This document shows, piece after piece, positions 1 through 64,000 of a stretch of DNA of 64,000 nucleotides; the first letter of the stretch is position 1; every line of letters begins with the position of its first letter. The notes under the pieces were generated by a model. That model ran no database searches. It had not been told where the DNA came from and saw only the letters and a program-made list of their open reading frames with translations. Location: the NCBI GenBank assembly GCA_963842525.1, contig CAWJGT010000006.1, positions 96,001 through 160,000 of the forward strand, in the 5' to 3' direction. The position numbers and the translations under genes were made by a program. This DNA comes from an uncultured Holophagales bacterium. Its GTDB lineage: Bacteria > Acidobacteriota > Thermoanaerobaculia > Multivoradales > UBA5704.

Positions 1-3374
<3,374 letters not shown>

Positions 3375-3378
<4 letters not shown>

Positions 3379-6300
3379 CGGAAGCCAGGCTTCGCGCGGT
3401 GCTGGTGGCCCGGTTGGCAGGCCGCCTGGGTATCGAGCCTTCGGCTCTGGATCCCCAGGAGCGGTTCAGCCGGTATGGGTTGGATTCGGCCGGAGCCACA
3501 GGGCTGATCGCCGAGCTGTCGGAGGAGCTGGGGAGGACGCTTTCGCCGACGCTGATCTGGGCGTATCCGACAGTGGAGGAGCTGGCGCGGCACCTCGCGG
3601 CCGGGGAGAGCGCTGCGCTGCGGACGGCGGGACCGGCGGGACTGGCCCAGGCACGCCGTTCCGTCGACGAGCCGATCGCCATCGTCGGCATGGCGTGCCG
3701 GTTCCCGGAGGCTCCGGACATCGAGTCGTACTGGCGGATGCTGTGCGACGGCGTCGATGCCACGCGCACGGTCCCCGCCGACCGGTGGGACGCCGAGGCC
3801 TGGTATGACCCCGATCCGGACCGGCCGGGGACGATCAACACGCGGCGCGGCGCCTTCCTCGACCGGATCGATGAATTCGACCCCCTCTTCTTCGGCATCT
3901 CGCCGCGCGAGGCGACGGAGATGGACCCCCAGCAGCGGCTGATGCTCGAGCTGGCCTGGGAGGGGTTGGAGGACGCCGGCATCCCGCCGCGGTCGCTCGC
4001 CGGGACCCGGACGGGTGTCTTCGTGGGCGTCATCTTCCACGACTACAGCGACCTCCACAAAATGTCCGGGGCACCCGTGACCTCCCACACCGGGCCGGGC
4101 ACGTCGCTCAGCATCGTCGCCAACCGGGTCTCCTATCTCCTGGGGCTGCGCGGACCGAGCCTGTCGGTCGACACCGCCTGCTCGTCGTCCCTGGTGTCGG
4201 TCCTCCTTGCCTGCCGCAGCCTGTGGGAGGGCGAGTCGTCCGTGGCGCTCGCGGGCGGGGTCAACCTGATCCTGACCCCGGAAGTCGCCGTGGAGCTGAC
4301 CAAGTTCGGCGGCCTCTCCGGCGACGGCCGGTGCAAGGCGTTCGACGCCGGGGCCGACGGCTTTGCCCGCGGCGAGGGGGGCGGTGTGGTGGTGCTCAAG
4401 CCGCTGTCGCGGGCGCTGGCCGACGGCGACCGGATCTACTGCCTGATCCGCGGCGGCGCGATGAACAACGACGGCGCGAGCAACGGCCTCACCGCGCCTA
4501 ACCCGCAGGCCCAGGTGGAGGTCCTCCAGGACGCCTATGCGCGGGTGGGCGTCGATCCCGGCCGAGTGCAGTACGTGGAGGCGCACGGCACGGGCACGCG
4601 GCTGGGCGATCCCATCGAGGCCCGCGCGCTCGCCGCGGTGCTCTGCGCGGACCGCGATCCCTCCCGCCCCCTGGTCCTCGGCTCGGCCAAGACCAACATC
4701 GCGCACCAGGAGGGGGCGGCCGGCATCGCCGGGCTGATCAAGCTCGCCCTGGCAGTCCACCACCGGGCGATCCCGCCCACCCTGCACTTCCGGACGCCGA
4801 ACCCGGACATCCCCTTCGAGGAGCTGCGGCTGCGCGTCCAGACCGCGCTCGGTCCCTGGCCCGCGCCTGAGCAGGAGGCCGCGGTAGGCGGGGTCAGCTC
4901 GTTCGGGTGGGGGGGCACCAATTGCCACATGGTGCTGGAGGGGCTGCGGGACCCTCACCCCCCTGGCCCCCCTCTCCCATCCGCACTCCCGATCCCCCGG
5001 GAGAGGGGGGAACAAGGAAAAAGCCTTGAGCTGGAGAGGTCTTCCTCCCCTCTCCCGGGGGGCGGGAGTGCGGATGGGAGAGGGGCCGGGGGTGAGGGTC
5101 CTCTGGTCTTCGTCTTCTCCGGCATGGGCTGGCAGTGGCCGGGCATGGCGCGCGACCTCCTGCGCTCCGAGCCGCTGCTGCGCGCCCGCCTGGAACGCGC
5201 CGACCGGGTCCTGGCGCCGCTGACCGGCTGGTCGCTCCTGGCCGAGCTGACCAGGGGTGGAGAGCGCTGGGGCGAGGTCGAGCTCGTCTTTCCGATCCTG
5301 ATCTCCGTGGAGATGGCGCTCTGCGACCTCTGGCGTTCCTGGGGCGTCGAGCCCGACGCGGTGGTGGGGCACAGCGTCGGCGAGGTCGCGGCGGCCTATG
5401 CGGCCGGGGCGCTCTCGTTCGACGACACCCTGCGGGTCGCGGTCGAGTACGGACGGACCTTGGGGAAGATCGACGGCCGGGGGGCGCTGGGCGTGGTGGC
5501 CCTCGCGCCTGACGAGGTCCGGCAGCGGATTTCGGTCCAGGGAGACCGGCTGGAGCTGGCCGGTGAGCTCAGCCCGGTCTCGGCCGTGGTGGCGGGCGAG
5601 CCGGCCGCGGTCGATGCCTTGCTCGCGCTCGTCAAGGCCGAAGGGCGGTTCGCCGCCCGCGTCGCCGCCAACGCCGCGGCGCACACCGCCCAGGTGGAGC
5701 CGCATCTGCCCGCGATGCGCGAGGCCCTGCGCGGCCTCGCCCCGCGCCCTCCCCGGATCCCCCTGATCTCGACCCTCACCGGAGAGCCGCTCGACCGGCC
5801 CATGGACGGCGACTACTGGACGGACAACCTGCGGCGGCCGGTCCTCTTCTCGCAGGCCGTCGGACAGCTCCTTGCGACGGGGCACGGCCTCTTCCTGGAG
5901 GTCGACGGGCATCCGATCCTGGCCACGCCGCTGGAACAGTGCTTTGCGGCGTCCGGAGCCCGCGCGGCCTGGCTCCCGTCCTTGCGCCGGAACGAGGATG
6001 GCCGCGGGACGCTGTGGGGCTCGCTCGCCGCCCTGCAGGCCGCGGGTCATCCGATCCGATCGGACCGATCCGACCGGTCCGGCCGGCCGGAGCTGGTGCC
6101 CCTCTCTGCCCGCACACCCGAGGCTCTCCGGGATCTGGCGCGGGCGGTGGCGCGCGAGGCGGGGGATGGGTCGCTCCCGGACCTCGCCGGGACCGCAGCC
6201 CTCCGCCGCAGCCATCACGAGCACCGCCTGGCCGCCGTGGCCCGTTCGCGGCCGGAGCTGGCCGACCGGCTGGAGGCTTTTGCGCGCGGCGAGGCGGTCG

Positions 6301-9300
6301 CCGGCCTTTCCGTGGGCCGGACCCGCCGCGGCGACCGGGGCGGGATCGTCTTCGCCTTCTCGGGCCAGGGGCCGCAGTGGCCCGGCATGGGGCGGCAGCT
6401 CTTCGCCGGGGAGCCGGTCTTCCGCGAGGTGATGGAGCGCTGCGACGAGCTGCTCCGGCCCTGGCTCGGCGAGCCCCTCTTCGACCGCCTGGACCGGGAC
6501 GAGGACGCCCTTTCGCACACCGAGCTGGCCCAGCCCGCCTTCTTCGCCCTGCAAGCGGCGCTCGCCGCCCTCTGGCGCTCCTGGGGGGTGGTCCCCGACG
6601 CGGTGATCGGCCACAGCGTCGGCGAGATCGCGGCCGCGCACGTCGCAGGCGCCCTGACCCTCGAAGAGGGGATACGGGTGGCCTGCGTCCGCGGCCGGGC
6701 CATGGAGCCGGGCCGGGGAAAAGGAGGGATGGTCGCCGTCGAGCTGCCCGAGGAGGAGGCCCGGGCCGCGCTGGCTGGGCTCGATGTCTCGATTGCGGCA
6801 GTGAACAGCCCGGCGGCCGTGGTGATCGCAGGTACCCCCGATGCCTTGGACGAAGCTGTGGCGGCCCTTCAGGCGCGTGGAATCACCTGCCGCCGGCTGC
6901 GCGTCGACTATGCCTTCCACAGCGCGGGGATGGAGCCCTTCGACCGGGAGGTGGAAGCCGGCCTCGCCGACCTGCGGCCCCGGCCGGTCGTCCTCCCGAT
7001 GATCTCGACCGTAACAGGGGCAGCCGTGGCCGGGCCGGACCTGGATGGGTCGTATTGGGGGCGCAACGTCCGGCAGCCGGTCCGTTTTGCCGACGCGATC
7101 GGCGTCCTGGCGGACCGTGCCCTGTTCCTGGAGATCGGCCCTCACCCGGTGCTCGCGGTGGCGATCTCCCAGTGCCTGGAGAGCGCGACCCTGCTGGCGT
7201 CGCTCCGCCGCGGCCGGGACGAGCGCGAGACGATGCTCGATGCGCTGGGGTCGTTGTACACGCTCGGCCATCCGATCGACTGGACGGGGGTCCACCCCGA
7301 CGGCGCCCGCCTGGTTCGCCTGCCCACGTATCCCTTCCAGCGGCAGCGGTATTGGTTCGAGGCCGGCAGCTCGACGCGCTCCGCGAGGCCGGCAGCGAAG
7401 CCCTCTGATCAGGAGACTCGGTCCATGTCCCAGCCTTCTCCCTCCAACCGCCACAGCCGCATCGCCGCGACCCTGCAGGGGATCGTCGGGCGGGTGCTGC
7501 GCATCGAGCCAAAGGACATCGACATCGAGGCACCGTTCCTGGAGCTGGGCGCCGACTCGCTCGCGCTGGTCGAGGCCTTGCGCGGCCTCCAGGAGTCCTT
7601 CGGGGTCAAGCTGACGATCCGCCAGCTCTTCGAGCAGCTCCCGTCGATCGCGGCGCTGGCGAGCTTCCTGGACCAAACGTTGCCGGCGGACCCTCACCCC
7701 CTTGATCCCCCTCTCCCAGCCGCACTCCCTTTCCCCGGGAGAGGGGGAGAAACAGAGAAAAGGACCGATGCTCCGGCCATGGAGCGGTTGTTCGCGATGC
7801 AGATCCAGGCGTTCAACGAGGGGTTCAACCAGCTCGTGGCGCAGCAGCTCCAGATGCTCGGCACGGCAACGCCATCCCTCCCCGCTCCTCCAGAACCGGT
7901 GACGACCGCCGCCGGCTCGTGGGAGCGGCGTGGGGTCAAGCCGGCCCTCGCGCCGGTGGCGAAACGGGTGCAGACGGCGGAGCCCGCGGCCCACAAAGCC
8001 CTGGAAGACCACGGCGTCCGCTTCGGCCTCTATTTCTTCGGCAACTACGCGGCCGAGTTCCGGGCCGGCAAGTACGACCTGCTGCTCGACACCGCGCGCT
8101 TCGCCGACCGCCACGGGTTCAATTCGATCTGGTTCCCCGAGCGCCATTTCCACCCGTTCGGCGGCCTGTCGCCCAATCCCTCGGTGCTCGCCGCGGCCCT
8201 GGCGCGCGAGACGGAGCGGATCGCCCTGCGGGCGGGCAGCGTCGTGCTCCCCCTGCACCACCCGGTGCGGGTAGCCGAGGAGTGGGCCCTGGTGGACAAC
8301 CTGTCGGGCGGCCGGATCGGGCTCTCCTACGCCTCGGGCTGGCACCCCAACGACTTCGCCCTGGCGCCCGAGGCCTACGGGCGCCACAGGGACCTGATGT
8401 TCGAGCGCGCCGAGACGGTCCGCCGGCTGTGGCAGGGCGAAGCGGTCCGCCTGCTCGACGGCGCCGGCAAGGAGGTCGACCTCCGCATCTTTCCCCTGCC
8501 GTCGCGGCGCGACCTGCCGGTCTGGATCACCATCGTCAACAACCCGGACACCTACCGGGCCGCCGGCGAGATGGGCGCCGGCGTGCTCACCAATCTCATG
8601 GGCCAGACGCCGGACGCGCTCGCCGCCAACCTGGCCATCTATCGCGAGGCCCTGGCGGGCGCCGGCCACCCGCCCGAACGGGGGCATGTGGCCCTGCTCC
8701 TCCATACCTTCCTCGGCCCTGACGCCGAGCAGGCGATCGACGCCGCGCGCCGGCCGTTCTACGCCTACATGGAGTCTTCGGTCGGACTGGTCCAGAACGC
8801 CTTGGCGAGCGAGGGCGCGCCGGTCGATTTCGAGCGCCTGTCGCGCGAGGACTTCGAGTACATGCTGGAGCTTGCCTACCAGCGCTATGTGAAGGCCTCG
8901 GCTCTCATCGGCTCGCCGGAGTCCGTGTCCCCGATCGTCGAGCGGCTGCGCGATGCCGGGGTGGACGAGGTGGCCTGCCTGGTCGATTTCGGGGTGGACC
9001 CGGACGCGGTGCTCGCGAGCCTCCCCTCGATCGCGGCGCTCCAGGAGCGCTTCCGCCCGCGGCGGCATCGGCCGTCCATGGCCCCGGCCGAGGTGCCGCT
9101 CACCGCGTCCCAGCGCGATCTCTATACCGTGACCCAGCTCGGGGAGGAGGCCTCGCTCGCCTACCTGGAGCCGGGCATCGTGGAGATGCGCGGGCCGCTG
9201 GACGTGGACCTCCTGCGGCGGTCGCTCCAGGCGGTGGTGGACCGGCACGAGGCCCTGCGCTCGGTCGTGCCACCCGCGGATGCGGGCGAGCCGGTGCAGG

Positions 9301-12300
9301 TCGTCCTTCCCCAGCTTCTCCTCGACGTGCCGCTGGTCGATGTGTCGGGGTGCCCACCCGAGCGGCGCGAGGAGGCCGCGCAGGGCTGGCTCACCGCCGA
9401 GAGCCTGCGCGTCTTCGACCTCACCCGCGGGCCGCTGATCCATGCGTCCCTGCTGCGCCTGGGGCCGCGGAGCCGTCCGGTGCACCGGCTCGGGGTGTTC
9501 GTCCATCACATCGTGGCCGACGGGCTGTCGATCGTGATCCTGATCCGCGACGTCTTGGTGATCTACGAGGCCGGGCGCGCCGGACGCAGGCCCGTGTTGC
9601 CGCCGGCGATGCGGTTCCGCGACTATGTGGCCTGGCTGGCGGCGGAGGGAGCCCCGACGCCCGAGGACGAGGCCTGGTGGCTCTCGCGCTTCGCCGGGAC
9701 ACTCCCGGTGTTCGAGCCGCCCGCCGACCGGCCGCGCTCGCCGGTGCGCACCTTCGCCGGCTCGCGCCGCGGCCTGGTCCTCGATCCGGACGTCCATCGG
9801 GCGCTCCACCAATTCAGCCGGGGCCGGGGCGTGACCTTCTTCATCTCGCTGCTCGCCGCCTATACGGCGATGCTCCACCGCTGGACCGGGCAGGACGACC
9901 TCATCGTCGGCGGGCCGGCCAACCGTCGGCCGCTCGAAGGGGGGGACCGGCTCGTCGGCCACTGCGTCGACCTGGTGCCCTTCCGCAGCCGAGCCGAAGG
10001 CGACCCGACCTTCCTCCAGCATCTGGCCGCCACGCGCGCCTTTGTCCTCGACACGCACGAGCACAGCGGTTATTCGTTCGCCCACCTGCTGCGAGCGCTG
10101 CGGCTGCCCCACGACCCGTCCCGGCTGCCGCTGATCAACGCCGTCTTCAGCTTCGATCCCGGCGCCGCGATCCCCAAGGCGGCCGGTCTGGAGCTGATCG
10201 AGCGTCCGCCGGTGATCACCCACGCCAAGTTCAACGTCGCGCTGCACGTCCTCGAAGCCGGCCCGGACCTCCTCGTCCAGGTGGAGTACCGGACCGACCT
10301 CTTCGAGCCCGAGACCATGGACCGCTTCCTGGAGCGCCTGGTCCTCCTGGCCGAAGGCGCCGTGGCCGATCCCTCCCGCCCCCTGGGAGACCTGCCGCTG
10401 CTCACCCCGGCCGAGCGCAGGCAGGTCCTCGACGAGTGGAGCGGCACGGCGGCGGAGTATCCGCGAAACCTCCCCCTCCACCAACTGTTCGCGGCCGTGG
10501 TCGAGCGCAATCCCGAGGCCCCGGCCTTGATCTGGACCGGCCCGGAGGGCGAAGAGCGGCTGACCTACGGCGAGCTGGCTGCCCGGGCGGATGAGCTGGC
10601 GGACCGGCTGCGTGCGCTCGGGGTGGGGCCGGAAGTACGGGTGGTCCTGGAGATGGAGCGGTCGCCCGAGCTGGTCGTAGCCATGCTGGCGGTCCTGAAG
10701 GCGGGTGGGGCGTATGTGCCGATCGATCCGGCCGATCCGGCGGAGCGGCGGGCGTTTCTTCGCGAGGATTCGGGGGCAGCAGTGGTTCTCCCCTCTCCCG
10801 GGGGATGGGAGGGCGATGGGAGAGGGGCCGGGGGTGAGGGGCTCGGCGGCGGCGACCACCTCGCCTGCGTGATCTACACCTCCGGCTCCACCGGCAAGCC
10901 CAAAGGCGTGGCCATCCTCCACCATGCCATCGCCCGGCTGGCGCTGAACACCGACTACATCCACCTGGGGCCGGGCGACCGTATCGCCCACGCCTCGAGC
11001 CCGGCCTTTGACGCCACCACGTTCGAGGTCTGGGGGGCGCTCCTGACCGGAGCGGCGCTGGTGGTGATTTCACGCGAGGTGGCTCTGGCACCCGCGATGC
11101 TGGCCGAGGAGGTCCGGCGGCGGGGCGTCACGGCCATGTTCCTCACCACAGCTCTTTTCAACGAGGTGGTCCGCGAGGCGCCGCAGGTCGCGCGCGACCT
11201 GCGTTGGCTGCTCTTCGGCGGCGAGGCGGTCACGCCGCAGCGGGTCCGCGAGGCGTTGGCGGCGGCCGGGCCGGAGCTGCGGCTCGTGCACCTGTACGGC
11301 CCCGCGGAGGGCACCACGCTGGCGACCTGGCACCACGTGGAATCCGTGCCCGAGGGACGGACGGTTCCGATCGGCGGTCCGGTCGCCAACACCCGGGTCT
11401 GGTTGCTCGATCCGCTCCTGCGGCCGGTGCCGGTGGGTACGCCCGGCGAGCTGTGCATCGGCGGCGACGGTCTGGCCCGCGGTTATCTCGGCCGGCCGGA
11501 CCTCACCGCCGAGCGCTTCGTGCCGAGCCCGTTCGAGGCCGGCGAGCGCCTCTATCGCACGGGCGACCTGGCGCGCCGGCGGCCGGAGCGGCCGGGGTCG
11601 CCGGGGTGGCCGGACGGTGCCATCGAGTTCCTGGGGCGGACCGATACCCAGGTGAAGATCCGCGGCCTCCGCATCGAGCCGGGGGAGGTCGAAACCGTCC
11701 TCGCCGGCTGCCCCGGGGTGCGGGAGGCCGCTGTCGTGGTCCAGGAGACGGACGGCGGGCGGCGGCTGGCCGCCTTTGTGGTGCTCGAAGCGGGGGCCAC
11801 CCCGCAGATTCCCCCGGATATCCGAGGCTTCCTGGCCCAGCGGCTGCCGGCGTGGATGGTCCCTGCCGGGGTGACTGTCCTCGACGCCCTCCCGGTGACC
11901 CCGGGCGGCAAGGTGGATCGCCGCGCCCTGGCCCTCCTGGAGAAGGCCGGCGGCTCCTCGGAGCGCCCCTTCGAGGCGCCGCGCAATCCGGTCGAGGAGA
12001 TCCTGGCCGGCGCCTGGGCCGATGTCCTGCGCCGCGAGCGGATCGGCATTCACGACGACTTCTTCGCGCTCGGTGGCCACTCGCTCCTCGCCGGCCGGGT
12101 CCTCTCCCGCCTGCGCGGTCTGCTGGGCGCGGAGGTCTCGCTGCGCGACTTCTTCCGCGAGCCGACCGTGGCCGGCCTGGCCCGGCTCGCCGAGCGGGCG
12201 CGCCAGACTGCCGCAGGAGCTGTCCCGCCTCCAATCGTGCCAGCGCTGAGGGCACCCGGGAGTGACCATCTCCGTCTCTCGTTCGCCCAGGAGCGGCTCT

Positions 12301-14660
12301 GGCTCATCGACCAGCTCCAGCCGGGGAGCACCGCCTACAACAGCTTCCTCCCCGCCCTGCTGACCGGCCGGCTCGACGCCGCGGCCCTGGAGCGGGCGCT
12401 GGGCGAGATCCGCCGCCGTCACGAGGTGTTGCGCACCCGGTTCGTCGCCACGCCGGAGGGGCCGGTCCAGGTGATCGACACGCCTGGCGCCTGGCACCTG
12501 CCAGGGGTGGACCTCGACGCCCTCCCCCCGGCCGTGCGCGAGACCGAGCTGCACCGGCTGGCCGCCGCGGCGGCCAGCCGGCCGTTCGACCTCGCCCGCG
12601 GACCGCTCTTCCGACCCACCCTGCTGCGTCTCGGAGAGAGCGAGCACGCCCTCCTTCTCGACCTCCACCACTCCGTCTGCGACGGCTGGTCGCTGGAGGA
12701 GGTGATGACGGCCGAGCTGAGCGCCCTCTATCAGGCGTTTTCTGAGGTTGCCGCGGGACGGCCGTCGCCGCTGCCCGAGCTGCCGATCCAGTATGCCGAC
12801 TTCGCGCAGTGGCAGCGGCAGTGGCTCCAGGGCAAAGCCCTGGAAACGCAGCTCGCCTGGTGGCGGGAGCGGCTCGGCGGCGAGCCCCCCGCTCTGGACC
12901 TCCCTACAGACCGGCCGCGCCCCGCGGTTCTGAGCGGACGCGGCGACTCCGAGACGATCTTTCTCCCGCCGGACCTGCTGGCGGGCCTCGCCGGGCTTGC
13001 CCAGCGGCACGGGGCGACGCTGTTCATGGTTCTGCTCGCGGGGCTCCAGGCCGTGCTCCACCGCTGGTCCGGGCAGGACCGGATCGGCATCGGCACCCCG
13101 GTCGCCAACCGCAACCGCCTGGAGATCGAGCCCCTGATCGGCTTCTTCATCAACACCCTCGTCCTGGCGCCCGACCTCGCCGGGAATCCCTCGGTCAGCT
13201 CGCTGCTGGAGCGGGTGCGGGACCTGACCCTGGGCGCCTTCGACCACCAGGACCTCCCCTTCGAGAAGCTGGTCGCGGTGCTCCAGACCCGCCGCGACCC
13301 GAGCCGGAACCCGCTCTTCCAGGTCCTCTTCGTGCTGCAGAACAACCGGCCGTCGTCCCTCGACCTGCCCGGATTGGAGGTCGCCGTGCTGCCCCCCGGC
13401 CCCGCCGTGGTGCAGTTCGATCTCTCGTTTTCGGCCGTCGAGAGTCAGGGAAGCCTCCTCCTGTCGGTGGCCTGGAGCGCCGACCTCTTCGACCGCACCA
13501 CCGTCGAGAGGCTGCTGGCCGACGTGCGCCGCGGCCTGGAGGGGATGGTGGAGGACCCGGCGCAGACCCTTCGCGACCTGCCCCTGGCCTTCGGGCCGCC
13601 GGAGCGCCGGCAGGTCGCGTCCGAGCAGGTGGAGGCTGCGGCGGCGCCCGGCGATGAGGCGGGGGAGGCGCCGCAGGAGGGCCTCCGGCAGCGGCGCCAG
13701 CAGGTCGCCTCCCGCCGCCGGCAGCTCTCGCCGGAGCGGCGTGCCCTGCTGGAGAAATGGGTGGGCGGCGCGCCGGCCGGGGCGGCTCCCGAGGATGAGG
13801 CGAAGGAGGCGCCGCCGGTCTCGCCGCTGGTGCCCGTCCAGCCCATCGTGCCCGGGGAGGACGTCCGGCCGCCGATCTTCCTCGCGCATCCGGCCAACGG
13901 CACGGTCAACAACTACCTCGCGCTGGCGCGCCAGCTCGGTCCGGAGCAGCCGCTCTACGCCCTCCAGGCGCCGGGCCTTGCGGGCGGCGAGGTGCTGGCG
14001 GACCTGGAGCCCATCGCCGCCCGTTATGTGGAGGCGGTGCGCACGGTCCAGCCGCACGGCCCGTACCGGCTCGGCGGCTGGTGCACGGGCGGGACCGTCG
14101 CCTTCGAGATGGCCCGCAAGCTGCACCGGGAGGGGGAGGAGGTGGACCTCCTGGTGCTGATCGACAGCCATGCGCCGCCGGCCGAGCTCCCCGGGCCGGC
14201 CGACGAGGCCATCCTCCTCGGATCGTTCGCCGAAGAGCTTGCCACCTCGGCAGGCAAGAGCCTGCGCGCCCCGCTCGACGACCTGCGCCGCATCGCGCCG
14301 GAGGAGCGCCTGGACTGGCTGCTGGAGCTGGCGCGCCAGAGCGGGGTCCTTCCCGAGAGCTTCGACGCCGAGCAGGCCCACCGGCATTGGGAGGTCCTGC
14401 GCGCCAACGTGCGGGCCATCGAGCGCGCCCGGCTGGAGCCCCTGCCGCTGCGCGCGGTCCAGTTCCGCGCCATGACCCAGCCGCCCGAGGCACAGGGGCG
14501 AAGGGCCCTTGGCTGGGACCTCTGGATCGCCGGCCCGTTGGAGATCGTCGACCTCCCCGGAGGCCACGAAGACCTCCTGCGCCCGCCGTACCTGGAGGCC
14601 CTCGCCCGCGAGATGACCGCCCGGCTGGCCCCGGCGGTAGGGGTGACGCCCGGGATATGA
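3375..14660 (+). CDS. Hybrid PKS/NRPS: ACP-KS-AT-AT-ACP-luciferase-like monooxygenase-C-A-T-C-TE
   Basis: GTG at 3375 overlaps the upstream TGA, with GGAGGAGG before it. ACP GLDS; KS DTACSSS/HGTGT; two AT GHSVGE; ACP GADS; LLM WFPERHFHPFGGLSPNP; C HHIVADG; A YTSGSTGKPKG; T GGHSL; C HHSVCDG; TE GWCTGG (Cys at the usual Ser position) with distal GGHEDL. Confidence 0.93.
4951..5099. repeat. Complete palindromic CCCCTCTCCC/GGGAGAGGGG-family element, in frame in the PKS
   Basis: accctcacccc..cccctctcccatccgcactccc is the inverse of gggagtgcggatgggagagggg..ggggtgagggt. Same family as the intergenic copy at 63706-63981. Confidence 0.85.
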
Positions 14661-14667
14661 TCGCCCT

Positions 14668-15376
14668 GTGCTGCGCGCCGTCCTGTTCGATTTCAACGGA
14701 ATCCTGGTGGATGACGAGCCGATCCACCTCGAGGTGTTGCAGCGGGTGCTCGGCGAGGAAGGGATCTCCCTCTCGGCCGAGGACTACTACAGCCACTACC
14801 TCGGCTTCGACGACCGCGCCTGTTTTACGGCGGCGCTGCGCCAGTCCGGCGAGGAGCCGGCGGCGCCCCGGCTGATGCGGCTGATCGCGCGCAAGGCCTC
14901 GTACTACCAGGAGAAGATCCGCGAGCGCGGCTATCCCATCTTTCCCGGCGCCGCCGAGCTGGTCCGGGAAGCTCTCGGCGGCGCGCCGGATGCTGGGCAT
15001 CGTGACCGGCGCCCTGCTGGAGGAGGTCGAGGGGGCGCTCCGCCAGGCCGGGCTGCGCGACCGCTTCAAGGTCCTCGTCACCGCCGAGGACGTGACCGCG
15101 AGCAAACCCGACCCCGAGGGGTACCAGCGCGCCCTGGAGGCGCTCAACTCCCTGCCGCCGCTGCCGGAGCGGATGATCCACCCCCACGAGGTCCTCGCCG
15201 TCGAGGACAGCCCCGCCGGGCTCGCCGCGGCGGCGGAGATGGGGCTGGTGACCCTCGGCGTCGCCCAGACCTACCCGGCCGACCGGCTGCGCCAGGCCCA
15301 TGCCGTGGCGGCAAGCCTCCGCGGCCTGACGCTCGGGCGACTCGAGCAGCTCTTCGCCGAGGCCAGCCGCCGCTGA
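14668..15376 (+). CDS. HAD family phosphatase (beta-PGM/CbbY-like), apparent frameshift near 14985
   Basis: N-terminal FDFNGILVD in one frame; SKPDPEGY and VEDSPAG in the 14990-15376 frame. Confidence 0.8.
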
Positions 15377-15393
15377 CCCCGCCCCGCATTCCC

Positions 15394-16017
15394 ATGGAAC
15401 CAGAGACCCGCCGGCGCATCGAGCAGTACGTCCGCCCGCTCTATGCGGGTCTGGACGGCGTCCAGACCTTCGACCGGGTGGACCGGCTGCATGCGCACAT
15501 CGCCGCGATCCGGTCAGCCATCGGGGAGAGCGCGCCGCGGATCGACGACGACCTGCTGGAGCTGCTGCTCCTCCTGCATGGGGCCGTCGACCGGCTGGGA
15601 TCGCTCGCGGCCGGCGGCCGGCTCGACCTCTTTCTGCGCGGCCTGGGGCTCGCCGAAGACCTGGTGCGCGGCGTGCGGACGGCCCTCGGCCGTTTCCGGG
15701 ACAACCCGCGCCGGCCGGAAGAAGAGCTCCTCCACGACGCGCTGCTGCTGGAGTCCGCGGGCGTGGTCGCGGCGGCGGAGCGGCTGATGGCGGCGGGGAA
15801 GAAGCGGGTGCCGCTGGTGCGCGCATTGGCGCAGCTCGATCCCGGGCCGCCGAAAGAGCGCTATCGGACCGTCCAGGGCGCGGTGTTTGGTACAGCCCGG
15901 CGCCGGGAGGCGGAAGATTGGATCGAGGCTCCTGCGCCGCAAGGCGGCGCAGGAGGATCAGGTGGGCCAGTTGAAAATCAATTGACGGGCAGGCGCCCGG
16001 CGAACCCTTCGTCGTAG
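15394..16017 (+). CDS. Hypothetical protein, degenerate HD-fold-like; 3' end uncertain
   Basis: ATG at 15394 after the HAD stop; LLLLLHG and LLHDALLLE helices. The overlap with the opposite-strand gene suggests a frameshift near 15930. Confidence 0.5.
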   Translation: MEPETRRRIEQYVRPLYAGLDGVQTFDRVDRLHAHIAAIRSAIGESAPRIDDDLLELLLLLHGAVDRLGSLAAGGRLDLFLRGLGLAEDLVRGVRTALGRFRDNPRRPEEELLHDALLLESAGVVAAAERLMAAGKKRVPLVRALAQLDPGPPKERYRTVQGAVFGTARRREAEDWIEAPAPQGGAGGSGGPVENQLTGRRPANPSS

Positions 16018-16331
16018 GTGTGGAAAAAGCCCAGCGACTCTTCCGGGAAACGCCAGCAGTAGTAGCCGTCGCCGCTGTCCCAGTCCACCAGCCAGAGCCC
16101 CTTGACCTCGCAGCCGACCGAGCTGACCTGTTCCGCCCACCAGCGGAAGATCAGCTCGCGGGCCTCCTCCAGCTCCGGGCGGCGCGATTCCTGCTCCTCG
16201 CGGCTGCCCAACGTGTTGACCAGCGCCTCCATCTGGCGCACCGCCTCGGCCGTGGCGTCGCGGACCACGGGGAAGGTGGAGATCGCCTCGTCGTACGAGA
16301 AGATCCTCTTGGTGCGTCGCTTCTCAGGCAT
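15978..16331 (-). CDS. DUF2203-family protein
   Basis: C-terminal VKGLWLVDW..YYCWRFPE..FFH...GFAGR signature. Confidence 0.8.
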   Translation of the reverse strand: MPEKRRTKRIFSYDEAISTFPVVRDATAEAVRQMEALVNTLGSREEQESRRPELEEARELIFRWWAEQVSSVGCEVKGLWLVDWDSGDGYYCWRFPEESLGFFHTYDEGFAGRLPVN

Positions 16332-16433
16332 AAGGAACGAAAATCATAGCAGAGGCTGCGCTCCATGTCGCCCTCTTGGCGGGCCGGGGGTGGCTGCGGT
16401 ACATTTCCAGGCATCGTGAGCATCCAGGATCGG

Positions 16434-16991
16434 ATGACCGAGCGCACGCGCGGCCATGTAGAGGCGATCTCCGGAGGCATGTTCTCCGGCAAGAGCGAGG
16501 AGCTCGTCCGCCGGTTGCGGCGCGCCACCATCGCCCGCCAGACGGTCCAGGTGTTCAAGCCGGCCGCCGACCATCGCCATGCGCCGGAACGGCTGGTCAC
16601 CCGCGACAACCGCGAGCTGGAGGCGGTCTCGGTGACCTGCAGTTGCGAGCTGCGGCGCAAGCTCCTTCCAGGGGTGCAGGTGGTGGGGATCGACGAGGCG
16701 CAGTTCTTCGACGCCGGCCTGGTCCAGCTCGTCGGCGAGCTGGCCGACTCCGGCGTGCGGGTCATCGTCGCCGGGCTCGACCTCGACTATCTGCGCCGTC
16801 CCTTCGGGCCGATGCCCCTGCTCCTCGCCCTCGCCGAGTACGTGGACAAGATGCACGCCGTCTGCATCCGCTGCGGCGCGCCCGCCCACTACAGCCAGCG
16901 CATCGCCGGCGGCACCGAGCAGCTCCAGGTCGGCGACAACGAAGCCTACGAAGCCCGCTGCCGTCACTGCTACCATCCGTTCGAGGGGTGA
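16434..16991 (+). CDS. tdk: Thymidine kinase
   Basis: GGMFSGKSEEL, IDEAQFF, AGLDLDY..PFGPMP, zinc-binding CxxC and YEARCRHC. Confidence 0.95.
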   Translation: MTERTRGHVEAISGGMFSGKSEELVRRLRRATIARQTVQVFKPAADHRHAPERLVTRDNRELEAVSVTCSCELRRKLLPGVQVVGIDEAQFFDAGLVQLVGELADSGVRVIVAGLDLDYLRRPFGPMPLLLALAEYVDKMHAVCIRCGAPAHYSQRIAGGTEQLQVGDNEAYEARCRHCYHPFEG

Positions 16992-17011
16992 GGCAGGACG
17001 CCACGGCGTCT

Positions 17012-17550
17012 CTACTCCTGAATGTCTACCGTGATTCGCAGGAGAGGCGCCGAACCGTCTGCGAAAAGCTCGCGCCATTGCTGTACGGGAATCCTGAACG
17101 CGGCTTTGGGCGGTTTATAACTCCGGGACCATGCGCCGAGGGTGAGATCGTTCCAGAACTGTTGCCCAACCACTCGGCCATCCTTGCTCACGAGAGCGAC
17201 GGTCAAATCGACATCCTGGAGGGGCCATTCGCTGACCAGCATCGGTGCTGCTTCGACAACTACTTCTGTCGAGGTCTCAGCAACCTTCTTCACCGTCAGC
17301 ATCCGTACGCGAGCCTGATCACAGACAAAAAATCCGTCTCCGGATAGGCTCTTGCCTTGCCGAGCGGCTGCTGATCGAACGACGCCCGGGCCGTCCCTCC
17401 CGCGTCGACATCAGCGCCGAGTGAGACCTCGATCTGCATCGGATCAGGAATCTCTGTCCGCCCGGCACTGCCAGCGGCCGGGCCAGCGGAAACCTGAAAG
17501 AGTGCCAAAAGTACCGATTGCAAGAAAGAACTCAGCCATTTGAATGCCAC
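17012..17550 (-). CDS. Hypothetical secreted protein, probably one gene split by a frameshift near 17300
   Basis: ORF 17296-17550 starts with a signal-like hydrophobic segment and abuts ORF 17012-17302; lower GC. Confidence 0.4.
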
Positions 17551-18278
17551 TCGATCGACTTCAACAGGACGCTTGCCAGCCGGTGGACGGCCTTCCGCAC
17601 CGAAGGATCGGGGTTGGCGAAGTCGTCAGGTGCCGCACTAACGGCACCACCAAGCTGTTCCCATGTTATGTAGGCAACAATCGCATCGACCTGTTCAAGA
17701 AGCTGGTCGGCCGGCGGGAAGCGCTGACCCGTGCGTTGAAGTACCGGCTCAAGATACTTGGCGATGGCATCACGAATAGGAAGGCGCGCGGAACGCTGCA
17801 CGCGAACAGGGGGTGCCTCCGCCAAGACAAGAAGCAGAAGAGGTCTTCGGCCTCGTGCCTCCTGCAGCGTTGTCACGAATTCACGAGCCAACTGCTCCGG
17901 TTGAAAGCAAGCCTTTTTCAGGCGCTTCGCCTCGATGAGACAGTAGACGCGATTGGCTTGGAGAATACCGTCTGGCTGCACGCAGAGCGGCACGCCCTTA
18001 GGAGTCTGCTTGGCTAGATAGATGTCTCCCGGAAGGAAGCTAAACTCGAGATCCTCGATTTGGTCGTGCAGCAGTTCGCGAGTTCCCTGAGCGCCGCCCT
18101 GCAGTGATTTGACTACGCGTCCAAGGAATTCTGCGCGCGGAAGGAAGTTGAGCGCTTGAAAGACCTCAGCGGTGAGGACGTTCTCAAAGCCGCGGCCGCC
18201 TTTGCGGTAGTGCCGCGCGTTCCCCTCCCAAGAGATCTCCTCAAGCAGCCTGCCCAGAACGGTCGGGGAAGTCTTCAT
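17532..18278 (-). CDS. Hypothetical protein with PD-(D/E)xK nuclease-like motif
   Basis: ENVLT...VQPDGIL....CLIEAKR..QL; lower GC than flanks. Confidence 0.6.
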   Translation of the reverse strand: MKTSPTVLGRLLEEISWEGNARHYRKGGRGFENVLTAEVFQALNFLPRAEFLGRVVKSLQGGAQGTRELLHDQIEDLEFSFLPGDIYLAKQTPKGVPLCVQPDGILQANRVYCLIEAKRLKKACFQPEQLAREFVTTLQEARGRRPLLLLVLAEAPPVRVQRSARLPIRDAIAKYLEPVLQRTGQRFPPADQLLEQVDAIVAYITWEQLGGAVSAAPDDFANPDPSVRKAVHRLASVLLKSIEWHSNG

Positions 18279-18429
18279 CTCAGCGAATACCTAAGCTCTC
18301 GCAGTTGTGCCACCGCCGTCTAACGGAATTCGAACCCCCCAGAGGCGTGCCTATGCCTCAGCATCTGCTAGCCACTCTGCTGCCGGCACTCTTTCCCCGG
18401 CTGTTGCAAAAAAGAGCCTCAGAGAGGCT

Positions 18430-18610
18430 CAGGCGTGTAGCCCGGGGTCAGGCGCGACGAAGGAGCGACGACCCCGGGTGAGGAGGCCCATTTTTCTCCA
18501 AGCCCCAGAGGGGCGGCAGCAGATTCGTTTGGGCAACGGGTTTGCTGCCGCCCCTCTGGGGCTTGGGAATATTTTTCGTTTCCAGACCCGGGGTCGCCGC
18601 TCCTTCGTCG
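18430..18610. repeat. REP-like inverted repeat cluster
   Basis: agccccagaggggcggcagca and tgctgccgcccctctggggct are inverted; gcgacgaaggagcgacgaccccggg and cccggggtcgccgctccttcgtcgc are inverted. Confidence 0.75.
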
Positions 18611-19345
18611 CTTGCATTGCGCCAGCGGAGCTTGCAACGCCTTGGCGGAGCTTACGGCGAGCCAACGTAAGCTTACATCGGCATAGCGGAGCTTACATCG
18701 CGCCAGCGGAGCTTACGCTGAGCCGGCGTAAGCTTGCATCGCGCCAGCGGAGCTTGCAACGGCCTAGCGGAGCTTGCAACGAGCCAGCGTAAGCTTACAT
18801 CGGCGTGGCGGAGCTTACATCGAGCCAGCGGAGCTTACGCTGAGCCGATGTAAGCTTGCATTGCGCCAGCGGAGCTTGCAACGGTCTGGCGGAGCTTACG
18901 CTGAGCCAACGTAAGCTTACATCGGCGTGGCGGAGCTTACATCGGGCCAGCGGAGCTTACGCTGAGCCGTCGTAAGCTTACGGCGAGCCGTCGTAAGCTC
19001 CGCTGAGGTAATGCAAGCTCCGCCAAGCCCACGTAAGCTTGCTCTGAGACGCCGCAAGCTCCGCCAGGACGGCCCAAGCTCCGCCAAAACACCAGCAGCT
19101 TGCGACAAGGCGATGTAAGCTCCGCTGAAGCAACCCAGGCTCCGCCAAGACAGCCCAAGCTTGCACGGAGGCGCCACAAGCTCCGCCAAGACGACCCAAG
19201 CTCCGCCAAGACGCCAGAAGCTTGCGACGAAATGGCGCAAGCTCCGCTCAAGCGACCCAAGCTCCGCCAAGACACCCGAGCTTGCCTTGAGCCGAGGCGA
19301 GATCCGCTGAGGCACCGTAAGCTCCTCCAAGACGCCACAAGCTTG
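18609..19345. repeat. Palindromic higher-order tandem array, AGCT cores every 20/20/21 bp
   Basis: About 37 cores. Left arm reads GCGGAGCTT, right arm AAGCTCCGC; the centre is the perfect palindrome CGTAAGCTTACG at 18971-18982. Confidence 0.9.
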
Positions 19346-19348
19346 CCG

Positions 19349-19783
19349 CTAGCCAAGGCAAGGCTCCGCGTCCTCCCGCGGGGCGCCGAGCGGGATCGGC
19401 TGGCCGTTGCGGTCGACGTGGACGTACACGACCTCGGCCTCGGTGACCTTGACCGTGCCGCTGCTCACCCCGTGCGGTCCTCGTTCGGCTTCCACCGTCA
19501 CTTTCACCGTGATCGAGGTCCGGCCCAGCCGTAAGGTCTCGGTATAGAAGCTCACCAGGTCGCCGACGAAGACCGGCGCGTGGAACACCACCTCGCGCAT
19601 GGCCACGGTCACCAGCCGGCCCGGAGCGTGCCGGTGGGCCTCCACCGCTCCGGCCTGGTCGATGTAGGAGAGAATGATGCCGCCGAAGATCGTGCCCAGG
19701 GCGTTCGTGTCCTTGGGCATCAGGATCACCCGGATGGCCGGCTGCACCGGCCCGGTCCCGCGGTCCACTGCCGTCTCGTTCAT
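19349..19783 (-). CDS. Acyl-CoA thioesterase (hotdog fold)
   Basis: [21 protein letters not shown]...VTVA...[11 protein letters not shown]...GRTSI. Confidence 0.9.
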
Positions 19784-19888
19784 GCGCTCCCTCGATCCTT
19801 TCAGGACAGCACGGACCCCGGGTGTGGGCCCGGAGCCTTGCGGCCTCATGTTATCCTAGGCACTTCCGAGCGCGGCCCGTCGACACAC

Positions 19889-20494
19889 ATGCCGGATACG
19901 GACTCGATTTCAGCACGAACCGGCCCTTCGGGCTCTCTGCCCGATGCGGCGTTGCTGCGCCTCGTCAGCGAGGGCCGGACGGAGGCGCTGGCCGCGCTGT
20001 ACGACCGCCACGCGCCCACCCTCCTCGCCCTCGCCCGGCGCATCCTGGGCGACACCGGCGAGGCCGGCGACGTCGTGCAGGAGGTCTTCCTCCACGCCTG
20101 GAACCGCGCCGCCCGGTACGATGCGACACGCTCGTCGGTCTCGACCTGGCTGGTGCTGATCGCCCGCAGCCGCGCCATCGACCGCCTCCGTCATCGCGGC
20201 GTGGTGGAGCGGACCCACGAGGCGGCGCACCACGACCAGCCGGCCGGGCATGCATCCCCCGACGGGGCCGAAGCCGTATTCCTCCGAGAGCGGCGGGAGC
20301 GGGTGCGGCGCGAGCTGGACAATCTGCCGCCCGAACAGAGGCAGGTCCTGGAGATGGCCTTCTACGAGGGCCTCACCCAGACCGAGATCGCCGCCCGGGC
20401 CGACCTGCCCCTGGGCACGGTGAAGACGCGGACCCTGTTGGCGATGAAAAAGCTGCGGAACAGTTTGCGTTCCGAGGTCAGGCAACTGCTGTGA
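19889..20494 (+). CDS. ECF RNA polymerase sigma factor (SigK-like)
   Basis: DVVQEVFLHAW, IARSRAIDRLR, region 4 LPPEQR..GLTQTEIA..LPLGTVKTR. Confidence 0.93.
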   Translation: MPDTDSISARTGPSGSLPDAALLRLVSEGRTEALAALYDRHAPTLLALARRILGDTGEAGDVVQEVFLHAWNRAARYDATRSSVSTWLVLIARSRAIDRLRHRGVVERTHEAAHHDQPAGHASPDGAEAVFLRERRERVRRELDNLPPEQRQVLEMAFYEGLTQTEIAARADLPLGTVKTRTLLAMKKLRNSLRSEVRQLL

Positions 20495-21471
20495 GTCAGG
20501 ACACGCAACCGGAAGACCGGACCATCCTCGCCGCGATCGAGGCCCTCGAACGAGGCGGTGACGCCCTCGAGCCGGGGGCGGACGCCGACGAGACCGCCGA
20601 GACGCTGGCGCGCCTCTATGCCGAGGTGCTCGGCCTGATCGCCTATGAGCTCGATCCCGTGGCTCCGCCGCCCGAGGTCAAGCAGCGCCTGATGGCGGCG
20701 ATCGCTGGCGAGGCGTCGCCCCAGGCGCCCCAGGCCCAGACCGAGCAGGCAGTGCCCCGGCCCGCGCCGGTCCCGACTCCCGCCCGGGAAGCCGCCGCCG
20801 TCCCGCCGCCCGCCCCATCCGTCCGCCCCTCGCAGGAGGTACCGGCTGCGTCTCCGGCCCCACCGACCTCGCGCGTGCCGCTTCGGCCGCCGGCGGTCTC
20901 GCGTCCTCCCAGGCGCTGGCCGGTGCTGTTGGCCGCATCCCTGGCCCTCATCTTCGCCGGGTCGTCCGCTTGGCTCTACGATCAGTGGATCACAGAGCAG
21001 ACGAAGACTACGCAGCTCGGGCAGTTGCTCGAAGAGGAGCGCCGCCGGGGCCTCCAAGGAAACGAGCCGGTCGAAGATCTGCGTGCCCAGCTCGCCAGCC
21101 TGCGCGAGAAGCTCAACATGGTCACCACCCCCGCGGTCGAGGTCAGTCCCCTGCGCCCGGAGGGGCGGCTCCAGCCCCAGGCGCGCGGCCTCCTTTTCGT
21201 CGCCGCCGACCACAAGCACTGGTATCTCAATGTCGAGGGCCTCCAGCCTGCGGACGCGGACAAGGTCTACCAGCTCTGGTGGATGGCGCCCGAGGGACCC
21301 GTGAGCGGCGGCACCTTCATCGCCCGTCCCGGCGAGCGGATCGAGCTGAGCTCCGAGACCATGCCTGCCGGCACCACCGCCGCCGTCGTCACCCTCGAAA
21401 ACGCCGGCGGCGCCCCCGCGCCCACCGGTCCTGCGGTTCTGCGCTCGACAGGGATCCGGCAGCTCTCGTAA
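20491..21471 (+). CDS. Anti-sigma factor with RskA-like C-terminal domain
   Basis: PVAPPPEVKQRLM, a TM segment, VYQLWW and AVVTLENAGGAPAPTGP; translationally coupled to the ECF sigma gene. Confidence 0.85.
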   Translation: MSQDTQPEDRTILAAIEALERGGDALEPGADADETAETLARLYAEVLGLIAYELDPVAPPPEVKQRLMAAIAGEASPQAPQAQTEQAVPRPAPVPTPAREAAAVPPPAPSVRPSQEVPAASPAPPTSRVPLRPPAVSRPPRRWPVLLAASLALIFAGSSAWLYDQWITEQTKTTQLGQLLEEERRRGLQGNEPVEDLRAQLASLREKLNMVTTPAVEVSPLRPEGRLQPQARGLLFVAADHKHWYLNVEGLQPADADKVYQLWWMAPEGPVSGGTFIARPGERIELSSETMPAGTTAAVVTLENAGGAPAPTGPAVLRSTGIRQLS

Positions 21472-21515
21472 GACAGGGCTCCGTCCAGCGCTCGCGGAAC
21501 GGCTCCGCATGCGTT

Positions 21516-21572
21516 CCCCCTCTCCCGGGGATAGGGTGGGTGGGAGATGGGAGAGGGGGACAGGGGGTGAGG
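21516..21572. repeat. Half copy of the CCCCTCTCCC/GGGAGAGGGG element
   Basis: cccctctcccgggg...gggagagggggacagggggtgagg matches 63925-63981. Confidence 0.75.
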
Positions 21573-21611
21573 TCTTTTTCCGGCACACGCTGTGCATTCC
21601 GCATCTTTACG

Positions 21612-23699
<2,088 letters not shown>

Positions 23700-23716
23700 A
23701 ATGGCGCCAGAGGCTC

Positions 23717-23732
23717 TGGCGCGGGCCTTGCT
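23717..23732 (+). promoter_or_regulatory. Putative sigma-54 promoter (-24/-12)
   Basis: TGGCGCG-GGCC-TTGCT fits TGGCACG-N4-TTGC, about 55 bp upstream of the HPF-CSD gene. Confidence 0.5.
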
Positions 23733-23786
23733 ATTTTCCTCCCTGGGGAGGATTTGTCCTCCCGGCACACCGAGAAGGAGGTGCTC

Positions 23787-24323
23787 ATGCAGGTTCCCCT
23801 GGAGATTTCGACCAAGCTGATCGAGCTGTCCCCCGACCTTGAAGCCGACCTGCGGCGGCGTGCGGCCAAGCTGGAGCGCTTCTACGACCGGCTGACGAGC
23901 TGCCGGATCGCCGTCGAACGCGAGAGCTTGCACCACCAGGACGGCGGCCCGTTCCGGGTCCGCATCGATATCACGGTCCCCGGCACCGAGCTGGTCGCCA
24001 AGAAGCAGTCGGAAGACCTGAACGTAGCGATCCGCGACGCCTTCCAGGCCGCCGAGCGCCAGGTCGAAGAGTTTTCCCAGCGCCGGCGCGGCGAGGTCAA
24101 GACCCCGGTGCTCCCGCCGGAGGGCAACGTCGTCAGGATCTTCTCCGAGGACGGGTTCGGCTTCATCACCGCCGAGGACGGCCGCGAGGTCTACTTCCAC
24201 CGCAACGCCGTGCTCGACGACTTCGAGGCTCTGGAGGTCGGCTCGCGCGTCCGGTTCGCGGAGGAGCAGGGGATCGAGGGGCCTCAAGCGAGCACGGTCA
24301 GCCTCGTCGGAAAGGGGGACTGA
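23787..24323 (+). CDS. HPF/RaiA ribosome-associated protein fused to a cold-shock domain
   Basis: KLERFYDRLTSCRIAVE..VPGTELV..AIRDAF; CSD GFGFITAEDGREVYFHRNAV; RBS AAGGAGG. Confidence 0.9.
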   Translation: MQVPLEISTKLIELSPDLEADLRRRAAKLERFYDRLTSCRIAVERESLHHQDGGPFRVRIDITVPGTELVAKKQSEDLNVAIRDAFQAAERQVEEFSQRRRGEVKTPVLPPEGNVVRIFSEDGFGFITAEDGREVYFHRNAVLDDFEALEVGSRVRFAEEQGIEGPQASTVSLVGKGD

Positions 24324-24568
24324 GCCCGACCGCAGGCTCGACAGACCGTTTCTGAGGCGGAGCCTTCCTGAGGTCCCGGACCGGCTTGGAGGCCGGCCGG
24401 GCTTTTCGTTTTTCCGAGGAGATTTGGGATCAGCCGTGTAAAAAAGAATCAGGGAGGAGATGGGCCGTGGCGTGCTCGGAGCGCCTCCTGGATGTAACGG
24501 CCCACCTTCTCCCTCTGCACCCACCCTCTCTCCCGCCTGGAAAAGAAAGCAAATTTCTTGCCAGTTCT

Positions 24569-25909
24569 TCAGCAGCCGGCGCCGCAGCGCCGGAGGACGG
24601 TCGAGACCTCCTCGACAAGCCCGAGCGTGAGCTGTTCCATCTCGGCCGCCTTCTGGAAGACGATGAGGGCCGCGAGCGCCTCCTGCGGGACCTCGCAGGA
24701 CCGGAAGATGGGCAGGATCTCTCCGGCGAGCCGCTTCACGTCGGCGGTGCGGCCCGTCCGGGCGTAGAGCGCCGCGAGATCGAGCGACGCCAGGGCGACG
24801 TCGAAGGCGATGTGGTCCGTGGTGAAAGCCTCTTTGACATACAGGAAGATCTCCTCGGCTTCGGCGGTCTGCCCGAGCGCGGCGGCGATCCGCCCCTCGA
24901 GCCAGCGCAGGCGGAGCAGGTCGTGCGGCGTGCCGGCCTGTTCCAGACGGCGCCACGCCTCCGGGATGAGTGCGGCGGCTTCGTGCACCTCGCCGCTGTC
25001 GAAGAGGCAGCTCAGGAGGTTGAAGTGGCTGGCGACCACGGCCCGTGGTTCTTCGCGGCCGTCGAGCAGGTCGAGGCCCAGGCGATAGCAATCTGCGCCC
25101 GCGTGGAGATCGCCCTTGTACTGCAGCGCCAGGCCCTTGGCCACCACGGCCAGTCCCTGCAGGTGAAGCTCTCCGACCTCCCGAAGGAGGGCGATCGCCT
25201 CGTCGAAGAGCTGGACCGATTCGTCGAAGCGGCGCTGGCCGCGGCGCAGGGACCCCTTGAGCTCCAGGATCAGGGCCTCGTCCAGCGGGTCGAGCCAACT
25301 GTTGGCGAAGTACATCCCGGCCCTGCGGAAGGCCTGTTCGGCCTGGCGGAAGTCCGCGAGGACGCGCAGGCAGTTGCCGAGCCACGCCCAGGCCCTCGTC
25401 TGAATCGCCTCGACCGCGCCCGGGCCGTAGAGGTCCGGATCGAGGTCCTCGGCGATCTCCAGGGCCAGGCGCAGCTCCTCTTCCGCCCTGCGGGGCTCCA
25501 CCAGCACCGTCCACCGGGCCTCGTCGACGAGGAGCTCGCACAGGCCCCGGGTCCGGTAGCGGCGGTCGCCGGCGATCCGGTGGCGGACCTCTGCGAATCC
25601 CTCGCCCCTCAGCTCGTGCCAGAGCTCTTGCGCCGTGCCCCGTTCGCGCTGGATCGACGCCCTCCGCTCGGCCGCCGCCGGGCACATCTCCGCGAGAGCC
25701 CCCTGGAGGAGGCCCCGGTACCCACTCTCGGCCTCGGCCATGGCTCGAAAGCTCACCGGACCCTCCCGGGACGAGAGGAGCCGGAGCAGCCGCTCCTCGC
25801 AGGGGCGGCAGGTGACCAGATGACGCTGGAGAGCCCAGCTCCCTTCCTGCGGGAGGCGGTCGTTCAGGAACTTCTCGAGCGTTGCGCTGTCAGGGTGCCA
25901 GTCGCTCAT
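24569..25909 (-). CDS. TPR-repeat protein with N-terminal zf-HC2-like (HxxxCxxC) motif
   Basis: WHPDSATLEKFL...HLVTCRPC followed by TPR-like helices (AWAWLGNCLRV, LKGSLRRGQRRFDES, WLEGRIAAALG). Confidence 0.75.
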   Translation of the reverse strand: MSDWHPDSATLEKFLNDRLPQEGSWALQRHLVTCRPCEERLLRLLSSREGPVSFRAMAEAESGYRGLLQGALAEMCPAAAERRASIQRERGTAQELWHELRGEGFAEVRHRIAGDRRYRTRGLCELLVDEARWTVLVEPRRAEEELRLALEIAEDLDPDLYGPGAVEAIQTRAWAWLGNCLRVLADFRQAEQAFRRAGMYFANSWLDPLDEALILELKGSLRRGQRRFDESVQLFDEAIALLREVGELHLQGLAVVAKGLALQYKGDLHAGADCYRLGLDLLDGREEPRAVVASHFNLLSCLFDSGEVHEAAALIPEAWRRLEQAGTPHDLLRLRWLEGRIAAALGQTAEAEEIFLYVKEAFTTDHIAFDVALASLDLAALYARTGRTADVKRLAGEILPIFRSCEVPQEALAALIVFQKAAEMEQLTLGLVEEVSTVLRRCGAGC

Positions 25910-25982
25910 GAAAAAGCCCTCCTGCGGGCAGACATCTTCACTTCTTCACTTCAGCGTAAATCTTACCTACGGATGCCGTCCC

Positions 25983-26282
25983 TCACGGCGTTCCGGGTGG
26001 TCTGGGCGGCCTCCCGAACGGATCGATCCCGACCCCTTCCCAGCCGCCGGGACTCGTGGGGTCGTGATGGACGGGCCCGGCGTTGTCCATCTGGAAGACA
26101 CCCAGCAGATCGGCGATCGGCTGGGCGAGCTTGCGGATGACGAGCTCGAGCTGCTGGATGCCGATCGAATCCCCTTCCCGGAGGCTCCGTCCTGCCGGAG
26201 CGGCCTCCGCCGCGGGCAGGAAGAGCAGTCCGAGAGCGAGCACCAGACCGGCCACGAGACGAACCAGAGTGCTGCGTGACAT
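25983..26282 (-). CDS. Small secreted peptide or precursor (99 aa) with GxGIDPxG motif
   Basis: RBS AAGGGAG; signal peptide MSRSTLVRLVAGLVLALGLLFLPAAEA; C-terminal WEGVGIDPFGRP. Confidence 0.7.
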   Translation of the reverse strand: MSRSTLVRLVAGLVLALGLLFLPAAEAAPAGRSLREGDSIGIQQLELVIRKLAQPIADLLGVFQMDNAGPVHHDPTSPGGWEGVGIDPFGRPPRPPGTP

Positions 26283-26549
26283 CGGTTCTCCCTTCGTGAC
26301 GGCGCAATCAGCAACCACTACGGCCGCTGCGGCCGTCACTTGCAGTTGCCCCGGTCCCTGGGAGCCGGCTCTCGAACGTAGACCAGAGATACTGACTCGA
26401 CTATACATCTATCCAGCCGGTAAGAGAAGCGGGTGCTTGCCCCGCGCGCTTGCCCCGGTTCCCGGTCTTGCGCTCGTGGAACAGAGATGATGAGATAGTT
26501 GGTCACAAATATGGCCCGCAGGAGGGGCTGCCCCGAAAGGAGGCGTACG

Positions 26550-27413
26550 GTGAGTGAAATCGAGAGTCGCGGCTACGTTCACCCCGATGTCCTGGTCTCC
26601 ACGGATTGGGTGGCGCAGCATCTGGACGATCCCGGCGTGCGGATCGTGGAGTCGAACGAGGACCCGCTCCTCTATTCGACCGGGCACATTCCCGGTGCGG
26701 TGGAGGTGGATTGGACCCGGGATCTGAACGATCCGGTGCGGCGCGACTACCTGGGCCGGGACGGGTTCGAGCGCCTGATGCGGCGGATCGGGGTGACGCC
26801 GGATACCACCATCGTCCTCTACGGCGACCGCAACAACTGGTGGGCCACCTACGCCTACTGGGTGTTCCAGCTCTTCGGGCACGGCAAGGCCAAGATCATG
26901 GACGGCGGCCGGATCAAGTGGGTCAAGGAGGAGCGGCCCCTGACGCGTGACGTGCCGGGCTACGCCGAGACCGGCTACCAGACCGCCGAGCGGGACGACG
27001 AGCGGATCCGGGCCTTCCGCGACCAGGTGCTGCACCACGTGGAGGGACAGGGGCGGATGATCGACGTGCGCAGCCCCCAGGAGTATTCGGGCGAACGGCT
27101 GCACATGCCGGAGTATCCGAACGAGGGCGCCCTGCGCGGCGGCCACATCCCCGGCGCGGCCAACGTCCCCTGGGCGCGGGCGATCAACGCCGAGGACGGC
27201 ACCTTCAAGACCGCCGACGAGCTGCGCTCGATCTACGAGGGAGAGGCGAAGCTCCAGAAGGACGACGACGTCATCGTCTACTGCCGCATCGGCGAGCGGA
27301 GCAGCCACACCTGGTTCGTGCTCACCCACCTGCTGGGCTACCGCCAAGTCCGCAACTATGATGGGAGCTGGACGGAGTGGGGCAACCTGGTGGGAGTCCC
27401 CATCGAACGCTGA
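26550..27413 (+). CDS. Thiosulfate/3-mercaptopyruvate sulfurtransferase (tandem rhodanese)
   Basis: GHIPGA twice, active site [20 protein letters not shown]. Confidence 0.95.
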
Positions 27414-27424
27414 GGCCGCAGCAC

Positions 27425-27865
27425 ATGCCCGAAATGCCCGAGAAGCTGGCCCGCACCGTGGAGACCCTGGGGCTCGTCTCCGACCGGGCGGATCGCATCC
27501 AGCTCCTGATCGACATCGCCGACCGTTTCCGGGAGGTGCCGCCGCGCATCGCGCAGCGGCCCTTCCCGGAGGAAAGCCGGGTGCCGGCCTGCGAGTCCGA
27601 GGCCTACGTCTGGGCGGAGCCGCGGCCCGACGGCACCCTGGACTTCCACTTCGCGGTCGAGAACCCGCAGGGCGTCTCCGCGAAGTCGATGGCGGTCATC
27701 CTGGGGGACAGCCTCTCGGGAGCGCCGCTCGAGCAGGTCGCCGCGGTCCCCCAGGACGTCGTCTACAAGGTGTTCGGCAACGAGCTCTCCATGGGGAAGT
27801 CGATGGGCCTGATGGGCATGGTCTCGATGATCACCAACCTGGCCAAGAAACGCCTCACCGCCTAG
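27425..27865 (+). CDS. SufE-family sulfur acceptor protein
   Basis: RIQLLIDIADRF..RVPACESEAYVW; directly follows the rhodanese. Confidence 0.85.
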   Translation: MPEMPEKLARTVETLGLVSDRADRIQLLIDIADRFREVPPRIAQRPFPEESRVPACESEAYVWAEPRPDGTLDFHFAVENPQGVSAKSMAVILGDSLSGAPLEQVAAVPQDVVYKVFGNELSMGKSMGLMGMVSMITNLAKKRLTA

Positions 27866-27964
27866 TCGCCTCTCCCCATCGCCCCCTCTGCCCCCGGGAG
27901 AGGGAGGACGCTTTGCTCCGCAAAGTACTTGACGTCCGGTCTCTTGCGGGCGTACAGTCCTCTC

Positions 27965-28579
27965 GTGGCCGATCCGCAACGCGCCCGCCCGCACCCGGTC
28001 CCTCCGCCCGCCCTCCACCTGCGGGCCCTGGACCACTTGCGCTTCATCCGCGAGACCATGGAGGGGGCGGCCTTCTTCACCGCCGTCTCCGGGATCGGGG
28101 AGGTCGCCGTCGGCGTGACCGCGGTAGGCGCCGCCTGGCTCGCCGCGCGCCAGAGCACGCCCGCGGCCTGGCTCACGGTCTGGCTCCTGGATGCCCTGCT
28201 CGGCGCGCTGCTCAGCATCGGCGCCATCGTCTGGAAGGCGCGGCGGAGCGACATCAGCCTGGTGTCGGGGCCGGTCCGCCGCTTCGCGCTCGGCCTCCTG
28301 CCGCCCTTCCTCGCCGGCGGGGTGCTGACGGCCGTCCTCTTCTCCCAGGGCGCCTACGACGTTCTCCCCGGCCTCTGGCTCCTCCTCTACGGCACCGGCG
28401 TGGTCACCGGCGGCGCCTATTCGGTGCGCATCGTGCCGGTCATGGGCCTCGCCTTCATGGCCCTGGGCGCGCTCGCCCTGGTCGCGCCGCCGGCCTGGGG
28501 GGATGCCTTCCTGGCGGCGGGATTCGGCGGCCTGCACATCCTCTTCGGGGCGATGATCGCCTGGAGGCACGGTGGCTAG
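27965..28579 (+). CDS. Hypothetical multi-pass membrane protein
   Basis: ALDHLRFIRETME then about 6 hydrophobic segments; FGGLHILFG. Confidence 0.75.
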   Translation: MADPQRARPHPVPPPALHLRALDHLRFIRETMEGAAFFTAVSGIGEVAVGVTAVGAAWLAARQSTPAAWLTVWLLDALLGALLSIGAIVWKARRSDISLVSGPVRRFALGLLPPFLAGGVLTAVLFSQGAYDVLPGLWLLLYGTGVVTGGAYSVRIVPVMGLAFMALGALALVAPPAWGDAFLAAGFGGLHILFGAMIAWRHGG

Positions 28580-28958
28580 GCGCGCGATCTCCCACACCTC
28601 GGAGCCGCCCGAGGACGGGCCCGGGGGTCCCGACGAGATGCGCGCGGAAGCGGCACCGCAGGCGGCGCTCGACCTCGATCGCCTGATCCACGAGCGGATC
28701 CGGCTGGGCATCGTCAGCGCCCTCGCCGTCAACGCGCACCTGAGCTTCAACGACTTGAAGAAGCTCCTCAAGACGACCGACGGCAACCTGAGCGTCCACG
28801 CGCGCAAGCTCGAAGAGGCGGGCTATCTCACCTGCCAGAAGTACTTCGAAGGCCGGGTCCCCAAGACCGAGTACCGTCTCACCCCGCCCGGCCGGCGCGC
28901 GCTCGAGCGCTATCTGGACCACATGGAAGCCATCATCCAGGCCACCCGGGAGGGGTAG
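28572..28958 (+). CDS. Winged-helix transcriptional regulator (HTH_34/MarR-like)
   Basis: LDRLIHERIRLGIVSAL..TDGNLSVHARKLEEAGY..PKTEYRLT. Confidence 0.9.
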   Translation: MARRAISHTSEPPEDGPGGPDEMRAEAAPQAALDLDRLIHERIRLGIVSALAVNAHLSFNDLKKLLKTTDGNLSVHARKLEEAGYLTCQKYFEGRVPKTEYRLTPPGRRALERYLDHMEAIIQATREG

Positions 28959-29008
28959 AGGCATGCCCCTCCACTTTGTGAAACCAAGTACTCTGTAGGG
29001 AGAGAAGA

Positions 29009-29701
29009 ATGCGCAGGGTCTTCCGGATGCTGCTTCTCGCCGCGGCCGTTGTCCTGGTCTGCGGCGGCGCTTTCGTGCTCTGGATGCTCAGCCGGCCCCG
29101 GCCCGAGCCGGAAGGCCCCGTGGCCCGGGCGGCGGCCGTGGGGTCAGTGGACACTCTGCGCCGCGAGCTCGCGGCCGGCGCTCCCGCCGATCGCATGGAC
29201 CCTCGGGGATTTACGCCCATGGTCTGGGCGGCCCGTGCCGGGCAGGCGGACGCGATCCCGGTGCTCGTCGAGTCCGGAGCCGACCCCGACCGGCGGGACC
29301 ATGCGCTCAACAGCTGGACGCCGCTCCTCCACGCCGTCCACACAGACCAGCTCGGCACCGTCCGTGCCCTGATCGCCGCCGGAGCCGACGTGAACCGCCC
29401 CTCGCCCAACGGGGCCACCCCGCTGCTGCTGGCGGCCGAGCAGGGCAATGCGGAGATCGTCGAAGAGCTGCTCGCTGCCGGGGCCGATCCCCGGGCGGAG
29501 ATCGACGGTTGTCCCAGGACCGTCCTGGGCCGCGCGGTCCTCGGCCACAATCCGCGGATCGTCGATGCGCTGCTGCGCAAAGACCCGGACCTGCCGTTCG
29601 ACCGCGGCCTGTGTGGCCGCGTGCTCCGCGGCTTCAACCGTCTGCGCGACAGCTCGTCGGTCGTCGCCCGGCTCGACGAGGTGCGGAGGAGCCACCGGTG
29701 A
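29009..29701 (+). CDS. Ankyrin-repeat protein with N-terminal membrane anchor
   Basis: [35 protein letters not shown]. Confidence 0.85.
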
Positions 29702-30414
29702 GCCTCCACGTGGCGATCATCATGGACGGCAACGGCCGCTGGGCGACCACGCGCGGCCGGCCGCGCACGGCCGGGCATCTGGCAGGGGCGGACGCCGTGC
29801 GCCGGACCGTCGAGGCAGCGCCCCGGCTGGGTGTGGAGACCCTGACCCTCTTCGCCTTCTCGTCGGACAACTGGCAGCGGCCCGACCGCGAGGTGCGCGC
29901 CCTGATGGGCCTCTTCCGCCGCTACCTGGCCACCGAGGCCGCGCGCTGCGCCGAGAACGGTATCCGCATCTCGGTCATTGGCCGGCGGGACCGGCTTCCG
30001 GGCGTCCTGGTGCGGGCGATCGAGGACGCCGAGGCCCGGACCGCGCGCGAGCGCAAGTTCTGGCTGCGCATCGCCGTCGATTATTCGGCACGCGACGCCA
30101 TCCTGCGCGCCGCAGCCCGGATCCGCCGCACGCCCGGAGGCGCCGACCTCTCGCGCGAGGACTTCTCCCGCCTCCTGGCCGATCCGCCGCAGGCAAGCCC
30201 TGTGCCGGACGTCGACCTGCTGATCCGCACCGGCGGCGAGAAGCGCCTTTCCGACTTCCTCCTCTGGGAATGCGCCTACGCCGAGCTCGCCTTCACCGAC
30301 CGCATGTGGCCCGACTTCGGAGCCGAGGACCTCCAGGCAACGCTCCACGACTTCGAGGCCCGCGAAAGGCGTTTCGGGAGGGTCTTGGAAGAGCGGGAAC
30401 GCCGGGCAAGTTGA
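29698..30414 (+). CDS. uppS: cis-isoprenyl (undecaprenyl) diphosphate synthase
   Basis: [41 protein letters not shown]. Confidence 0.92.
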
Positions 30415-30662
30415 GCCGGTAGCATCTGCGCTGTCCCTCACGCCCTGGGCTACGTGCCCGTCACCCCCTTCGGGGGTTGAATCCGACAAATTTACGTAAT
30501 TGGATTCAGGGTGGGCAGTACTAAGGTTCCGTGAGAGGAGTATATCCAGCAGACGACCAGATCTATCTTATGCTAAGAGGCCTGAGAGAGCCGATAGCGA
30601 GATGGCCTCCACGAAGCTGAAAGAGATGCCCTCGTTACCTGACGAGGACCAGGAGGGGTTGC

Positions 30663-31658
30663 ATGCAAGCTGGCCTAGAACCTCCGCAGGCCTCAAACAG
30701 CGCGAGTCAAAGTAATGAATACACTGATGAGCAATGGCGGAATCACAGTCCTCGGTTTAGTCGGGTGGCGCATCGCATCGCCACGATGGTCATCGCCGCA
30801 CTTGTCCTTCTGGAGCACCGCTACCTGGGTATCTTGGCATGGGTTCTCATTCTTCCCGGCATCTTTTTCTCGGTGCAATTTCTCGTTAGACTTGCGTTTG
30901 ATATTGGCCTGTTTCACTCGCAGCCGAGTGAACAAGTGGACTCTCTGCGTCGTTGTCTCGAAAAAAGCACGATGTGCTCCGATTACAACGCAAACTTTCC
31001 TTTCCGCCTGACTCTCATCATCTTCCTGGTGTTGTTCCCGCTTTGGATCGGCTTCTCTCCGCCCTGGGGCGTAGTTGCGTTCCTCATCGTCTTGGCTGTC
31101 TGCGGGCATTACACAATCTACCGGCCCGTGGCAGTGGTCTTCTTCGGAGCATCCAGTGAACAGTCGCTTGACGTTCTCTCTACCGTGGAAACCGCGTCAT
31201 CGCCGTTCAGAGCCATCTCATTGCTACGCATGGGCACATTCCAGAGAATGGCTGGTAAGGGACAGGTTCTGGGAACGTCGCGATTTCGCTTTTGTCCCGA
31301 GTGCGTTGACGACTGGCAAGCGGCTGTAAAGGACATGATTCATGCAGCCAAGCTGGTTGTGGTTGATGCGCGCGTCGCTACTCCGCTGGTTGTGTACGAG
31401 GCGGCGCTTGCACTCGCGCCGGAATTCCGTGACAAGACGTTAATCGTCTCGGGCGCTGAAGGCGTACATCCGGTATTAGAAGCGGTCATTGCCGCGGATC
31501 CATCAGTATCTGTTCCCGCACACCAGGTTGTGCCCGAGGGGAATATCGGACCGAGAGTCAGATCCCACTTGCAGGAGCTCATTTCACAGTCCGTCCAAGA
31601 ACGGCGCTTGCGACGGTCGGGTGATGAACGCACAAAGCGCACCTCATCCGACCCATGA
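30663..31658 (+). CDS. Hypothetical membrane protein, low GC
   Basis: Long ORF with about 4 TM segments and a soluble C-terminal region; atypical composition. Confidence 0.55.
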   Translation: MQAGLEPPQASNSASQSNEYTDEQWRNHSPRFSRVAHRIATMVIAALVLLEHRYLGILAWVLILPGIFFSVQFLVRLAFDIGLFHSQPSEQVDSLRRCLEKSTMCSDYNANFPFRLTLIIFLVLFPLWIGFSPPWGVVAFLIVLAVCGHYTIYRPVAVVFFGASSEQSLDVLSTVETASSPFRAISLLRMGTFQRMAGKGQVLGTSRFRFCPECVDDWQAAVKDMIHAAKLVVVDARVATPLVVYEAALALAPEFRDKTLIVSGAEGVHPVLEAVIAADPSVSVPAHQVVPEGNIGPRVRSHLQELISQSVQERRLRRSGDERTKRTSSDP

Positions 31659-31737
31659 ATGACGAGCCTGGACGCTGACGGCTTGTCGAGCTATATAACA
31701 GCCCGCGGGGGCTTTCCGAGACGATGCACCCCCGGCC

Positions 31738-32259
31738 TCAGCGCTCCCGCCGGGCAGGCCGGCTGCGCGAATAGAGGGCCTCTCGATGGGCCGTGCCCTC
31801 GCGGGCGACGTGGAGACGGCCGGCGGCGGCCAGCCGGCGCAGCGTCACCGAAGCGGCGCGGCCGTCGAGGGGCTGGCGCAGCTTCGCGCCATAGCGGCGG
31901 TTGACCTCGCGCGCGATGTCCGAAGGGTTGAAGGTCTCCTCCGGTTGGCGGCTCTCCACGACACGGGCGACCAGCCGGCCTACCGGACGCCTCTTGCCTG
32001 CCGGGATCTCTTCTTCCGACGGTGGCGGCGACGGTGCGGAGGCGACTTTGTGGCGCTCCGCCAATTCGCCGGCCGCGACGGCCACGGCCTGGAATGCCGC
32101 GAAGCGTTCCTGTGTCGTCGCAAGCTCGGCGGCATGGAAACCTCTCTTTTCGCGGTGGAAGACCTCCTGCTGGGCGTGATGCTCTTCCTGTTCGCGGGGA
32201 TGCTTGATCTGGCCTTCCAGCTCGGTCAACATCTGAGCGATGGAGAGATTCGATGCCAT
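31738..32259 (-). CDS. Hypothetical coiled-coil plus winged-helix-like protein
   Basis: N-terminal heptad-like helix; C-terminal FNPSDIAREVN...ASVTLRRLAAAGRLHV...ALY. Confidence 0.6.
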   Translation of the reverse strand: MASNLSIAQMLTELEGQIKHPREQEEHHAQQEVFHREKRGFHAAELATTQERFAAFQAVAVAAGELAERHKVASAPSPPPSEEEIPAGKRRPVGRLVARVVESRQPEETFNPSDIAREVNRRYGAKLRQPLDGRAASVTLRRLAAAGRLHVAREGTAHREALYSRSRPARRER

Positions 32260-32287
32260 GGGGCGTCCTCCGTCATAGCGCATTCCG

Positions 32288-32580
32288 GTGCCGCAAAGTG
32301 AAGAATCAATGCGGCGCAGAAGAAAGCTTCGCGGCAATCTTCATTTCCGCGTCGCAAAGGGTTTTCTTTTTGCGGCAGATCTGGAAAAAGCTTGCCGTTG
32401 GAAGATTTCCTGCCGCATAGGAGAATTCCCTGCCGCGTTGTTCTTTTGGATTGTGGGCGCAGAAAAGAACAGTGCTGCGCAGAATCTTCCCTGCCGCAAT
32501 GTAGATTTCCAACGCGGCATTTCCTCAGAAAACGCGGCGTCCCGCGGCCCGACGCTCCTCCGGGATCTCCTTTGCGGCAA
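32288..32580. repeat. Degenerate ~20 bp-periodic tract (GCCGC/GCGGC cores separated by A/T-rich spacers)
   Basis: Cores near 32290, 32310, 32330, 32350, 32371, 32393, 32411, 32431, 32455, 32474, 32492, 32513, 32533. Confidence 0.6.
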
Positions 32581-32591
32581 CCGGCTGCTGC

Positions 32592-33690
<1,099 letters not shown>

Positions 33691-33884
33691 GGGAGAGTGC
33701 GCTGCTCCTGTGGTGTCTCCCCGATTTCGAGGCCACCTCGTGCACGTCCCGCCCAAGACAACCAGCCCATGGCCCCTGGTCCCCGGGGGCTGCTAGCGCA
33801 CCCAACGACCGATATGCGGGATATACTCAGGATGTGACAGCGCCAGACTGAGCGTGTTCTAGCGGGCTCCTGAGAAGGACAACG

Positions 33885-36800
33885 ATGACTGAGGTGAGGC
33901 CCACTCAACGGCAGAGCATCGAGCGCAATGGGGAGCTCGCGGCGTCTCCTGGCGGTGACGCGGTTCCTTCGGGCTTCGAACTCCGCCATGTGCTCTCGGG
34001 TCACCAAGCTCCAATCGCACAGCTCACCTGGTCGCCTGACGGCAACTCGATCGGCTCTGCCTCCACCGATGGGACGATCAAAGTCTGGAATGCCACCAGG
34101 GGGCGCCTACTTCTCACCATCCCGCTTTCTAGTCAAGCTTCTTGTGTCGCCTGGTCACCCGATGGTAGGACCCTCGCATCATCGGGTGCCGACACAACGA
34201 CTCTCTGGCACACCAAGAATTGGGAAATAAAAAAACTTCTCTCAACTAAGCGCCTGGGAGCCAGTGCTATGGCGTGGTCACCGGACGGATGGTGGCTGTC
34301 TTTTGATAGCGGCATACCCGACGGTACGATCGGAATCTGGGATGCGACGGCACAACGAGATCACCAGCAGATCGAAAGCAATGTCGGATCAGTTCTGAGC
34401 CTTGCTTGGTCTTCTTCCGGAAACCTGCTTGCTTGGTCGGGAGACCGGGGCCCGATCCTCTGCTGGGACTTTCGCGAGCGCCAGTTGCTCTCATCGCTTG
34501 CTGGACACTCAGGACGAGTTTACGCCCTTGCTTGGTTACCCGGAGAAGAGCTTCTTGCCTCCGCTTCTCAGGATGCGACGATCCGGATCTGGCAGGCGCC
34601 GAAAGCACAGGTGCTGTCAATCTTGGAAGGTCACACCCGGGAGGTCGTTGCTCTGTCGATCTCGGCCGATGGGCGCTACATTGCATCGAAATCAGCGGAC
34701 GGCACCGTCCGTTTATGGGACCCGACCTCCTCTCGGGAGATTGCTCGCCTGCGAGAGCCGGTGTCTTACGAGGCGCGGTGCAGCGGCATAGCTTTTCATC
34801 CGCGTGAGCCCGTCCTCGCTACTTTGGACGATGGCGATCTATCAATCCGGATTTGGAATCTCGATCTTAGGATTCTGTCGCAACCAACCGCCGTATCCTC
34901 GCCGGTAGTCCGCTATACCAGCGCCAAAGTCGTCCTTCTCGCCGATAGCGATGTCGGTAAGTCCTGCCTCGCAATGCGCCTCGCCGAGGACCGCTATCCG
35001 AGCGACTCCGAACGGACAACTCACGGCATGCGTCTTTGGCGCCTTGTACCCGAGAGCCTCGATCCCTTAGCCGCCACACCTCCGGGCCAGCGCCGTGACC
35101 TCGTGCTCTGGGACCTGGGCGGGCAGTACGAGTACAGGCTCGTCCATCAGCTCTTTCTCCACAACACCGCCCTGGCCCTCATGCTGTTCGATCCTACCCG
35201 AGGAAGCAAAGCCTTTGAGCAAGTTGAAGATTGGAACAAACGGCTTGAACAGCGGCTCGGAGGTCGCAGGGCCGTCAAGCTCCTGATCGGGGCGAAGGTG
35301 GACGAGCCCTCGGAGATCATTGACCGCGTCGCTATCGAGCAGCTTTGCCAGCGCAGCGGCTTCATTCGGTATATTGAGACCAGCGCCAGGACTGGCCGAG
35401 GAGTCGATGAGCTGCGTCGAGAGCTTGCCAAGGCCCTCGATTGTAATACTTTGGGTACAACCAGCCGACCAGAGCTATTTCAGCGCATTCGCGACGAGAT
35501 CGAACGGCGGCGCGAGGCTGGCGAGGTCGTGCTTGCCCTGCGAGATCTTGAGGTCGCTATTCGCACCGCTAGGCCGGTGGACTTCGATCCAGCGGCGGTC
35601 GAACGCGTAGCTGAGCAACTCGCTCTCCAGGGAGTACTTGCCGAGACCAAGCTCGCCTCAGGCGACCGTATGTTGGTGCTACGGATTGAGGAGATCGAGC
35701 GCTATGCTGGCTCTCTCATTGTCGCAGCGAGAAATAATCCGCGTGGGGTTCCTGCTCTCGAAGAACGACGGATAGCCTCACTGGAGATTTCGCTTCCTGG
35801 TATCGACGAGGCGAGCAGGCTACCTCTTGTCCAAGAACGGATCGTTCTCGAATGCGTCGTCCAACTCCTCCTTGAACACGGAGTCTGCTTCTCACACGAA
35901 GGGCTCCTTGTCTTTCCTTCACTTTTCGCCTCGACAGAGAAGGAGGACGATGTACCGGTCCTCCAGTCCGCCTCACTCTATTACGATTTCTCGGGCGCCA
36001 TCGACAACATCTATGCTTCGCTCGTCGCCTGGTTGGTAATTGTCAAGAATTTCGGTCGAGTGCGGATGTGGCGCGATCGGGCGGAGTTCGCGACTCCTGG
36101 TAAGGGAGGCTGCGGTGTCCGCAAGGTCGATCGCGGGCGCGGTCTTGCTCGGCTGGACGTGTACTTCGAGGAGAAAACCCCCCCTAGGGTCCGCAAGCTC
36201 TTCCACGGCTTTGTCGAGGACCACCTTCGACTGAATGGCCTCGACATCACGGAACATTTAGACGTCTCCTGCCCTAGCTGCGGCCGCCAATTCGCCGAGG
36301 AGGACATACGTGAACGGATCGCTTTGAGCACATCAGACATTGGCTGCGTTAGGTGCGACTTTCGTCTTCCCCTCGCCGAGGCGATCGCGCGAGCTGGCAC
36401 GCGCAGCCCAATGATGGCGAAGAGAACCTTTGCTCTTCGTACACGGGCTGAAGAAGGTGTCAGGAAGGTCACCGAATCCATCAAGCAGCTCTTTCGTCAG
36501 CCCGATCGGAAAGCTTCATTCGACCAGCCGATCCGTGTGCTCCACCTGAGTGATCTTCACTTCACGGCGGACGCAGATATGAGGGCCCACCTTCGGCCTC
36601 TCATCGCCGACCTGCAAGACAGCGGCGGAGGGCTCGGCTTTGACCGGCTCGACTACCTCATCATCTCAGGTGATGCTACGAACCGCGCTGCTCCGGAGGA
36701 GTTCGAAGTCGCGCAGCGCTTCATCTCGGAGCTAATTCTCAGGTTCGGCCTGACCGCGCAGCGCTGCGTGCTCGTGCCGGGTAACCACGACCTATTCTGG

Positions 36801-37556
36801 GACGAAGAGGTCTACATTTGGAAACCAAAGCGCCAAGTCGACGAACGACGGCTCCGACCAGGTACCTTTCGTATCGAAGGAGGCGGCTATTTGCTGCGCG
36901 ATGACCAGAGCTATCCTGCCCGCTTCCATAATTTCTCCCGCTTTCTCCACCACCCGCTCCTCCAGCTAGAATATCCGCCAGGGTTCGAGGAGCAGGGACA
37001 AGTCTATCTCTTCGCGGAAACGGGCCTTCAGTTCCTCAGCTTCAACTCGTGCTGGGAGATCGACGAGTGGTTCGGCGACCGGGCAAGCCTCCATCCAGGG
37101 GCCGTTGTACGTGCGCTCGAACTAGCTGATGAGCAGGTCGATAAGCAACTCGGTCGGGACGCCGAGATCCTACGCATCGGCGTCTGGCACCATCCTGTGA
37201 CTGGAAACGAGAAGATCAAGGACGACGCCTTTGTCGAGCAGCTCCGCCAAGCTGGTGTGCGGCTCGCCCTCCACGGACATGTGCACGAGGATCGGGCCGA
37301 CCTTATCTCATATCTTCATCCTCGGAAACTCCACGTCGCAGGCGCCGGTTCCTTCGGTGCCCCCACCTCGCAGCGGCCTGAGTCGACGCCGCGGCTATAC
37401 AACCTGCTCGAAATTGCGCGCGACCACTCGTGGATACGGGTTCACACCCGCTGCTTGCAGAAACGCGGCGGTGCGTGGCAGGGCTGGGCCGTTTGGCCGG
37501 ATCAGCACCCGAATTCGCGGCGGACGTTCTACACGATCCCGCTCCAGGAGTCGTAG
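33885..37556 (+). CDS. Roco-like protein: WD40 repeats-Roc GTPase-COR-Zn ribbon-metallophosphoesterase
   Basis: GH..WD repeats; AKVVLLADSDVGKS, TTHG, LWDLGGQ, GAKVD, ETSA; CPSC..CVRC; HLSDLH, SGD, PGNHD, WHHP, LHGHVH. Confidence 0.85.
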   Translation: MTEVRPTQRQSIERNGELAASPGGDAVPSGFELRHVLSGHQAPIAQLTWSPDGNSIGSASTDGTIKVWNATRGRLLLTIPLSSQASCVAWSPDGRTLASSGADTTTLWHTKNWEIKKLLSTKRLGASAMAWSPDGWWLSFDSGIPDGTIGIWDATAQRDHQQIESNVGSVLSLAWSSSGNLLAWSGDRGPILCWDFRERQLLSSLAGHSGRVYALAWLPGEELLASASQDATIRIWQAPKAQVLSILEGHTREVVALSISADGRYIASKSADGTVRLWDPTSSREIARLREPVSYEARCSGIAFHPREPVLATLDDGDLSIRIWNLDLRILSQPTAVSSPVVRYTSAKVVLLADSDVGKSCLAMRLAEDRYPSDSERTTHGMRLWRLVPESLDPLAATPPGQRRDLVLWDLGGQYEYRLVHQLFLHNTALALMLFDPTRGSKAFEQVEDWNKRLEQRLGGRRAVKLLIGAKVDEPSEIIDRVAIEQLCQRSGFIRYIETSARTGRGVDELRRELAKALDCNTLGTTSRPELFQRIRDEIERRREAGEVVLALRDLEVAIRTARPVDFDPAAVERVAEQLALQGVLAETKLASGDRMLVLRIEEIERYAGSLIVAARNNPRGVPALEERRIASLEISLPGIDEASRLPLVQERIVLECVVQLLLEHGVCFSHEGLLVFPSLFASTEKEDDVPVLQSASLYYDFSGAIDNIYASLVAWLVIVKNFGRVRMWRDRAEFATPGKGGCGVRKVDRGRGLARLDVYFEEKTPPRVRKLFHGFVEDHLRLNGLDITEHLDVSCPSCGRQFAEEDIRERIALSTSDIGCVRCDFRLPLAEAIARAGTRSPMMAKRTFALRTRAEEGVRKVTESIKQLFRQPDRKASFDQPIRVLHLSDLHFTADADMRAHLRPLIADLQDSGGGLGFDRLDYLIISGDATNRAAPEEFEVAQRFISELILRFGLTAQRCVLVPGNHDLFWDEEVYIWKPKRQVDERRLRPGTFRIEGGGYLLRDDQSYPARFHNFSRFLHHPLLQLEYPPGFEEQGQVYLFAETGLQFLSFNSCWEIDEWFGDRASLHPGAVVRALELADEQVDKQLGRDAEILRIGVWHHPVTGNEKIKDDAFVEQLRQAGVRLALHGHVHEDRADLISYLHPRKLHVAGAGSFGAPTSQRPESTPRLYNLLEIARDHSWIRVHTRCLQKRGGAWQGWAVWPDQHPNSRRTFYTIPLQES

Positions 37557-37650
37557 GCGCATTTTTACCGCGGTCGCTGTCCTCGCGATCTCGGTACGGC
37601 TGTAGTACCCGGGGCGGCGCACCCGCGTTGCCCCGCGCCTCTTGCAGCGC

Positions 37651-37863
37651 TTAGCACTTTCCCAAGAATTCGCTTCCGGGTATCTCGCCGGATTTTCGGA
37701 TCTTTTCGGAGCGCAGGGCATCCAGCAGGTTCGACTTTCCCGCGGCGTTCGGCCCTACGCGAAAGACCTTCCTCCCGAGCTCGACCTCGATCTGGCGGAA
37801 GTTGCGCCAGTTCTCCAGGCGGAGGTACGTGAAGCGGAAGGCCCTGCGGTCCGAGGTCGCCAT
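37651..37863 (-). pseudogene. N-terminal fragment of an SMC/RecF-like ABC (AAA_21-like) ATPase
   Basis: LRLENWRNFRQIEVEL...VGPNAAGKSNLLDALR (Walker A), then the sequence degenerates. Confidence 0.7.
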
Positions 37864-37950
37864 ATCCGAGTATCTTACCTGGCGGCCGGTTTCGGCAAGC
37901 GAGCACCGCCACGCCGGAGGTGCCGGCGTGGCGGTGGAGTGGGCGCCTGC

Positions 37951-39915
37951 TCAGGCGGCCACGGTGAGGTTGCGGGTCATCAGGTCGGCCACGGCGCGGT
38001 TGAAGCGCACCGGGTCTTCCAGCTCCGTGCCCTCGGAGATGAGGCCGTAGCCGAAGAGGAGCTGGCCGTAGTCCTCGATCACCGGATCGTTCTGGTCCTT
38101 GTCGTACCGCTCCTTGAGCTTGAGCAGGATATCGTGGCCCGGGTTCAGCTCCATGATGCGGCGCTGCTTGGGGCCGCCGCCCTTGCCCTTCTGGAGGAGC
38201 CTCTCGAGCTGCGGGCTGTAGTCGTGCTCGGCGCCGACCAGGCAGACCGGTGAAGTGGTCAGCCGGTTGGTGAGGCGGACCTGCTTGACCCAGGTGTCGA
38301 GCTTCTTCTGGAGCAGCTCGAGCAGCGGCTTCATCTGCTCCTCCTTCTCCTTGAGCTCCTCCTCGGTCTTCTTCTTCTCCTCCTCGTTGCCGAGGTTGAC
38401 CGTGCCCTTGCCGACGTCCTTCAGGCGCTTGCCCTGGTACTCGTGGAGCGACTGCACCAGCAGCTCGTCCACCGTGTCGACCAGGTAGAGGGCCTCGATC
38501 CCCTTCTCCTTGAACGCCTCCAGGTGCGGCGAGCTCGCCACCTGCTCGCGCGACTCGCCGTTCAGGTAGAAGATTTCCTTCTGATCCTCCTTCATCCGCG
38601 ACACGTAGTCCTTGAGCGTGGTGTGCTTCTCGGGGTCGTTCGAGGAGTAGAAGAGGAGCAGCTCGAGGAGCTTCTCCTTGTTCTCGTAGTCGGCGCTGAC
38701 CCCCTCCTTGATGGCGCGGCCGAACTCGGCCCAGAACTTCAAGTAGGTGTCGTACTCCTTGTCCTTCATCTCCTCGAAGGTGTCGAGGAGCTTCTTGGTC
38801 AGGCCCTTGCGGATCATCGTGATGTGCCTGTCCTGCTGCAGCATCTCGCGCGAGATGTTGAGTGCCAGGTCGGGCGAGTCGACGACGCCGCGGACGAAGC
38901 GCAGGTAGCGCGGCAGCAGGTCCTCGCAGCTCTCCATGATCTGCACCTTCTTGACGTAGAGGTGCAGGCCCGGCTTCGAGGCCACGTAATAGAGGTCGTA
39001 CGGCGCCTGCGATGGCACGAAGAGCAGCGACTGGTACTCGATCCGCCCCTCGGCCCGGTAGGAGATGACCTTGAGCGGCTCGGTGAAGTCGTGGGAGATG
39101 TGGCGGTAGAACTCCTTGTACTCGTCCTGCGTGACCTCGGACTGCGGACGCGTCCAGATCGGCCGCATGGAGTTGAGGATCTTCTCCTCCAGGGGCATCA
39201 CAGGCTTCTCCCCGGTCTCCTTCTCCTTGGCGAGATCCTCGATCTCGGGGTCCTTCTCGGCCGTGAGGACGATCGGGTAGCCGACGAAGTCCGAATAGCG
39301 GCGGACGATGCGGCTGATCACCCAGCGGTCGGAGTACTCGTCGAGGCCGTTGTCGCGGTCCTCGGGCTTCAAGTGGAGGGTGATCGTGGTGCCGCGGCGC
39401 GGCTTCTCGGTCTCCTCGACGGTGAAGGTGCCGTCGCCGTTGGACTCCCAGTGGGTGGCCGATGTCTCGCCGGCCCGGCGGGTGTCCAGCACCACGCGCT
39501 CGGAGGCCATGAACGACGAGTAGAAGCCGACGCCGAACTGGCCGATCAGCTCGGCGATCGACTGCTTCGACTCGCCCTGCTTGAGCCGTTCGACCAGCTC
39601 GCGGGTGCCCGACTTGGCGATCGTGCCGATGTTGGTCACCACCTCGTCGCGGTTCATGCCGATGCCGTTGTCCGCGATAGTGATGGTGCGCTTCTGCCGG
39701 TCCGCCGTCAGGCGGATCTCCAGCTTCTCGTCGCCTTCGAGCAGCTCCGGGCGGGTCAACGCCTCGAAGCGGAGCCGGTCCAGCGCGTCCGACGCATTCG
39801 AGATCAGCTCGCGCAGGAAGATGTCTTTGTTCGAGTACAGCGAATGGATCATCAGGTCGAGAAGCTGCTTCGTCTCGGCCTGAAAGGGCAGTGTTTCCAC
39901 AGTAGCGGTCGTCAT
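37951..39915 (-). CDS. htpG: Chaperone HtpG (Hsp90)
   Basis: FQAETKQLLDLMIHSLYSNKDIFLRELISNASDA, IGQFGVGFYS, LNISREMLQ. Confidence 0.97.
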   Translation of the reverse strand: MTTATVETLPFQAETKQLLDLMIHSLYSNKDIFLRELISNASDALDRLRFEALTRPELLEGDEKLEIRLTADRQKRTITIADNGIGMNRDEVVTNIGTIAKSGTRELVERLKQGESKQSIAELIGQFGVGFYSSFMASERVVLDTRRAGETSATHWESNGDGTFTVEETEKPRRGTTITLHLKPEDRDNGLDEYSDRWVISRIVRRYSDFVGYPIVLTAEKDPEIEDLAKEKETGEKPVMPLEEKILNSMRPIWTRPQSEVTQDEYKEFYRHISHDFTEPLKVISYRAEGRIEYQSLLFVPSQAPYDLYYVASKPGLHLYVKKVQIMESCEDLLPRYLRFVRGVVDSPDLALNISREMLQQDRHITMIRKGLTKKLLDTFEEMKDKEYDTYLKFWAEFGRAIKEGVSADYENKEKLLELLLFYSSNDPEKHTTLKDYVSRMKEDQKEIFYLNGESREQVASSPHLEAFKEKGIEALYLVDTVDELLVQSLHEYQGKRLKDVGKGTVNLGNEEEKKKTEEELKEKEEQMKPLLELLQKKLDTWVKQVRLTNRLTTSPVCLVGAEHDYSPQLERLLQKGKGGGPKQRRIMELNPGHDILLKLKERYDKDQNDPVIEDYGQLLFGYGLISEGTELEDPVRFNRAVADLMTRNLTVAA

Positions 39916-40049
39916 GGGCCTCCTCCTATTGTTCTCTTCTTTGAGCCCTGCGGACTCAAGCTTCGGACCCATAAGTTTAGTCGAAGAGGCGCAATTCTGC
40001 AACTCTCCCGTCGAACCTGTAAAATCAAGCCGGTACGGGAGGAGGAGCG

Positions 40050-40517
40050 ATGGCCTGGGGACGGCAGAAGGGAAGCGGCTGCGGCGTGGCCTGGCTGGCG
40101 TTGATCGTGGCGCTCCTGGCGCTGTATGTGGCGTGGTCCGCCTACAGGAGGACAGGCGGAGAAGCTCGGTCAGCTCGTCCGGCTGGAGCGCGGCGAGACC
40201 GAGGCGCCGGCGACCGAGGTGACCGGGACGGCGGCCGATTGGCGGGACAGCCTGGACCGGGCCCGGGAACGGCTGCTCGAGAGGCGCTCGGACGTCGAGG
40301 GCGAGCGGGACCTCGAGCAGGTACGGCGGGATGTGGCCGAGATCCGGGCGAGCCTGGAGGAGGCTTATCGCGGCGCTCGCGGCGCGGGGGCCGGGGCGCG
40401 CGAGAAGTGGCGCACCCTGGACGGCGAGCTCAAGCGTCTGGAGGGGCAGCTCCGCGAGGGGGAGCTCCCGGGCGAAGGAGACGCTGGACTCGCTGCTCGA
40501 CAAGATGCGGACATGAG
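40050..40517 (+). CDS. Hypothetical membrane-anchored coiled-coil protein, apparently frameshifted
   Basis: TM segment VAWLALIVALLALYVAWSAY, continuing as helical sequence in other frames. Confidence 0.45.
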
Positions 40518-40798
40518 TCAGGAGGCGCCTCTCGACCCGGTCCTGGAGGCCGACGCGGTCTTCGCAAGGCAAAGATGCTCCTCCGTGCCGCCATCGGCTC
40601 TCCCGCGGCGGCGAGCCAGACGGTCATGATGCAGGCCTTGACGGCGCGCCTGAAGGGGATATAGTTATGCCGTCTGGGAATCGACCTTTGGGAAAGCCCT
40701 TGCCTCTCCAGGATTTCTTCCCTGTCCGACGCGGACGGGTCGCCGAGGCGGCAGTGGACTACCGGCATATCCCGGACGAGGAGATGGAGGGAGCACCG

Positions 40799-41143
40799 AT
40801 GGAAATGGACAACTACCGGGGTGTTGCGAAGTCTTACGAGTCAGGCTGTGCGCGTCTGCTCGCTGCTGTCGAGGCCGAGCTGCCGCAGGGTGGACCGTCG
40901 AACATGGACGACTTGATCGATGGCCTGTACGAGATCGAGCGCACCGGGCAGGCGCTCTTCCTGCCGTTGATCCGGCAGGCCGAGGGGGCGCCTTGGGCGG
41001 AGCCCCTGATCCGCTCGCTGGAAGCTCTGAGGGATTCCCGCTGGCGCCTCATGATCCTCCGTGGCGAGCTGGATAGGGAGGGCACCGGTCCCGCGATCGA
41101 GAGCGTCGAAGATCTCCGTCGGTTGATGCACGGCCTGAATTGA
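40799..41143 (+). CDS. Putative antitoxin
   Basis: Acidic small ORF coupled (TGATG) to a RelE-like toxin; C-terminal GPAIESVEDL resembles RelB/DinJ tails. Confidence 0.55.
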   Translation: MEMDNYRGVAKSYESGCARLLAAVEAELPQGGPSNMDDLIDGLYEIERTGQALFLPLIRQAEGAPWAEPLIRSLEALRDSRWRLMILRGELDREGTGPAIESVEDLRRLMHGLN

Positions 41144-41415
41144 TGGTCCGCCTCCTCTGGAGCAGGACCTTCGAAAAGTCTTTCAGGGCGCTTGGACCGG
41201 CCGTCCAGAACGCTACGTTTCGAGCTGTCGAGAAGCTGATCCAGAATCCGAGGCATCCCTCCTTGAACCTGGAGAAGCTGCGAGGAACGGCAGATTTTTG
41301 GTCGATCCGTGTCAACCAGGGCTTCCGGATCCTTTTGCAGCTCCGGTCGCGACGAGGCCGGGGATTTTACAGATTGGAGGATGTCGGACCGCACGACATC
41401 TATCGGCGGGTGTGA
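41143..41415 (+). CDS. RelE/ParE-superfamily toxin
   Basis: SRTFEKSFRAL...NPRHPSLNLEKL..WSIRVNQGFRIL...DVGPHDIY. Confidence 0.8.
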   Translation: MVRLLWSRTFEKSFRALGPAVQNATFRAVEKLIQNPRHPSLNLEKLRGTADFWSIRVNQGFRILLQLRSRRGRGFYRLEDVGPHDIYRRV

Positions 41416-41416
41416 G

Positions 41417-41590
41417 CTACCGCAACCACTCCTCCAACTGCACCCGCTCATCCGTCGACTCGTCCCGGTATTTGACGATCACCGGGGTATAGAGCGAGAG
41501 CCCCCAGTCCTTGCCGGCGCCGCGGGTGACGGCGCGGGAGCTGTGGACGACCACGGCTTCCTCGGGGATGACCAGGGGGTCGTCCTCGGG
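41417..41590 (-). repeat. Duplicated 3' end of dapD (direct repeat of 42366-42539)
   Basis: Near-identical DNA encoding [11 protein letters not shown]...[19 protein letters not shown]. Confidence 0.92.
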
Positions 41591-41604
41591 GGGCGAGGGT
41601 TCCA

Positions 41605-42033
41605 TCAGCCTTTCCTACGCCGCACAGCCAGCCTGGGTAGTGCGCGCCGAACCTCCCGGCGGACCCGGCGCGCCAAGGCAACCGCGCGGCGAGCTTCGGC
41701 GAGCGAGACCGGCTCGTAGTCGCCCGGGTACCGTGTGACCGTTCCATAGGTGGTCAGCCGCCGCTGTTCCTGCACCGAGAGCCCGACCAGGACACTGGGG
41801 CCCACTCGTGCAACAAGCTCCTCGATATCGTGGGTCTTCGGGAAGTCGATCCCTCTGAGGGTCAGCAGGGCTTTCAGGTACTTCTCGACGCATTGCTGGG
41901 CGTGAAACGCGACTGTGTCTGTTGGCGACTCTTCGCCCGCCCGCAGCGTCAGGGCCGCATTTTTCAGGTCGTTCTCAGCCTTCTCGACCCACTCGCGAAC
42001 GACTTCAGCGACCGCCCGTTCACTTGCGGGCAT
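41605..42033 (-). CDS. HEPN domain protein
   Basis: WVEKAENDL..AFHAQQCVEKYLKA..PKTHDI..TRYP. Confidence 0.9.
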   Translation of the reverse strand: MPASERAVAEVVREWVEKAENDLKNAALTLRAGEESPTDTVAFHAQQCVEKYLKALLTLRGIDFPKTHDIEELVARVGPSVLVGLSVQEQRRLTTYGTVTRYPGDYEPVSLAEARRAVALARRVRREVRRALPRLAVRRRKG

Positions 42034-42352
42034 AGAGGACTTTCCCGTGCCTGGCTGCGGGCCGCTCGATCGTGCCCACGATGTCTTTTCGCGATTCGAA
42101 GGCCTCAGGAGTGGTCACGATGATGTCCTTCGGGACTCGGATGTCGTGCAGCGCAACGCCGATCTCCACCGCCTTCTCCCGCCTCGATCCTTCGACAGGC
42201 ATGACGATGAGAAGGTCTACATCGCTGTCAGGACCTGCTTCGCCGCGTGCATGGGATCCGAAGAGAATGATCCTTTCCGGCCGAAATTGGCTCACGATCC
42301 GGCGGACCATTTGCCGGATTTCCTTTTTCTCAAGAGGTTTCGCTTTGCGCAT
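42020..42352 (-). CDS. Minimal nucleotidyltransferase (MNT)
   Basis: IILFGSHARGEAGPDSDVDLLIV; overlaps the HEPN gene. Confidence 0.9.
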   Translation of the reverse strand: MRKAKPLEKKEIRQMVRRIVSQFRPERIILFGSHARGEAGPDSDVDLLIVMPVEGSRREKAVEIGVALHDIRVPKDIIVTTPEAFESRKDIVGTIERPAARHGKVLYARK

Positions 42353-42365
42353 CAGAACCACCTCC

Positions 42366-43227
42366 CTACCGCAGCCACTCCTCCAACTGCACCCGCTCAT
42401 CCGTCGACTCGTCCCGGTACTTGACGATCACCGGGGTGTAGAGCGACAGCCCCCAGTCCTTGCCGGCGCCGCGGGTGACGGCGCGGGAGCCGGGAACGAC
42501 CACGGCTTCCTCGGGGATCACCAGCGGGCCGTCCTCGGGAGCGCGGTGGATGGTCTCGCGGACGAGGTCGTAGATGGGGGTCGACCGGGTGAGGACGGTG
42601 CCGGCGGCGAGGACGGCGCGGCTTTTGACGATCGTGCCTTCGTAGACGCCGCAGTTGCCGCCCACCAGGACGTCGTCCTCGACGATCACCGGCAGGGCTC
42701 CGACCGGCTCGAGAACCCCGCCAAGTTGGGCGGCGGCCGAGAGGTGGACGCGCTTGCCGACCTGGGCGCAGCTCCCGACCAGGGCGTTCGAGTCGATCAG
42801 GGCGCCGTCGTCCACGTAAGCCCCGGCGTTGATGTACATCGGCGGCATGCAGGTGACCCCACGGCCGAGGTAGCAGCCGTCGCGGATCGAGGAGCCTCCG
42901 GGGACGATACGCACGCCGGAGCCGGCCCCGAGGCGGCGCAGCGGATAGGTGCTCTTGTCGAAGAAGGGGAGATGCGTCTCCGCCGGGATCCCCTACCGAC
43001 ATGTCCACGATCACACCCATGCGGAAGCCGAGGAGGATTCCTTGCTTGACCCAGGCGTTGACGCGCCAGCCGGAGGGCGCGGCCGGATCAGGCTCGGCCG
43101 CTCGCGCTTCGCCGCGGTTGAGGGCGCCCTTGAAGCGCTCGAAGGCTTCGAAATCGTCCGCCTGGTAGGAGCCCGGAGGATGCGCGTAGAGACGCTCGAT
43201 CTCCTCGCGCAGCTCCTCAAGCCCCAA
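42366..43227 (-). CDS. dapD: Tetrahydrodipicolinate N-succinyltransferase, apparent frameshift near 42967
   Basis: [15 protein letters not shown], then [32 protein letters not shown] in a shifted frame. Confidence 0.9.
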
Positions 43228-44140
43228 ACAGCACCTCCTCGGGCTGCGCTGCGGCGGAGCCCGAGGCGATCAGGCCCAGGTCCTGGAGGATCTTCTCGAT
43301 CTTGCGCACGCTCTCGGGCCGCGGGTGGACGATCGGCAGGCGGTAGGCCGGCTCGATCAGGCCCATGAGAGCCAGCGCGGCCTTGGCCGGCCCCGGATTC
43401 GACTCGATGAAGTTGATCTCCATGAGGGCATGGAGCCGGCGGTGCAGCAGGAGGGCGGCGGCAAAGTCCCCTTCCAGGCAGAAGCGGGTCATGCGCGCCA
43501 TGGCGAAGGGGACCTCGTTCGAGGCCACCGAGATGACGCCGACTCCGCCCAGGGCGATCAGCGGCAGTGTGACGGCGTCGTCGCCGGAGAGCACGCGGAA
43601 GCCCTCGGGGACGATCTGGAGGATGGACGCCATCTGGGAGATGTTGCCGGAGGCCTCCTTGACTCCGATGACGGTCTCGATCTGGGCGAGGCGCGCGAGC
43701 GTCGCCGGGTCGACGTTCAGCCCGGTGCGGCCGGGCACGTTGTAGACCACGATCGGCAGGCGGCTGGCCTGGGAGACCGCCCGGTAGTGCGCGAACAGGC
43801 CTTCCGGCGTCGGCTTGTTGTAGTAGGGGGTCACGACGAGCAGGCCGCCGGCGCCGAGCGCCTCCAGCTCCCGGGCCAGCTCGACCACCTCGCGCGTGTT
43901 GTTTCCTCCACAGCCGGCGAGGACCGGGACCTTGCCCTTGGCCTCTTCCAGGGTGATCTCCACCACACGCAGGTGTTCCTTGCGGGTGAGGGTCGGGTTC
44001 TCGCCGGTGGTGCCGCAGGGGACCAGGAAGTGGATCCCGCTGTCGATCTGGCGGCGCACCAGCCGGCGCAGGGCCTCTTCGTCGAGGGACTGGTCCTGAC
44101 GGAACGGGGTGACCAGCGCGGTGCCGCATCCTTGGAACAT
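43217..44140 (-). CDS. dapA: 4-hydroxy-tetrahydrodipicolinate synthase
   Basis: TALVTPF, GTTGE, PYYNKP, YNVPGRT, GVKEASG. Confidence 0.96.
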   Translation of the reverse strand: MFQGCGTALVTPFRQDQSLDEEALRRLVRRQIDSGIHFLVPCGTTGENPTLTRKEHLRVVEITLEEAKGKVPVLAGCGGNNTREVVELARELEALGAGGLLVVTPYYNKPTPEGLFAHYRAVSQASRLPIVVYNVPGRTGLNVDPATLARLAQIETVIGVKEASGNISQMASILQIVPEGFRVLSGDDAVTLPLIALGGVGVISVASNEVPFAMARMTRFCLEGDFAAALLLHRRLHALMEINFIESNPGPAKAALALMGLIEPAYRLPIVHPRPESVRKIEKILQDLGLIASGSAAAQPEEVLFGA

Positions 44141-44155
44141 GGTTTCCCTCGGTTT

Positions 44156-44860
44156 CTAGGATCGGATGACGTCTTCCCAGACGGAGCTGAATTCGTAGAC
44201 GCCGCGGCGGCCGATCATCCAGCGCGCGGCCCGCAGGGCACCGTGCGCGAACCCGGCGCGGCTGCGCGCCCGGTGCTCGAGGAGGATGGTATCAGCCTCG
44301 GAATCGAAACCGATCTGGTGGGTGCCGGGGATGGCGCCCGCCCGGTTGCTCGCCACGTCGATGCCGCGCGTCCATCCTGACTCCTCCAGGACGCGTCGGA
44401 TCTCCCGCGCCGTGCCCGAAGGGGCGTCCTTCTTCCGGCGGTGGTGGATCTCCCAGATCCAGGCGTCGTAGCCGCTCTCTCCGGCGAGCAGGCGGCCAGC
44501 CGCCTCGGCGAGCCGGTAGAAGACCTGGACTCCGATCGAGAAGTTCGCGCCGTGCAGGAAGCCGGCACCGTGCCGCTCGACGGCCTCCCGCACCCGCGGC
44601 AGCTCCTCGTGCCAGCCGGTGGTGCCGACGACCAGAGGGACGCCGAGCGCGGCGATCCGTTCGGCGTTGTCCGGCACCTCGACGGCGGTGGAGAAGTCGA
44701 TGGCCACGTCGATGCCGCGGAAGGCCTCCGCTGTGATCCCCGCCCCGCCGGCGTTGTTCGAGCTGTCCAGCCGGAGGGCCACCTCGAAGCGGTGCTCGGG
44801 AGCGAGCTCCTCGATCAGCTTGCCCATCTTGCCGTAGCCGACGATCGCCAGCCGGTTCAT
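44156..44860 (-). CDS. dapB: 4-hydroxy-tetrahydrodipicolinate reductase
   Basis: GYGKMG, VGTTG, NFSIG, EIHHRRKKDAPSGTA. Confidence 0.95.
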   Translation of the reverse strand: MNRLAIVGYGKMGKLIEELAPEHRFEVALRLDSSNNAGGAGITAEAFRGIDVAIDFSTAVEVPDNAERIAALGVPLVVGTTGWHEELPRVREAVERHGAGFLHGANFSIGVQVFYRLAEAAGRLLAGESGYDAWIWEIHHRRKKDAPSGTAREIRRVLEESGWTRGIDVASNRAGAIPGTHQIGFDSEADTILLEHRARSRAGFAHGALRAARWMIGRRGVYEFSSVWEDVIRS

Positions 44861-46278
44861 GCGATCTCCTTTCCGGCGGAGCTGCCGAAGATCCGCTCGT
44901 GGAGCGCCGCGACCATGGCGGGGGACTCCTCCTCGCGCACCAGGCAGCGGACACAGGGAGCGGCCACGCCCTGTGTGACCAGGCGCGGCTCGAGCCCGCG
45001 CGCGGCCTCCAGGACCTGCGCGGCCAGCTCCGGATAGGTCGCCAGGTCGTCCGAGACCAGGGTGATGACCGCCAGGCCGGGAGCGAGCCGGATCTCGCCG
45101 AACTGCGACAGGGCGAAGTGGATCTCGAACAGGCGGTCCGGCCGGTCCAGGGCGAGCTCAATTTCCTCCTTGTGCCCCTCGCGCCCTTCGCGCACCGCGA
45201 GCACGAGGAGGGAGGGACGGAACCGCTCGCAGGCTTCGGCGATGCCGGGGACGAGGCCGTCTCCGCCGTCGGCTGTCACCGTGATCCGGCGCACGTTGGG
45301 CCGGCAGGTGATGGACCGGATGCCTGGCACGGCCTCCGGGTCGCGCCGCCCGATCAGGGTTCCTCGGCCCTCTCCCCCGCGCCCCGCATCGAGCTGAGGA
45401 TTCCAGGAGTCGAGGATGCGGATGGGCACACCCGCCCGGCTCGCGGGTCCGAGGGTGCCGTAGTGTGGCTTCTTGGCCCCGGAGCAGGCGAGCTCCAGCG
45501 CTTCGCCGAAGGAGAGGGTCCGGATGAGCCGCGCTCCGGGGACCACTCGCGGGTCCGCGGTCAGCAGGCCCGCCACGTCTGTCCAGATCTGCACCTCTTC
45601 GGCTCCCAGCGCGGCGCCTACAATGGCGGCGGAGAAGTCGGAGCCTTCCTTGCCCAGGGTGGTGGGGACGCCCTCTCGTGTCGCGCCCACATAGCCGCCG
45701 AGCACCGGCACTCGGCCGGCCTCGACACAAGGGCGGAGGGCTGCGCGCAGGCGGGGCTCGGTCTCTTCGTAGAGCGGCAGGGCACGGGTGAAGGCGTCGT
45801 CGGTGATCATGACCTCGCGGCAGTCGATCCAGAGGGATGCGATGCCATCTCCGGCGCAAGTGGCGCGGTCCAGGGCCAGCGACAGGATCGCGCTGGACAG
45901 CAGCTCGCCGCAGCCCGCCACGGCATCCGCGGCCTGGGGGGTGACCCGGCCGGTCGCGGCGATCACCTCGATCCGCTGCCGCAGGTCGCCGAAGTCCCTC
46001 GCCAGCACCTCGTCGAGCCGGGCCCGGCCGGCAGGGGAGAGCAGGGGAGAGGCCTCGCGCCAGTGATATTCGCGCATCTCGGCGAGGATGTCGAAAGCCA
46101 GGGCGAGGTCGCCCGCCGCGGCAGCGTCGGCGCATTCGAGGAGGTGCCGCGTCGTCTTGCCCATGGCCGAGACAACGACCACGGGCCGGCGCTCGAGCTG
46201 TCCGCGCACGATGCCCAGGACGCGCCGGATCGAATCGGCGGAGCCCACCGAGCTGCCGCCGAATTTGAGGACGATCAA
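44857..46278 (-). CDS. lysC: Aspartate kinase
   Basis: VLKFGGSSV, VVSAMGKTT, TTLGKEGSDFSA, IWTDVAG..ADPR. Confidence 0.9.
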   Translation of the reverse strand: MIVLKFGGSSVGSADSIRRVLGIVRGQLERRPVVVVSAMGKTTRHLLECADAAAAGDLALAFDILAEMREYHWREASPLLSPAGRARLDEVLARDFGDLRQRIEVIAATGRVTPQAADAVAGCGELLSSAILSLALDRATCAGDGIASLWIDCREVMITDDAFTRALPLYEETEPRLRAALRPCVEAGRVPVLGGYVGATREGVPTTLGKEGSDFSAAIVGAALGAEEVQIWTDVAGLLTADPRVVPGARLIRTLSFGEALELACSGAKKPHYGTLGPASRAGVPIRILDSWNPQLDAGRGGEGRGTLIGRRDPEAVPGIRSITCRPNVRRITVTADGGDGLVPGIAEACERFRPSLLVLAVREGREGHKEEIELALDRPDRLFEIHFALSQFGEIRLAPGLAVITLVSDDLATYPELAAQVLEAARGLEPRLVTQGVAAPCVRCLVREEESPAMVAALHERIFGSSAGKEIA

Positions 46279-46325
46279 CCCTCACCCTCCATCGGCGTTA
46301 ACTCAAGAGGAGATGCCTCGCTCCC

Positions 46326-46438
46326 TCGCCCAGGGTTCACACCCTGGGCTACCGAATAGCGCCCTCCGGGCTCGAAGTGCCCGGAATTCGAGAGCCCGGA
46401 GGGCGGAACTGGGTAGCCCCGGGTGTCAACCCGGGGCG
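46326..46438. repeat. REP-like hairpin cluster between asd and the aspartate kinase gene
   Basis: cccagggttcacaccctgggc, gccctccgggctc/gagcccggagggc, ccccgggtgtcaacccgggg. Confidence 0.7.
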
Positions 46439-46447
46439 TTCGTGCGG

Positions 46448-47500
46448 TCATCGCTGAATCAATCCTTCGCTGTGCATCAGCTCGGCATTGAGGAGCGCCG
46501 CGCCGGCCGCCCCGCGCAGGGTGTTGTGCGAGAGCGCGACGAGCTTGTAGTGGAAGACCGGACAGTCGCGGACCCGGCCGACCGCGGCGGCCATGCCGCG
46601 CTCCAGGCCGGAGTCTTTGCGCGTCTGCGGCCGGTCCGGTGCCTCCAGGACGTGGATGGGCCGGCGCGGCGCCATCGGCAGCTCTCGCTCCTGAGGTATG
46701 CCACGGAAGTCGCGGAGCGCGGCGAGGAGGTCCTCCCGGGCCGGCTTGCTGTCGAACTCCAGGCTCACCGTCACCAGGTGGCCGTCGATGGCCGGCACCC
46801 GGGTGCAGGTGGCGCTGATCGTCATGGGCAGCGGCCGGATCGCTCCGCCGTCCAGGTTGCCCAGGATCTTCTGGGTCTCGCTCTCCACCTTCTCCTCCTC
46901 GCCGCCGATGTAGGGGATGACGTTGCCGAGGATGTCGAGCGACGGCACGCCGGGATAGCCGGCGCCGGAGACGGCCTGGAATGTGGTCACCACGGCCCTG
47001 CGCAGCCCGAAGGGCCGGAGCGGGGCGAGAGGCAGGACAAGGGAGACCGCCGCGCAGTTCGGGTTGGTCACCAGCGCTCCCTCCCAGCCGCGCTCCTGCC
47101 GCTGGATCGGCAGCAGGCCGAGATGGCCGGGATTGATCTCGGGGACGAGCAGCGGCACGTCCGGCGCCATGCGGTAGTGGCTGGAGTTGGAGACCACGAT
47201 GTGGCCGGCTCGGGCGAAGTCGCGTTCGATGTCGCCGGCGAGCGACGAGGCCATGGAGGAGAAGACCAGCCGCGGGCCGCGCCCCGGGACGCACTCCTCC
47301 ACGATCCGGTCGGCCGCCGTGGCCGGAGGCGCCCCCTCGAGCTGCCAGGACGTCGCCTCGCGGTACGGCTTGCCGGCGCTGCGGTCGCTCGCCGCCAGCC
47401 AGCGCGCCTCGAACCAGGGGTGGTCCTCCAGGAGCTGGACGAAACGCTGGCCCACCGTGCCGGTGGCACCCAGGATGCCGACCTCGATTTTCTGGCTCAT
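46448..47500 (-). CDS. asd: Aspartate-semialdehyde dehydrogenase
   Basis: GILGATGTVGQRF, TNPNC, QAVSGAGYPG, SHNTLRGAAG. Confidence 0.96.
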   Translation of the reverse strand: MSQKIEVGILGATGTVGQRFVQLLEDHPWFEARWLAASDRSAGKPYREATSWQLEGAPPATAADRIVEECVPGRGPRLVFSSMASSLAGDIERDFARAGHIVVSNSSHYRMAPDVPLLVPEINPGHLGLLPIQRQERGWEGALVTNPNCAAVSLVLPLAPLRPFGLRRAVVTTFQAVSGAGYPGVPSLDILGNVIPYIGGEEEKVESETQKILGNLDGGAIRPLPMTISATCTRVPAIDGHLVTVSLEFDSKPAREDLLAALRDFRGIPQERELPMAPRRPIHVLEAPDRPQTRKDSGLERGMAAAVGRVRDCPVFHYKLVALSHNTLRGAAGAALLNAELMHSEGLIQR

Positions 47501-47516
47501 CGCTCTCCTCGCGCTG

Positions 47517-48557
47517 CTACATACCGCCTGTGCCGCGGCTTTGCAAGCCTCGAACCACGTCCTGATAGAGCCGCACGGCCTCGACGAGCTCCCGCTTGGC
47601 GATCCGCTCCTCCGGCGTATGGGCGACGTGGATGGTCCCGGGGCCCAGGAGGAAGGGCTCTCCCCAGTGGCCGAGATGGGGGACGTCGGTCGTGTATTTG
47701 ACCACGGTCGTCGCGAACCCTGGGAGAGAGCCGAGCCGCATGGCCGGCGTCTCCCGGATCTGGGCGATGCGGACCCCGTGCTCCCCCTCGATCGCGGCCC
47801 GCAGGCTTGCGCGCAGCTCTGTCGTCTCGCCGACCGTGCGGACCAGCACCTCGGCCCGCGCCTCGTCGGCCACCACGTTGGCGGCCCGTCCGCCCGCGAT
47901 CGTGCCGACGTTCAATGTCGTCTCGCCGAGCACGGGGTCCGTGGGGAGCGGGACCTCCCTGAGCCGGCCGAGAGCCGCGAGCAGCCGGTCGATCGCCGAC
48001 GCCCCGAGCTCCGGATAGGCCGAATGGGCCGCCTTTCCCTCGGCCTCGACGACGAGGTAGAGGACTCCTTTGGAGCCGAGGGCGAGCCGGTTCTCCGTGG
48101 GCTCGCCGTTGACCAGCCAGCGCGAGCCTCGGGGTCTGCGGTCCGCCACCTGGGCACCGAGGCTGTCGGTCTCCTCGCCGACCACGAGCAGGAGACCGAA
48201 GCCGCGCGCCTGTTCGGCAAGCAGCTCCTCGATCGCCTTGATCATGGCCGCGATCGCCCCTTTGGTGTCGCACGCCCCGCGGCCATGGATGTGCTCTTCG
48301 TCCTCCGACGAGGGGAAAAACGGGGGGACCGTATCGATGTGGGTCGAGAGGACGATCTCCGGCTGGCCCCAGGATGCGAACAAGTTGAACCGGTCTTCCG
48401 CCACCGGCATGCGCTCGACCGTGCCGCCAGTCCGCTCCGCAAGAGCGCTCAGGTGATCGAAGAGGAAGTCGCCGACCGCACGCTCCCGTCCGGTGACCGA
48501 GTCGATGTCGATCAGGGCACGGGTGAGCTGGAAGAGGTCGAGCTGCGAGGGGCTCAC
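47517..48557 (-). CDS. M20 metallohydrolase (ArgE/DapE-like)
   Basis: THIDTVPP, GRGACDTKG, GEE, GEPT, AHSAYPE, AHT; located in the dap operon. Confidence 0.88.
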   Translation of the reverse strand: MSPSQLDLFQLTRALIDIDSVTGRERAVGDFLFDHLSALAERTGGTVERMPVAEDRFNLFASWGQPEIVLSTHIDTVPPFFPSSEDEEHIHGRGACDTKGAIAAMIKAIEELLAEQARGFGLLLVVGEETDSLGAQVADRRPRGSRWLVNGEPTENRLALGSKGVLYLVVEAEGKAAHSAYPELGASAIDRLLAALGRLREVPLPTDPVLGETTLNVGTIAGGRAANVVADEARAEVLVRTVGETTELRASLRAAIEGEHGVRIAQIRETPAMRLGSLPGFATTVVKYTTDVPHLGHWGEPFLLGPGTIHVAHTPEERIAKRELVEAVRLYQDVVRGLQSRGTGGM

Positions 48558-49434
48558 CGCTTCACGTCCACCACCAGCCGTGGCGGGTCGGCGAGCTCGA
48601 GGACCCGGTAGGGCTGGCGGCCGGCGAGGCCGAGGACCCAGGTGACGTCGGCTTCGAAGTCGCAGGTCGCCTGCAGCTCTTTGAGGGCCTTCAGGTCGAC
48701 CTTCCTTTCGAGGGTCCCGACGGTCGTCCCTCCCTGCTCGTTGTGGGCCTGGGCGGGACGGATTTGCACCTCCAGCCAGGCCGTGCCGGCGATGTCCGCA
48801 GGCATGCCGGAGCCGCAGTGGGCGGGATGCTCCGCATAGCCGACCCGGTAGCCCGGCAGGGGCCCCGGCTCGAATTCGAAGACGGCGCGGTCGAAGCCCT
48901 CCTGCGGCCCGGTACGGACGTCCTTGAGGACCGCGATGCCCTGGTCCTTGCCGGGCTTCACGACCTCGTCGGTCCCCCCGGAGAAGTCCTTGGGAGCGGT
49001 GTCTCCCGGCTCTTTGAGCGGAGCCGCGGGCACCGCGGCTCGGCCGAGCCTTGAGACCAGCACGATCTCCGCCGCGGTCGCCTGCACGGGGTAGGATTCG
49101 CGCACCGGCCCCTCGAAACGGGCCTCCACCCGGTCCCCGAGAGCCAATCCTGGAAGGTCAGCTCCCCGGCTCCCTCCTGGCGGATGCGGGTTTCGGGCGT
49201 CACGGTGACGACTGCCTTGTCGAAGCGGGTGTCCGCCTGCCGGCCCCCTTCGATGCGGATGGTCCCGAGGCCCCCTCCCGCCTCTCCCGCGGGGGTGATC
49301 GCGGTAATGGCGCCCCGGATGTCCGGTCCAGCCGGCGGCGCTTCGGTCTCGGAGGACCCGCAGCCGGCGAGCAGCACGCCGGAGAGGCTCAGGGCGAGGA
49401 GGGCTCGGCACATGCCGGCAATATACATCCTCAT
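48554..49434 (-). CDS. Lipoprotein: OB-fold (DUF3221-like) plus AMIN-like domain, frameshift near 49147
   Basis: Lipobox LAGC; GPVRESYPVQATA; DVRTG..EGFDRAVFEF...PPRLVVDV. Confidence 0.65.
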
Positions 49435-49451
49435 CGGATAAGATCGTGCCC

Positions 49452-50237
49452 ATGATCCAGATCGATTTGCAGGGCAAGCGCGGGCTCGTGATGGGCGTGG
49501 CCAACTCCCGCAGCTTGGGATGGGCGATCGCCGAGAGGCTCCAGGCCGCCGGCGCGGAGCTGGCGTTCAGCTACCAGGGGGAGCGCCTCAAGGAGGACCT
49601 CGAGAAGCTCACCCGGGACATGCCGGGCACGCGGCTCTACCAGTGCGACGTGACACGGGAAGAAGAGCTGCAGGCCATGTTCGCCGACCTCCAGGCAGGC
49701 TGGGGCGGCCTCGACTACGTCGTCCATTCGATCGGCTTCGCTCCCCGCGCCGCCATGGACGGCCGCTACATCGAGACGACGCGCCAGGACTGGATCACGG
49801 CCCTGGAGATCTCGGCCTACTCGCTGGTCGCCGTGGCCCGCGCCGCCGAGCCTCTCCTGCGCGAGGGAGGCGGCCTCATCACCTTGACCTACTATGCGGC
49901 CGAGAAGGTGGTGCCCAAGTACAACGTCATGGGCGTCGCCAAGAGCGCGCTGGAGGCGAGCGTCCGCTATCTGGCCTACGAGCTGGGCAAGAAAGGCGTG
50001 CGCGTCAACGCCGTGTCGGCCGGCCCGGTACGCACGGTCGCGGCGCGCAGCATCCCGGGGTTCATCAAGATGTACAACCGGGTCGGCGAGATGTCGCCGC
50101 TGGGCCGCAACGTGACCCACGAAGAGGTGGGAAACCTCGGCGTGTTCCTGCTGTCGCCGCTGGCCGCGGGGATCACCGGCGAGACCGTCTACGTCGACGC
50201 CGGCTATCACATCATGGGCATGGAGCTGGGAGAGTAG
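49452..50237 (+). CDS. fabI: Enoyl-ACP reductase
   Basis: MGVANSRSLGW, VHSIGFAP, YNVMGVAKSALE, VNAVSAGPVRT. Confidence 0.95.
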   Translation: MIQIDLQGKRGLVMGVANSRSLGWAIAERLQAAGAELAFSYQGERLKEDLEKLTRDMPGTRLYQCDVTREEELQAMFADLQAGWGGLDYVVHSIGFAPRAAMDGRYIETTRQDWITALEISAYSLVAVARAAEPLLREGGGLITLTYYAAEKVVPKYNVMGVAKSALEASVRYLAYELGKKGVRVNAVSAGPVRTVAARSIPGFIKMYNRVGEMSPLGRNVTHEEVGNLGVFLLSPLAAGITGETVYVDAGYHIMGMELGE

Positions 50238-50281
50238 AGCCCACCGGCTCCGGCTCGCCTCCGGCTTGAGCTCTGCACACG

Positions 50282-50599
50282 TCACTGCGCAGGGTCGGTG
50301 CCCTCCGGATTTGTCATCAGGCTATTCGGCGGTAGATCCGGGTTGGGGAGGCAGAGGAGGGGAGCACCGTTCGGATCGATACCGCAGCCCGCCGCCTGCC
50401 AGGAGTGGTCGATCTTGGGCTCGCCGGTGGAGGCCAGCGACCAGGCGCGGACCAGCCAGTCGATCACGAGATCGAGGGGCCCTACCGAGCTCGAAGACCT
50501 CCAGGAGGCGTGGCCGGAGGCGAAGGACAGAGAGGGGAGCAGCAGCAGGGAGAGCGCCAGGATCGCGGCCATGGCGCAACGACGACGTCGGTGATTCAT
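50282..50599 (-). CDS. Small secreted peptide or precursor (105 aa) with GxGIDPxG motif
   Basis: RBS GGAAGGAG; signal peptide MNHRRRRCAMAAILALSLLLLPSLSFA; WQAAGCGIDPNG. Confidence 0.65.
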   Translation of the reverse strand: MNHRRRRCAMAAILALSLLLLPSLSFASGHASWRSSSSVGPLDLVIDWLVRAWSLASTGEPKIDHSWQAAGCGIDPNGAPLLCLPNPDLPPNSLMTNPEGTDPAQ

Positions 50600-50729
50600 G
50601 GATTTTTGTCTCCTTCCAGCAATGGAATTCATGACACGAAAAACCGGCGCGCGGCCGGAGATACGCCTCTTTCTCATCCAATAAGTGCCGCGAGGACCGA
50701 AAAGAGAGCCGATCGATATACTCCCGCGG

Positions 50730-51785
50730 ATGCAGACGACTGTGCAGGCCCTGATCCTGGCGGGCGGCAGCGGAACGCGGTTCTGGCCATTGTCCCGCAA
50801 GCACCGCCCCAAACAGCTCCTCGCCCTGGAAGGGGATCGTACGCTCCTTCGCGATACGCTGGAACGCCTCCAGCCGCTCATCCCCCCGGATTCGGTGTGG
50901 ATCTGCACGACGCGCTCCCTGGCCGAGGAGGTCCGCCGCGAGGTGCCGGAGGTGCCGGCAGCCCAGATCCTGCTCGAGCCGCAGGGCAGGAACACCGCCC
51001 CGGCGATCGGCTGGTCGATCCGCTCGATGCCCGAGGAGGCGCGGCGCGGCGTGGTGGCCGTGCTCCCCGCCGACCACCGGTTCGGCGATCCGGCCGGCTT
51101 TCGCGATGTCCTGGCCAAGGCTGCCGGCGTGGTCGAACGGGAGGACCTCGTGATGGCTCTGGGCGTCACGCCGCGCCGCCCCGAGACCGGCTACGGCTAC
51201 CTGGAGCTGGAACCCGAGACCCGGCCGGACGGCCTGCGCCGGGTCCGCCGCTTCGTGGAGAAGCCCACCGCGGAGAAGGCCGAAGAATACCTCCGCTCCG
51301 GAAGGTATCTGTGGAACGCCGGCATCTTTCTTTTCCGCGGGACGACCCTGCTCGATCTCCTCGCACGGTTCGCGCCCGAGCTCGCCCGCGGTCTCGAGGA
51401 GATCGCCGCCGATCCGGGCCGCCTCGACGAGCTCTACGCCCGCCTGCCGTCCGACTCGATCGACTACGCCGTCATGGAGAAGCTGGACGGTATTTTCACT
51501 ATATCGCTCGACTGCGGCTGGAGCGACCTCGGCTCCTGGGAGGCTCTGGACGAGGTGCTGCCGCCTGACGACCAGGGCAACGCCGGGCGCGGTGACCGGC
51601 TGGCCATCGAGGCGGAGGGGAACCTGCTGTTCTCCGACGCCGGGACGATCGCCGTGCTGGGCGTGCGTGACCTCGTCGTCGTGCGCACCGGCGACGCGGT
51701 GCTGGTGATCCCCAAGGAGCGCTCCCAGGAGGTGCGGAAGATCGTCGCCGAGCTCGCCGCCCGCGGGCGCGAGGACCTGCTTTGA
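50730..51785 (+). CDS. manC: Mannose-1-phosphate guanylyltransferase
   Basis: ILAGGSGTRFWPLSR, EPQGRNTAPA, ETGYGY, FVEKP, SIDYAVME, WSDLGSW. Confidence 0.93.
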   Translation: MQTTVQALILAGGSGTRFWPLSRKHRPKQLLALEGDRTLLRDTLERLQPLIPPDSVWICTTRSLAEEVRREVPEVPAAQILLEPQGRNTAPAIGWSIRSMPEEARRGVVAVLPADHRFGDPAGFRDVLAKAAGVVEREDLVMALGVTPRRPETGYGYLELEPETRPDGLRRVRRFVEKPTAEKAEEYLRSGRYLWNAGIFLFRGTTLLDLLARFAPELARGLEEIAADPGRLDELYARLPSDSIDYAVMEKLDGIFTISLDCGWSDLGSWEALDEVLPPDDQGNAGRGDRLAIEAEGNLLFSDAGTIAVLGVRDLVVVRTGDAVLVIPKERSQEVRKIVAELAARGREDLL

Positions 51786-52501
51786 TCCAGCCGGTCCGGG
51801 TGGCCACCGCCGCCGGCGAGCGGGGCCTCGCCGGGCTCGCCGCCCCCCTCCCGCTCAGCGCGCTGGTGCCGGGGAACGGGGCCTGGGAGGTGGAGGTGGG
51901 CTACGGCAAGGGGCGTTATCTCCTCCGCCGCTGCCAGGACGACCCGGACCGGCGCTTCCTCGGCGTCGAGCTCGCCGCCGAGTACTACCAGACCTTCGTC
52001 GACCGCGCCCGGCGGCACGCCCCCGGCAACTGGACGGCCCTGCGCGGCGAGGCCCTCTCGCTGCTCTCCGCGGTGCTGCCCGTCCGCTTCGCGGACGCGG
52101 TGCACGTCTACTTCCCCGATCCCTGGCCCAAGAGCCGCCATCACAGGCGCCGGCTCTTCGACCCAGAGACAGTCGACCTCGTGCTGGGGCTGCTGCGCCC
52201 CGGCGGCCGTCTCTTCTTCGCCACCGACTTCCTGGCCTATGGCGAGGTGGTCGCGGAGATCCTGGAGACCTACCCGGGCCTGCGCGTCGCGCGGCGTGAC
52301 CGGCCCTGGGACGAGGGGCCACGCACCAACTACGAGGCGAAGTACCTCGAGGAGGGGCGGCCGATCCTCCGCCTCGAAGCGACGCTCGGCGAGCCCGGCG
52401 AGATCGGCGAAATTGGCTCCGGCGCCGAGCTCCATCCGCGCGGCGCCCGCGGCGTGCTGGCCGCGTGGCAAGGCGAGGAGGAGAGCGCCGCCGATGGATG
52501 A
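51782..52501 (+). CDS. trmB: tRNA (guanine-N7)-methyltransferase-like protein
   Basis: EVGYGKG, LGVE, YFPDPWPKSRHHRRR, ATD, TNYEAKY. Confidence 0.8.
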   Translation: MIQPVRVATAAGERGLAGLAAPLPLSALVPGNGAWEVEVGYGKGRYLLRRCQDDPDRRFLGVELAAEYYQTFVDRARRHAPGNWTALRGEALSLLSAVLPVRFADAVHVYFPDPWPKSRHHRRRLFDPETVDLVLGLLRPGGRLFFATDFLAYGEVVAEILETYPGLRVARRDRPWDEGPRTNYEAKYLEEGRPILRLEATLGEPGEIGEIGSGAELHPRGARGVLAAWQGEEESAADG

Positions 52502-52691
52502 GAAGGAGCCTCGCCGGATGAGCTGGAGCGCCCGCCTGTCCCTGCTCGTCTGCCTCCTGCTTGGCCCCGCTTACGTCGCCTGGATGGCGGGCGTCGAGGG
52601 ATGGCGCGCCCTGGTCGTGGCCGGCCTGGTCCTGCTGGTCGCCGGCTGTGCCGCGCTCGCCCACTGGCTCATGGGGCTGACGCGGCGGTAG
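52494..52691 (+). CDS. Small two-TM hypothetical protein
   Basis: ATG overlaps the trmB end; two hydrophobic segments. Confidence 0.5.
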   Translation: MDEKEPRRMSWSARLSLLVCLLLGPAYVAWMAGVEGWRALVVAGLVLLVAGCAALAHWLMGLTRR

Positions 52692-52718
52692 GCTCCCCTG
52701 TCCCCACGGGCGGGTGCC

Positions 52719-52968
52719 TCATTTCAGCTCCACGACCTCGTTCTCCCCGCCGTCCGTCAGGAAGTACTTGAGCCGCTCGTACACGAGCCGCTGAAAGAAG
52801 AAATTCTCCGTCAGGATCAGCACGCTGCTGTCGCCGTTGACTGTGCCGACGACGTCCTCCCACACGGATTCGGCGATGGCCTGGGAGACCACCCGCCCGG
52901 CGCCCGGATCGGTGACGACGAGCGTCTGGTACGGCCCGGCCGTCTTCACTTCGCGGACGAAGGGAAGC
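52719..52968 (-). pseudogene. Arginine repressor (ArgR)-like C-terminal fragment
   Basis: TLVVTDPGAGRVVSQAI...VVGTVNGDSSVLI resembles the ArgR oligomerisation domain; no DNA-binding N-terminus is visible. Confidence 0.6.
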
Positions 52969-53108
52969 GATGAGCTTATCTCGTGAGCTGATGAGCTTAT
53001 CTTTGAGGCGATGAGCTTATCTGGTGAGCCGATGAGGAAATGCCTGCGCCCCTTCAGGGCTCCAGGAAATGGGGGGGCGCGCCAACCTGGCGCTGAAGCG
53101 CCAGGCTT

Positions 53109-54949
53109 GTGCGCCCGTGAGCGCACACGTTCAGAGAGGTGAAAGTCCTCTTCAGGCATACGCTCTCCGGCCTGTAACCGAAGGTAACTGCGTCGCCCAA
53201 AGCGAGGTGGAGAGCAACCGGAGGTGAGAGACCAGTCCGCAGGAGACGAAATCGATTCGGCCTTGTGACCCCGACGAGCCTGCAAGCCACTGGCGAAGTC
53301 TGGACCCTCAAGGGAGACCCATCGAGCTGAGGGGTAGCGTGCGAAAGCGGCGATGGGGGGGCGTAGGGTGATTGGATGCAGAATGGTCTCAAAGGACGTG
53401 TGACGTGAAGCGGGGAGACCTCGGTCGGGCAGGAGACTTGCCGAGGAGTCAGAGTCCTCATAGGAGCTGAGAAGCGCCGTAACGGGCGTGGAGCAAAGGG
53501 GGACAGGGAGGTGGATGCGTGACGACTGGACAAGCGGAAAGCAACCGCGCGTCAGTGCCTGTAAGGGCTAAACAAGCCGGAGAAGTCCGGGGCCGGTGGC
53601 CCTGGGTGGAACCGCATGTCTGGACGGATCGCATGTTGACGGCCCTCGAAGCTGGGGTCCAAGGAGGCCAATGGTTCAGTCTGATCGACAAGGTCTATGA
53701 CTCGCGCAACCTGGACTCTTCCTACCAGCGGGTCAGGCGGAACCAGGGAAGCGCTGGGGTTGACCACGTGACGGTCGCGCAGTTCAGCGCCCACCTCGGC
53801 AAGAACCTGGAGAACCTGGCGGCTAGTCTGAAAGACGGCAGTTATCGTCCGCAGGCGATTCGCCGGGTGTGGATACCCAAGCCGGGTAGCTCCGAGGAGC
53901 GCCCTCTGGGGATTCCGACGGTTCAAGACCGGGTGGTGCAAGGAGCGCTGCGCAATGTCTTGGAACCGATCTTCGAACGGGAGTTTGCAGCCCAGAGCTA
54001 CGGATTCCGTCCGGGGAGAAGTACCAAGGCTGCGCTGCGTCGCGTCTCGGAGCTGCTGGAGGCCGGCTATACCCATGTGGTGGACGCCGACCTGCGCAGC
54101 TATTACGACACGATCCCTCGCCAGGGTTTGATGGCGAGAATCGAAGCGAAGGTATCGGACGGCCGGGTCTTGGACCTGGTGCGTGCCTTTCTCGACCAGG
54201 AAGTGATGGTGGGTCTGGAGCACTGGACTCCTGAGGAGGGAACTCCACAAGGAGCGGTGATCAGTCCCCTGCTGTCGAATATCTACCTGGACCCTCTCGA
54301 CCATCAAATGGCCGAACAAGGTTATGAGATGGTGCGGTACGCTGATGACTTCGTGATTTTGTGCCGTAGCCGAGAAGAGGCCGAGCGAGCGTTGGCGGAG
54401 GTGGAGGAGTGGACGGCAGCCGCCGGTCTGCAACTTCATCCCGACAAGACGCGCATCGTGGACGCCACCCAGCCGGGTGGCTTCGACTTCCTTGGGTACC
54501 ACTTCGAGCGCGGCTATCGCTGGCCGAGCAAGAAGAGCCTGAAGAAGCACAAGGACACGATCCGTTCCCACACCAAGCGCACGCACGGCATCAGCCTGCG
54601 AGAGATCATCCGCCGAGTCAACGCAGTCCGTCGGGGCTGGTTTGAGTACTTCAAACACAGTCACGGCACCACGTTCAAGCCTCTCGACCAGTGGGTGCGG
54701 ATGCGCCTGAGGAGCATCCTTCGCCACCGGCAAGGGAGACGAGGACGTGGCCGGGGTCAGGACCATCATCGCTGGCCGAACGCCTTCTTTGCTGAGCATG
54801 GGTTGTTCTCCTACGTCACAGCCTATGCTCAGGCCCGTCAATCCTCTAGCAGGTAAAACCACCAACTGGAGAGCCGGATGCGGGAGATCCGCATGTCCGG
54901 TTCGGAGGGAGGGGGAGCCGGGAACTCAACCGGCCCTCCCTACCCCTAT
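53109..54949 (+). mobile_element. Group II intron, class IIC-like
   Basis: 5' end GTGCGCCCG; domain V GAGCCGGATGCGGGAGATCCGCATGTCCGGTTC; 3' end ..CCCTACCCCTAT; inserted just after a hairpin. Confidence 0.9.
53519..54856 (+). CDS. ltrA: Group II intron reverse transcriptase/maturase, no endonuclease domain
   Basis: RPLGIPTVQDRVVQ, SYGFRPG, GTPQGAVISPLLSNIYL, RYADD, FDFLGY, maturase RGWFEYF. Confidence 0.96.
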   Translation: MTTGQAESNRASVPVRAKQAGEVRGRWPWVEPHVWTDRMLTALEAGVQGGQWFSLIDKVYDSRNLDSSYQRVRRNQGSAGVDHVTVAQFSAHLGKNLENLAASLKDGSYRPQAIRRVWIPKPGSSEERPLGIPTVQDRVVQGALRNVLEPIFEREFAAQSYGFRPGRSTKAALRRVSELLEAGYTHVVDADLRSYYDTIPRQGLMARIEAKVSDGRVLDLVRAFLDQEVMVGLEHWTPEEGTPQGAVISPLLSNIYLDPLDHQMAEQGYEMVRYADDFVILCRSREEAERALAEVEEWTAAAGLQLHPDKTRIVDATQPGGFDFLGYHFERGYRWPSKKSLKKHKDTIRSHTKRTHGISLREIIRRVNAVRRGWFEYFKHSHGTTFKPLDQWVRMRLRSILRHRQGRRGRGRGQDHHRWPNAFFAEHGLFSYVTAYAQARQSSSR

Positions 54950-55159
54950 TATGCCCAGGCCCCTTCGGGGCGGCGGTTTCCTCCAACCGAAGTCGAGCGA
55001 ATCTTGACAAAGTAGTTTCCCACCGCCGTGTGGCGGCCCCGTAGGATGAAACGGGTGCCCCTCTCGAGCGCTGGGAGCGCCGGCTTCCAGCCGGCCTCTT
55101 GGCCACCAGGATGGCGGCGCTCTCCCAGCAAATCCTCGAGAGAGGGCGTCTGGAAAATC

Positions 55160-55250
55160 AGCCCCGCCAGGGGCGACCGGGATTAGCCCGGGATTTCAAT
55201 CCCGGGAACCCAAGCGCATTCAACCCCCGAGCCCCGCCAGGGGCGACAGG
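55160..55250. repeat. REP-like cluster
   Basis: gccccgccaggggcgac occurs twice around the hairpin cccgggatttcaatcccggg. Confidence 0.65.
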
Positions 55251-55296
55251 AGTCCGACCCGCGCGCCGCGGGATGGGGCGATGGTATCCTCGCGCC

Positions 55297-57051
55297 GTGC
55301 TGAAGCGTCTCGCCTACCTCTGGCCGTACCTGCGGCAACACCGGCGCAAGCTCTATTTCGGGCTGCTGTCGATCCTCGCCTCGGTGATCATGGGGATGAT
55401 TACGCCCCTGCTCATCGGCAGCGCGATCGATGCGCTGCGCACCGAGGTGAGCCGCGGGACGCTGCTCGGCTATGCGGCCCTCCTCCTCGGCATCACCTTC
55501 GTCCAGGGGGTGTTCAGCTATCTCCAACGCATGATCCTGGTAGGGATGAGCCGGGACATCGAATACGACCTGCGCAATCTCTACTTCTCCCACCTGGAGA
55601 CGCAGCCGCCCGCCTTCTACCACGACCATCCCACGGGCGACCTGATGGCCCGCGCCACCAACGACCTGCAGGCCGTGCGGATGCTCTGCGGCCCGGCCAT
55701 CATGTATGGCAGCAACACGTTGTTCACCGGCGCCGGGGCGCTCTTCTTCATGGCACGGATCGACCTCCGGCTGACGCTGCTGGCGCTGATCCCGATGCCC
55801 GTGCTGGCGGTCGCCACCAACTTCTTCGGGCAGAAGATCCACCATCTCTTCTCCCAGGTCCAGGGGAGCTTCGCAGACATCACGGCCCGGGTGCAGGAGA
55901 GCCTCGCCGGTGTGCGGGTGGTGCGGGCCTACGCCCAGGAGGAGAGGGAGAAGGAGGAATTCCAGCACCTGAACGAGAAGTACCTCGAGGAGAACCGGGG
56001 CCTCATCGCCTGGACGGTGGCCTTCCATCCGCTGCTCCAGACCCTGGTCGGCCTCGGCTTCGTCGCCGTGCTCTGGTACGGCGGCGTGCTGGCCGTCCGC
56101 GGAGCGATCACCGTGGGCCAGTTCGTCACCTTCAACCTGTTCCTCGGCCGGCTGGTGTGGCCGATGATCGCGGTCGGCTGGGTGGTCAACCTGATGCAGC
56201 GCGGCACCGCCTCGCTGATCCGCATCCGGGAGGTCCTGGACGCGGTGCCGGCGATCCGCGACGAGGAGCCGCTGGTCGATCCCGGACCGGACCCCGCGGC
56301 CCTGCGCGGTGACGTGCGCGCCGCCGGCCTCACCGTCTCCTACCGGCCGGGCCAGCCGGTGCTGGAGGACGTCGACTTCCAGGTGTCCGCCGGCCAGACC
56401 GTGGCCATCGTCGGCCGCACCGGCTCGGGCAAGAGCACCCTGCTCGCCCTGCTCCCCCGGCTGATCGATCCGCCCGAGCAGACGCTGTGGATCGACGGCA
56501 TCGACGTCCGGCGCCTGCCCCTCGCGCGGCTGCGCGGCGCGATCGGCATGGTGCCGCAGGAGACGTTCCTCTTTTCGACCTCGATCCACGGCAACATCGC
56601 GCTCGGCAGGCCGGAGGCCACGCGCGAGCAGGTGACGGAGGCGGCCCGCCTGGCCGGGCTGGAGCCGGACCTGGCTCTCTTCCCAGAGGGATTGGACACG
56701 ATCGTGGGCGAGCGTGGCATCACCCTCTCGGGCGGCCAGAAGCAACGCGTCGCGCTCGCCCGCGCCCTGCTGCGCGATCCGCGCGTCCTGCTGCTCGACG
56801 ACTGCCTGTCGGCGGTCGACACCCATACCGAGGAGCAGATCCTGCAGAACCTGCGCACCGTGTTCGAGGGCCGGACGGTGTTCCTGGTCTCGCACCGGAT
56901 CTCGACGGTGCAGGACGCCGACCAGATCCTCGTGCTCGACGGCGGCAGGATCGCCGAGCGCGGCACCCACAGCCATCTCATCGCCGCCGGCGGCCTCTAC
57001 GCCGACCTCCACCAGCGCCAGCTCCTGGAGGAGGAATTGGCGGCGGTTTAG
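55297..57051 (+). CDS. ABC exporter, fused permease/ATPase (MsbA/MdlA-like)
   Basis: TM domain, GRTGSGKST, LSGGQKQR, LLLDDCLSAVD. Confidence 0.95.
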   Translation: MLKRLAYLWPYLRQHRRKLYFGLLSILASVIMGMITPLLIGSAIDALRTEVSRGTLLGYAALLLGITFVQGVFSYLQRMILVGMSRDIEYDLRNLYFSHLETQPPAFYHDHPTGDLMARATNDLQAVRMLCGPAIMYGSNTLFTGAGALFFMARIDLRLTLLALIPMPVLAVATNFFGQKIHHLFSQVQGSFADITARVQESLAGVRVVRAYAQEEREKEEFQHLNEKYLEENRGLIAWTVAFHPLLQTLVGLGFVAVLWYGGVLAVRGAITVGQFVTFNLFLGRLVWPMIAVGWVVNLMQRGTASLIRIREVLDAVPAIRDEEPLVDPGPDPAALRGDVRAAGLTVSYRPGQPVLEDVDFQVSAGQTVAIVGRTGSGKSTLLALLPRLIDPPEQTLWIDGIDVRRLPLARLRGAIGMVPQETFLFSTSIHGNIALGRPEATREQVTEAARLAGLEPDLALFPEGLDTIVGERGITLSGGQKQRVALARALLRDPRVLLLDDCLSAVDTHTEEQILQNLRTVFEGRTVFLVSHRISTVQDADQILVLDGGRIAERGTHSHLIAAGGLYADLHQRQLLEEELAAV

Positions 57052-57061
57052 GAAAAAGGAT

Positions 57062-57976
57062 ATGCCCATGCGCGTCGTCATCACAGGTGGAACGGGGCTG
57101 ATCGGCAGCGCGGTCGCACGGGATCTGGGGGCTGCCGGGCACGACGCCGTCATCCTCACCCGGAACCTGGGTAAGACGGGGACGTTGCCGCCCGGGGTGC
57201 GGGCTGCGCAGTGGGACGGCAGGACTGCCGAAGGCTGGAAGACCCTCCTCGACGGCCAGACCGCAATCGTCCACCTGGCAGGGGATGCCATCGCTTCCGG
57301 ACGCTGGACGGCGGAGAAGAAGCGGCGCATCCGCGACAGCCGTGTTGCCTCGGGCGGCGCGGTGCTCCAGGCGATTCGCGAGGCGAAGGAGAAGCCGCTG
57401 GCTCTTCTCCAGGGGTCCGCGGTCGGCTACTACGGACCACGCGGCGACGAGCCGGTCGGGGAGGATGCGCCGCCCGGAAACGACTTCCTGGCCGATGTCT
57501 GCAAGGAGTGGGAGGCCTCGACCGCCGAGGCCGAGGCGCTCGGCGTCCGGCGCGCCATGCTGCGCACCGGCATCGTGCTCGCCCGCGAGGGGGGTGCCCT
57601 GCCTCGCATGGCCATGCCGTTCCGGCTCGGGATCGGCGGCCCGGTCGGTAACGGCCGGCAGTGGTTTCCCTGGATCCACCTCGCCGACGAGGTGGGAGCG
57701 ATCCGCTTTCTCCTCCAACATGAAGACGCTCGCGGCCCCTTCAACTTCACCGCCCCCAACCCGGTGACCAACCGCGAGCTCAGCCGCAGCCTGGGCCGGG
57801 TCCTGAGCCGGCCGAGCTTCCTGCCGGTGCCGGGGTTCGCCCTCCGCATCGCCTTCGGCGAGCTGGCCGACACCCTGCTCCAGGGGCAGCGGGCTATCCC
57901 CTCGCGCCTCCTGGCGCTGGGCTACGTCTTCCAATATCCGGAGGTCGAGCCGGCGCTCAAGAGCCTGCTGGATTGA
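57062..57976 (+). CDS. TIGR01777-family NAD-dependent epimerase/oxidoreductase
   Basis: ITGGTGLIG, RWT..KK.I.DSR, SAVGYYG, FLADVCKEWE, GRQWFPWIH. Confidence 0.9.
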   Translation: MPMRVVITGGTGLIGSAVARDLGAAGHDAVILTRNLGKTGTLPPGVRAAQWDGRTAEGWKTLLDGQTAIVHLAGDAIASGRWTAEKKRRIRDSRVASGGAVLQAIREAKEKPLALLQGSAVGYYGPRGDEPVGEDAPPGNDFLADVCKEWEASTAEAEALGVRRAMLRTGIVLAREGGALPRMAMPFRLGIGGPVGNGRQWFPWIHLADEVGAIRFLLQHEDARGPFNFTAPNPVTNRELSRSLGRVLSRPSFLPVPGFALRIAFGELADTLLQGQRAIPSRLLALGYVFQYPEVEPALKSLLD

Positions 57977-57978
57977 CG

Positions 57979-58446
57979 ATGCCGGAGGCGATCCGCCAGG
58001 GGGACATCCCCGGAGTCCAACTGCGACGCCGCCAGGACCTGCCCCTCTCTCCCCAGGAGGCCTGGCGCTGGCTGGTCGAGCCGGACCTCCTCGTGCGCTG
58101 GCTGGCCGGGGAGGCCGAGGTGTCCGAAGGGGAGCTCCGGCTCCAGGGCAACCTCTCCTTGCCGGCAGACCCGGACCCGTCGGTCTGGCGCGAGCGGGGG
58201 AGGACGATCGAGCAGGTCCCGCCCCGGCTCTGGGTGCTCGCTTTCGAAAGGTTGGACGCCGGCTGGACCGCCGCCACCCGCCTCACCCTGCGGGTCCATC
58301 CCCATCCGTCCGGCAGCGAGATCGACGTGCTCCAGGACGGCTTCCAGCACCTTCAGCTCTCGATCGGCCTCACCGTCTGGGAAGCCTACCGCCGCCGCTG
58401 GCGCGACGCCCTCGCCCGCCTGGCCGAAGCGGTGCTGGACACATAG
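57979..58446 (+). CDS. SRPBCC (AHSA1-like) domain protein
   Basis: SPQEAWRWLVEPDLLVRW...PPRLWVL...W..AL.RL. Confidence 0.75.
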   Translation: MPEAIRQGDIPGVQLRRRQDLPLSPQEAWRWLVEPDLLVRWLAGEAEVSEGELRLQGNLSLPADPDPSVWRERGRTIEQVPPRLWVLAFERLDAGWTAATRLTLRVHPHPSGSEIDVLQDGFQHLQLSIGLTVWEAYRRRWRDALARLAEAVLDT

Positions 58447-58458
58447 GGGGGTGAGGAC

Positions 58459-58487
58459 AAAAAGGCCCCGGTATCAACCGGGGCCTC
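58459..58487. terminator. Intrinsic terminator-like hairpin between convergent genes
   Basis: AAAAAGGCCCCGGT-ATCA-ACCGGGGCCT; the A tract gives a U tail on the minus strand after the TonB receptor gene. Confidence 0.65.
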
Positions 58488-58547
58488 GTACGTCGCTCCC
58501 TTTCTCCCTCTCTCCCGGTACGGGGGAGAGGGTTGGGGGGAGGGGGT

Positions 58548-61508
58548 CTAGAACCGCAGGCCGACCGAGAACCTGAAGGTCCGCGGCTGCTGGTAGAAGT
58601 CTTCGGCGCCATCCGGGACATCACCGAAGTTGGGGCCCTTGGCCCAGTGGATGCCCTCGACCGGGTTGTCGGTCAGCGGGTTGAACGGCCTCATGGTCGC
58701 GTTGTTCGTCGCGGTGAGCAGCGTGGTGTCCACCCGGAGCTTCCCGTGCTCGTTGAGGACGTTCAAGACCTCGGGCTGGAGGAACACTTCGACGTCTTGG
58801 CCGAACGTCTTCCACTGGAAGGAATAGTTCAACGACAGGTCCGTCGCGGTGATGGTGTCGGTGTGGTAGGCGTCGCGCGCCGAGAAGAAGTACACCACGT
58901 TCGCGGGCGGGACCGCATAGCCGGGATTGGGCAGGCCGTTGGGCAGCGCCGCTCTCAGCTTCGGATCCACGTTCCCCACGGCACCGTAGGGAACACCCGA
59001 GAAGTAGTTCTGCAGCAGGCTGACGGAGAGCTTGTGGTGGTCGTGGCGGACGAGCTCGTACAGACCCCACAAGCGGAACCGGTGCCGCTGGTCGGTGGAG
59101 AGATCGCCCGACGGGCTGTTCCACGACGCGTCCTTGTACTCGGGGAACTGCTGGATCACCGAGGCGACGGGTCCGTTGGCCGCGGTCTCGCCGTCGAAGT
59201 TGCCGCGCAGATGGGACCAGGTCCAGGTGCCGCCGACGTTGAAGCGGTCCGTAGGCCGGACCTGGAACTGGGTGTGCAGGCCGTCGTACTCCCGCTCGAT
59301 CCCGTCGTCGCTGTTCGCCAGCACGGTGCGGTTGCCGCCGAACGGGCCGACGCTGGTCTGGACGTTCACCCTGCCGGTCGTGAGGTCGGTGCGCAGGGCG
59401 TAGAAGCTCTTTGCCTTGCGGCGGACATAGTCGGTGCGGATCACGCCACGGCGGCCGAGCCGCTTGGCAAGGCCGGCGGAGATCTCTTCGGTGTAGGGCG
59501 ACTCGAGCGAGCCTTCGATGACCGTGGTCACGCCCGGAAGGTTGATGAAGCGGACGTTGGCCGCGCCGAAGCCGCCGGTGTCGTACCAGTTGAAGACCCT
59601 GGCGATCGCCTCCTCGGCGGAGACCAGGTTGGGCGCGTTGGGGTCGGCGTTGATGTCCGGTCCGCGGTAGAAGAACTGGAAGGCGGCCGGGTTGCCGCCG
59701 GCCGAGGAGGCGTCGCCCTGGTTGTTGGCGAGCGAGGCCACGTAATGGCCGTAGTTGAGGTGGAAGACCCAGTTGCCATCCGCCTTCGGGTCAAAGGCCA
59801 GCCCGAGGCGCGGACTGACCCGCTTGTCGTCCGCCACCTTCTGGCCCGCGGCGTTCTTGCCGTCGTTGGCGTCATAGCGCAGGCCGAGGTTGAAGCTCCA
59901 ATGGTTGTTCAGGCGCCACTTGTCGTTGAGGAAGTACGAATTGGTGACGAAGTCGGTGCCCTGGCTGGCGATGTCGATCGGGTTCCATTGGATGAAGGTG
60001 GCGTTGTTGCCGCTGATCAGGCGCGGAAAGAGCTGGCCGTTGCGGATGATCGTGCTGGTGGTGATGATGCGGAAGTCGCTGCCCGACTGATGGTTGTCGG
60101 CCACGCGGATGTCGTTGAAGCGGTCGTAGCCGAAGGAGACGTCGTGCGAGCCGACGGACTCGGAGGACAGGAACCAAGAGCCCTTGGCGAGGATGTTCTC
60201 GTTGTCGCGCTCCTCGGGCCGGCACACGCCGCAGAACGTCGGGCTCCACCAGCGGTAGCCGAAGGTGCCATCGACCAGCAGCGTGCCCCTGATGCGGTCG
60301 GTGAAGCGGGAGCCGGAGTTCTCGAACGTGAACGCGCGCTGCGAGTATTGGCCCTCGACGAAGAAGTTGTCGGTGAGGACGCCGGTGTAGTTGAGGGCCA
60401 TCAGCTCCTGCGGCAGGGTCCGATCGACCAGGCTTGCCAGGTCCAGGATCTCGGGCTGGAACCGGTTGCCGAGCTCCTCCTCATCGATCTTGATGTAGGA
60501 GCCGATCAGGCGGTGGCCCGCGAAGGGCGAGAGGGTCAGCTTGCCTTCGTACCGCTGCTCGTCGGAGATGTGAGGGAACGCAATGTCGGTGAGGAAGGTC
60601 TGGAAGTTCTCTTCCTCATTGAAGTCGCGGCCGGCGAGGAAGTACCAGATCTTGTCCTTCCAGAGATAGCCGCCGAGCGTGGCCTCGTACCGCTTGTTGA
60701 CCTTGTCCGCCAGCTCGTCGGTGGTCGGCGTCTTGGCCTCCCAGCTCTCGTTGGTGAAGGCGGTGCGGAAGGTCCCGTGCATCTCGTTGCCGCCGGACTT
60801 GGTGAGGACGTTGACCACGCCGCCGCCGAAGCGGCCGTATTCAGCCGAGATCCCCGACACCGAGGTCGTCGTCTCCTCGAGGGCGTCCTCGATGAACAGG
60901 CTGAGCGGTTGGCCGCGCAGGTTCTCGTTGATCACCACGCCATTGACCAGGAACAGGCTCTCGTACGAGAGGGAGCCCGCGATGCTGATGCCGGCCCGGC
61001 GGGGGTTGCCGCCCGGTCCGGTACTGGAGACACCGGGGGTCAGCAGCACGGCTTCGCGGATCTCGCGCTCGACCGGCAGCGCTTCGACGAAGCTTTTCTC
61101 ATAGGTCGACGAGGCCTGCGGCGTCGTCGAGATCGTCTCGTAGGTCCCGGTGACCACGATCTCCTCCGACACGGACGAAGGCGACATGTCCGCATCGAGC
61201 TGCGTGTTCTGGGCCGCCGAGATCTTCACATCCTGCTGGGGCGAGAGGAACCCCTCCAGCTCGAAGCTGATCCGGTAGGGGCCCGGCGGCAGGAAGGGAA
61301 TTGTGTAATCTCCGTTCTCGCTGGTGGTCGCGGTCCGGGTCCCCTGCAGGCTCGGGGAGGAGGCTGTCACCAGCACTCCGGGCAGCGCTTCTCCGTCGGC
61401 CGTCATCACCCGGCCCGACAGAGTGCCTGTCGGAACGCCCTGGGAGACCGCCGGCAGAGCCATCAGCAGAGCGCAGAGCAGGCTCAGGACGAAGGCTCTG
61501 ACTCTCAT
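58548..61508 (-). CDS. TonB-dependent receptor (Oar-like, N-terminal carboxypeptidase-regulatory-like domain)
   Basis: Signal peptide, GTLSGRV..LPGVLVT, SAEYGRFGGGVVNVLTKSG, SPRLG, C-terminal PRTFRFSVGLRF. Confidence 0.93.
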   Translation of the reverse strand: MRVRAFVLSLLCALLMALPAVSQGVPTGTLSGRVMTADGEALPGVLVTASSPSLQGTRTATTSENGDYTIPFLPPGPYRISFELEGFLSPQQDVKISAAQNTQLDADMSPSSVSEEIVVTGTYETISTTPQASSTYEKSFVEALPVEREIREAVLLTPGVSSTGPGGNPRRAGISIAGSLSYESLFLVNGVVINENLRGQPLSLFIEDALEETTTSVSGISAEYGRFGGGVVNVLTKSGGNEMHGTFRTAFTNESWEAKTPTTDELADKVNKRYEATLGGYLWKDKIWYFLAGRDFNEEENFQTFLTDIAFPHISDEQRYEGKLTLSPFAGHRLIGSYIKIDEEELGNRFQPEILDLASLVDRTLPQELMALNYTGVLTDNFFVEGQYSQRAFTFENSGSRFTDRIRGTLLVDGTFGYRWWSPTFCGVCRPEERDNENILAKGSWFLSSESVGSHDVSFGYDRFNDIRVADNHQSGSDFRIITTSTIIRNGQLFPRLISGNNATFIQWNPIDIASQGTDFVTNSYFLNDKWRLNNHWSFNLGLRYDANDGKNAAGQKVADDKRVSPRLGLAFDPKADGNWVFHLNYGHYVASLANNQGDASSAGGNPAAFQFFYRGPDINADPNAPNLVSAEEAIARVFNWYDTGGFGAANVRFINLPGVTTVIEGSLESPYTEEISAGLAKRLGRRGVIRTDYVRRKAKSFYALRTDLTTGRVNVQTSVGPFGGNRTVLANSDDGIEREYDGLHTQFQVRPTDRFNVGGTWTWSHLRGNFDGETAANGPVASVIQQFPEYKDASWNSPSGDLSTDQRHRFRLWGLYELVRHDHHKLSVSLLQNYFSGVPYGAVGNVDPKLRAALPNGLPNPGYAVPPANVVYFFSARDAYHTDTITATDLSLNYSFQWKTFGQDVEVFLQPEVLNVLNEHGKLRVDTTLLTATNNATMRPFNPLTDNPVEGIHWAKGPNFGDVPDGAEDFYQQPRTFRFSVGLRF

Positions 61509-61586
61509 GAAAACCTCTCTTTCCGAAATCGTGCCCCTCGCCTGAATGCGAGAGGGCAACACAGAAGATGAATGACAAACTAACTG

Positions 61587-61601
61587 GCAATTGTCGTGCC
61601 G
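61587..61601 (-). promoter_or_regulatory. Putative sigma-54 promoter of the TonB receptor gene
   Basis: Minus strand reads CGGCACG-ACAA-TTGC, about 80 bp upstream of the ATG. Confidence 0.55.
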
Positions 61602-61731
61602 CGCCGGTCAGAAGTCAACCCTCGATCAAGGTTCCAAACAAGCCGTTCCCGTTCAGGCACTTAGCGGCACAGCGGGCGTGGCGGCCTGCCACTGGCGATC
61701 CAGATTTTTGATTTGATCCGGTAGGTTGGAT

Positions 61732-62976
61732 TCAACGAACAGCGTCCCACCGCTCGCGCAGGGCGGCGGCGACGGCTTCACGAAGAGGCGGCGGCGTGTA
61801 GACGCGGTAGCGGTCGATCCGCGAGAGGTGGCGCATGAAGTGGCTGGCCTCTTCCATCGGCTCCAGCGAGCCGTCGTAGCGCTGGACCAGGACGCGGCTG
61901 CTGCGCATCCGGTGCGGGTCCTTGGCGGAGCGCGAGACCAGGAGATTGCCGGCGCCGAAGCTCCGGACCAGCTCGGGCAGAAGCGACTCGAACCGCTCCT
62001 GCTCCTCGCGCGTCAGGTGCTCCCGCGTCTCGAACGCCACCGGGAAGTGCTCGCGCTGGACGATGGCGCGGGCGTGCAGGCTCGGCGAGCGCCGCATCGC
62101 CGACCAGATGGAGACGTCGTCCTGCTCGAGGAAGGACTCCGGCTCGGCCGCCCAGCGGAGCCCCTCCTCGGTGAGCCACTGGTTGAGGTGGAGCTCCAGG
62201 GCCTTGCCCGTCACGTTGAAATAGACCTGGGTGAACATGTAGTAGCGCGCCATGACCAGCGCCTCGAGCGCGTGGACACCCCCCTCGTCGACGCCGATCC
62301 CCCAGGCGCCGGTCTCCGGGTCCGCGATCGGCAGCATGGTGTCGAGCAGGCGGTCGAGGTCGAAGCTGCCGTAGCGCACGCCGCAGTAGAGACTGTCGCG
62401 CAGCAGGTAGTCCATCTTGTCGACGTCGAGCTCGCCGGAGACGATCTTGGCGAGCAGCCGCTCCTTGGCGTTGCCACCGCCGCCGGCGAGGAGGCGCGCC
62501 ACGTCGGCGGTCGTGAGCCCCTCACCCCAGCGCGCGAAGACCTCCTCGACGTCGGGCAGGGCGAGGAGCCGCCGCGTCATCTCCTCGTGGTCGATCCCCT
62601 CCGCGAACAGCTCTTCGGCCGAGTGGCTGAACGGGGCGTGGCCGACGTCGTGGAGCAGGGCGGCGGCACGGACGAGCCGGCGCTCCCGGCTGTGAGAGCC
62701 GGAGGGGAGCAGCCCGTCGCCCTTGGCGCAGAGGGCGTCGTAGACCCGCCCGGCGAGGTGCATGGCACCGAGCACGTGGCTGAAGCGGCTGTGCTCGGCG
62801 CCGGGGAAGACCAGGAAGGTGAAGCCGAGCTGGTGGATGAAGCGCAGCCGCTGCACCGGCCGGCTCTTGACCAGCGCGGCCTCCAGGGCGTCGGCGCGGA
62901 CGAAGCCGTGGACGGGGTCGCGGAGCGACAACGCTGCGGGTGCGGCGGGTGCGGCAGGTGCGGTCGGGCTCGCCAA
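61732..62976 (-). CDS. HD-domain phosphohydrolase (SAMHD1/dNTPase-like)
   Basis: RDPVHG, QRLRFIHQLG, HSRFSHVLG, LLHDVGHAPFSH, DVDKMDYLLRDS. Confidence 0.92.
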   Translation of the reverse strand: MASPTAPAAPAAPAALSLRDPVHGFVRADALEAALVKSRPVQRLRFIHQLGFTFLVFPGAEHSRFSHVLGAMHLAGRVYDALCAKGDGLLPSGSHSRERRLVRAAALLHDVGHAPFSHSAEELFAEGIDHEEMTRRLLALPDVEEVFARWGEGLTTADVARLLAGGGGNAKERLLAKIVSGELDVDKMDYLLRDSLYCGVRYGSFDLDRLLDTMLPIADPETGAWGIGVDEGGVHALEALVMARYYMFTQVYFNVTGKALELHLNQWLTEEGLRWAAEPESFLEQDDVSIWSAMRRSPSLHARAIVQREHFPVAFETREHLTREEQERFESLLPELVRSFGAGNLLVSRSAKDPHRMRSSRVLVQRYDGSLEPMEEASHFMRHLSRIDRYRVYTPPPLREAVAAALRERWDAVR

Positions 62977-62993
62977 GGTCTCGGGCAGCTCTC

Positions 62994-63686
62994 TCAGTTC
63001 AGCTCGGAACGTTGCGCCAGGTGCCGGAACGGCCGCAGCAGGTCCACCACCTGCGTGCGGTAGCGCAGGATCGACAGCACCGAAAGGCCGCGGTCGGGCA
63101 GCGATTCGGTCAGGAGCTGGAGCTTGCGCAGCACCGGGATGTCGAGCTCGGACGCCAGGCGGTTGACCAGCTCCTCGAAAGGCGGCGTTTCCTCGCCGAG
63201 CTCCTCGACCCTGTCAGGCCCGAGAGGGAAGCTCTCGCCGAGCTCGGACGACAGCGACCGGACCTGCTCGACGATGGCCCGGCGGACGCCGACGATGCCG
63301 GCGTCCTGCTCGTTGAGCCAGGGCTCTTCGATGGGCCGCACCAGGGCCTGCCGGTAGGGCTCGTCGCCCACCTCGCGCTCGAGCTGGAAGCGAAAGTCGC
63401 CATAGAGGAGGACGTTGGCCTTGCCGTCCGGCAGGAGATCGACGTCGACGACCCGGCCGGCGGTGCCGCCGGGGAAGACAGGCGGCCGCCCCTCGTATTC
63501 CTGGACCCAGCCGGGCTTCAGCAGGACCACCCCGATCCACAGCGCCTCCTGCTCCTCTTCGCGCGCCACGAGGTCCTGGACCAGGCGGAGGTAGCGCGGC
63601 TCGGAGACCTGCAGGCGGAGCTCGGTGCGGGGAAAGTGCACCACGTCCGCCAGCGGGAACAGCGGGATGCGGGTCTCGCTCGCCAT
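62994..63686 (-). CDS. LON peptidase substrate-binding (N-terminal) domain protein
   Basis: IPLFPL.DVVHFP..L.L.V.EPRY, LPDG, PYRQA. Confidence 0.85.
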   Translation of the reverse strand: MASETRIPLFPLADVVHFPRTELRLQVSEPRYLRLVQDLVAREEEQEALWIGVVLLKPGWVQEYEGRPPVFPGGTAGRVVDVDLLPDGKANVLLYGDFRFQLEREVGDEPYRQALVRPIEEPWLNEQDAGIVGVRRAIVEQVRSLSSELGESFPLGPDRVEELGEETPPFEELVNRLASELDIPVLRKLQLLTESLPDRGLSVLSILRYRTQVVDLLRPFRHLAQRSELN

Positions 63687-63705
63687 GGAGAAAAGGATAC
63701 CGCAA

Positions 63706-63981
63706 CCTCACCCCCTGTCCCCCTCTCCCATCGCCCTCCCACCGGCCGGGAGAGGGGGGACGTCGTTGAGGCGATCTGCGCGAGGTCGCAGCTGCCCTGC
63801 CATGTCATCCTGAGCGCAGCGAAGGATCTGGGGGTGGGAAGCTCCGTCCGCCCAGATTCTTCGCTGCGCTCAGAATGACTTCGATGGGCGTCAAGCCTCG
63901 ACCTCGCCTTTCAGCCCCAGCCACGTCCCCCCTCTCCCGGCCGGTGGGAGGGCGATGGGAGAGGGGGACAGGGGGTGAGGC
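63706..63981. repeat. CCCCTCTCCC/GGGAGAGGGG palindromic element containing a nested GTCATCCTGAGC-type hairpin
   Basis: Arms 63706-63760 and 63925-63981 are reverse complements; inner gtcatcctgagcgcagcgaaggatctg...cagattcttcgctgcgctcagaatgac at 63804-63879. Confidence 0.85.
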
Positions 63982-64000
63982 CCCTATGTCACAATCCCCC

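Follow-up and report, generated by a model that had tools for sequence, protein, structure and literature searches.

A small gene for a predicted exported peptide beside a zinc-finger/TPR protein gene: one unit of a proposed peptide-receptor cassette family in Thermoanaerobaculia

On the minus strand of the window, as the whole 64,000-nucleotide stretch of Thermoanaerobaculia (Acidobacteriota) DNA analyzed here is called, a short gene designated pepA precedes the gene of a tetratricopeptide repeat (TPR) protein, with 73 bp between the stop codon of the former and the start of the latter (Table 1). The open reading frames and their translations confirm what an earlier note on this DNA had described, namely a 99-aa ORF at this distance from a co-oriented gene for a soluble TPR protein. 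Neighboring genes in the window encode HPF, a rhodanese and a glycogen-debranching enzyme. Both pepA and the TPR gene start behind strong Shine-Dalgarno sequences, a sign of translation, and the GC content of pepA by codon position is 0.77/0.52/0.79; its third-position value exceeds those of the other three frames that overlap there (0.73, 0.54 and 0.75) and lies below the 0.90 of neighboring genes. Among the sequencing runs listed for this stretch there is no RNA run, and the DNA runs contain it with shares of 0.20 or less. The 5′ leader of pepA may fold into a nested hairpin in which 85.1% of cells are paired, compared with 30–53% when the partner is slid, a control that is biased because the structure was drawn from the same sequences; compensatory changes are found in 8 of its 11 pairs. 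RNAalifold returned only a 3-bp helix for the leader, an Rfam search over 24300..26600 gave nothing near any gathering score, a sigma-70 promoter scan found 0 sites, and the only terminator-like sites are those of the convergent HPF gene.

Table 1. Features of the pepA–TPR locus and of the second motif peptide, in window coordinates
Feature	Coordinates	Strand	Basis or remark
pepA, 99-aa exported propeptide (predicted)	25983..26282	-	ORF and translation; stop codon included
Sec-type signal peptide MSRSTLVRLVAGLVLALGLLFLPAAEA, pepA aa 1-27 (predicted)	26202..26282	-	KD19 and AxA pattern read by eye
pepA amphipathic helix QQLELVIRKLAQPIADLL, aa 43-60	26103..26156	-	counterpart of the paralogs' LWxxLxxxW helix (family listing)
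pepA core EGVGIDPFG, aa 82-90, predicted ligand	26013..26039	-	ortholog invariants and modeled interface 82-93
pepA Shine-Dalgarno GAAGGGAG, 5 nt 5′ of ATG	26288..26295	-	read from sequence; GAAGGAG kept in ortholog alignment
Conserved nested hairpin in 5′ leader, GTGACGGC ... GCCGTCAC	26296..26339	-	two nested helices drawn by eye
TPR protein, soluble, 446 aa: zf-HC2 (anti-sigma domain) head and TPR body	24569..25909	-	ORF; AF2 pLDDT 86.3
ZAS-type anti-sigma domain, aa 1-47 (H5, H30, C34, C37)	25769..25909	-	invariant ligands and profile matches
TPR superhelix, aa 105-446, predicted peptide groove (N179, R182, S220, N297, R333, others)	24572..25597	-	models
TPR-gene Shine-Dalgarno AGGAGGG, 7 nt 5′ of ATG	25917..25923	-	read from sequence
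pepB, orphan paralogous peptide with GCGIDPNG	50282..50632	-	likelier start MNHRRRR at 50599

The pepA product opens with an n-region containing R/K, followed by the hydrophobic stretch LVRLVAGLVLALGLLFLPA (Kyte-Doolittle 19-window maximum 2.33, aa 6–24) and by AEA and AP, a pattern from which cleavage of the signal peptide after AEA is predicted. The helical segment is weakly conserved across orthologs, and the tail behind it reads WEGVGIDPFGRPPRPPGTP. No Pfam or NCBIfam family was found for pepA, and when it was searched together with six multi-repeat paralogs against both collections only a weak EF-hand match (E 0.06) was returned; in the ESM Atlas only acidobacterial ‘hypothetical protein’ clusters were retrieved, at 0.88–0.89, which is under the level that counts. 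Calcium binding of the RTX-like or EF-hand-like kind was considered for the GxGxD/DPNG sequences and rejected, as the repeats number only 1–4, are spaced at 13–16 aa and match no family model.

The pairing seen in the window recurs in relatives, where the earlier note had suggested that it be sought: among 43 orthologous loci from other MAGs, 40 have retained a signal-peptide ORF upstream on the same strand. In an alignment of 41 orthologous peptides the sole invariant residues are M1, G83, P88 and G90, and only the core EGxGx[D/C]PxG is conserved, so that the product consists of a variable pro-region and a fixed, short C-terminal core. The D-P of this core is C-P in 25 of 40 orthologs, which weakens the suggestion of an Asp-Pro self-cleaving peptide. 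At further loci from other MAGs a peptide was seen in only 11 of 36, a count made with a heuristic that misses variants such as IDGNG and IDDNG, and metagenome collections hold proteins named in the manner of ‘tetratricopeptide repeat protein’ (411 and 293 matches).

The 446-aa TPR protein contains no hydrophobic segment, transmembrane helix or signal sequence (maximum KD 1.22) and is therefore predicted to be cytoplasmic. Its N-terminus, which includes RHLVTCRPC, had been proposed to be of the zinc anti-sigma type, and this assignment is upheld by the invariance of H5, H30, C34 and C37 in 45 sequences and by matches of the N-terminal profile to the solved anti-sigma factors DdvA (E 8.6e-4), ChrR (E 0.012, residues 5–51) and RslA (PDB 3hug_B, E 0.026). 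The zinc ligands of ChrR are H6, H31, C35 and C38. The zf-HC2 model (PF13490) scores the N-terminus of the window protein at 16.7 bits, below the 22.2-bit cut-off; it matches 29 of 39 N-termini (E ≤ 0.01), with 32.5 bits for the closest paralog, and appears in the precomputed annotation of many orthologs. For the TPR body, Pfam returned generic TPR families only, with TPR_MalT below its cut-off, and phmmer against PDB sequences found only Pins (E 0.0013).

The AF2 model of the protein is all-helical (pLDDT 86.3). Its top bacterial structural matches are peptide receptors, namely RapI (Z 21.7; 303 residues aligned at rmsd 3.6), followed by NprR at Z 19.6 and a phage Rap at Z 18.7, with the eukaryotic LGN/Pins TPRs outscoring Rap in fold match (Z 24.7). 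When peptide and TPR protein were modeled as a complex, the check that the earlier note had asked of the peptide tail, an ipSAE of 0.61 was obtained against 0.00 for the best of three controls, the controls being folded proteins rather than disordered peptides. Of 80 solved complexes 58 attained a mark of 0.61, as did 2 of 110 mismatched pairs; these counts are only approximate because own alignments were used. The three runs share at least 40% of contacts, partner pLDDT is at least 42, and the fold of the peptide itself is uncertain in the model (pLDDT 42–45). The predicted interface consists of peptide residues 82–93, that is, the conserved core, lying in the groove of the TPR superhelix.

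Covariation between the two proteins was found at one position. Among 40 orthologous pairs, a single one of the 446 TPR columns, S220, divides D-type from C-type peptides perfectly, being S in 15 of 15 D-type pairs and P, A, L or I in 25 of 25 C-type pairs, and S220 is one of the four predicted contacts of peptide position 87. This observation is independent of the complex model, since the two alignments used in modeling were unpaired. As all D-type peptides fall into one clade (SH-aLRT 84 in a tree from a quick IQ-TREE run), the covariation of the D/C switch with S220 represents just one evolutionary change, and three G000 paralogs that lack S220 nevertheless pair with D-containing peptides. 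Taken as a set, the predicted contacts show no greater conservation than the remaining positions (entropy 2.31 vs 2.33, p = 0.55).

The wider occurrence of such pairs was surveyed in the 9.95-Mb Thermoanaerobaculia genome with a motif scan blind to neighboring genes, in which a peptide was defined by [ILVM]DP.G with a hydrophobic segment upstream and a tail no longer than 60 aa. The scan gave 72 matches, from which 8 obvious false ones were removed by eye to leave 64 peptides, and 98 ORFs were collected as TPR paralogs by phmmer at E ≤ 1e-10. Enrichment of the peptides near TPR homologs, on which the earlier note had made its proposal depend, is evident, with 53 of the 64 peptides (53 of 72 without the removal) lying within 500 bp of a TPR-paralog ORF, whereas 1000 random placements averaged 1.3 and never exceeded 8. 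Counted from the other side, the genome has 84 TPR loci, 57 of them with a peptide within 700 bp; no partner was detected for 27 of the 84 TPR loci or for 11 of the 64 peptides. The second motif peptide that had been noticed 24 kb away was recovered as pepB, which has no TPR neighbor, its closest TPR paralog being 24.3 kb off. The paralogous family that this second peptide had been taken to imply would be represented by the 64 motif peptides, but pepA has no paralog that phmmer can detect (only itself at E < 0.1 among all six-frame ORFs of the genome), so the peptide ‘family’ is one of motif and architecture and not of ordinary sequence homology. Paralogous peptides carry 1–4 tandem copies of the core, and many end exactly at DPNG or DPDG.

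N-terminal head classes, assigned by jackhmmer, divide the TPR loci further. A zf-HC2 head is present at 28 loci, 20 of which have a peptide, in every case on the same strand. At 15 loci the head is an XRE helix-turn-helix (HTH), with HTH_3 above cut-off in both of the two HTH-type paralogs tested, and 14 of the 15 are accompanied by a Cys-type peptide (GCxIDPxGxC), in every case on the opposite strand. Head, peptide type and orientation are strictly coupled, which suggests that each pair has diversified as a unit. The neighbors found repeatedly up to 4 kb from the 64 peptide genes are TPR genes, ORFs antisense to these, and small HTH proteins. The same distance around the cassettes contains no recurrent outer-membrane exporter, importer or protease, and the three SBP_bac_5 genes of the genome show no link to them.

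An anti-sigma role of the zinc-finger head is also suggested by one paralog group (L072), in which only 3 nt separate the end of an ECF sigma gene from the start of the zf-TPR gene and all three small genes score above the Sigma70_r2 cut-off; a sigma gene is likewise found directly upstream of a zf-TPR gene on contig C34 of G000. Sigma70_r2 has 47 matches in the genome, corresponding to about 45 ECF candidates of the sigma-70 family. Only 3 of the 98 TPR ORFs have a Sigma70_r2 match within 1.5 kb, and no sigma gene lies beside the TPR gene of the window. The ECF sigma gene elsewhere in the window (19889..20491) was rejected as partner, as its own RskA-type anti-sigma gene follows directly downstream.

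Several of these properties are shared with the Rap-Phr systems, in which a small gene for a Sec-exported propeptide with a C-terminal active part adjoins that of a cytoplasmic TPR receptor, and the receptor, which lacks a DNA-binding domain, works through protein contact with another regulator; RapI is also the best bacterial structural match of the window protein. The two differ in that no relationship can be seen at the sequence level, the cassettes here belong to a diderm acidobacterium, a zinc anti-sigma domain occupies the N-terminus in place of the three-helix bundle of Rap, and the peptide gene of the zinc-finger type stands upstream of the receptor gene. Rap-phr pairs number only a handful per Bacillus genome, unlike the cassettes counted here. 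Tandemly repeated pheromone units are described for RRNPPA propeptides too (PMC11343458).

The parallel with RRNPPA systems drawn in the earlier note is strengthened by the 15 paralogs that carry an XRE HTH in place of the zinc finger. Their order of XRE HTH then TPR is that of Rgg, PlcR and NprR, and, as in rgg/shp, where the peptide gene lies on the strand opposite to that of the receptor, the exported-peptide gene is on the opposite strand. Structural matches of the HTH type include NprR (Z 19.2) and PlcR (Z 16.2), but generic eukaryotic TPRs match at least as well (APPBP2 Z 22.2, LGN Z 21.7), and none of the RRNPPA-specific Pfam families was matched. The window protein, in contrast to Rgg-SHP, PlcR-PapR and NprR-NprX receptors, has no HTH, and the peptides here combine Sec signals with Cys-flanked DPxG repeats.

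With the ZAS factors ChrR, RsrA, RslA and DdvA the window protein shares the HxxxCxxC motif and an upstream His, in alignment with ChrR residues 5–51, and one paralog group has the ECF sigma gene directly upstream. In place of the cupin, redox switch, or transmembrane segment with periplasmic domain that serves as sensor elsewhere, the protein has a cytoplasmic TPR part of 340 aa, for which a genetically encoded peptide is the predicted ligand, and most copies lack an adjacent sigma gene. TPR modules in ECF signaling are also known from ECF42-type sigma factors, and soluble anti-sigma factors from the ECF classification (PMC7826278); in ECF42, however, it is the sigma factor that carries the TPR as a fusion. 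Neither a peptide partner nor an acidobacterial zf-HC2-TPR group is described in the available text of that paper, the full group lists of which are in its supplements.

The pair is best explained as belonging to an extensive family of peptide-receptor cassettes that is specific to the Thermoanaerobaculia lineage, and it is somewhat probable that these cassettes act as a Phr/Rap-like peptide-receptor system with anti-sigma output while standing outside the RRNPPA group by sequence. In the mechanism proposed, the propeptide would be exported by Sec and lose its signal peptide, after which trimming of the variable pro-region would leave a short peptide with the conserved core at its end (...EGVGIDPFG in this case) or, in paralogs, would release 1–4 tandem units of x[I/L/M]DP[N/D/H]G. 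Having returned to the cytoplasm, of the producer or, in a cell-to-cell role, of a neighbor, the peptide would enter the concave groove of the TPR superhelix, where it may be gripped by the near-invariant polar residues N179, R182, S220, N297 and R333, with hypervariable neighboring positions setting specificity. Binding is expected to alter the action of the N-terminal domain: in the window protein the zinc-binding anti-sigma domain would retain or set free an ECF sigma factor whose gene lies elsewhere, and in the 15 HTH-headed paralogs the XRE domain would bind DNA directly. It counts against peptide export in this form that in a diderm host delivery by Sec reaches the periplasm only.

It is rather unlikely that the cassettes instead join a regulator to its regulated product, with the TPR protein answering another cue and the peptide being a secreted output that it does not bind, for instance a bacteriocin-like, adhesive or metal-binding periplasmic peptide. 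Regulators are often encoded beside their targets, ZAS domains are zinc or redox sensors, and some orthologous peptides are rich in His and Cys (e.g., ...HHHQPGQDPNADEGPSVCPHGGGHHHP), in keeping with metal binding; the Cys-type repeats C-x-[IL]-D-P-x-G-x-C could form periplasmic disulfide loops, and the 11 orphan peptides would also be accommodated. Such an arrangement does not account for the placement of precisely the conserved core in the modeled groove, where controls scored 0.00, nor for the fact that the only TPR column tracking the D/C switch is a predicted contact. The strict coupling of head, peptide type and orientation likewise points to diversification of the pairs as units, and some 50 or more distinct secreted products, each with a private regulator, would be harder to explain.

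A switch coupled to secretion without re-import, for which IpgC (a type III secretion chaperone) with MxiE and FlgM with sigma-28 offer models, is less likely again. The TPR protein would here bind the core of the nascent pre-peptide in the cytoplasm, export would free or occupy it, and the anti-sigma or HTH output would report the status of Sec or of the envelope. The same predicted interface and gene pairing would suffice, a peptide of ∼1 kDa would not have to pass out and back through a diderm envelope, and co-transcription of the zinc-finger-type peptide and TPR genes, as their arrangement suggests, would give 1:1 synthesis. The HTH-type pairs, being on opposite strands, have no such stoichiometric coupling, however; Sec substrates usually stay in the cytoplasm only briefly, and the 1–4 tandem cores and many exact DPNG or DPDG ends resemble multi-copy signals that are released. 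The remaining suggestion of the earlier note, a RiPP precursor in which the small ORF would be an enzyme-modified leader-core and the TPR protein a regulator or recognition factor, is very improbable, for despite a variable N-terminal part before a conserved, sometimes repeated, Cys-containing C-terminal core and the reported richness of Thermoanaerobaculia in RiPP clusters (PMC13083261), the 4-kb surroundings of the 64 peptide genes contain no recurrent enzyme family, a Sec signal peptide stands in place of a RiPP leader, and the window neighbors are those named above.

Two accounts (PMC10075063; PMC9765709) regard signaling through an exported peptide with a cytoplasmic TPR receptor as characteristic of Bacillota and of their mobile elements. 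A literature search found nothing linking RRNPP to Acidobacteria, and in the literature on Thermoanaerobaculia the cassette system is not described in the portion of PMC13083261 at hand. Returning to the preferred peptide-receptor reading, the more far-reaching proposal that Thermoanaerobaculia possess ∼50–60 orthogonal peptide-receptor channels per diderm genome, evolved independently of the Firmicutes RRNPPA systems and with one receptor class in which a zinc anti-sigma domain would free or sequester an ECF sigma factor as a direct result of peptide binding, is advanced tentatively, as a possibility short of a probable one. To our knowledge, a zinc anti-sigma/ECF output is not known for any peptide pheromone receptor. 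If the proposal is true, the cassettes would represent a large and independent invention of peptide-TPR logic in a Gram-negative soil lineage and would join peptide sensing to ECF sigma control. They would also constitute a natural library of dozens of matched pairs per genome, of use for the study of specificity evolution and as orthogonal parts for synthetic biology, and would assign a role to the 84 loci of this genome named ‘tetratricopeptide repeat protein’ and to hundreds of similarly named metagenome proteins, together with the unannotated small ORFs of abundant uncultured soil bacteria.

The peptide gene pepA and the neighbouring gene for a TPR protein with a zinc anti-sigma-type head lie among unrelated housekeeping genes, encoding an HPF-cold-shock-domain protein, a rhodanese and a glycogen-debranching enzyme, and a strong Shine-Dalgarno sequence can be read before both starts. 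The N-terminus of the pepA product is positively charged and is followed by a hydrophobic core, LVRLVAGLVLALGLLFLPA (KD19 2.33), and by AEA/AP, beyond which come QQLELVIRKLAQPIADLL and the tail WEGVGIDPFGRPPRPPGTP. GC content of pepA by codon position is 0.77/0.52/0.79, with GC3 the highest among four overlapping frames and lower than the 0.90 of neighbouring genes. The TPR protein carries RHLVTCRPC near its N-terminal start and has no hydrophobic segment in a KD19 scan (maximum 1.22).

Features of the window, with coordinates and strand
Feature	Coordinates	Strand	Description
ECF sigma factor	19889..20491	plus	Sigma70_r2, Sigma70_r4, Sigma70_ECF
RskA-type anti-sigma factor	20500..21471	plus	directly follows ECF sigma gene
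HPF-cold-shock-domain protein	23754..24323	plus	189 aa; Ribosomal_S30AE (E 1.2e-15), cold-shock domain CSD (E 8.1e-12)
TPR gene	24569..25909	minus	446-aa ORF, start 73 bp downstream of pepA
pepA	25983..26282	minus	99 aa
pepA leader hairpin	26296..26339	minus	nested, conserved; pepA 5' leader, directly before Shine-Dalgarno
Orphan peptide	50282..50632	minus	signal peptide, LDLVIDWLVRAW helix, GCGIDPNG, 35-aa Pro-rich tail

It is unusual for HPF to carry a cold-shock domain at its C-terminus. The hairpin in the pepA leader, which has no Rfam match, is shared by 33 leaders of orthologues (consensus GGCAGGC..CGGCCGTGGTGGCCG..TGACCTGCCG), with compensatory changes in 8 of 11 pairs and 85.1% of cells paired vs 30-53% when the partner is slid, the structure having been drawn from the same sequences; it may serve to control translation or the stability of the mRNA.

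The source genome (9.95 Mb, 34 contigs) yielded no phmmer match to pepA other than pepA itself, and all six-frame ORFs were therefore scanned for [ILVM]DP.G with an upstream hydrophobic stretch and no more than 60 aa past the last motif, neighbours not being used. Of 72 ORFs recovered, 8 were removed by eye as obvious false hits (e.g., a permease and a thioredoxin-like protein). The 64 peptides kept share a common plan of signal peptide, 10-25 aa spacer, Trp/Leu-rich helix (LWxxLxxxW) and one to four tandem repeats approximating x-D/E-x-G-x-x-[I/L/M]-D-P-[N/D/H]-G, and in many of them DPNG, DPDG or DPHG forms the very C-terminus. In some of the peptides the motif is flanked by Cys on either side (GCxIDPxGxC), and variants outside the scan motif also occur (…IDDNG, …GADPNG and a triple IGIQIDGNG). 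Six family peptides compared with Pfam and NCBIfam matched no model. The second peptide that the earlier note had named is present in the window as an orphan, flanked by ORFs that by eye resemble fabI and mannose-1-phosphate guanylyltransferase; it has no TPR neighbour, the closest TPR paralogue being 24.3 kb away, and is one of 11 such orphans among the 64. Identical or near-identical cassette copies were also seen at contig ends (C9:3995-4405 = C18:2597-3007; C8:907-1215 = C10:32941-33249; C1:2-1363), suggesting that recent duplicates break the assembly and that cassette copy number is a lower bound.

A genome-wide phmmer search with the window TPR protein detected 98 paralogous ORFs (E<=1e-10), which merge into 84 loci. 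A TPR ORF lies within 500 bp of 53 of the 64 peptides; when 64 intervals were placed at random 1000 times, the count averaged 1.3 and never exceeded 8. Counted from the TPR side, a peptide is found no more than 700 bp away at 57 of the 84 loci. When the N-terminal heads were sorted by jackhmmer, two arrangements became apparent. Loci with a zf-HC2-like head (28, of which 20 have a peptide within 700 bp) carry the peptide always on the same strand, 15 without Cys and 5 with Cys, and loci with an XRE HTH head (14 of 15 with a peptide at that distance) carry it always on the opposite strand and always of the Cys type; the 41 unclassified or truncated loci (23 with a peptide) are mixed in both respects. 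HTH_3 exceeded the Pfam cut-off in both HTH-type proteins searched. Public homologues are labelled 'zf-HC2 domain-containing protein', 'tetratricopeptide repeat protein' or 'XRE-family HTH regulator', and where a source is named, it is a Thermoanaerobaculia or Acidobacteriota MAG. A third frequent neighbour is a 33-member family of small stand-alone XRE-like HTH ORFs (e.g., C24:109119-109580, C4:251081-251578, C9:423545-424141). For 18 of them a TPR locus is no more than 3 kb away, and most of these 18 converge on a zf-type or head-less TPR gene from a position immediately downstream of it; the small HTH proteins may represent a separate DNA-binding output partner.

The zinc-type head resembles anti-sigma factors. 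Residues H5, H30, C34 and C37 are invariant in the window protein and 44 relatives, and a profile of 39 N-termini matches the solved anti-sigma factors DdvA (E 8.6e-4) and ChrR (E 0.012, residues 5-51), as well as RslA (PDB 3hug_B) and RsiW. Pfam zf-HC2 matches 29 of the 39 N-termini, scoring 32.5 bits in the closest paralogue of the window protein and 16.7 bits, below the 22.2-bit cut-off, in the window protein itself. Most TPR copies have no sigma gene nearby, only 3 of the 98 ORFs lying within 1.5 kb of any of 47 Sigma70_r2 matches, and the ECF sigma/RskA-type pair in the window, 4.4 kb from the TPR gene, is ordinary and probably unrelated to it. The clearest link between the TPR family and ECF sigma factors is a cluster (L072, MAG record DASYKS010000027.1, 872..5586; C34:43598-47867 of the source genome) with three ECF-type sigma genes, a gene resembling sigma-54 activators, a zf-TPR gene and a variant peptide that carries three IGIQIDGNG repeats. 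In the paralogue group of L072 only 3 nt separate the end of an ECF sigma gene from the start of the zf-TPR gene, and on contig C34 sigma, zf-TPR, peptide, sigma and TPR genes stand in a row.

In an AlphaFold2 model of the TPR protein (pLDDT 86.3, pTM 0.76), a disordered linker (residues 48-72) joins a short helical head to a TPR superhelix. Its top structural matches are all TPRs that bind peptides: LGN (Z 24.7), Pins (Z 23.8), RapI (Z 21.7, rmsd 3.6 over 303), NprR (Z 19.6), a Rap of phage origin (Z 18.7), PlcR (Z 14.8) and AimR (Z 14.4). Foldseek agreed with this list, and a model of an HTH-type paralogue (pLDDT 88.7) gave a similar one. These matches show a common fold and a common kind of ligand, not family membership. 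Prediction of a complex between TPR residues 100-446 and peptide residues 58-99, using separate unpaired alignments, supported binding with a score of 0.61 vs 0.00 for the best of three controls; the mark for that score is reached by 58/80 solved complexes and 2/110 mismatched pairs, a calibration that is approximate here given the custom alignments. At least 40% of contacts agreed between runs (partner pLDDT at least 42), and the confident predicted interface comprises peptide residues 82-93 (EGVGIDPFGRPP), the conserved core within a 42-aa disordered tail, facing groove residues that include N179, R182, S220, R223, L253 (Arg in most relatives), R289, N297, D330 and R333.

As to covariation, peptide position 87 is Asp in 15 and Cys in 25 of 40 orthologous pairs, and exactly one of 446 TPR columns separates the two types perfectly: position 220, one of four residues that the model places against peptide residue 87, is Ser in 15/15 D-type (Asp) pairs and Pro (13), Ala (7), Leu (4) or Ile (1) in C-type (Cys) pairs. 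Since the D-type pairs form one clade (quick tree, SH-aLRT 84), this counts as a single event. Among 57 full-length paralogues of the source genome, groove residues N179 (51/57), R182 (55/57), S220 (49/57), N297 (43/56) and R333 (47/56) are near-invariant, and variability is among the highest at residues 257, 260, 263, 264, 293 and 300. The predicted contact positions as a set show no excess conservation over the rest (p=0.55), and three paralogues lacking S220 are nonetheless paired with D-containing peptides.

The TPR family was detected in 28 of 31 relatives by genome search, including 18/18 same-family genomes with 22 to at least 55 matches each. Among 151 genomes sampled evenly over the phylum, with 11 candidates per genome scored at E<=1e-25, matches were confined to the source genome and two of the same order; none was found in the eight listed genomes of other orders of the class or in any sampled genome of other classes. 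From named MAGs 80 loci were taken, 78 with upstream sequence, and a same-strand upstream peptide is present in 51 of the 78. Of the 43 orthologues (>=47% identity), 40 show the peptide. Another set of 36 loci (33 from other paralogue groups and three unresolved orthologues) yielded a peptide on either strand in 11, by a heuristic that misses IDGNG-like variants. In 41 aligned orthologous peptides only M1, G83, P88 and G90 are invariant, with the core EGxGx[D/C]P[H/N]G. C-type orthologues, including those of loci L035, L058 and L062, are strikingly His-rich (e.g., ...GDEHHGEGGHGDPPPHHDPPPEGSGLCPHGEH), and their composition hints at metal binding in that clade.

A Phr/Rap-like logic is the simplest account of all these results. 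The exported propeptide would be trimmed to a short, often repeated, C-terminal signal, which would be read in the cytoplasm by the cognate TPR protein, the output being DNA binding or, as in the window protein, a zinc anti-sigma domain. In this scheme everything that follows translation is inferred. The route out of and back into a diderm cell is the weak point of this account. Two of the three SBP_bac_5 (OppA/DppA-type) genes of the genome (C9:403765-404823 and C1:375359-376348) have a TPR locus some 2-3.5 kb away, with no permease genes seen in between, and this closeness may be chance. A secretion-coupled variant, in which the TPR protein would bind the precursor before export, sidesteps the problem of the route and stands as a rival reading. 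Less well supported are a plain regulator-plus-product pair and a RiPP precursor: both leave the predicted specific interface unexplained, and no enzyme family recurs within 4 kb of the 64 peptide genes.

In the available text of RRNPPA surveys such systems are described as a trait of Bacillota (PMC10075063, PMC9765709), and a literature search pairing RRNPP with Acidobacteria found no papers. The ECF reclassification (PMC7826278), in the portion available, refers to TPRs in just two contexts, as an extension of the sigma factor (ECF42) and in one FecR-like case. The pepA-TPR system is therefore best described, within the reach of these sources, as alike to RRNPPA in its working, not a member of that family, and new relative to it in its output.
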